DNA of 32,000 nt from Edaphobacter aggregans (GTDB taxonomy: Bacteria > Acidobacteriota > Terriglobia > Terriglobales > Acidobacteriaceae). Below, piece by piece: positions 1-32,000 of this stretch. The stretch covers positions 6,120,001-6,152,000 of the forward strand of contig NZ_RSDW01000001.1 in assembly GCF_003945235.1 (NCBI RefSeq). Direction: 5' to 3'. Positions within the stretch are counted from its first letter, which is position 1, and each line of letters begins with the position of its first letter. The notes beneath the pieces were generated by a model that was not told the DNA's origin, did no database searches, and saw nothing but the letters and a program-made list of their open reading frames with translations. The position numbers were made by a program, and so were the translations under genes.

Positions 1-1
1 C

Positions 2-202
2 AGCGCGACGATTACTTCGAACGATTTTTTAACGTTGTTGGTGAGCGAGTTGAAGAATCAGGATCCGACGCAGCCGACCGACCCTACTGAATACATAACG
101 CAGATGGTAGGCGTGAACAGCCTGCAGCAGTTGATTGATATCAATCAGGGGTTGGCCTCGGTGGAAGGAACATCGACGTCTTCTTCTACAACTTCAAGCT
201 AA
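2..202 (+). CDS. flgD: Flagellar hook-capping/assembly protein FlgD, last 66 codons (5' end off-window)
   Basis: Frame 2 is open from the window edge to TAA at 200-202. It reads ...SNDFLTLLVSELKNQDPTQPTDPTEYITQMVGVNSLQQL..., the FLxLLxxQLxNQDPxxP signature of the FlgD N-terminal domain. It sits directly upstream of flgE. It is absent from the ORF track because no start codon lies in the window. Confidence 0.75.
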   Translation, partial: SATITSNDFLTLLVSELKNQDPTQPTDPTEYITQMVGVNSLQQLIDINQGLASVEGTSTSSSTTSS

Positions 203-287
203 CGGAATGGATGCTAAGGCTGCGGCTTTTCGGCCGGGCATTGACGACAATCGAAGTTCAACTACGAAATAACAAGGGAGCAAGACG

Positions 288-1514
288 ATGGGATCATTTT
301 CAACAGCGCTGACCGGATTGCAGGCTGATACGGTCTCGCTGAATACAATCGGCAACAATCTGGCAAATCTCAACACGACGGCCTTCAAGGATCAGAGCAC
401 GACCTTTGAAGATCTTTTCTACCAACAGATGGGAACGTCTGGATCGAATAATCCGATCCAGGTCGGCGTGGGAACGAAGGTGTCCGGCACGGATACGAAC
501 TTCTTGCAGGGGACCTTGTCGACGACGGGGAATTCGGCTGACATGGCGCTACAAGGCAATGGGTTCTTCGTCGTGCAGCAGGGCAATGTTCAGTCATTGA
601 CGCGGGCCGGCAACTTTCAACTGGATCAGGTGGGAAATCTGACGACTGTAGATGGTGAGCAGGTGATGGGATATCCAGCTCCTGGCGGAGTTGTGAACAC
701 GAATGCTGGTCTGGTGCCACTGAGCGTCCCCGTAGGCGTGAATGAGGCTGCCCATGCGACACAAAACTTCTCGGTGACGGCAAATCTGGATGCCAGTGCT
801 GCCACGGGAACGCAGGTAACGAGCCCAGTAAAGGTGTATGACTCACTTGGCCAGAGTCATGAGGTTTCGGTGTCGTATACGAAGACGGGGGCGAATACAT
901 GGGATTATTCGATAACGCTTCCTGCGGGTGATGCGACGGGAACGCCGGTGAACAATACGGGGACGCTGACGTTTGATACGAATGGGAACCTGGTGTCGCC
1001 AACGGCGAACGTTGCGGGGATTACGTTTCCTGCCTTGGCGGATGGAGCGAGCGATATGACCTTCAACTGGAATCTCTACACTAACGGGAGCCCGACGATG
1101 GCACAGTCGTCGGCGGCCTCGAGCACGGCGAATACAAATCAGGATGGTTATCCGACTGGAACGTATCAGAGCTTTACGGTAGATGCCAATGGTGTGATCT
1201 CAGCGACATTCAGCAATGGTCATACCCAGGACGTTGGGCAGGTTGCAGTGGCGTCAGTTACGAACACCGAAGGCCTGGTTCTGGTCGGCAATAACAACTA
1301 CATGACGACGGCGGCCTCTGGCACAGCGACGGTCGGCGTGGCGGGCGTTGGCGGACGTGGGACGATCGAGGACTCGGCGTTGGAGCAATCGAATGTCGAT
1401 ATCTCGACAGAGTTCGCCAATCTGATCGTGGCGCAGAGAGCGTTTCAGGCGAACTCGAAGACGATGACGACGTTCGATTCGGTGGCGCAGGATACGATCG
1501 CGATGATTCGATAG
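288..1514 (+). CDS. flgE: Flagellar hook protein FlgE
   Basis: 408-aa ORF. The N-terminus (MGSFSTALTGLQA...LNTIGNNLANLNTTAFK) and C-terminus (ALEQSNVDISTEFANLIVAQRAFQANSKTMTTFD) are the conserved rod/hook family ends. A GGGAG Shine-Dalgarno lies ~7 nt upstream. Confidence 0.95.
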   Translation: MGSFSTALTGLQADTVSLNTIGNNLANLNTTAFKDQSTTFEDLFYQQMGTSGSNNPIQVGVGTKVSGTDTNFLQGTLSTTGNSADMALQGNGFFVVQQGNVQSLTRAGNFQLDQVGNLTTVDGEQVMGYPAPGGVVNTNAGLVPLSVPVGVNEAAHATQNFSVTANLDASAATGTQVTSPVKVYDSLGQSHEVSVSYTKTGANTWDYSITLPAGDATGTPVNNTGTLTFDTNGNLVSPTANVAGITFPALADGASDMTFNWNLYTNGSPTMAQSSAASSTANTNQDGYPTGTYQSFTVDANGVISATFSNGHTQDVGQVAVASVTNTEGLVLVGNNNYMTTAASGTATVGVAGVGGRGTIEDSALEQSNVDISTEFANLIVAQRAFQANSKTMTTFDSVAQDTIAMIR

Positions 1515-1527
1515 TGTGGGTTGCTAG

Positions 1528-1576
1528 CAAAGCGGGTGCTGAGTTGAAGTCTGACTTGGCACCCGCTGCTTTTTGC
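1528..1576 (+). terminator. Hairpin plus T-run after flgE (intrinsic terminator or attenuator)
   Basis: AGCGGGTGC (1531-1539) pairs perfectly with GCACCCGCT (1559-1567) and is followed by GCTTTTTGC. It lies 14 nt after the flgE stop. Confidence 0.6.
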
Positions 1577-1656
1577 TGCCTTGTTGGGGGATTCTAAAGA
1601 TCCGTTAATTTTCAAGAGGCTGGCTATGGCTACTAGCTTGCAGTAATTACGGCATC

Positions 1657-2202
1657 ATGGCTACTTCTTCTCCAGTTGTTCCAGTTAGTGGTTCTGTTGA
1701 GCCGGTAAAGCTTCCGGTTGTTTCGCTGATGGTTGCGGTCGTGGTTGGGATTGTTGTCGCGACTGCAGGAGTTAGTGGGTTTGTTTATCTTCTTGCGCGC
1801 TCGGGCCATCTCCCGATGCCTGTCGCCGCTGCCGCTAAGGCCGAGCCGTCTGGACCGAGTGCAACGCGCGCGCTAGTGTTGGATTCGCTGCTGGTCAACC
1901 TGGCGGATAGCGGTGGGAGTGCGTATCTGCGAGTGGGTATGACGCTACGGGTGGTGGATGTCGTTGAGAAAAGCGGCGCGAAAAAGGACAACAAAGCTGT
2001 CGACGAAAAGATGAGCAAAGATGTCGAGGCGGCTGTTAGGGATACGGCGTTGACGGTTCTGGGCAGACAGACTTCAGAGGGATTGCTCGCGCCAGACGGC
2101 AAAGAGAAGTTGAAGATTGAGCTGAAGGCAGCGATGGCAAAACATAATGCGGATCTGAAGATTGAGGATCTGTTCTTCACTGAGTTTCTGGTGCAGCGGT
2201 AG
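1657..2202 (+). CDS. fliL: Flagellar basal-body-associated protein FliL
   Basis: 181 aa with a single N-terminal TM segment (VVSLMVAVVVGIVVATAGVSGFVYLL). This is followed by a FliL-type core (LDSLLVNLADSGGSAYLRVGMTLRV...LFFTEFLVQ). Confidence 0.85.
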   Translation: MATSSPVVPVSGSVEPVKLPVVSLMVAVVVGIVVATAGVSGFVYLLARSGHLPMPVAAAAKAEPSGPSATRALVLDSLLVNLADSGGSAYLRVGMTLRVVDVVEKSGAKKDNKAVDEKMSKDVEAAVRDTALTVLGRQTSEGLLAPDGKEKLKIELKAAMAKHNADLKIEDLFFTEFLVQR

Positions 2203-2209
2203 GAGATTT

Positions 2210-2539
2210 ATGACGGATACGGAGCTGATTCCTCGTGATGCCGAGCTGTCGACATTGCCGGTGGGTTCGGTCAGGATGGGAACTTTGGGAATGTCGCGGA
2301 TTGAAGAACATGTGGCTTGGCCTTTGATGGCACGACTTGCGGTGAGGTTAGAGGCAGGAATTCCGCTGCCTCGGTTCAAGGTTCGCGATCTGCTGCGACT
2401 GGAAATTGACCAGGTTATCGAGAGCGAGTCGCCGGATTCGGAGGATGTTCCTCTGAAGGTCGGGCAGGTCCAGTTGGGATGGAGCGAGTTTGAAGTGGTC
2501 GAGCAGCAACTGGCTGTGCGGTTGACACGGTTGGCGTAG
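2210..2539 (+). CDS. FliN/FliY-like SpoA-domain flagellar switch protein (first of two in the cluster)
   Basis: ATG at 2210 has an AGGAGA SD overlapping the fliL stop; the track ORF begins earlier at 2162. The C-terminal ~75 aa (VRLEAGIPLPRFKVRDLLRLEIDQVIESE...VPLKVGQVQLGWSEFEVVEQQLAVRLTRLA) fit the surface-presentation-of-antigens (SpoA) pattern of FliN. Confidence 0.8.
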   Translation: MTDTELIPRDAELSTLPVGSVRMGTLGMSRIEEHVAWPLMARLAVRLEAGIPLPRFKVRDLLRLEIDQVIESESPDSEDVPLKVGQVQLGWSEFEVVEQQLAVRLTRLA

Positions 2540-2580
2540 CGACTGGGTAAGAACGAAGACGTGACGAACGGAGCGGATGG

Positions 2581-2874
2581 ATGCAGGTTACACAAAAGAC
2601 CGAACAGACGATCGCAGAGAATGCAGGTTTGGAGTTGCAGGGGTTTGCGGGATGGTTGCTTGGCCTTGTGCGGGGTCGAAGAGGTGTGCGTCATGGACAG
2701 CAGAGGTTGATGAAAGTGGTGGAGACGCTGCCGTTGGGTGGGAAGCGTCAATTGATGCTGGTGCGCTGCGGGGAGAAGCATTTTCTTGTTGGCGGCGGGC
2801 TTGAGAGTGTTGAGACGATTGTGCGGGTTGAGGGTGGGATGTCGATCGAGAGTCAGGATGGGATATGTCTCTAG
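2581..2874 (+). CDS. fliO: Flagellar biosynthesis protein FliO (probable)
   Basis: 97 aa, positioned immediately before and overlapping fliP. It has a short hydrophobic N-terminal segment, then LPLGGKRQLMLVRCGEKHFLVGGG, which resembles the FliO core. The call rests mostly on position. Confidence 0.6.
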   Translation: MQVTQKTEQTIAENAGLELQGFAGWLLGLVRGRRGVRHGQQRLMKVVETLPLGGKRQLMLVRCGEKHFLVGGGLESVETIVRVEGGMSIESQDGICL

Positions 2875-3764
2875 GGCGTGGGCTGCGATGGTTCGCTCTG
2901 GTGGTATGGATGGTGGTGCCTCTGCCGGTGATGCTGGGCCAGCAGACGTTATTGGCGTCGTCGGCTTCTCCTGAGTCGTTTTGGGTGAAGCGGGATGCGG
3001 GTAAATCGAACGGCGTGGGTACGGGGAAAAAGGTCGCGGGGAAGGCCGGGGGCAAAGCACATTTGCACGAGTCGGCTGCCGGTCCGACTGGGAATACTGG
3101 GTTGAGCAAGAAAGACTCGATTGCGAGCGAGCTGGAGTCCAACCGGAGTACGCCGTGGTCGATTGTGGTGGGGTTGACGCTTTTGACGTTGTTGCCTGCG
3201 TTGCTGCTGTCGATGACTCCGCTGGTACGACTGTTGGTGGTGTTTCACTTTCTGCGGCAGGCGTTGGGGACGCAGACGGCGCCTTCGAATCAGGTGTTGA
3301 TGGGACTGGCGTTGATGATGACCTGGTTCCTGATGCAGCCGGTGCTGCAGGAGGTGGAGCAGAAGGCAGTCGCTCCGTATCGAGCGGGGGCGATCTCGGG
3401 TGAAGATGCGTTGGATCGCGGTGTTCAGCCGGTGAAGCAGTACATGCTGCGTTATGCGCGGGAGAAGGATCTTGCTGTATTTGCTTCAGCGGGGATGAGT
3501 GAGCGGCCAAAGACGAAGGAGGATCTTCCGATCCAGGTTGTCGTGCCGGCTTACATCCTGAGTGAGCTGAAGGCTGGATTTCAGATTGGGGCGGTTTTGT
3601 TTCTGCCGTTTCTTCTGGTGGACATTGTGGTTGCCAGCGTGACGACTTCGATCGGGATGATGCAGCTGCCGCCGGTGGTGATCTCGACGCCTTTGAAGAT
3701 TCTGCTGTTTGTGATGGTGGATGGATGGAATCTGCTGGCGGACCAGTTGATTAAGAGCTTCTAA
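2865..3764 (+). CDS. fliP: Flagellar type III export apparatus protein FliP
   Basis: The core (WSIVVGLTLLTLLPALLLSMTPLVRLLVVFHFLRQALGTQTAPSNQVLMGLALMMTWFLMQPV...) is the highly conserved FliP sequence. An N-terminal signal peptide and an unusually long linker precede it. The start overlaps fliO by 10 nt. Confidence 0.93.
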   Translation: MSLGRGLRWFALVVWMVVPLPVMLGQQTLLASSASPESFWVKRDAGKSNGVGTGKKVAGKAGGKAHLHESAAGPTGNTGLSKKDSIASELESNRSTPWSIVVGLTLLTLLPALLLSMTPLVRLLVVFHFLRQALGTQTAPSNQVLMGLALMMTWFLMQPVLQEVEQKAVAPYRAGAISGEDALDRGVQPVKQYMLRYAREKDLAVFASAGMSERPKTKEDLPIQVVVPAYILSELKAGFQIGAVLFLPFLLVDIVVASVTTSIGMMQLPPVVISTPLKILLFVMVDGWNLLADQLIKSF

Positions 3765-3788
3765 CTTTTGGGTTTTGTGGAGATGTGA

Positions 3789-4058
3789 ATGGGGCCGGAC
3801 CAGACGGTGGAGATGATGCGGAAGGTGCTGATGGAGGCGATGATGCTATCTGCTCCGCTGCTGGTTACAGCTTGCCTTGTAAGTCTTCTGGTGAGTCTGG
3901 CGCAGACGTTGACGAGTGTGCAGGAGCAGACGCTGACGGCGGTGCCTCGGCTGGTGGTTGTGTTCGGCGTCACGATGACGATCCTTCCGTGGGTGGTGCA
4001 TCGGCTGGTGAGCTTCACGCTGCATATGTTGACCGGGTTTCACAAGTACCTGGGGTAG
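3789..4058 (+). CDS. fliQ: Flagellar export apparatus protein FliQ
   Basis: 89 aa with two TM segments. The sequence ...LMLSAPLLVTACLVSLLVSLAQTLTSVQEQTLTAVPRL... is typical FliQ. A GTGGAGA SD lies upstream. Confidence 0.93.
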   Translation: MGPDQTVEMMRKVLMEAMMLSAPLLVTACLVSLLVSLAQTLTSVQEQTLTAVPRLVVVFGVTMTILPWVVHRLVSFTLHMLTGFHKYLG

Positions 4059-4063
4059 ATGGC

Positions 4064-4846
4064 ATGAATCGAGAGGCTAGCACATTGATCAACGATTGGC
4101 CGCAGTACCTGACGGCGGCGGTGCTTGTGCTGGTGCGATTGAGTGGGCTGATGGTGTTTGCGCCGTTGTTTTCTTCAGCGGCAATTGCTCCTCGGATCAA
4201 GGCTGGGTTTGTGATCGCGATGACGGTCTTGCTTGCGCCTGCTGTTGCGGCGGTTCCGAATGCGCGGGTGTCGCTGGATATGAAGGCAGTGTTGGGTGAA
4301 TTGGGTGTGGGATTGGTGTTTGGGTTGTCGCTGACGTTGCTGAATGAAGCGCTGACATTTGCTGGGGCGTTGTTGGGAATGCAGTTCAGTTTTTCGCTGG
4401 TGAATCTTATGGATCCGAACTCAAAGATCGAGACGCCCGTGTTAGGACAGATGCTGGGGTGGCTGGGGATTCTTGTACTGATCGGTGCGGGGTTGGATAG
4501 AAGTTTGCTGGCTGCTGTGGTGAGGAGCTTCTGCACTGTGCCGGTGGGACAGGCGGTGGTGCAGGCGAAGACGGGGATGGCACTGGCGATGATGGCGGGC
4601 GGGATTTTTTTGGCAGGGCTGCAGTTGGCTGCTCCGGTGATTGCAGCGGCGATGGCGGTGGAGGTGACGATTGCGTTGGTGGCTCGGCTGTCTCCGCAGT
4701 TGCCGGCGATGGTGCTGAGTGTGCCGCTGAAGACGCTGGTGTCATATGCGGTGCTTATCGGGAGTTTGGCGGTTTGGCCGGGATGGATTGAGCGGCACTT
4801 TACTGCGTTGCTGGATGTGGCGGGAAGGTTGATCGCGAACGCATGA
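4064..4846 (+). CDS. fliR: Flagellar export apparatus protein FliR
   Basis: The internal ATG at 4064 of track ORF 3785..4846 is 5 nt after the fliQ stop. It gives a polytopic membrane protein (LTAAVLVLVRLSGLMVFAPLFSS...) of FliR size and order. The upstream 93 codons of the track ORF overlap fliQ out of frame and look like Gly/Asp-rich GC shadow. Confidence 0.9.
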   Translation: MNREASTLINDWPQYLTAAVLVLVRLSGLMVFAPLFSSAAIAPRIKAGFVIAMTVLLAPAVAAVPNARVSLDMKAVLGELGVGLVFGLSLTLLNEALTFAGALLGMQFSFSLVNLMDPNSKIETPVLGQMLGWLGILVLIGAGLDRSLLAAVVRSFCTVPVGQAVVQAKTGMALAMMAGGIFLAGLQLAAPVIAAAMAVEVTIALVARLSPQLPAMVLSVPLKTLVSYAVLIGSLAVWPGWIERHFTALLDVAGRLIANA

Positions 4847-5988
4847 GCACGAAGGGGACGGAACAGGCTACTCCTGAACGAAGGAAGAAGGCGAAGGCGA
4901 AGGGCGATAGTGTTCGCAGCCGTGAGTTGCTTTCTGCGATGGCAATGCTGGGTGGTGTGGCGATGTTGGGGATTTCGGCCCATGGATTTGTTGCGGGTTG
5001 GGGCAAGGTCTATATCGAGAGCTTGCGATCTGCTGCGGTGGACGAGGTGAACGGGGATCAGGGGTGGAATGAAGCTGTGCGGCGAATGCTTGCTCCTGCG
5101 TTGCTACCGGTTGGGCTAGTTATGGCCGCGAGCTTCGGGGGTGCGCTGCTTGCGGGTGTGGCGCAGGGTGGTGGAGTGCAGGTTCATCCGAACGCGGTGG
5201 GAGTGAAGTTTTCGAAGTTGAATCCGGTTACGAATTTGGGACACCTGTTTAGTTTGCGATCGACGACACGTCTGGTGAAGTCTCTGGTGCCTGCGGCAGT
5301 GATGGTGGTGTTGGGGTGGGGAGCGCTGAAAGCGTTGATGCTGCCTATGCCGGTGATGAGTTTGATGCGGCTACCCGCTACGTTTTCGACGGCGTATGGA
5401 CTGGCGCTGGATGCGGCTTGGGTGACTCTGGCTTGGTCTGGGCTGGACTATGCGATGGAGTGGAGGAGCTGGAATGAGCGGCTGAAGATGAGCAAGCAGG
5501 AGATCCGCGATGAAGTGAAAGAGGCGATGGGAAACCCGCAGGTGAAGATGAAGATCCGCCAGATCCAGATGGCGATGCGGAAGCGCAAGGTCAAGGCGGA
5601 TATGTCGCGCGCGAGTGTGGTGATTACGAATCCGACGCACTATGCGGTGGCGCTGGAATTCAGCTTCGAAACGATGGAGGCCCCGAAGGTGCTGTGCAAG
5701 GGACGTGATCTGCATGCGGCGGAGATTCGAGAAGAGGCTCGGTGGGCTGGGATTCCGATGATAGAGAACCCTCCGTTGGCACGGAGTTTGTACAGGATGG
5801 TGGAACCAGGTCAGTCAATTCCATTTGAGCTGTATGCGACGGTTGCGGGGATTCTGGCTTATCTGTACCGGCAGAAAGTGGAGGAACGGATGCGGCGGGA
5901 ACGGCAGGCACAGTTGGTTCGACAGAGTGGAGGGCTTCGTGAGATGGCAATGGCTGGTGGAATGCGTGGATTTGGAGGTGGAATGTGA
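4843..5988 (+). CDS. flhB: Flagellar export switch protein FlhB
   Basis: 381 aa. The N-terminus is KGTEQATPERRKKAKAKGDSVRSRELLSA, and the NPTH autocleavage motif is present (VVITNPTHYAVAL). It has an ATGA overlap with fliR. Confidence 0.95.
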   Translation: MSTKGTEQATPERRKKAKAKGDSVRSRELLSAMAMLGGVAMLGISAHGFVAGWGKVYIESLRSAAVDEVNGDQGWNEAVRRMLAPALLPVGLVMAASFGGALLAGVAQGGGVQVHPNAVGVKFSKLNPVTNLGHLFSLRSTTRLVKSLVPAAVMVVLGWGALKALMLPMPVMSLMRLPATFSTAYGLALDAAWVTLAWSGLDYAMEWRSWNERLKMSKQEIRDEVKEAMGNPQVKMKIRQIQMAMRKRKVKADMSRASVVITNPTHYAVALEFSFETMEAPKVLCKGRDLHAAEIREEARWAGIPMIENPPLARSLYRMVEPGQSIPFELYATVAGILAYLYRQKVEERMRRERQAQLVRQSGGLREMAMAGGMRGFGGGM

Positions 5989-8093
5989 GTGAAGCGGTGA
6001 TGACGAAGAATGATGGGTTTTCTACTGCGAAATTGCAGAGTTTGTTGCTGCCGGTAACTGCGATCAGCATGGTGTTCGTGATGCTGATTCCGGTGCCGAG
6101 CTTTGTGCTGGATCTTTTGCTGGCTGCTTCGATTACGGCTTCGGTGATTGTGTTTCTAACGGCTGTGCAGGTGCGACGGGCGGTAGATTTCTCTGTGTTT
6201 CCTACGCTGCTCTTATTGCTGACGTTGTTCCGGCTGTCGCTGAACCTGGCTTCGAGCCGAAGAATTCTGCTGCATGGACATGAGGGGACGCATGCCGCGG
6301 GTGCGGTGATTGAGGCGTTTGGGCAGTTTGTGATCGGGGGAAACTACGTTGTTGGGTTTGTATTGTTTCTGGCGCTGATCGCGATTCAGTTTTTGGTGGT
6401 GAGTCATGGCGCGGTGCGGACGGCGGAGGTGACAGCGCGGTTCACGCTGGATGCTCTTCCTGGTAAGCAGATGGCGATCGATGCGGATATGAACGCCGGG
6501 TTGATCGATGAGCAGGGTGCACGGAAGCGTCGGCAGGCGATTGCGCGAGAGGCCGAGTTCTATGGCGCGATGGATGGTGCGGCGAAGTTCAATCAGAGGG
6601 ATTCGCTGGCGACGATTCTGATTACGGTGATCAATATTGTGGCGGGATTGTTGATTGGAGTGCTGCAGCAAGGCGCTGATCTGACTACGGCGGTGAAGAC
6701 TTACACGATTCTTACGGTTGGCGATGGCTTGGTGACGATGATTCCGAGCCTGCTGGTGTCGATTGCTGGTGGCATGGTGCTGACGCGGGCTTCTTCGGCG
6801 GGATCGCTTGATGATGAGCTGGGAACGCAGTTGCTGCGCGGGCGGAACACGCTTTGGATTGCGTGTGCTGTATTGCTTGGACTGGCTTTGATTCCGGGAT
6901 TGCCGAAGTTGTCGTTTGTGTTGATGGCGGCTGGGGTTGCGCTGATCGCGCGGAGACTGCCGACCGGGAAGAATGGGGCGGCAGCGGTAGATGAAGCTGC
7001 TCCTGGAGAGAAGGCGAAGGTGGTTGAGGTGGCGAAGAGCGAGAACCTGGCTTCGCTGCTGAAGATGGATGAGCTGACGCTGGAGATTGGATTTCAGCTG
7101 ATCTCGATGGTCGATGAGAAGCAGGGCGGGCAGATGCTGAATCGGGTTCGTGCGCTGCGACGGCATCTGGCTACGGAGCTTGGGTTCATTGTTCCGGCGG
7201 TACATATTACGGACAATCTGCGGTTGAAGCCGAGAGAGTATGTGGTGAGTCTGCGGGGAGTGGAGATTGCGCGATGGCAGACGGAGCAGAACTGTTTGCT
7301 TGCGGTAAATGCTGATCCTAAGGCTCGCGCTCTGCCGGGTGTGGAGACGCGGGAGCCGGCGTTCGGCGTGATGGCCAGGTGGATTCAGCCGGGGCTCGAG
7401 GAGCAGGCGCTTGCGGCGGGGTACTCGGTTGTAGACCAGACGACGGTGATTGGAACTCATCTTGGCGAGCTGATTCGCAGACATGCGCATGAGTTGTTGG
7501 GGCGGCAGGAGGTGAAGCGACTTCTGGACAGCATGAATGAGAGTCATCCGAAGCTGGTGGAAGAGTTGGTGCCGAAGCTGATGACGCTAGGTGAAGTGCA
7601 GCGGGTGTTACAGCAGCTCCTGCGGGAACAGGTTTCAATTCGCGACCTAGGGGCGATTCTTGAAGTGCTGGTTGAAGCGGCGCAACAGTCGAAGGATGTG
7701 GTGCATCTGGTGGAGAGCGTGCGTCAGTCGCTGGGACGTGGGTTGGTTCATCCGCTGCTAGATGGTGAAGGTGGGCTGCGCGTTCTGATGTTGGACCAGG
7801 CACTGGAGACGGAGTTGGTGCATACGTTCGATCCGCGCGGCGCTGCCTTGTTGCTTGGAGATGGAGCGCGACCAGGAGGAATGCCTGCGGATTTTCTGAG
7901 GCGGCTTGTGGAATCTGTGAAACGCCTAACCGGAGGGGCCCCGACATCGGCACTTCCCGTGCTTCTGTGTCAGAGTCCGGCGCGCTATCACGTACGGCGT
8001 TGGCTGGAGCCGTTTCTACCGAAAGTGACCGTGTTGGCACCGGCAGAGATTCCGCCGGAGATCCGGGTACGGAGTTTAGGGACGGTTGGTTGA
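5985..8093 (+). CDS. flhA: Flagellar export gate protein FlhA
   Basis: 702 aa FHIPEP-family protein (...VGFVLFLALIAIQFLVVSHGAVRTAEVTARFTLDALPGKQMAIDADMNAGLI...). The GTG start at 5985 overlaps the flhB stop; an alternative ATG lies at 6000. Confidence 0.97.
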   Translation: MSEAVMTKNDGFSTAKLQSLLLPVTAISMVFVMLIPVPSFVLDLLLAASITASVIVFLTAVQVRRAVDFSVFPTLLLLLTLFRLSLNLASSRRILLHGHEGTHAAGAVIEAFGQFVIGGNYVVGFVLFLALIAIQFLVVSHGAVRTAEVTARFTLDALPGKQMAIDADMNAGLIDEQGARKRRQAIAREAEFYGAMDGAAKFNQRDSLATILITVINIVAGLLIGVLQQGADLTTAVKTYTILTVGDGLVTMIPSLLVSIAGGMVLTRASSAGSLDDELGTQLLRGRNTLWIACAVLLGLALIPGLPKLSFVLMAAGVALIARRLPTGKNGAAAVDEAAPGEKAKVVEVAKSENLASLLKMDELTLEIGFQLISMVDEKQGGQMLNRVRALRRHLATELGFIVPAVHITDNLRLKPREYVVSLRGVEIARWQTEQNCLLAVNADPKARALPGVETREPAFGVMARWIQPGLEEQALAAGYSVVDQTTVIGTHLGELIRRHAHELLGRQEVKRLLDSMNESHPKLVEELVPKLMTLGEVQRVLQQLLREQVSIRDLGAILEVLVEAAQQSKDVVHLVESVRQSLGRGLVHPLLDGEGGLRVLMLDQALETELVHTFDPRGAALLLGDGARPGGMPADFLRRLVESVKRLTGGAPTSALPVLLCQSPARYHVRRWLEPFLPKVTVLAPAEIPPEIRVRSLGTVG

Positions 8094-8138
8094 GGTCGAT
8101 GGTTCAGACGGTGAAAGCGCAAGGATATGGAGGAAGTG

Positions 8139-9062
8139 ATGGGCTTAGGTAGTGTGGTTCCGGTGATGTTGGGGGGGGGGTCGAGGAGCGGGCTCCTTGG
8201 TGAGGAGCAGCCGGTGTTTGCTGGAGAAATGGCAAACACGTCAGGCGGATCGTTTACACCGTTTACTGGCGACGAGTCGCTTGATAGCGGCGCAGTTGAA
8301 AGCGAAGTTGCGACGGATCGGGATCTGTTGCTGATGGAGCATCTGCCGACGGTGCGGTATCTGGCGCGGAGGATCCATGAGAGGTTGCCGCAGCATGTTG
8401 ACTTGGACGATTTGATCTCGGCTGGTGTGGTGGGACTGATTGATGCGTTCTCGAAGTTCGATCACAGCAAGAAGGTGCAGTTCAAGAGCTATGCGCAGTT
8501 CAGGATTCGCGGGGCGATTCTCGATTCTCTGCGGACGCTGGACTGGAGTCCCCGGGAGCTGCGTCGGAAGGGCAGGGCCGTTGAGGAGGCTATACGGTCG
8601 GTGACGCAGCGGGTTGGGCGGGCACCATCGGAGCTGGAGATCGCCGGTGAGATGAAGCTGAGTTTGACGGAGTATCAGCAGCTGCTTGGGGACCTGAAGG
8701 GGTTGGAGATTGGCAGTCTGCATATGGAGCGGTCTGAGGAGTCGGGCGATGAGGAACTGGCTTATGTGCCGGGATCGCCTGAGGAAGATCCGTTGTTTCG
8801 CTGTTTGAAGGGCGAGATGAAGCAGCGGCTGGCGGACGCGATCGATGAGCTTCCGGAGAAGGAGCGCATGGTGCTGACGCTCTACTACTACGAAGAGCTG
8901 ACGATGAAGGAGATCGGATTGACGCTGGGCGTCGTGGAGTCTCGGGTCTCGCAGATTCATTCTTCGGCAGTGTTGCGATTGCGGACGGCGCTGGCTGATT
9001 TGCGTAAGGGTGGAGAGATCTCGAAGAAGGTGACGGGGAAGAAGAAGGTTATTGCTCGTTGA
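8139..9062 (+). CDS. fliA: Flagellar sigma-28 factor FliA (start uncertain: 8127, 8139 or 8229)
   Basis: Sigma-70 regions 2-4 are recognisable: LPTVRYLARRIHERLPQHVDLDDLISAGVVGLIDAFSKFD, then FKSYAQFRIRGAILDSLR, then LTMKEIGLTLGVVESRVSQIHSSAVLRLR. ATG 8139 has a GGAGGA SD 4 nt upstream. ATG 8229 has GGAGAA immediately upstream. The stop codon is fixed. Confidence 0.92.
   Translation: MGLGSVVPVMLGGGSRSGLLGEEQPVFAGEMANTSGGSFTPFTGDESLDSGAVESEVATDRDLLLMEHLPTVRYLARRIHERLPQHVDLDDLISAGVVGLIDAFSKFDHSKKVQFKSYAQFRIRGAILDSLRTLDWSPRELRRKGRAVEEAIRSVTQRVGRAPSELEIAGEMKLSLTEYQQLLGDLKGLEIGSLHMERSEESGDEELAYVPGSPEEDPLFRCLKGEMKQRLADAIDELPEKERMVLTLYYYEELTMKEIGLTLGVVESRVSQIHSSAVLRLRTALADLRKGGEISKKVTGKKKVIAR
8171..8180 (+). 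repeat. G10 homopolymeric tract at the 5' end of fliA
   Basis: Direct read: ...gatgtt GGGGGGGGGG tcgagg... It encodes L-G-G-G-S if fliA starts at 8127 or 8139. It lies 49 nt upstream of the alternative ATG at 8229. Confidence 0.95.
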
Positions 9063-9094
9063 GTATGAACTAAGACGGTGAAGAAGGGTGATGG

Positions 9095-10108
9095 ATGGAA
9101 AAGAATCTTTTACAGGAAGATATTGATGCGTTATTTGCGGCGGCTGGTGCGAATGCTACAGCCAAGACAAACGACAATGGCGATGCCAAGCCCCCGGAAA
9201 AATACAGCTTCAGCAATGCGGGGCAGATCAGCAACGATCAGATGCGGGCGATCAGTACGGTTAATGATTTGTTTGCTCGCAACCTGATGCACACGCTGGG
9301 TGCATGGCTTCGGATGCCACTGAAGGTGAAGTTGGTATCGGGTGAACAGCTTCCGTTCAACGAATTTCTGGAGCGGCTTTCCACCATGTCGTATATCTGT
9401 TCGGTGCGCCTGGAGCCGTTGGGAGCAGTAGGATTGCTGGAGTTGGATCTGGCCCTGGCTGCGCCTATCGTGGATGTGCTGTTGGGTGGAACCGGGCGCG
9501 CGGGACAGGTGCGCGAGCTGACGGATATCGAGGAAGCAATTCTTACGGCCGTGGTGCAGGTGGTCATGCAGGAGCTGAACCTGGCGTGGCAGCCAGTGGG
9601 ATTGGTATTCGCCTTCGAGAAGCGTGAGACGGAGGCGCAGGCGGCACGGACGATGACGCTGGGTGAGAAGACGTTGTGCGTGAGCTTCGAGGCGCGTATG
9701 CCCGAGGTGCAGGGAGTGTTGAATCTGTGTCTGCCTGCGGTGGTGTTGAATGCGATTCTGCGCAGATTGATCGCGCAAGGAGATCAGCCGCGCAGGAGGT
9801 CGAAGGACGCGCAGGCGAAGATGCGAGAGTTGGTGGGCGAGGTGAAGGTTGGTGCCGTGTTGCAGTTTCCGCCGGTGCGTTTACGCGCGGCTGAGCTGTC
9901 ATCGCTGGAACCGGGTGCAGTTCTGCGGCTGCCGTTGCCGCGATACCAGATGGCAGAGTTGCGTGTGGGTGGGTTGCAGTTTGGACGGGCTTATCCGGTG
10001 CGAACAGGAGAGCATCGCGGCGCTCAGATTGAAGGCGAGAACTGCGGATCTCTGATGAAGCTGTCTTCTGGCAATGATGTTGCTGCCGCAACGACGAGTG
10101 TGAATTGA
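9095..10108 (+). CDS. fliM: Flagellar motor switch protein FliM
   Basis: 337 aa. The N-terminal LLQEDIDALF matches the CheY-P-binding LSQxEIDALL motif. The FliM middle domain (ISTVNDLFARNLMHTLGAWLRMPLKVKLVSGEQLPFNEFLERL) and a C-terminal SpoA-like segment are present. Confidence 0.93.
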   Translation: MEKNLLQEDIDALFAAAGANATAKTNDNGDAKPPEKYSFSNAGQISNDQMRAISTVNDLFARNLMHTLGAWLRMPLKVKLVSGEQLPFNEFLERLSTMSYICSVRLEPLGAVGLLELDLALAAPIVDVLLGGTGRAGQVRELTDIEEAILTAVVQVVMQELNLAWQPVGLVFAFEKRETEAQAARTMTLGEKTLCVSFEARMPEVQGVLNLCLPAVVLNAILRRLIAQGDQPRRRSKDAQAKMRELVGEVKVGAVLQFPPVRLRAAELSSLEPGAVLRLPLPRYQMAELRVGGLQFGRAYPVRTGEHRGAQIEGENCGSLMKLSSGNDVAAATTSVN

Positions 10109-10121
10109 GAGGGAAGAAGAA

Positions 10122-10430
10122 ATGGAAAATGTTGCGGGTGCGGATGAGCCGGCTATCACGGCGGCGGCGATCGGTTTGTTGTCGGACGTCGAGCTGGATG
10201 CGACGCTGCGATTTGGCTCGCGTGAGATGGCGTTGCGCGAGGTGCTGGAACTGGGGCCGGGAGCTGTTGTTGAGCTGGACCGGCATGTCACTGAGCCAGT
10301 GGATCTGGTTGTAGGAGATCGGATTGTGGCTCGAGGTGAAGTGGTGGTGGTGAATGGCAACTTTGCGTTGCGCATTACGGAAGTGGCGACGCCGCAACTG
10401 CGGCTGGAGAGCATACGATGCCTTTTCTAG
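10122..10430 (+). CDS. fliN: Flagellar motor switch protein FliN
   Basis: 102 aa SpoA domain (VELDATLRFGSREMALREVLELGPGAVVELDRHVTEPVDLVVGDRIVARGEVVVVNGNFALRITEV), immediately after fliM. Confidence 0.9.
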   Translation: MENVAGADEPAITAAAIGLLSDVELDATLRFGSREMALREVLELGPGAVVELDRHVTEPVDLVVGDRIVARGEVVVVNGNFALRITEVATPQLRLESIRCLF

Positions 10431-11359
10431 AGAAGCATAAGAATGTTGAGGACACAGTGGTGTGGGGTGGGGGTACGTATGGTCAGGCGGGGCTTGGGCC
10501 AGGGTCGGTGGGAGTTGCGGAGCCGCGGCGGTTATGTGGGTATGCGGAGTGCTCGAGTACCTGGACGGTGCCTTGGCGGAGTCGGAAGAGGCCTGTGTTT
10601 GAGGGGCAGTGGGGTTGTGGGGGGCGGTGTGTGCTGGGGCTGGTTCGGGCGGCGGTTCAGCGGGAGTTGGGAGAGGGCTCGGTGGGGCCTCAGGCGCATC
10701 GGCATAGGGTTCCGCTTGGGCTGGTGATGCTGGCGCAGGGGTGGATTACGCATCCTCAGTTAAGGAAGGCGCTGGATGCGCAGAGGGAGAGTGGGTCGGG
10801 GCGGATCGGCGACTGGCTGGTGAGCGAGTGCGGACTTGAGGCAGAGCAGATTACGCGAGGCCTCAGTATGCAGTGGAGTTGTCCTGTGCTGCCGATGATG
10901 GGCTTCGCTCCGGAGGCAATGGCCCTGGTGATGCCGAGGGTGTTTGTGGAGGAGTTCGGACTGTTGCCGCTTCGAGTTGCCGGATCGCGGATTCTGTACC
11001 TGGCGTTTGAGGATCGGCTGGATGCCGCGGCCGCGTTGGCGATCGAGAGGATGTCAGAGTTGAAGGTGGAGAGTGGGTTGGTGGATGGGAAGGAGTTTGA
11101 GCCGGCGCGGAGACGACTGCTTGAATATGAGTCTGTGCCGGTGAAGGTTGAGGTTGCTGCGGACTCGGATGCCTTGTCGGCCCGGATTACGGCAATTCTT
11201 GAACAGAAGCAGCCTCTGGCTTCGCGGTTGGTTCGGCTGCATCAATATTACTGGCTGAGGGTCTGGCTGGAGCAGGATGCGATGAGTGTGGTTGGGAGTT
11301 TGCCGAAGAGCTCTGAAGATGTTGGCGACTTCGTCTTTACGGTTGGCGGGCTGGCTTAG
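10418..11359 (+). CDS. Uncharacterised protein: N-terminal 4-Cys cluster plus T2SSE_N/MshEN-like domain, last gene of the flagellar operon
   Basis: 313-aa ORF whose ATG overlaps the fliN 3' end by 13 nt. It carries a C40-x4-C45-x21-C67-x3-C71 cluster. Residues ~99-215 (PLGLVMLAQGWITHPQLRKALDAQ-RESGSG-RIGDWLVSECGLEAEQITRGLSMQ...LLPLRVAGSRILYLAFEDRLD) resemble the N-terminal domain of GspE/MshE-type ATPases. No ATPase domain is present. Confidence 0.6.
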   Translation: MPFLEKHKNVEDTVVWGGGTYGQAGLGPGSVGVAEPRRLCGYAECSSTWTVPWRSRKRPVFEGQWGCGGRCVLGLVRAAVQRELGEGSVGPQAHRHRVPLGLVMLAQGWITHPQLRKALDAQRESGSGRIGDWLVSECGLEAEQITRGLSMQWSCPVLPMMGFAPEAMALVMPRVFVEEFGLLPLRVAGSRILYLAFEDRLDAAAALAIERMSELKVESGLVDGKEFEPARRRLLEYESVPVKVEVAADSDALSARITAILEQKQPLASRLVRLHQYYWLRVWLEQDAMSVVGSLPKSSEDVGDFVFTVGGLA

Positions 11360-11390
11360 GGTTTGCCAGCTACAGAGGCCTAACACCGAT

Positions 11391-11412
11391 TTCACCGATC
11401 AAGGCCGGTGAA
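11391..11412. terminator. Short hairpin between convergent genes (possible bidirectional terminator)
   Basis: TTCACCG (11391-11397) pairs with CGGTGAA (11406-11412) across an 8-nt loop. There is no flanking T-run, so support is weak. Confidence 0.3.
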
Positions 11413-11439
11413 CGCCAAGGGCATTGAAACATCGGCTTA

Positions 11440-11847
11440 TTACTGGGAGAAGGTGGGTGTGTCGGAGGGGTTGGCAGCTCGGAAGGCCGGGGAACTAGCG
11501 GTTGGTTGAGCGTCCTGGTGGGGGCCGAGGCCGAGTTTGATGATGGCGCGGGAGTCGGGCATCAGCTTGGTTTGCCAACCATTGTCAGACTGGAATTTTT
11601 GCATCGCGGCCTCGGTTTGGGAGTCCCAATGACCGCTAGCTTGGCCGGAAAGGTAGCCGGATTTGATGAGGGCTGTCTGAATTTCAGTGGCGCGGTTATC
11701 GTCGATTGCGCGCTGGCCGGTGTGCTTAGGGGCTGGCTTAGTGTGCTTGGGAGAGGTCGGACCACGACGGGCGTGGGAAAACGCGACGCAGGGAATCGCA
11801 GTTGCAACGAGCAGCGCAGAGCTTAGGAGGAGTCTGACAGATTTCAT
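11440..11847 (-). CDS. Secreted peptidoglycan-binding-domain protein
   Basis: 135 aa with a signal peptide (MKSVRLLLSSALLVATAIPCVAFS). A PG_binding_1-like segment follows (EIQTALIKSGYLSGQASGHWDSQTEAAMQKFQSDNGW). Confidence 0.75.
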   Translation of the reverse strand: MKSVRLLLSSALLVATAIPCVAFSHARRGPTSPKHTKPAPKHTGQRAIDDNRATEIQTALIKSGYLSGQASGHWDSQTEAAMQKFQSDNGWQTKLMPDSRAIIKLGLGPHQDAQPTASSPAFRAANPSDTPTFSQ

Positions 11848-12204
11848 AGAAAATTCAGCGCCTCGAGTTGCAGTATCGAACAGAACATGTACCGTCCCTG
11901 CTGAACTCGTGGTTAGGGTATCCCGAGAGTTACCAGTATGGCAACAACAAAGATTGGACGTACTGGTACGGCTTTTGGGTGAGTCTTGCTTACTTTTATT
12001 CTACCTGTTGGGTAGGCCAAAGCATTGATCGGGGCGGTGTTATTGGCGAGGATTTTACTGTTGTTCACGTGGGTGCGGCATGTTCGATAAATAGCTTGCG
12101 AAAGAAGTCTAGGAGCTAAAGCCCTTATTATTAACGGCTTATTCCGCAGAGTTAAAGCCCAGCGCTCACCGTCCGCAGGACAGAGCCAAGCTACAGTAGA
12201 TGTG

Positions 12205-12235
12205 CAAAGGGCGCGAAGGTGATCCGCGCCCCTTG
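12205..12235 (-). terminator. GC-rich hairpin downstream of htrA
   Basis: GGGCGCG (12209-12215) pairs with CGCGCCC (12225-12231) across a 9-nt loop, 20-45 nt after the htrA stop on the - strand. No clear U-tract. Confidence 0.45.
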
Positions 12236-12254
12236 TGTTGTAAAGTGGTGGACG

Positions 12255-13913
12255 CTACGGGAGAGTTCCGCCTACGTAGGAGTTGCCACTGTTTTTCTGC
12301 TGGGGATAGTGGACGACGAAGACGACGTCGTCTTTGGATTTAAGGGCGGAGACGATAGCCTTGTAATCGGCCTCGTTGGTTACGGGCTTTTTGTTGATTT
12401 CAGTGATGATAGCGCCCTTGACGAGGTTGATCTCGTCGGCAAAGGAGCCAGGCCGAACGGTGGTGACCAGGACACCGCCCTTGGTGCCGGTTTTGGTAGC
12501 AATCTGGGGCGGGACGGCCGAGACGGTGATGCCGAGTTTGTTCTGGCCGGCGTCTTCCTCTTGCGGTGCGGCGTTGTCGTCGTTGTCTCCAGCGAGATCG
12601 GAGTAAGTCTTGGCTCGGTCGCCGATCGCGACGTTAGCTGTTTCCTGTTTGCCGTTGCGGAGGTAGCCGAGTTTGACCATGGTGCCAACGTGACGGGCGG
12701 AGATGTCGGCTACGAGGTCGTCGCCATCTTTAATATTGCGGCCGTCAATCGAGACAATGACGTCACCAGGTTGAAGGCCAGCTTTAGCAGCGCCGCCGTT
12801 AGGAGTGACGGTGGAGACCATGACTCCGTTGGTGAAGCCGTACATACGGCCGACCGCGGAGCTGAGGGCAGGCTGGAAGCTGATGCCGATGGAGCCGCGA
12901 ACGACCTTGTGCTCGGGCCCGATGAGCATGTTGTAAACAGAGGCGATGGTGTTGGCCGGCATGGCGAAGCCGACACCCTGCGAGCCCATGGACTGGGTGT
13001 AGATGGCGGTGTTCATGCCGACGACGTTACCGGCCATATCCACGAGCGGCCCGCCGGAGTTGCCGGGGTTGATGGCGGCGTCGGTCTGGATGAAGCGCTG
13101 GAACTGGCTCTGCGAGACGCCGTTGGGGCCGGGTTCATCGATGGAGCGGTTTTTGGCGGAGATGATGCCGGCGGTGACGGTCTTGGAGAGGGCGAAGGGG
13201 CTGCCGATGGCGAGGACCCAGTCACCGACCTGTGCGCTGTCGGAGTTGCCGAGCTTGACGGTGGGCAGGGGTTCCTTGGAGTCGATCTTGATGACGGCGA
13301 TATCGGTGTCTTTGTCGACGCCGACTACGTGGGCCGGACGGCCTTCTTCGCCTGGCGCGCCACCGTCAGGATCGGTGGAGAGGCGGACGAAGATCTTGTC
13401 GGCCTTATCGACGACGTGATTGTTGGTGATGATGTAGCCGCGCGAGTCAACGATGAAGCCGGAGCCGAGGGCTTTGCGCTCGCCCCCGAAGCCGCCGTCG
13501 TCGTCACCGTCGCCACCCTGGCCGCCGAAGAAGCGATTGAAAAAGTCCTGCATGTCGCCGGGCTGCTGCTGGTCGTCATCGTTCCCGCCCTGCGGAGCGC
13601 GCTGACCGCGATGGTTTTTCTTGACGGCGGACTGCTTGGGCAGGGAGTCGGTGGTGATGTTGACCACGGCGGGACCGACCTGTTTGACGATCTGCGAAAA
13701 ACCATTCGAAAGAGTGACGGGCGAAGGGATAACGAGAGGCTTTGCGTCGGATGAGTCGACTGTGGCCTGTTCCTTGCCGCTGACGCCGTGGGTGAGAACG
13801 GAGCCGACGAGTATGCCGACAGAGAGCGTCGCGAGCAAGGTGAAGGTGGTAGCAAGGCGGCGGCCGCGGATGCGATCCAGCAGGCTCGGAGAAGTGCGTA
13901 TCGGTGTATCCAT
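12255..13913 (-). CDS. htrA: Periplasmic serine endoprotease HtrA/DegP/DegQ family (trypsin domain plus two PDZ domains)
   Basis: 552 aa with an N-terminal TM/signal segment. The motifs FFNRFFGG, catalytic GNSGGPLV and ITNNHVV are present, followed by two PDZ-like segments (LQPGDVIVSIDGRNI and GAIITEINKKPV). Confidence 0.95.
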   Translation of the reverse strand: MDTPIRTSPSLLDRIRGRRLATTFTLLATLSVGILVGSVLTHGVSGKEQATVDSSDAKPLVIPSPVTLSNGFSQIVKQVGPAVVNITTDSLPKQSAVKKNHRGQRAPQGGNDDDQQQPGDMQDFFNRFFGGQGGDGDDDGGFGGERKALGSGFIVDSRGYIITNNHVVDKADKIFVRLSTDPDGGAPGEEGRPAHVVGVDKDTDIAVIKIDSKEPLPTVKLGNSDSAQVGDWVLAIGSPFALSKTVTAGIISAKNRSIDEPGPNGVSQSQFQRFIQTDAAINPGNSGGPLVDMAGNVVGMNTAIYTQSMGSQGVGFAMPANTIASVYNMLIGPEHKVVRGSIGISFQPALSSAVGRMYGFTNGVMVSTVTPNGGAAKAGLQPGDVIVSIDGRNIKDGDDLVADISARHVGTMVKLGYLRNGKQETANVAIGDRAKTYSDLAGDNDDNAAPQEEDAGQNKLGITVSAVPPQIATKTGTKGGVLVTTVRPGSFADEINLVKGAIITEINKKPVTNEADYKAIVSALKSKDDVVFVVHYPQQKNSGNSYVGGTLP

Positions 13914-14092
13914 TGGCGGGTTCTTACCTCATTCTTGCGTTACGGTGCGCCGGTGCCAGAAAGGCTCGGCGAAACCTTAAGTATAGTTGCATTTCAGTTT
14001 CCGCGGCTTTACTCGCCTGTACGTTCTGTATATAGAGAGGCGATTGACGCCTTTCGGTTGTTTAGACGCGAATCTCTGACAAAAGTGACAGA

Positions 14093-15019
14093 TCAGACGG
14101 GGTGGGTGGGGAGTTCCGATGGTGTTGCAGTGAGTTCGGTTATGGCGATTCCGGTGAGGATGAGAGCGGCTCCGATGAGAGCTCGTTGGCCTAGATGCTC
14201 GTGGAGGAAGAGGACGGAGGTCAGGGCAGCGAAGACGGGTTCGAGGGTGAGGAGTAGTGCCGTGTGGGTCGGCGGGAGGTGCTGCTGGGCCCAGCTTTGG
14301 ATGGTGAAGGCGGCGGCGGTGGCTACGAGGCTGGTGATTCCGAGGGCGATCAGAAGGCGGAGCGTGATGGTGAGGTGAGGCTTGCCTCCGAGGGGGAGGG
14401 TGACGGCCATGATGACGGCGGCGGTGCCGATCTGGAGTGTGGCCAGTTGAGCGGTGGGAACTTTGTGCGAGGTGTGGGCAAGAGAGAGAAGGTGTCCGGC
14501 GAAGGCTATGGCGCAGACGAGGGTGAGGATGTCGCCGATGCCTATGCTGGAGAAGAGATTTTGCCATGTGGTCCCGGCTGGAGTGGTGAGGAACAGGAGG
14601 CCAGAGAAGGCCAGGAGCGCTCCGATGGCGGTGGTCCATCGGGGGGCGTGGGCGTTGGCGGGGCGCAGGATGGGGACGATGGTGAACAAGGGGACGAAGA
14701 CGACGACCAGGCCGGTGATGAAAGCGGATTTGGCGGCGGTGGTGCGGGCGAGGCCAGCGGTTTGAAATTGGTATCCGGCGGCGAGGAAGAGGCCGACGAT
14801 CAGCCCCGAGATGAGGGATGTGCGGTTAATGTTTCGCAGGTGGCGGTGATTGATGATGACCAGCGCGATGGTGGCGAGGGTCATGCGGAGGAGATTGAAG
14901 AGGAGCGGGGAGGCGTCGTTGAGAGCGTCCTTGACGAGGACGAAGGTGACTCCCCAGACGGCGACGACTCCCAGGAGGAGGATGTGTGCGAGGGTAGATG
15001 GGCTTAGGCTGCGCGGCAA
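14093..15019 (-). CDS. EamA/DMT-family transporter
   Basis: 308 aa, about ten TM segments arranged as two EamA-like halves (...AVWGVTFVLVKDAL... and ...LEPVFAALTSVLFLHEHL...). The start lies 1 nt after the upstream amidohydrolase stop. Confidence 0.88.
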   Translation of the reverse strand: MPRSLSPSTLAHILLLGVVAVWGVTFVLVKDALNDASPLLFNLLRMTLATIALVIINHRHLRNINRTSLISGLIVGLFLAAGYQFQTAGLARTTAAKSAFITGLVVVFVPLFTIVPILRPANAHAPRWTTAIGALLAFSGLLFLTTPAGTTWQNLFSSIGIGDILTLVCAIAFAGHLLSLAHTSHKVPTAQLATLQIGTAAVIMAVTLPLGGKPHLTITLRLLIALGITSLVATAAAFTIQSWAQQHLPPTHTALLLTLEPVFAALTSVLFLHEHLGQRALIGAALILTGIAITELTATPSELPTHPV

Positions 15020-15020
15020 A

Positions 15021-16742
15021 TTATTTGCTCAGCGGTGGGGTTTTCGGGTTGGTGTAGACGGTTTCGCCGTTGACGATGGTGCGGAGGACTTGGGTGTGCA
15101 GGAGTTCCTGTGGGGTGGCTTTGGTGATGTCGCGGTCGAGAATGACGAGGTCGGCTAGATAGCCGGGTTCGAGGCGGCCTTTGAATTTCTCGGCGTTTTG
15201 AGCGTAGGCGGAGGCTTGCGTGTAGGCGTAGAGGGCTTCGTTGAGGGTGATTTTTTCCTGGGGCTGGTAGGTTTTGGTGCCGGCTTCGTTCTGGCGGGTG
15301 ACGGCGGCGTACAGGCCGCGGAAGGGGTTGATGGATTCGACGGGGTAGTCGGTGCCGAAGGCGAGGACGACATTGTGGTCGAGGAAGGAGCGCCAGGCGT
15401 AGGAGTATTTGACGCGCTCGGGGCCCAGGCGGGCTTCGGCCCAGTTCATGTCGGTGAGGAGGTGTGAGGGCTGCATGGAGGCGATGACGTGGAGTTTTGC
15501 GAAGCGGTCGAAGGCCCCGGGGGAGACGACCTGGGCGTGCTCGATGCGGAAGCGGGGAATGACGGTCAATTGGTCGAAAACGTTGTGGGGGCTGCGAAGA
15601 GCCTGCTCGAAGGCGTCGAGGGCCATGTCGTTGGCGCGGTCGCCTATGGCATGGAAACCGAGTTGGAAACCGACCTCGGCACGTTCTTTGGCCATGGCGT
15701 TAAGCTTTGTCTGGTCGTAACGGGGGATGCCGGAATTGCCTGGGTCGTCCGAGTAGGGGGCATTGAGGGCGGCGGTGCGGGAGCCGAGGGAGCCGTCCAT
15801 GAAGCCCTTGAGCATGGTGGTGTGGAGGAAGGCATCACTCTGCGGGTGGGAGGCCTGGCGCTGCTTCAAGGTGTCAACTGGGGTGTCGAAGGCAAGCCAT
15901 TCGGCTACGCGGAGGTGGAGGTTGCCGGATTTTTCGAGGTCTTCGAGGGCCTGGAAGTCTTCCCAGTCGGAGAAGTCCTGGACGGAGGTGACGCCGTGAG
16001 CGAGAGCGTCGGCCATGGCGACTTCGAGGGCTCGGGTGCGCTCGTCGCGGGTAGGGGGCGGGACGACTTTGTAGATGAGCGCGAGAGCTGGACGTTCGCG
16101 GATGATTCCGGTGGGGTTGCCGTTGGCATCGCGGTCGATCTTTGCGCCTTCGGGATCGGGGGTGGCGGCGGTGATGTTGGCGGCCGCGAGGGCTGCCGTG
16201 TTGACGACGGCAATGTGGCCGTCGGTGCGGCCCAGGATGGCGGGATGGCCAGCGGTGACGGCGTCGATGTCTTGACGGGTGGGGAGGGTTTTTCCAGGCC
16301 AGATGGTGTGGTCCCAGCCTCCGCCTTGTAGCCATGTGCCGGGCTGGGCGGTGGTGGCGAATGTTTTGATGCGCTGCTGCATCTCGGCCAGGTTGGCTAC
16401 GTGGTCCAGGTCGATGGTGAGTTTTTGCTGGCCAGCCGACGCGATGTGCGTGTGTGCGTCGTTGAAGCCGGGCATGACGAAGGCGCCGTTTAGGTCGATG
16501 ATTTTTGTTTGCGGACCTTTGAGCTTTAGGAGGTCTGCGTCGGTGCCGGCGGCGAGGATCTTGCCGTTTGCTATGGCGATTGCGGTGACATGGGCTGGTG
16601 TGGGACTTGTGTCCTGCTGGCGCAGATGGGTGCCTGTGACGATGTTTCCGTGGATGTAGATGGTGCCGGGCGGGGTCGTTTGGGCGAGGGTGGGCGCGGC
16701 GAGGGCGAGGAGCAGGAGGGTGGTGAGAATGCGGGGGTTCAC
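15021..16742 (-). CDS. Secreted metal-dependent amidohydrolase (Amidohydro_3 / YtcJ-like)
   Basis: 573 aa with a signal peptide ([21 protein letters not shown]). Motifs [13 protein letters not shown], ...[11 protein letters not shown]... and ...AFGTDYPVE... are typical of this TIM-barrel hydrolase family. Confidence 0.88.
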
Positions 16743-16842
16743 GAGGTGGAGTGTATCAAGGGATCACCATGCAAAACATGGAAATCGCGTGCCAAGGGCT
16801 TTCCGATAATCAGGGTTCGCTTTCCTCGGTCGTTCGATGAAA

Positions 16843-17745
16843 CTAGTTTTCTGAAGGCATCTCAACATGATCGATGACGAGAACCTGTACTGGTCCTTTG
16901 GTAGATTCCAGTTTCAGGCCGAGTTGTTCCTGAATCGCGGTGAAGATTGACGATCCGGAATCGGACGATGCGGCAGTGACCTCTCTGCCGTTGTCCAGGG
17001 GAGTTGTGCCGGTATCTGGTGTCCACTTGAGAGTGACGTTATATCTTCCGTCAATTCCGGTCTTATCGATGACGACGCGGCCCAGCTCCTGCGACAACTC
17101 CTGTGTCAATGCCTGGGCCATTTCCTGCAGGGTAACGCCTTGTGCTGTGAACTGGCCGGTGCTTGCGGATGTATTGGAACCTCCATCAGAGTCCTTCGAT
17201 TTTTGAAGACTGGGACCTTTCTTTGCTACGACCAGGGCGTAGACCGGAAGGTCTCTTGTCTCCCAATGAATCGTTAGTTTGAAGCGGTCTGCCAAGAGCT
17301 GTTGAAACATCCCTTGCATCTGAAGTTTGCGCTGGACACGGCTAAGCGTTCGCAATTGATCGGCGGTCGAGCTATCTATCTTTGCCTCGATGTCGAATCT
17401 TTCGGCATTGAGCCACTTCGGGCCGCCCAGAATACGAGGCTCTGGGACTCCGTAGGCCGAATACTGGATGAGATTTTTCAACAAGATGTTAGAGGCAGTG
17501 AAACGTCCATTTTCAAATTTGGAATGGGAGCTTGAGCTGCCGGACTTGTTCGGTTTTACGATAGTCACTTCGAAGGCCAGAGGTGTGGCAACTACAGGAG
17601 CGGCCGCAAGTGCTAGCGCGGTCGCGGCGGATGCTGAAGTCTGGGCGAACGATACGATGGGGAGAGATGCAGTTATGGCCAACAACAGCTTTATGATGGA
17701 AGGCGTTTTTCGGTTCATACGCTCGATCAACTTGGAGGCACCCAT
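16843..17745 (-). CDS. TIGR03435-family ('soil-associated') uncharacterised secreted protein
   Basis: 300 aa with a signal peptide. The motif AFEV(T)IVKPN...F.A.N..LK.LI..AYGV....I.GGP.WL...RFDIEAK matches what I recall of the acidobacterial TIGR03435 family. One hand-counted 60-nt line is ~53% GC, below the flanks. An alternative start lies at 17718. Confidence 0.7.
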   Translation of the reverse strand: MGASKLIERMNRKTPSIIKLLLAITASLPIVSFAQTSASAATALALAAAPVVATPLAFEVTIVKPNKSGSSSSHSKFENGRFTASNILLKNLIQYSAYGVPEPRILGGPKWLNAERFDIEAKIDSSTADQLRTLSRVQRKLQMQGMFQQLLADRFKLTIHWETRDLPVYALVVAKKGPSLQKSKDSDGGSNTSASTGQFTAQGVTLQEMAQALTQELSQELGRVVIDKTGIDGRYNVTLKWTPDTGTTPLDNGREVTAASSDSGSSIFTAIQEQLGLKLESTKGPVQVLVIDHVEMPSEN

Positions 17746-17753
17746 AACTTCTT

Positions 17754-19037
17754 TTATACGTGTTCTTCACGGGGTAGGGAGACGGATTGTGCGGTGAGGT
17801 GGGTGGTGTCTAGGAGGGCTAAGAGGATGCGGCGGAGGGCGGTTTCGCGGCCGGTGGGGTCGTACCATTCCTGGAGGGTGTGGATGCCTCCGCCGGTGCC
17901 TCCGGTGCCTATGGCTATGGCTGGAATGCCTCGGGAGAGGGGGATGTTGGCGTCGGTGGAGCCTAGACGGAGTTCGGTGCGGAGGGCCAGGTGGCGGTCT
18001 ACGGCGCGGACGGTTTGGAGGATGGGGGAGTCGTCGGGGAGGGCGGCGGCGGGGCGATTTCCTATGATTTCGATGAGGAGTTTTGGTGGACAGTTGGTGG
18101 TCTTTCGGTGGGCAAGGCTGGTTAGCAGATCGTCGAAGATTTGGTGGATCGTCGTGGCGGTGGAGAGGAGTTGGACGGGGTCGGTGGAGCGGAGGTCGAG
18201 GAGGGCGGTGGCGGTCTCGGGGATGGAGTTGATGGAGGTGCCACCGGAGATGTGGCCGACGTTGATGGTGGTGGCGGGGTTGGTGGGGAGTTCGAGGTCG
18301 GCGATGGTGGTGAGGGCTCGGCTGAGGATGAGGATGGGGTTAGGTGTGCCGGAGTCGGTCCAGGAGTGGCCACCGGGGCCGGTGATGGTGACGCGGAAGC
18401 GGAGGCTGCCGAGGGCTCGGGTGACGACGGCGGTGGTCCCGCTGCCTTCGAGGGCGATGGCGGCAGCGATGCGGCGGCTATAGGTGCCGCGTTCGAAGAG
18501 GTGGCGCATGCCTCGGAGGTCACCTTCGCCTTCTTCGCCTACATTGGCGGCGAAGAGGATGGGGATAGGCGGGGTAATGTGCGCGTAGCGGAGTGCGGCG
18601 GCGATTCCCAGGAGGGCGGAGAGGCCGGCGCCGTTGTCGCAGATGCCGGGAGCGTAGATGCGTGCGGCGTCTTCGAGTTCTACGGGGTTGCAGTCGGTTC
18701 CGGCAGGGAAGACGGTGTCGAGATGTGCCGAGATGAGGACACAGGGGGGAGGGGATAGCGGGTAGGGTGTAGAGGACGGATCGGGGGATAGTTCGGCTAG
18801 GACGTTTCCTGCGTCGTCGATGTGGATGTTGGTGAGGCCGAGGGCGTGGAAGCGGTCGAAGAACCAGGCGGCGCGAGCGGTTTCGCCGAAGGGGGGGGCG
18901 GGGATTCGCACGAGCTCTAGCTGCCAGCGGCGAAGTTGCGGCTGATGAAGATGCAGCCAATGGAAGGCGCGGTGGACTGCGGTGAGGGTCGCTAATCGCG
19001 CGATGCGCCGTTGGGCCGAGGCTACGGTGGTGGGCAT
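17754..19037 (-). CDS. M20-family metallopeptidase (ArgE/DapE/PepT-like)
   Basis: 427 aa. Metal-binding-type motifs are present: ISAHLDTVFP, GICDNGAGLSALLGIAAAL and ANVGEEGEGDLRG. The start overlaps the truA stop by 1 nt (TGATG). Confidence 0.85.
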   Translation of the reverse strand: MPTTVASAQRRIARLATLTAVHRAFHWLHLHQPQLRRWQLELVRIPAPPFGETARAAWFFDRFHALGLTNIHIDDAGNVLAELSPDPSSTPYPLSPPPCVLISAHLDTVFPAGTDCNPVELEDAARIYAPGICDNGAGLSALLGIAAALRYAHITPPIPILFAANVGEEGEGDLRGMRHLFERGTYSRRIAAAIALEGSGTTAVVTRALGSLRFRVTITGPGGHSWTDSGTPNPILILSRALTTIADLELPTNPATTINVGHISGGTSINSIPETATALLDLRSTDPVQLLSTATTIHQIFDDLLTSLAHRKTTNCPPKLLIEIIGNRPAAALPDDSPILQTVRAVDRHLALRTELRLGSTDANIPLSRGIPAIAIGTGGTGGGIHTLQEWYDPTGRETALRRILLALLDTTHLTAQSVSLPREEHV

Positions 19038-19840
19038 CAGTACTCGACCTCTACGAGGAAGAGGCCGCGGGCTGGCGCGGTGGGACCGGCGGCGGCGCGG
19101 TTCTGAGCGAGGAGGATCACCGGAATGGAGTTGGCGGAGATGCGGCCTCGGCCTGCTTCAACGAAGGTTCCTACGAGGTTGCGGACCATGTGGTGGAGGA
19201 AGCCTGAGCCGGTGACTCGGTAGATGAAGAGATCGTTGTCGCTGCGCCAGGAGGATTCGAAGATGGTGCGGGTGGAGCAGGGAGTAGGGAGTAGGGAATA
19301 GGGAATAGAAGGCGGGTCTGGGGATTCGACGGACTGTGCTTCGCGGGCGGTTAGATCGGGGTCGGCGGCGGCGAAGGAGGTGAAGTCGTGGGTGCCAAGG
19401 ACGTAGGCTGCGGCTTGCTGGAGTGTGGCGAGGTCGAGGGGCCAAGGGCAGTCCCATACGTAGGGAGCGAGCATGGGGGAGCAGATGGGGGTGGTGGCGA
19501 TGCGGTACTCATAGGTTTTGCGGAGGGCGCTGTGGCGGGCGTGGAAGTCTTCGGGTGCCTGCTCGACGGAGAGGATGCGGATGCTGGATGGGAGGGCTCG
19601 ATTGAGGGCTTTGTGGAGATTGGGTGCGGGGATGGGTGCTGCGAGCGAGAAGGAGGCTACCTGGGCGAGGGCGTGGACGCCTGCGTCGGTGCGGCCGGAG
19701 CCCTGGGGTAGAACGGTCTCTCCGGTAATGTGATGGATGGCCTGAGCGAGAGTGCCTTGCACCGTGGGGAGATTGGGCTGGATCTGCCATCCGTTGAACG
19801 GTGTTCCGTCGTAAGTGAGGATTGTTTTCCAACGTGTCAT
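19037..19840 (-). CDS. truA: tRNA pseudouridine(38-40) synthase TruA
   Basis: From the internal ATG at 19840 it reads MTRWKTILTYDGTPFNGWQIQPNLPTVQGTL...GSGRTDAGVHALAQVASF (catalytic RTDAGVHA motif). The 68 extra upstream codons of the track ORF have no TruA counterpart. Confidence 0.92.
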   Translation of the reverse strand: MTRWKTILTYDGTPFNGWQIQPNLPTVQGTLAQAIHHITGETVLPQGSGRTDAGVHALAQVASFSLAAPIPAPNLHKALNRALPSSIRILSVEQAPEDFHARHSALRKTYEYRIATTPICSPMLAPYVWDCPWPLDLATLQQAAAYVLGTHDFTSFAAADPDLTAREAQSVESPDPPSIPYSLLPTPCSTRTIFESSWRSDNDLFIYRVTGSGFLHHMVRNLVGTFVEAGRGRISANSIPVILLAQNRAAAGPTAPARGLFLVEVEY

Positions 19841-20245
19841 GCGATGTTCGGACGGTATCACGGAGAAGGATGGTTTTGGCTGGGATGGGGTGACTGTGCA
19901 ATTACTGGTGAAGTATATCGCTGACGGGCTGAAGAGTAAGGGCTGGGGGTTGATATACTTAGCCAGCTGCAATCGGGAAAAATTTGATGGAGTCCATGGG
20001 AACGAAGCGGTGCTCGTGTGCGTATGAGTGCCTAGCCGCAACATCCTGCAGGGTAGGGTGCCAAGGCCGGTAACTTTCTTTAAGAGTCCTCTGGAACCTG
20101 TTGCGCGTCTTAGAAGGAACCGAAAATTTAGTGTGTCCGTAGTTAGCCTGCAAATGTTGTGCTGGTTTCGGGCAAGACAAGAATCCGGTGAATGCCGGTG
20201 AAGAATCAGGGAAGAGTTGGAGAGCGCATCGTGAGATTAAGGGAT

Positions 20246-22360
20246 ATGCAGGCAGCTGCGAGCATCGCATTGCTGCTAATGAGCGTTAGCACGCAGCCGG
20301 GAATGGCGCAGCAGACAACCCCACAGACACAGACGAGCCCAACGGCACCTGCTCCCCCACAGGCTGTGGCGACCGATACGACGGGGACGCCCGGGCTGCC
20401 ACAGGCTCCGGCGCCGACGCCGACCCAGCCGCTGTTCCTGCGTGACACGCCCATCGATTACACGCAGCCCAAGAGCCACTTCTGGAATCCGATCGCTCCT
20501 TACACGGCGACCGATGTGCCGGCGCCGATGCTGCAGAATACACCCCGGCTGGATTCTCTTTTGAGAGACGGGAAGATCTATCTGAGTTTGTCGGATGCGG
20601 TGACGCTGGCGCTCGAGAATAACTACGACATCGCGATTGCGCGCATCAATCTGGACATTGCTGATACAGATATTTTGCGGACCAGGGCTGGCGGAACGAT
20701 TCGCGGTGTATCGACGGGACTGGTGACCAATACGATTGGCGGCACGACCCAGACGATCACATCCGGCGGCGGACCAGGCGGAACGTCGAGTGGAGCGGGC
20801 GGTGGCGCATCGGGTGCGTCGGGCATCGTTTTGAGTACAAACGGCGGCGGACCGCTTCCTGAGAGCCTGGATCCGATTCTGACTGGAACCTTGCAGTATG
20901 AGGCAGCGAATACTCCGCAGTCTACGACCTTCATTACCGGTACGAACACGCTGAACCAGAACACGGGAACGTATAACTTTGGCTATCAGCAGGGTTTTCT
21001 GACTGGAACGTTGTTCAACGTTACGTTCAACAACAGTCGGACGACGACGAACAGCTTCCGATCGAACTACAGCCCGCAGCTGAACACGATCTTTCAGGCC
21101 AAGGTATCGCAGCATCTGCTTCAGGGATTTGGCCTTGCTCTTAACAGAAGACTGATTGTGCAGGCGAAGAATAACCGGCAGATTACGGATTCGTCGTTCC
21201 GTCAGCAGCTTCTATTTACTGTGACCCAGGTGGAGAGCATCTACTGGGGCCTGGTGAGCGCTTATGAAGATGAACAGGCGAAGGAGCGGGCACTGACGCA
21301 ATCGACACAGTTGTCCGCCGACAACCGCAAGCAGTTGGAGATTGGAACACTGGCACCGCTGGATGTCGTGAACTCCGACAGTGCGGTGGCGACCGACAAG
21401 CAGGCATTGGTGGCCTCGCAGACGAACCTCGAGTATCAGCAGTTGCTGATGAAGCAGGCGATCGCGCGGAACCTGAACGATCCGCAACTCTCGAACGCTC
21501 CGGTCATTCCGACCGACCGTGTGGCACTCAATCGGCTTCCGGAAGAAGACTTGCCTGTGGAAGACCTGGTGAAGCAGGCTTATTCGAACAATCCGCAGAT
21601 CGAACAGGCCGTGCTGAACATGAGCAACAATCAGATCACGATCAAGGCCTTCAAAAACGGTTTGTTGCCGACTGTGGATGCGTACGCGTTCTATGGTGGT
21701 TCGGGTCTGGGCGGCGCGCAAAATCCGGCACTGCAGTGCACGGATTCAACCGGTACGTCGATTATTCCTTGCCCTCCGAATGTTGTTCAACACACCGGCT
21801 ATGGAGATGTGTTCACGAATGCATTCAACAACTCATTTCCGGACAAGGGCGTTGGTGTGAGCATCAATATTCCGCTGCGGAACCGGGTTGCGCAGGCCGA
21901 TCAGGCGCGGTCGCAGATGGAGTACCGGCAGTCGCAGATGCGGTTGCAGCAGCTTTATACGCAGATTCGGATTCAGGTCATCAACGGGCAGTTTGCACTG
22001 ACCAACGACCGGGCGCAGGTGCAGGCAGCTCAGGCGGCTCGCGACTTTGCGGCGCAGAGCCTGGATGCGGAAGAGAAGAAGTACAAGCTGGGAGCTTCAA
22101 CAACAGCGCTGGTGCTGCAGCAACAGAGGAATCTGGCGGCGGCGGACAATAACCTGATCTCGGCTACGGCAGCTTATGCGAAGGACCGGGTTGCGCTGGG
22201 CCAGTTGCTGTCGAACATCCTGGATAAATATGGGATCGACATCAAGCAGGCTGCAACTGGGAACATCACGCAGTCAGCGGTGGTTCCTGGTCTGACGACA
22301 CCGAAGGCCCCGGAGGCTCCGAAGCCGCTGTCTTCGACGCCTACGCCTCCTCAGCAGTAA
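20246..22360 (+). CDS. TolC-family outer-membrane efflux protein (orphan: no adjacent MFP or pump)
   Basis: The track ORF starts at 20192, but ATG 20246 gives a signal peptide (MQAAASIALLLMSVSTQPGMAQ). Two OEP repeats are present (LSLSDAVTLALENNYDIAIARINLDIA... and ...DLVKQAYSNNPQIEQAVLNM...), along with a Pro/Thr-rich N-terminal linker. Confidence 0.88.
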   Translation: MQAAASIALLLMSVSTQPGMAQQTTPQTQTSPTAPAPPQAVATDTTGTPGLPQAPAPTPTQPLFLRDTPIDYTQPKSHFWNPIAPYTATDVPAPMLQNTPRLDSLLRDGKIYLSLSDAVTLALENNYDIAIARINLDIADTDILRTRAGGTIRGVSTGLVTNTIGGTTQTITSGGGPGGTSSGAGGGASGASGIVLSTNGGGPLPESLDPILTGTLQYEAANTPQSTTFITGTNTLNQNTGTYNFGYQQGFLTGTLFNVTFNNSRTTTNSFRSNYSPQLNTIFQAKVSQHLLQGFGLALNRRLIVQAKNNRQITDSSFRQQLLFTVTQVESIYWGLVSAYEDEQAKERALTQSTQLSADNRKQLEIGTLAPLDVVNSDSAVATDKQALVASQTNLEYQQLLMKQAIARNLNDPQLSNAPVIPTDRVALNRLPEEDLPVEDLVKQAYSNNPQIEQAVLNMSNNQITIKAFKNGLLPTVDAYAFYGGSGLGGAQNPALQCTDSTGTSIIPCPPNVVQHTGYGDVFTNAFNNSFPDKGVGVSINIPLRNRVAQADQARSQMEYRQSQMRLQQLYTQIRIQVINGQFALTNDRAQVQAAQAARDFAAQSLDAEEKKYKLGASTTALVLQQQRNLAAADNNLISATAAYAKDRVALGQLLSNILDKYGIDIKQAATGNITQSAVVPGLTTPKAPEAPKPLSSTPTPPQQ

Positions 22361-22377
22361 GCGGGTGGATGATGAAG

Positions 22378-22412
22378 AGGGTCCGGGCTTTGGCTCGGGC
22401 CCTTTTCTTTTT
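22378..22412 (+). terminator. Rho-independent terminator after the TolC-family gene
   Basis: AGGGTCCGGGC (22378-22388) pairs with GCTCGGGCCCT (22393-22403): 11 bp including two G-U pairs, with a 4-nt loop. It runs directly into TTTTCTTTTT. Confidence 0.8.
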
Positions 22413-22519
22413 GGGAACAGGGATTAGGGATCAGGGAACATTGGGCAACGGTAATTGCACAAGGGGTATGGGTGGATGGGATCGGTGGAAATGGGTGGTC
22501 GGCAAGTGAACTAAACTGA

Positions 22520-24685
22520 ATGTCTATGGCTACAGAGCGGGTTGTGAGTGAAGAACAGGGTAGCGAGCATTTGAATGCGCTGGCGAAGGCGGCTTCGGCG
22601 TATCTGCGGTCAGCGAAGCATCAGCCGGTGGAGTGGCAGCAGTGGGGTGAAGAGGCGTTTGCCCAGGCGGAGGCGGAGGATAAGCCGATCCTGCTGGATA
22701 TCGGCGCGGTGTGGTGTCACTGGTGCCACGTGATGGATCGCGAGTCGTATGAGGATGCAGAGACGGCGAAGGTGATCAACGACCACTTTGTTGCGGTGAA
22801 GGTGGATCGGGACGAGCGGCCGGATGTGGATACGCGGTATCAGGCGGCGGTGTCGGCGATCAGTGGGCAGGGCGGTTGGCCTTTGACGGCTTTTTTGACA
22901 CCGGATGGGAAGCCTTTCTTTGGGGGGACTTATTTCCCGCCGGAGGATCGGCATGGGCGGCCTAGCTTTCGGCGAGTGCTGCTGACGATGGCCGAGGCTT
23001 TTCAGGATCGGCGGAGCGAGGTGGATGAGTCGGCCGGTAGCGTGATGCGGGCGATTGAACATAATGAGTCGTTCATGGGGAGGAGCGGGAATCCGGGGCC
23101 GGAGCTGGTGGCTAAGCTGGTGTCGTCGGCGCTGAAGCAGTTTGATGCGCGGTCGGGCGGGTTTGGGTCGCAGCCGAAGTTTCCGCATTCGGGGGCGATT
23201 GATCTGCTGCTGGATTCGGCTTCGCGGGTGTCGAGTGGTGCGGGAGCGGAGTCGGCGAAGACGGCGGCGATGGTGACCCTGCAGAAGATGTCCAGGGGCG
23301 GGATCTATGATCATCTGGCTGGTGGGTTTCATCGGTATTCGGTGGATGACCGCTGGGTGGTGCCCCACTTCGAGAAGATGTCGTACGACAACAGCGAGTT
23401 GCTGAAGAACTATGTCCATGCCTTCCAGACGTTTGTAGATCCGGAGTGTGCACGGGTGGCTCGCGAGATGATTCAGTGGATCGATGAATGGTTGAGTGAT
23501 CGAGAGCGTGGCGGGTTCTATGCTTCGCAGGATGCAGACTACTCGCTGGATGATGACGGGGACTACTTTACGTGGACGCGGGATGAGGCGGCGGAGGTTT
23601 TGACCGGCGAGGAGTTGGCGGTCGCGAGTGCTTATTACGACATCGGTGAGATTGGGGACATGCATCACAATCCGGCGAAGAATGTGCTGCATGTGCGGGG
23701 AACGCTGGAGGGCGTTGCGAAGTCGAACGGGATCTCGCTGGATGAAGCGAAAGGCCTGCTGGCTTCGGCAAAGGCGAAGTTGTATGCGGCGCGGCTTAAG
23801 CGGCCTACTCCTTATGTAGACAAGACGATTTATGTGGCGTGGAACGGGATGATGATCTCGGCTTATCTGGAGGCGGGACGGGTGCTGGATATGCCGGAGG
23901 TTCGAGCGTTTGCGCTGAAGTCTCTGGATCGCGTGCTTGAGGGTGCGTGGCACGCTTCGACCGGAATGGCGCATGTGGTTGCGTATGGCGAGACTGGTGT
24001 TGCGGGTGCGCGGGTGGCGGGCGTGCTTGATGACTATGTGGCGCTCGGTCATGCAGCGCTGGATGCGTGGGAAGCGACCGGGGAGATGCGGTATTACACG
24101 GTCGCTGAAGAGATTGCGCAGAGTGCAGTGGCTCGGTTCTACGATCCGGTGGGACTGGGGTTCTTCGATACCGATGCCCCAGCAGATGGTGAGCAGAGAC
24201 TGGGTGCGCTGACGGCGAGGAGGAAGCCGCTGCAGGATTCGCCTACGCCGGCTGGGAATTCGGTTGCGGCGGCTTTGCTGTTGCGGCTTGAGGCTTTGAA
24301 TGGGCGCGAGGACTATGCGGTGAAGGCGCTTGAGACGCTGGAGACGTTCGCTGGCGTGGTGGAGCACTTTGGGCTATATGCGGCGAGTTATGGGCTGGCG
24401 TTGCAGCGGATGGTGCAGCGGTCGGTGCAGGTTTGTGTGATTGGAGACGATGCGGCAGCGCGGCGGCTGGAGACTGTGGCGTTGGCGCGGTATGCGGTCA
24501 ACAAGAGCGTAATTCGTCTGCGGCGGGACCAGATGGGAGCGCTACCGCCGATGCTGGCTGAGACGCTGCCTCACCTACCGGGGCTGCAGGAGGGGAGTGT
24601 GGCGGTCGTTTGCAGTAGCAAGGGATGTTTGCCGCCGGTGCGGACCGCCGATGAGTTGATTGAGGCTATGAATCAGTCGTTGTAA
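22520..24685 (+). CDS. Thioredoxin-domain protein of the YyaL/DUF255 family (N-terminal thioredoxin fold plus alpha/alpha-toroid)
   Basis: 721 aa. The segment KPILLDIGAVWCHWCHVMDRESYED...VAVKVDRDERPDVD is the DUF255 thioredoxin-like signature. The long C-terminal region matches YyaL length. Confidence 0.88.
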   Translation: MSMATERVVSEEQGSEHLNALAKAASAYLRSAKHQPVEWQQWGEEAFAQAEAEDKPILLDIGAVWCHWCHVMDRESYEDAETAKVINDHFVAVKVDRDERPDVDTRYQAAVSAISGQGGWPLTAFLTPDGKPFFGGTYFPPEDRHGRPSFRRVLLTMAEAFQDRRSEVDESAGSVMRAIEHNESFMGRSGNPGPELVAKLVSSALKQFDARSGGFGSQPKFPHSGAIDLLLDSASRVSSGAGAESAKTAAMVTLQKMSRGGIYDHLAGGFHRYSVDDRWVVPHFEKMSYDNSELLKNYVHAFQTFVDPECARVAREMIQWIDEWLSDRERGGFYASQDADYSLDDDGDYFTWTRDEAAEVLTGEELAVASAYYDIGEIGDMHHNPAKNVLHVRGTLEGVAKSNGISLDEAKGLLASAKAKLYAARLKRPTPYVDKTIYVAWNGMMISAYLEAGRVLDMPEVRAFALKSLDRVLEGAWHASTGMAHVVAYGETGVAGARVAGVLDDYVALGHAALDAWEATGEMRYYTVAEEIAQSAVARFYDPVGLGFFDTDAPADGEQRLGALTARRKPLQDSPTPAGNSVAAALLLRLEALNGREDYAVKALETLETFAGVVEHFGLYAASYGLALQRMVQRSVQVCVIGDDAAARRLETVALARYAVNKSVIRLRRDQMGALPPMLAETLPHLPGLQEGSVAVVCSSKGCLPPVRTADELIEAMNQSL

Positions 24686-24690
24686 GGCTG

Positions 24691-25245
24691 GTGCAAATGC
24701 TACGAGTGAATTCCAACCTGGTGGTTATCACGGGAGGACCCGGAACAGGGAAGACGACGGTCCTCCAAGAGTTGGAACGGCGAGGTTTTGCCTGTGTCGC
24801 GGAGGTGGCGCGACAAATCATTCTGGAGCAGGTGCATGCCAGAGGCGACGCGCTTCCGTGGGCGAACACGGAACGGTATTGCGAGTTGATGCTGAAGCGC
24901 TCCGTTGATTCGTTTCTGAAACATGATCCTGCGTATGCGATCACGTTTTGCGATCGAGGAATTCCGGACACGCTTTGTTATGCGCGTTTGATCCGGTCTC
25001 CGCGGGAGAGTGAGATTCTGGAGGCCTGCCGGGTAAACAGATATGCCAGCAGGGTGTTTCTGGCTCCGCCATGGCGGGAGATTTACGAGACCGATGCAGA
25101 ACGTAAACAGACCTATGAGGACGCCGTGCGGACATACGAGCAGATGAAGCTGGCTTATCAGGATTGCGGCTATGAGTTAGGCGAGATTCCCCGGCTTGAT
25201 ACTGCGAGTCGCGCTGACTTCATTCTGGATCATTTGCCTGGATGA
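24691..25245 (+). CDS. Small AAA_28/NadR-kinase-like P-loop ATPase
   Basis: 184 aa with a Walker A motif (VVITGGPGTGKTTVLQEL). It starts 5 nt after the YyaL-like gene (GTG 24691 or ATG 24697). Confidence 0.78.
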   Translation: MQMLRVNSNLVVITGGPGTGKTTVLQELERRGFACVAEVARQIILEQVHARGDALPWANTERYCELMLKRSVDSFLKHDPAYAITFCDRGIPDTLCYARLIRSPRESEILEACRVNRYASRVFLAPPWREIYETDAERKQTYEDAVRTYEQMKLAYQDCGYELGEIPRLDTASRADFILDHLPG

Positions 25246-25250
25246 GATGG

Positions 25251-26180
25251 TCAGGTTCCGAAGGTTTGTTGAACGGGTGGAGCGGTGGGGTCTGATTTCT
25301 GTTGTACGACCAGCATGTTGGAGGAGATGCCTAGAGGGATTCCTTCTTTCTCGAAGGCCAGGATGATGCGGCGGCGGAGTTCGCGGAGGACGCCGTCACG
25401 CTGGTTGGCACGGACGCGGGTGTTGATGAGGTAGATGATTTCGCGGCCGCGGATGTCGTTGATGCCGAGGACTTCGGGGTCGGAGATGGTGATGTCCTTG
25501 AAGGCGGAGTCCTGGCGGATGTCGGTGGCCAGCTTGCGGAGGACTGCCATGACGGTGTCGGGGTTGGCGCTGGCGTCGACGCTGACGGAGAGCGAGGCGA
25601 CGGAGAAGTCGCGGGAGAGATTGGAGACGGTGGCGATCTGACTGTTGGGGATGATGTAGAGGGTGCCGTCGCCGTCGCGGAGGCGGGTGCTGCGGAGAGA
25701 GAGGTCTTCGACGGTGCCCTTGAGGCCGGCGAGGGAGACGGTTTCGCCGACGTTGTACTGGTCTTCCATGAGAATGAAGACGCCGTTCAGCATGTCCTTG
25801 AAGATGGATTGCGCTCCGAGGCCTATGCCGACGCCGAGAATGCCGGCTGAGGCTAGTAGCGGCTGATACGGGATGTCAAAGATGTTCAGAACCTGCAGAA
25901 AAGAGATGAAGAGGATGAGGCCGTACGCCGTGGCGCGAATAATGGAGGCCATGGTGCGGAGCTGGGCGGCACGGTGGAAGTTGCCGACCTGCTGATCGGC
26001 GCGCTGGCGGAGTCCTTTGACAAAGAACAGGACGACTCGCTGCATGATAAAGAAGAGGATCAGGACGACGGCGAGCTTGGGTAACTTATCGTGGAAGAAG
26101 GAGATTACGTCTTCGCTCCAGTCCTGTCCGATCGTTTTGAAGATGTGTTCACCTTGCGGGGTCATGGCCAGAAGGAGCAT
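25251..26180 (-). CDS. MscS-family mechanosensitive channel
   Basis: 309 aa with three TM segments. The conserved pore/beta-domain sequence is present (GILGVGIGLGAQSIFKDMLNGVFILMEDQYNVGETVSLAGLKGTVEDLSLRSTRLRDGDGTLYIIPNSQI). The start is probably ATG 26165. The stop lies only 5 nt from the convergent ATPase stop. Confidence 0.9.
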   Translation of the reverse strand: MLLLAMTPQGEHIFKTIGQDWSEDVISFFHDKLPKLAVVLILFFIMQRVVLFFVKGLRQRADQQVGNFHRAAQLRTMASIIRATAYGLILFISFLQVLNIFDIPYQPLLASAGILGVGIGLGAQSIFKDMLNGVFILMEDQYNVGETVSLAGLKGTVEDLSLRSTRLRDGDGTLYIIPNSQIATVSNLSRDFSVASLSVSVDASANPDTVMAVLRKLATDIRQDSAFKDITISDPEVLGINDIRGREIIYLINTRVRANQRDGVLRELRRRIILAFEKEGIPLGISSNMLVVQQKSDPTAPPVQQTFGT

Positions 26181-26297
26181 GATTGCAATATCTCACTTTC
26201 GCGCTTACGTGCTTTGAACAGGATGTGACAGCTTAGAGTTGGATGCAAGGCGGTGCGGGAGTCATGGGAAGCGCCATTGCGGGCGGGAGGGGGAGCC

Positions 26298-26681
26298 ATG
26301 AAAATTCTTCGGGCCGCGATCATGGGGGCTTTACTGTTGACCGGAAGCTCCGTCATGTTGCACGGGCAACTGGGAAGGGGTTCGAATCAGACGCAAAACC
26401 CTCTGCCTCCGGTTGGCCAGGGCAATATGGGAGGATTGGGTGGGCGTAATGAAGCGCCGGATCCGCTTGGGCCCCGGATACAGGAGCAGCAGGCCAAGAG
26501 TCGGAATAGCGACAGACAGCGGAAATTGGTGGAGGACACCGAACGATTGCTGTCGCTGGCGGCTGACCTGAAGCAGCAGATGGGTAACACGGGCAAAGAT
26601 GCTATGTCGGCAGATATGGTCAGGAAGGCCGAAGAGATCGAGAAGTTGGCCAAGAGCGTGAAGGAACGGATGAAGGGCTAA
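26298..26681 (+). CDS. Small secreted protein, paralog 1 of an unassigned family
   Basis: ATG 26298 follows GGGAGGGGGAG; the track ORF starts at 26253. It has a signal peptide (MKILRAAIMGALLLTGSSVMLHGQ), a Gly/Gln/Pro-rich linker, and a conserved C-terminal ~55 aa (RQRKLVEDTERLLSLAADLKQQMGNTGKDAMSADMVRKAEEIEKLAKSVKERMKG). Confidence 0.75.
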   Translation: MKILRAAIMGALLLTGSSVMLHGQLGRGSNQTQNPLPPVGQGNMGGLGGRNEAPDPLGPRIQEQQAKSRNSDRQRKLVEDTERLLSLAADLKQQMGNTGKDAMSADMVRKAEEIEKLAKSVKERMKG

Positions 26682-26692
26682 GGGGTTGTGCG

Positions 26693-27100
26693 ATGAAGAT
26701 GTTTCGAGTGGCGATGTTTGGGGTGGTTTTCGCGGCCAGTAGTTTTGCGGTATCGGGTTTAGGCCAGGCAACACCGTCTTCGGGGGCACAGGCACAGCAA
26801 TCGTCTGGGCCGGCGCGGGCGAGCAATGACGCCGCGACTTCAAGCAAGGCAGATGTGACGACGGCGAGCAAGTCTGGTGGGGCAGATGCAAACGCTCAGG
26901 CTGCCGCGGGGGCGCAGCAGGGGACTGACAAACAGAAGAAACTTGCGGCGGATACGGACAAACTTCTGGCGATGGCTACTGATTTAAAGCAACAGGTGGA
27001 CAAGACAAATAAAGACGTTTTGTCGGTGGACGTGATCAAAAAAGCAGAAGAGATTGAGAAGCTGGCGCGGAGTCTGAAACAGGAGATGAAACAGCAGTAG
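26693..27100 (+). CDS. Small secreted protein, paralog 2 of the same family
   Basis: 135 aa with a signal peptide (MKMFRVAMFGVVFAASSFAVSGLGQ) and an Ala/Ser/Gln-rich linker. The C-terminus (KQKKLAADTDKLLAMATDLKQQVDKTNKDVLSVDVIKKAEEIEKLARSLKQEMKQQ) aligns with paralog 1. It starts 11 nt after paralog 1. Confidence 0.75.
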   Translation: MKMFRVAMFGVVFAASSFAVSGLGQATPSSGAQAQQSSGPARASNDAATSSKADVTTASKSGGADANAQAAAGAQQGTDKQKKLAADTDKLLAMATDLKQQVDKTNKDVLSVDVIKKAEEIEKLARSLKQEMKQQ

Positions 27101-27111
27101 CTCATCCTTTT

Positions 27112-28060
27112 TTACGGTGCTGCGGACGAGGCTTCTGCAGACGTCAGAAGCCACTTGCCATCTTTTAGCTTGCATGTGTAGTGGACTGTCTTTGGCTTAA
27201 CCGCTTGTTCGGCTTCTTCGCCAAATCCTTGTGGGCTCATCTGCACGTCGAACGAAAAAGCCTGTTCACTGACTGTCACTTTGTTGATATCAGTTTCAAA
27301 TTCATCAGGATTGCAGGAGTGGTTTTCCTGCGCGCACCACTGTGAGGGCAGGTGATTTTCAACTCTGCCGAAAACTGTTGGCGCGCCGAATCTGTTTCGT
27401 CCGGGAAAATTCGAATCAGTTGTTTTTGCCGAGGATCATAGATGGATAACTTCGCGGATTGGACCGGATCGAAGTGGATCATGCTTTCTTCGAAGATGAT
27501 GTTTCCATCGATTTTGCCAACACCCATCCCCATATTCCTGCGCTGAAGGTTAGATCCGTATTCAAGACCAAGACACATCCGGCGGATGGGTTGATATGCG
27601 TGTTGATCGTGATGAATCCGTCTTTTTCTGAGATGTCTTGCGCCGATCCCAGGCAATTACTGGAGACCTGTTCCATGATGGTGCTGAAGCCTAGAAACGG
27701 AATTTTTGCGCCGTGCAGATCGGCTCGACGAAGTTGATGGATTTGTTCGTCATACCGGATGACATGCAACACCGATGGCAACCTGCCAGAAGCGTCGTCG
27801 TCGTAATAGGCGAGGAGGAATGGGGAGTTGTCAGAAGACACGGCGTAGCTGGTTATGGGCTGCTGACGGTCGCTCGCGGAGAAGAGATTTACAGGAATTT
27901 TATGGGCGGTTAGAACGTCTGCCAGGGTTTCGGCACGGAGGGGTGTCATGGCGAGAAGGGCCATTGTTATCAATGCTGATAAGGCGATTCTCAATGCGGT
28001 TCCTCTTCGGAGATGATGCATCGAAAGCAGGGTTTTGGCTATTGATGTCTTGCGAATCAA
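27112..28060 (-). pseudogene. Secreted hypothetical protein gene split across three reading frames (two apparent 1-nt frameshifts)
   Basis: Track ORF 27479..28060 (193 aa, signal peptide MHHLRRGTALRIALSALITMALLAMTPLRA from ATG 28021) is the first frame. Protein-like sequence continues in ORF 27276..27656 (...GKIDGNIIFEESMIHFDPVQSAKLSIYDPRQKQLIRIFPDETDSARQQFSAELK). It then continues in an unlisted third frame, open from ~27437 to TAA at 27112-27114 (...NHLPSQWCAQENHSCNPDEFETDINKVTVSEQAFSFDVQMSPQGFGEEAEQAVKPKTVHYTCKLKDGKWLLTSAEASSAAP*). Together the three pieces fill the whole gap between the flanking genes. Confidence 0.6.
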
Positions 28061-28179
28061 GTTGGCTAACTGGTGTCGGTCGGAACGACTTGCGCAGAAG
28101 GGAGGAGAAGGAGTACAAGGGTTCGGCTTCGGGCGGACCTATATAGCCGCAGGGGCCCAGGAAGGGCTGGTGCAGGGCA

Positions 28180-28533
28180 ATGCTTCGAGCAGGTTTAACC
28201 GTTTTAGTACTGTGGATTGTGATGTCAGCGACGGGCTGGGGACAAGCGGCACAACAGGCGGAGCAGAGGGTGGTGGAGTCTCCGCAATCGATACAACATC
28301 CGCGATCTGGATTTTATGGGCACAGTTTTGTCGCCCAGCAGAAGGCGATGCGGAATATCGAGAGACAGGACAAGCTTGTTAACGATACGAACAAGTTGCT
28401 GGCGTTGGTGGCCAACTTCAATCAGACGGCAAATAAGAGTGGTACCGAGTTGTCGTCTGCAGATATGGCGAAGCGGGTTGAGGAGATTGAGAAGTTGGCG
28501 CGTAGTGTGAAGGAACGGATGCTCAAGGAATAG
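28180..28533 (+). CDS. Small secreted protein, paralog 3 of the same family
   Basis: 117 aa with a signal peptide (MLRAGLTVLVLWIVMSATGWGQ). The C-terminus (RQDKLVNDTNKLLALVANFNQTANKSGTELSSADMAKRVEEIEKLARSVKERMLKE) aligns with paralogs 1 and 2. It shares an identical 15-mer GTGAAGGAACGGATG with paralog 1 (28507-28521 and 26658-26672). Confidence 0.75.
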   Translation: MLRAGLTVLVLWIVMSATGWGQAAQQAEQRVVESPQSIQHPRSGFYGHSFVAQQKAMRNIERQDKLVNDTNKLLALVANFNQTANKSGTELSSADMAKRVEEIEKLARSVKERMLKE

Positions 28534-28573
28534 GGCCCAGGAAGCGGGAATAGGAGCAACGGAACGGCGCTTA

Positions 28574-30193
28574 TCAGGGTTGGGCCAGGGCTGCGGTGGC
28601 GTCTACCTGCGGGACGGGTAATTGAGGGGATGGGACGGCGGTTGAGCGCATGACGCTGATGATGTGGTCTGCACTCCAGGTGGGGTGGGCGGCTCGGAGC
28701 AGGGCGGCGACTCCGGCGGCGAGAGGGGCGGAGGCGCTGGTGCCGATGGCCTGGACGTAGGGTGTGTGGCCGAGATTGAAGCATCCGTAGCTGTGGGCGG
28801 AGTCTGTTGGTGGTCCGTCGGTTGTAGACGGGTTTCCTGAGCTGCAGGCGCCGCGTACCCATCCGCTGACGGCCAGGTCTGTGCCTGAGGGGTAGCTCCC
28901 GCCGGGCGCGGCCAGGGCGTTGAGAGGGGTTCCGTGGTTGCTGTAGTAGGGGAGCGAGATGGGGCCAGGGGTGCAGGTGGCTCCGGCAGAGAGATTTTCG
29001 ACGCAGGCTGGGTTGGTGGATGCGACGATGGCGAGGACGTTGCGGGATTGGGCGGGGATCTCCAGGTAGCGAGGGTTGGAGAGGTCGTAGCCGTCGTTGC
29101 CGGCTGCGGCGATGAGGATGACTCCGGCTTGGGAGGCAGCGTAGGTGACTTGATCGAAGACGGCTTTGAGACCTGCGCCGTCCCCGGTGCTGAGGTCGAC
29201 GATGGTGCCGAGTGAGAGGGAGATGATGTCGGCGCGGTTGGTAACGGCGTCTTCGATACCTTGCATGACCCAGCTGAGGAGGCCGGTGGCTTCTCCTGCG
29301 GTGCAGCTTGCGGCGAGGGTGCTGGTGCCTGCGATGGAGGCTGGGAGGCGTTCGAGGACCTTGATGTTGAGGAGGGTTGCGGCAGGGGCGACTCCTATGA
29401 CCTGCCCGGTGCCGGGACCGATGGCGGCGGCGGCGAGAGAGGCGGTCCAGGTGCCATGGCCGGTTTGATCTTGCGGGCTGCCGTCGTCGCAGGAGCTTGG
29501 TAGCGCGGATGGATCGACTTCGCTGAGGTTGAGGGCGAGGTTGGGGGCGATGTCGGGATGGTTGGCGTCGACGCCGCTGTCGAGGATGGCGATGCGGACG
29601 CCTTTGCCCATGGTGGTGTTCCAGGGGCCGTTGGAGGGGCCGCCGGGGACGTTATTGCCGTAGCCGCCCACCTGCTGGACGGCCCAATCCTGAGGCGAGG
29701 TGTAGTAGGTGTCGTAGGGCGCCTGCGGGCCGATGACTACGCTGAAGGTGGGGTGCAGGATGGGCTGGATGTGGAGGCGGTGGGCGGTGACGAGGCGGTC
29801 GTGGAGGACGTATTCGACGTTGGGCTGGGCGGCGAGCCGACGCATGGTGGTTGCGTCGTCTTCGGTGCTGAGGGACTGGGCGGCGATGATACCGAAGTGC
29901 GGATTGCGTTGGGTGAGGCGCGCTCCTGCAGAGAGGGTGCGGGTTTCGGCGTCGGCTGGGACGACGGCGTTTCGGTAGACGACGAGATAGTGGTGGGGGA
30001 CGATGGGGCTTGGCTGGGCATTCTGCGCGTGAAGAGATGCGGCCAGGGCGAGGGAGAGAATCGCTGCTGCCTGTTTGAGCCACCGGGTCGGCGCGGTATC
30101 GTATTGCAACTGGGGCGAATATCGACGAGCGGACTGGGATGGGATGAGAGTGGACACGGCAGCACCTCGGAGTAATTGCACTGGTGTCTGCAT
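28574..30193 (-). CDS. Secreted subtilisin-like serine protease (peptidase S8) with N-terminal I9-type propeptide
   Basis: 539 aa. The catalytic triad contexts are present: RIAILDSGVD (Asp), GHGTWTASLAAA (His) and GTSASAPLAAGVAALL (Ser). A signal-like segment (AAAILSLALAASLHAQ) and a propeptide-like segment (HHYLVVYRNAVVPADAE...) precede them. Confidence 0.92.
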   Translation of the reverse strand: MQTPVQLLRGAAVSTLIPSQSARRYSPQLQYDTAPTRWLKQAAAILSLALAASLHAQNAQPSPIVPHHYLVVYRNAVVPADAETRTLSAGARLTQRNPHFGIIAAQSLSTEDDATTMRRLAAQPNVEYVLHDRLVTAHRLHIQPILHPTFSVVIGPQAPYDTYYTSPQDWAVQQVGGYGNNVPGGPSNGPWNTTMGKGVRIAILDSGVDANHPDIAPNLALNLSEVDPSALPSSCDDGSPQDQTGHGTWTASLAAAAIGPGTGQVIGVAPAATLLNIKVLERLPASIAGTSTLAASCTAGEATGLLSWVMQGIEDAVTNRADIISLSLGTIVDLSTGDGAGLKAVFDQVTYAASQAGVILIAAAGNDGYDLSNPRYLEIPAQSRNVLAIVASTNPACVENLSAGATCTPGPISLPYYSNHGTPLNALAAPGGSYPSGTDLAVSGWVRGACSSGNPSTTDGPPTDSAHSYGCFNLGHTPYVQAIGTSASAPLAAGVAALLRAAHPTWSADHIISVMRSTAVPSPQLPVPQVDATAALAQP

Positions 30194-30377
30194 CGGCGGG
30201 TTTGCGAAAACAGGCTAGAGAATTGGCGAACGTGTGCTATTACTTTGGTTTATCGCGGGAAGCAGGAGGAGCGATCGGGCTTGGTATTGGGTGGATTGAC
30301 CCTGTCGGAGCCATCATGCTCTAATTGCCGCTTTGTGAAGCAAGTTGCGGTTTGTCGTTATTCAAGGAGACCTTTGC

Positions 30378-32000
30378 ATGTACGTAGTAAGCCTTCTGGC
30401 TATAGCCGTTCAGGAACAAGTTCCCTTTACACCTGCAAGTGCTGATGATGGGCGGATGTGGCTGTGGATTGCGCTGGGCGTCGGGGTATTGGCGCTGGGA
30501 GCGGCGCTGATGCTGGCGCGTGCTGTGATTGCGGCGGATACGGGAACGGCTGACATGCGGGCGATTTCGGATGCGATCCGCGAAGGGGCCGAGGCGTTTT
30601 TGAAGAGGCAGTACAGGACGATCGGCGCGATTGCTGTCGTGCTGGCTGTGCTGCTGTTCTTTGGGTATCACCTGTCGCCCAGGACGGCGCCGTTTGCGCT
30701 GAAGACGGTGGTGAGCTTTCTGATGGGTGCGGTGTGCTCGGCTCTGGCAGGGTATACAGGGATGTACTGCTCGATACGTGCGAACATACGAACGGCTTCG
30801 GCGGCGCGTACGAGTTTGAATGATGCACTACGAATGGCGTTGCATGGCGGTGCGGTTACGGGGCTTGTGGTCGTGGCGCTATCGCTCCTTGGCGTGGGTG
30901 TGCTGTTCCTATTCTTCGGTGGGCTGGAGAATCCTCAGGCGGTGCCATATCAGCTGGTTGGCTTTGGATTCGGGGCTTCGCTTGTGGCGCTGTTTGCTCA
31001 GTTGGGCGGCGGAATTTATACGAAGGCTGCGGATGTCGGTGCTGACCTTGTCGGCAAGGTGGAGGCCGGGATTCCGGAGGATGATCCGAGGAATCCGGCG
31101 GTGATTGCGGACCTGGTGGGCGACAATGTTGGCGACTGTGCGGGTCGCGGCGCTGACTTGTTTGAGTCGACTGCAGCGGAGAATGTGGGCGCAATGATTC
31201 TGGGCGCTGCGCTGTATCCGGTGTTCGGGGTGAAAGGGATTTTGTTTCCGCTGATCGTTCATGCGATCAACTTGATTGCGAGCACGGTGGGCGTATTTGT
31301 GGTGAAGACACGCGAAGATGAAGACCCGATGCATGCTTTGAACAAAGGGTTCTACGTGACTTCGGCGCTGGCGTTGGCGGGCTTTGCGGTTGCTGTGTAC
31401 ACGATGCTGAATGGGCCACTAGTGCAGCCGTTGTGGCTGCTCGGCTGCGGCGTGATCGGTTTGGGTACGGCGTTTTTATTTGTGTGGATTACGGAGTACT
31501 ACACGGAGTCGAGGTATCGGCCGGTGAAGTCGATTGCCGAGGCTTCACTGACTGGCCCGGCGACGAATATCATCAGCGGGCTTGCGGTTGGTATGGAGAC
31601 ACCGGCGGCTCCTGTGCTGGTGATATCGGCGGCGTTGCTGCTGAGCTACTACTTTGGCGTGCAAGGGTTGGCGAATGTTGCTGGCATCAGCGATTATGCG
31701 AAGGGCATTTATGGCACGGCGATCGCCACGATGGGAATGCTGAGTTGCGCGGCTTACATTCTGGCGATGGATACGTTTGGACCGATTACGGATAACGCAG
31801 GCGGCATTATCGAGATGTCGCATCAACCGCATGAGATTCGTGAGCGGACGGACAAGCTGGATTCGGCGGGGAATACGACCAAGGCGCTGACGAAGGGGTA
31901 TGCGATTGGTTCGGCTTCGCTGGCGGCGTTTCTGCTGTTTTCTGCGTATCTTGAACAGATCAAGACAATTGTGACCGATAAGGTTGCACATGCTGGCGGT
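30378..32000 (+). CDS. hppA: K+-independent H+-translocating pyrophosphatase, first 541 codons (3' end off-window)
   Basis: My own translation from ATG 30378 (AAGGAGA SD at 30364-30370) stays open to the window end. It contains [67 protein letters not shown] and [29 protein letters not shown] has Lys in GNTTKA, the K+-independent type. It is missing from the ORF track because no stop codon lies in the window. Confidence 0.96.

Follow-up and report, generated by a model that had tools for sequence, protein, structure and literature searches.

The flagellar operon of Edaphobacter aggregans, flgE-fliL-fliN'-fliOPQR-flhBA-fliA-fliM-fliN-X, ends not with the switch gene fliN but with one further gene, X. 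What does this last protein do for the flagellum, and what does it respond to? The first-pass annotation of the window (the whole stretch of 32,000 nt of DNA analysed here) had recognised in X a Cys cluster and two tandem motifs of the MshEN type, and had proposed that the gene supplies a c-di-GMP input to the flagellar switch. We have followed up this proposal by profile searches, structure prediction and comparison of the X loci across genomes. The features of the locus are given in Table 1.

Table 1. Gene X, its domains and its upstream neighbours in the window
Feature	Coordinates	Strand	Evidence and remarks
fliA (sigma-28)	8127..9062	+	TIGR02479 FliA_WhiG, 252 bits vs cutoff 189.6; same operon as X
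fliM	9095..10108	+	Pfam FliM, E 5.9e-39
fliN (C-ring protein, SpoA domain)	10122..10430	+	Pfam FliMN_C, E 2.3e-24; overlaps X, directly upstream
Translational-coupling junction fliN/X	10406..10430	+	Read from sequence; 13-nt overlap
Gene X	10418..11359	+	ORF listing; 313 aa; ATG start; Cys4 finger, MshEN domain and C-terminal domain
Cys4 finger	10535..10672	+	C40, C45, C67, C71; basic loop WRSRKRP; helix 69-85; predicted zinc-binding
MshEN motif 1	10712..10783	+	Residues 99-122, PLGLVMLAQGWITHPQLRKALDAQ; NF053729 alignment
Spacer between MshEN motifs	10784..10801	+	6 residues, RESGSG
MshEN motif 2	10802..10873	+	Residues 129-152, RIGDWLVSECGLEAEQITRGLSMQ
MshEN_C subdomain	10880..11122	+	Residues 155-235; beta-beta-alpha-beta-alpha; Pfam MshEN, HHalign, Foldseek
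C-terminal domain	11123..11356	+	Residues 236-313; beta-alpha-beta-beta...beta; 'WLR' motif

X is a conserved member of the flagellar operon

X is co-oriented with fliA-fliM-fliN and starts 13 nt inside the 3' end of fliN, as had been annotated. Both the ORF coordinates and the sequence bear this out: the ATG at 10418 is preceded by a Shine-Dalgarno-like GGAGAG run at 10406-10411, and the fliN stop codon lies at 10428-10430. The tight junctions fliR/flhB and flhB/flhA, to which this one had been likened, are also real, both being overlaps of 4 nt. In a scan of the region 7900-12000, nothing resembling a promoter or a terminator was seen from flhA to the end of X, which is weakly consistent with a single transcript.

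More than 1,166 homologs of X were found, the best 120 of which are full-length at 61-92% identity. Each taxonomically labelled member of this family of more than 1,000 belongs to the Terriglobia (Acidobacteriota). Of the loci of 68 GTDB species genomes, 63 have fliN as the immediate upstream neighbour of X. The gene order flhB-flhA-fliA-fliM-fliN-X is conserved, and the 13-nt overlap with fliN is present in at least 42 loci. These counts support the assignment of X to the flagellar operon, and they agree with the expectation of a conserved homolog behind fliN in flagellar clusters of Acidobacteriota. As for the other five loci, only 68 nt are available upstream of X in L044, too short to judge fliN; X stands among flagellar genes in L058 (X-flgG-flgA-flgH-flgI) and beside flagellar-type regulators in L059 (RR-X); and no flagellar structural gene was seen at the locus in L056 and L064.

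X contains a genuine MshEN domain

Residues 97-235 of X are a genuine MshEN domain, composed of the four-helix MshEN_N subdomain followed by the MshEN_C subdomain. All 53 positions of the NCBIfam model NF053729 ('c-di-GMP motif, MshE-related') align to residues 99-152 at E 1.4e-9, which puts the two tandem motifs far beyond a chance match. The score of the window protein is 37.6 bits, just under the cutoff of 38. The Pfam profile MshEN (PF05157) gives 18.3 bits against a cutoff of 23.1, and its match spans residues 165-233, that is, the second subdomain alone; this match, with MshEN_C extending to about residue 235, upholds the earlier view that the segment behind the motifs fits the rest of the T2SSE_N fold. 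The expected Pfam hit was thus sub-threshold when taken alone, whereas NF053729 and the family profile (E 1.7e-17 to 2e-38, see below) carried the assignment. Although the window protein exceeds neither curated cutoff, we take this to be a near miss of a single sequence, and no argument against homology. All 55 diverse relatives match NF053729 within E 1e-3, the best of them at 2.3e-14, and for some relatives PF05157 is already assigned in precomputed annotation.

Homology to solved MshEN/GSPII domains was observed at the level of profiles. A profile of the X family, run against the PDB with hmmsearch, matched VcMshEN (5HTL) at E 1.7e-17, with X 94-217 aligned to MshE 6-129, as well as PilB of Geobacter (6olj/5tsg, E 1e-23) and PilF (6f8l, E 2.1e-38). 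HHalign paired X 100-239 with residues 4-141 of a PilB alignment (probability 98.4%, E 6.6e-15). The best NCBIfam full-protein match region was the C-terminal MshEN region of NfrB, where X 94-222 aligns to NfrB 479-604 at E 2e-10.

The AF2 model of X (pLDDT 88.6, pTM 0.83) has helices at 100-107, 112-125, 130-138 and 142-152, and then strands and helices over 183-235, which is the MshEN fold of a four-helix bundle followed by beta-beta-alpha-beta-alpha. Its best Foldseek matches are the c-di-GMP-bound structures 8pdk (PilF GSPII-B) and 5htl (MshEN), at E ~6e-8 and TM 0.76-0.77 over ~140 columns, and the model overlays both. The MshEN identity first proposed for X is therefore borne out by profile searches, predicted fold and, as described in the following section, conservation of the ligand contacts.

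Pfam searches detected no T2SSE ATPase domain (PF00437) behind the MshEN domain, and the protein stops at residue 313. Because this match is missing and the PilB alignment stops at PilB residue 141, X falls outside the MshE/PilB/GspE ATPase family; Pfam and HHalign thus agree with the original remark that no secretion ATPase follows.

The c-di-GMP contact positions are conserved

An MshEN domain carries two tandem 24-residue motifs, RLGxx(L/V/I)(L/V/I)xxG(L/V/I)(L/V/I)xxxxLxxxLxxQ, with six contacts in each (R1, L2, G3, L17, L21 and Q24); Wang et al. defined these positions as the c-di-GMP contact residues of Vibrio MshE (PMC5013675). Both motifs are present in X, where they occupy nt 10712-10873 as originally located, and the residues at 11 of the 12 contact positions agree with the consensus (L100, G101, L115, L119, Q122, R129, I130, G131, I145, L149 and Q152). 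The sole departure is at position 1 of motif 1, where the guanine-stacking Arg of VcMshE is replaced by Pro in the X family.

We measured conservation in 331 relatives of X at 23-95% identity, and also in a smaller diverse set (n = 55). In the larger set all the 12 contact positions, including the family-specific Pro, are 93-100% conserved; L100, G101, L115, L119 and Q122 of motif 1 each reach at least 93%. G131 and Q152 are present in all 331 sequences, G101 and L115 in 328, Q122 in 324 and L149 in 322, while R129 is Arg or Lys in 325 and R97 is kept in 326.

The three deviations from the motif that had been pointed out, namely the Pro of motif 1, the Gly of motif 2 displaced by one residue and the spacer of 6 residues, are all real. 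The Pro is family-wide (49/55), the spacer has 6 aa in 47 of the 55 relatives and 5 aa in five of them, and the turn position of motif 2 varies across the family (Cys in 22/55, Gly in 6/55). The relaxed motif of Wang et al., [RKPN]hG..., permits Pro at position 1 (PMC5013675). Moreover, c-di-GMP binding has been demonstrated for NfrB, in which motif 1 starts with R488-P489-L490-G491 (PMC8669469), and an R-P-L-G-type start is common to NfrB and X. By these sequence comparisons, the c-di-GMP binding module of X is apparently intact.

A Cys4 finger and a small C-terminal domain flank the MshEN domain

The Cys cluster, C40-x4-C45-x21-C67-x3-C71, lies at nt 10535-10630, where it had been placed initially. 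C67 and C71 are invariant in the 55 relatives, C45 is found in 54 and C40 in 47, the commonest spacing being 4/21/3; in the larger set each of the four is retained in 317-326 of 331 sequences. In the AF2 model a hairpin (60-65) is followed by a helix (69-85), which is consistent with a treble-clef-like, putative zinc finger. The region may resemble the FCS/TRASH-type C-x19-22-C-x3-C fingers. Ten diverse segments of the finger, searched against Pfam at a threshold of E 10, gave nothing beyond noise (NinG, E ~0.09), and no PDB sequence match to the finger was better than E 0.2.

The C-terminal region, first estimated at ~100 aa, is shorter, ~78 aa (236-313), since MshEN_C extends to about residue 235. 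W279 and R281 of its 'WLR' motif are invariant in 55/55 relatives, and the domain modelled alone by AF2 has a pLDDT of 84. Foldseek against the PDB found nothing below E 0.08, with only a generic beta-alpha-beta-beta-beta likeness. That it might be the PilB region behind MshEN was ruled out by HHalign, which gave no alignment there. The longer X homologs (P0123, P0125, P0128, P0137, P0280 and P0300) have no extra recognisable domains. The C-terminal domain is presumed to be an output or partner-binding domain.

Compared with MshE of V. cholerae (5HTL) and the GSPII-B domain of PilF of T. thermophilus (8PDK), X has the same fold, the tandem 24-residue motifs and the contact residues. However, it lacks the secretion or pilus ATPase, and its MshEN domain is flanked by the Cys4 finger and a 78-aa C-terminal domain matching nothing known; motif 1 opens with Pro and not Arg, the spacer has 6 residues and not 5, and the gene lies in a flagellar operon and not in a pil, msh or gsp operon. 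NfrB, a c-di-GMP-activated glycosyltransferase of E. coli, is a precedent for an MshEN domain whose output is not an ATPase (PMC8669469). Whereas NfrB is a membrane glycosyltransferase, X has neither an enzymatic domain nor a transmembrane segment, and its output must be an interaction with protein or nucleic acid.

Proposed function and target of X

We propose, with a probability of about 0.6 and whatever the target, that X serves the flagellar regulon as an effector that senses c-di-GMP. X would be a cytoplasmic receptor that reads c-di-GMP for the flagellar system alone in the Terriglobia (Acidobacteriota). As c-di-GMP rises, one molecule would be clamped between the two 24-residue motifs, and this clamp may reorient the four-helix bundle relative to the family-specific, putative Cys4 zinc finger and the small WLR domain. 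The reorientation would alter the engagement of a flagellar partner by X, and the net outcome would be a shutdown of swimming at high c-di-GMP. The sub-cutoff HMM scores, the change of Arg to Pro, the displaced Gly of motif 2 and the 6-residue spacer may be held against this proposal, as may, by analogy, the existence of ligand-blind MshEN-type adaptors (XpsE, PilB-N of Xanthomonas). Also against it, synteny breaks both ways: there are loci with fliA-X and no fliMN, and loci with fliMN-X and no fliA.

As the target we prefer, tentatively, the FliM/FliN switch complex, on which X would act as a post-translational brake or as an assembly block made in step with FliN. YcgR, FlgZ and MotI/DgrA are brakes or clutches of the PilZ type, that is, small cytoplasmic c-di-GMP receptors of the flagellar regulon that act on the motor. 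The job proposed for X is alike, as a functional analogy only, and its target is putative. The ligand-binding fold of X is unrelated to that of the PilZ brakes, and X is translationally coupled to fliN; neither Pfam at E up to 10 nor NCBIfam revealed a PilZ/YcgR domain (RxxxR, (D/N)xSxxG) in it.

Sigma-28 (FliA) is nearly as likely a target as the switch complex, though a doubtful one. X would then modulate sigma-28 directly, for instance as a c-di-GMP-armed anti-sigma factor, which remains a sub-case of the general proposal: made from the same mRNA as FliA, it would sequester FliA once c-di-GMP is bound, a functional analogue of RsiG-WhiG on the unrelated MshEN scaffold. We observed that fliA shares a co-oriented cluster with X in 57 of the 68 loci. 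In one clade (L069-L072 and L074) the operon consists of genes for an OmpR-type RR, a sigma-54 activator (EBP), a FliA/WhiG sigma and X, with X 48-126 nt behind the sigma gene and fliM and fliN absent at the locus. The sigma factor of this clade scores above the FliA_WhiG cutoff and shares 52% identity with FliA of the window. Because X follows fliA in this clade in the absence of fliM/fliN, its partner could be sigma-28 and not the switch complex. With an Acidipila-type fliN-X query, no fliN-X copy was found beside fliA-X on the same large contigs among the best 120 matches. The linkage to switch genes that had been proposed for X holds for the loci with fliN upstream and is not seen at the loci of this clade. 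An anti-sigma gene usually sits behind its sigma gene, which also speaks for sigma-28, as does the precedent of a sigma-28-family factor under a c-di-GMP-binding anti-sigma (PMC7005675, PMC8325347, PMC12871210).

However, several observations point away from sigma-28. L003 and L007 have REC-fliM-fliN-X with no upstream fliA by tblastn and ORF listing, and fliM/fliN-X stands without fliA in L054, L062 and L073 (tblastn or gene calls), the last of these being REC-EBP-fliM-fliN-X. The most conserved junction of X is that with fliN and not with fliA. No likeness to the FlgM, RsiG or ZAS anti-sigma domains was seen in X with Pfam at E up to 10; X shares with the anti-sigma-28 factors FlgM and RsiG the adjacency to a FliA/WhiG gene, and matches neither family in Pfam or NCBIfam. 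The mirror-tree partial correlations of X with FliA, FliM and FliN (38 loci, FlhA controlled) are 0.61-0.71, and FliA (0.66) does not exceed FliN (0.71); the test has no power to discriminate the partner, because FlhB scores 0.66 as well.

The resemblance to RsiG and sigma WhiG of Actinomycetota lies in a c-di-GMP-binding protein encoded with a FliA/WhiG-family sigma, its proposed target; within L069-L074 X follows such a gene. RsiG, a coiled-coil protein, uses a repeated motif of its own to bind c-di-GMP as a dimer (PMC7005675, PMC8325347), whereas X is an MshEN protein, globular in the model and predicted to bind one extended c-di-GMP. The WhiG1 factors of flagellar clusters are not under RsiG (PMC12871210). 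Somewhat less probable again is a reading in which X serves the Terriglobia as their anti-sigma-28 factor, or as a c-di-GMP-dependent sigma-28 partner switch, with FliA sequestered only when X is c-di-GMP-loaded. An MshEN-based X would in that case directly control the flagellar late genes, on an unrelated fold, and the operon of RR, sigma-54 activator, FliA and X in the Acidipila-like clade would be the minimal form.

Does X bind a nucleotide at all?

An adaptor role independent of any ligand seems unlikely to us. In such a role, for which XpsE-N and the PilZ-binding PilB-N of Xanthomonas are the models, X would bind no nucleotide through its MshEN domain and would act as a flagellar scaffold by protein-protein contacts only. 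The N-domains in question (7LKO for PilB-N-PilZ, 2D28 for XpsE) have the same fold as X, are among its Foldseek matches at E 1e-6 to 1e-4, and show that this fold is usable as a protein-docking platform; the sub-cutoff scores of the window protein and the three family-level departures from the motif would fit such a role. Those domains, however, are degenerate at the c-di-GMP contacts, which are intact in X. Wang et al. noted that XpsE has lost c-di-GMP binding through changes at G3, L17, L21 and Q24 (PMC5013675), whereas in the X family these very positions are among the conserved ones. The best structural matches of X are c-di-GMP-bound forms, and its Pro at position 1 is common to NfrB, which binds the ligand. 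Furthermore, an orthologous gene for a membrane GGEEF diguanylate cyclase, oriented divergently, adjoins the X operon in five deep-branching loci (L054, L058, L059, L062 and L064). We thus retain the c-di-GMP-sensing effector as the preferred reading.

That X rides in the operon as a passenger, or is a decayed N-terminus of PilB/GspE (type IV pilus/type II secretion ATPase) left by chance after fliN, is highly improbable: outside its own family it is closest in sequence to PilB-type ATPases, but the full-length protein is conserved throughout the family with its own domains and invariant residues, flagellar synteny extends to deep Terriglobia lineages with identities as low as 27%, and downstream of X in the window lies a convergent peptidoglycan-binding gene and no ATPase fragment.

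Relation to known c-di-GMP routes

The literature search found no paper describing an MshEN protein of a flagellar operon, in line with the initial statement that a stand-alone MshEN domain beside the switch genes was not known to have been described. Papers with both MshEN and flagellar terms are on NfrB, on PilZ proteins or are reviews, and none is on X. The supplement of Wang et al. (PMC5013675) has no Acidobacteria and no flagellar-operon MshEN protein, and the papers reporting genomes of Acidobacteria and of Acidipila EB88 do not mention flagella.

Known routes from c-di-GMP to flagella are PilZ proteins, FleQ, FliI, the CheY-like Cle, degenerate EAL proteins and RsiG. An MshEN receptor in a flagellar operon, if true, would be an additional route with a new output architecture (zinc finger and WLR domain). 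If sigma-28 is indeed the target, X would represent a second origin of the c-di-GMP-armed anti-sigma switch, by convergence. The X family is conserved across the Terriglobia, which are among the most abundant groups of soil bacteria and in which the control of the transition from motility to sessility is essentially unstudied. As several carriers have been cultured, namely Edaphobacter modestus DSM 18101, Tunturibacter and Tunturiibacter strains and Granulicella strains, X is directly testable in the laboratory.

The gene X and its operon

We observed that the flagellar genes of the window, from flgE to the gene of the 313-aa protein X, form one long cluster on the plus strand, and that X is a member of the flagellar operon. 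The reading frame proposed in the first-pass annotation is real, and all the residue and nucleotide coordinates given there were correct. On reading the sequence, a GGAGAG run was seen 6 nt upstream of the ATG. A scan of 7900-12000 gave no promoter-like or terminator-like site.

Features of the flagellar cluster, its 3' flank and protein X
Feature	Position	Strand	Remarks
flgE	288-1514	+	
fliL	1657-2202	+	
second FliN-like SpoA gene	2162-2539	+	125 aa; FliMN_C/SpoA domain, E 4e-10
fliO	2581-2874	+	
fliP	2865-3764	+	
fliQ	3789-4058	+	89 aa; Bac_export_3, E 5e-22
fliR	to 4846	+	mechanical ORF 353 aa, 3785-4846
flhB	4843-5988	+	
flhA	5985-8093	+	
fliA	8127-9062	+	
fliM	9095-10108	+	
fliN	10122-10430	+	
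X	10418-11359	+	ATG start; 313 aa; starts 13 nt inside fliN
X, Cys cluster	residues 40-85	+	C40, C45, C67, C71
X, motif 1	residues 99-122		R1=P99, L2=L100, G3=G101, L17=L115, L21=L119, Q24=Q122
X, motif 2	residues 129-152		R1=R129, L2=I130, G3=G131, L17=I145, L21=L149, Q24=Q152
peptidoglycan-binding-domain gene	11440-11847	-	small secreted protein; convergent, closes flagellar cluster
HtrA/DegP-type protease	12255-13913	-	convergent to flagellar operon

The second FliN-like gene occupies the canonical place after fliL, while the 'main' fliM-fliN pair has moved 3' of fliA; therefore, two SpoA-domain switch proteins are encoded in one cluster. Unlike in many polar flagellates, fliA directly follows flhA (5985-9062) with no flhF/flhG (MinD/SRP-type placement genes) in between, an order conserved in related Acidobacteriaceae loci. 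The 353-aa 'fliR' ORF is over-extended, with fliQ in another frame; as the FliR domain begins only from ~residue 110, the true start is probably near 4068. The two convergent genes beyond X are conserved at this place in almost every X locus from L001 to L026, and also in L028 and L068.

X belongs to the MshEN superfamily

Single-sequence searches narrowly missed the curated cutoffs. The Pfam search suggested in the first-pass annotation did find MshEN (residues 165-233), but at 18.3 bits, short of the 23.1 cutoff, and NCBIfam NF053729 ('c-di-GMP motif, MshE-related') scored 37.6 against 38, all 53 model positions being spanned on residues 99-152 (E 1.4e-9). In NCBIfam, the NfrB MshEN region (E 2e-10) and the PilB N-terminus (1e-6) also matched X. 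We then observed that a profile built from 55 diverse relatives matched the GSPII domains of Thermus PilF (2e-38), the N-domains of Geobacter PilB (1e-23) and the crystallised V. cholerae MshEN (1.7e-17; X 94-217 on MshE 6-129). HHalign against a PilB alignment gave 98.4% probability (X 100-239 on PilB 4-141), and all 55 relatives matched NF053729 (best E 2.3e-14). The AlphaFold2 model from the same alignment (pLDDT 88.6, pTM 0.83) found c-di-GMP-bound PilF GSPII-B (8pdk) and MshEN (5htl) as its best PDB matches (E about 6e-8, TM 0.76-0.77, about 140 columns). X thus has the MshEN fold, unambiguously so once family information is used, and the tandem motifs recognised earlier are borne out. 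From motifs, profile homology and modelled fold we place X in the MshEN superfamily and predict that it binds c-di-GMP. Identification of X as an MshE/PilB/GspE ATPase, a PilZ protein, FlgM or RsiG was rejected.

The predicted c-di-GMP site

Each MshEN motif has six key residues, R1, L2, G3, L17, L21 and Q24 (Wang et al., PMC5013675). We counted their conservation in 331 family sequences, which share 23-95% identity with the window protein. No sequence departs from G131 or Q152; G101 and L115 (328/331 each), Q122 (324) and L149 (322) are nearly invariant, and position 129 is occupied by R or K in 325. The only systematic departure is the Pro at position 1 of motif 1, noted from the single sequence and now seen in 307 of the 331, with a near-invariant R97 two residues before it (326/331). 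The relaxed search pattern of Wang et al. permits this Pro (PMC5013675); E. coli NfrB, which binds c-di-GMP specifically (PMC8669469), has R488-P489-L490-G491. In XpsE, by contrast, binding was lost, and the changes responsible fall at just those positions that X conserves (Wang et al., PMC5013675). The ligand-contact residues of X are under strong purifying selection. Among 55 members, the 6-residue spacer recurs in 47 and the turn Gly in motif 2 varies.

The flanking regions of X

The sequence varies over residues 1-38, for which disorder is predicted. Bases common to the fliN 3' end encode the invariant 'MPFL' start: in about 42 related loci the X N-terminus (M-P-F/V/L-L) and the last four FliN codons (..R-C-L-F-stop) lie on the same bases (here 10418-10430), and therefore its conservation may reflect dual-frame constraint rather than X function. 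The cysteine cluster is indeed conserved (C67 and C71 in 55/55 sequences, C45 in 54, C40 in 47; commonest spacing 4/21/3). It includes a basic WRSRKRP loop, and in the model a hairpin precedes a helix beginning at the second Cys pair, a geometry that would suit a zinc finger. This region matched no Pfam family and no PDB sequence. In the model, residues 236-313 make up a small beta-alpha-beta-beta...beta domain, in which W279 and R281 are invariant; a structural search with the model gave no match, and HHalign against PilB ruled out the PilB region following MshEN.

Distribution and gene order

More than 1,166 members of the X family are present in a 90%-clustered database, and a 50%-clustered library contains 166 clusters at E below 1e-30. 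All taxonomically labelled members are Terriglobia (Acidobacteriota), including Edaphobacter, Granulicella, Tunturibacter, Terracidiphilus, Acidipila and Acidisarcina; the next matches outside the family are PilB ATPases. A survey of homologues, also suggested earlier, placed fliN immediately 5' of X in 63 of 68 species-representative loci. In 57 fliA is also upstream, mostly in the full order flhB-flhA-fliA-fliM-fliN-X, and at least 42 have the 13-nt overlap. Relatives with as little as 27-36% identity, which form a deep 'Terriglobia bacterium' branch, keep this synteny. In the loci that allow its position to be judged, X ends an operon of flagellar regulators and/or switch proteins, the clear exception being L058, where it heads a rod and ring operon. 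In non-Edaphobacter lineages (L027-L046, L047-L067), the FliM and FliN matches lie 500-650 nt apart, and the 'FliN' of L073 has 296 aa; a long FliY-like FliN, or else an additional gene, may account for this.

In one lineage, a deep Acidobacteriota sub-clade, a diguanylate cyclase gene adjoins the X operon divergently (~2.2-5.6 kb in locus coordinates). The orthologues are multi-pass membrane proteins with intact GGEEF, 44-63% identical between loci, and an OmpR-type response regulator (RR) gene usually comes first in the X operon. The cyclase faces RR-fliM-fliN-X in L054 and L062, RR-X in L064 (cyclase aligned in three pieces, possibly disrupted), OmpR-type RR-X in L059 (GGDEF) and X-flgG-flgA-flgH-flgI in L058 (GGDEF).

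Proposed role and target

We consider X to be a c-di-GMP-sensing flagellar effector, with a probability of roughly 0.6. One c-di-GMP would be bound between the two motifs and would change the contact of the finger and C-terminal domains with a flagellar partner, so that high c-di-GMP would lower motility. If so, the C-ring is a tentative choice of target, favoured because X-fliN coupling is conserved and because fliM-fliN-X is retained where fliA is absent: L003 and L007 have REC-fliM-fliN-X, and L073, the most divergent member, has REC, a sigma-54 activator fragment, fliM, fliN and X. X would then be a counterpart of YcgR built on another fold.

Under the same premise sigma-28 (FliA) is a nearly equally likely target, where X would act like RsiG, again on a different fold; RsiG-WhiG is the precedent (PMC7005675, PMC8325347, PMC12871210). 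This reading draws on five loci (L069-L072, L074) of a clade that stands apart as the sister of the Acidobacteriaceae fliN-X clade and has Acidipila sp. EB88 as its named member. Their purely regulatory operon consists of an OmpR-type RR, a sigma-54 activator, a FliA/WhiG sigma (220-239 bits, cutoff 189.6; 52% identical to the window FliA) and X, with no fliM/fliN between the sigma gene and X and no flagellar structural gene within +/-8 kb. The operon lies at ~2.4-9 kb in locus coordinates, with lexA divergent 5' of the RR gene; a convergent RES-Xre toxin-antitoxin pair directly follows X in L069-L072 and comes two genes further on in L074. In a mirror-tree test the C-ring and sigma-28 readings could not be told apart. 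The proposal of a c-di-GMP input module at the operon tail is supported, with one amendment: the switch complex and sigma-28 are equally credible targets.

That X is instead a ligand-blind adaptor seems improbable, and a passenger gene or ATPase remnant extremely so.

The literature searched contained no description of a flagellar-operon MshEN protein or of this three-domain architecture. Since X is a superfamily member, yet its architecture and flagellar context were not found there, we rate it as a sensor module of a known kind, placed in an architecture and a cellular system that are both new for it. Members of the X family are named 'hypothetical protein' or 'T2SSE N-terminal domain' in the databases.
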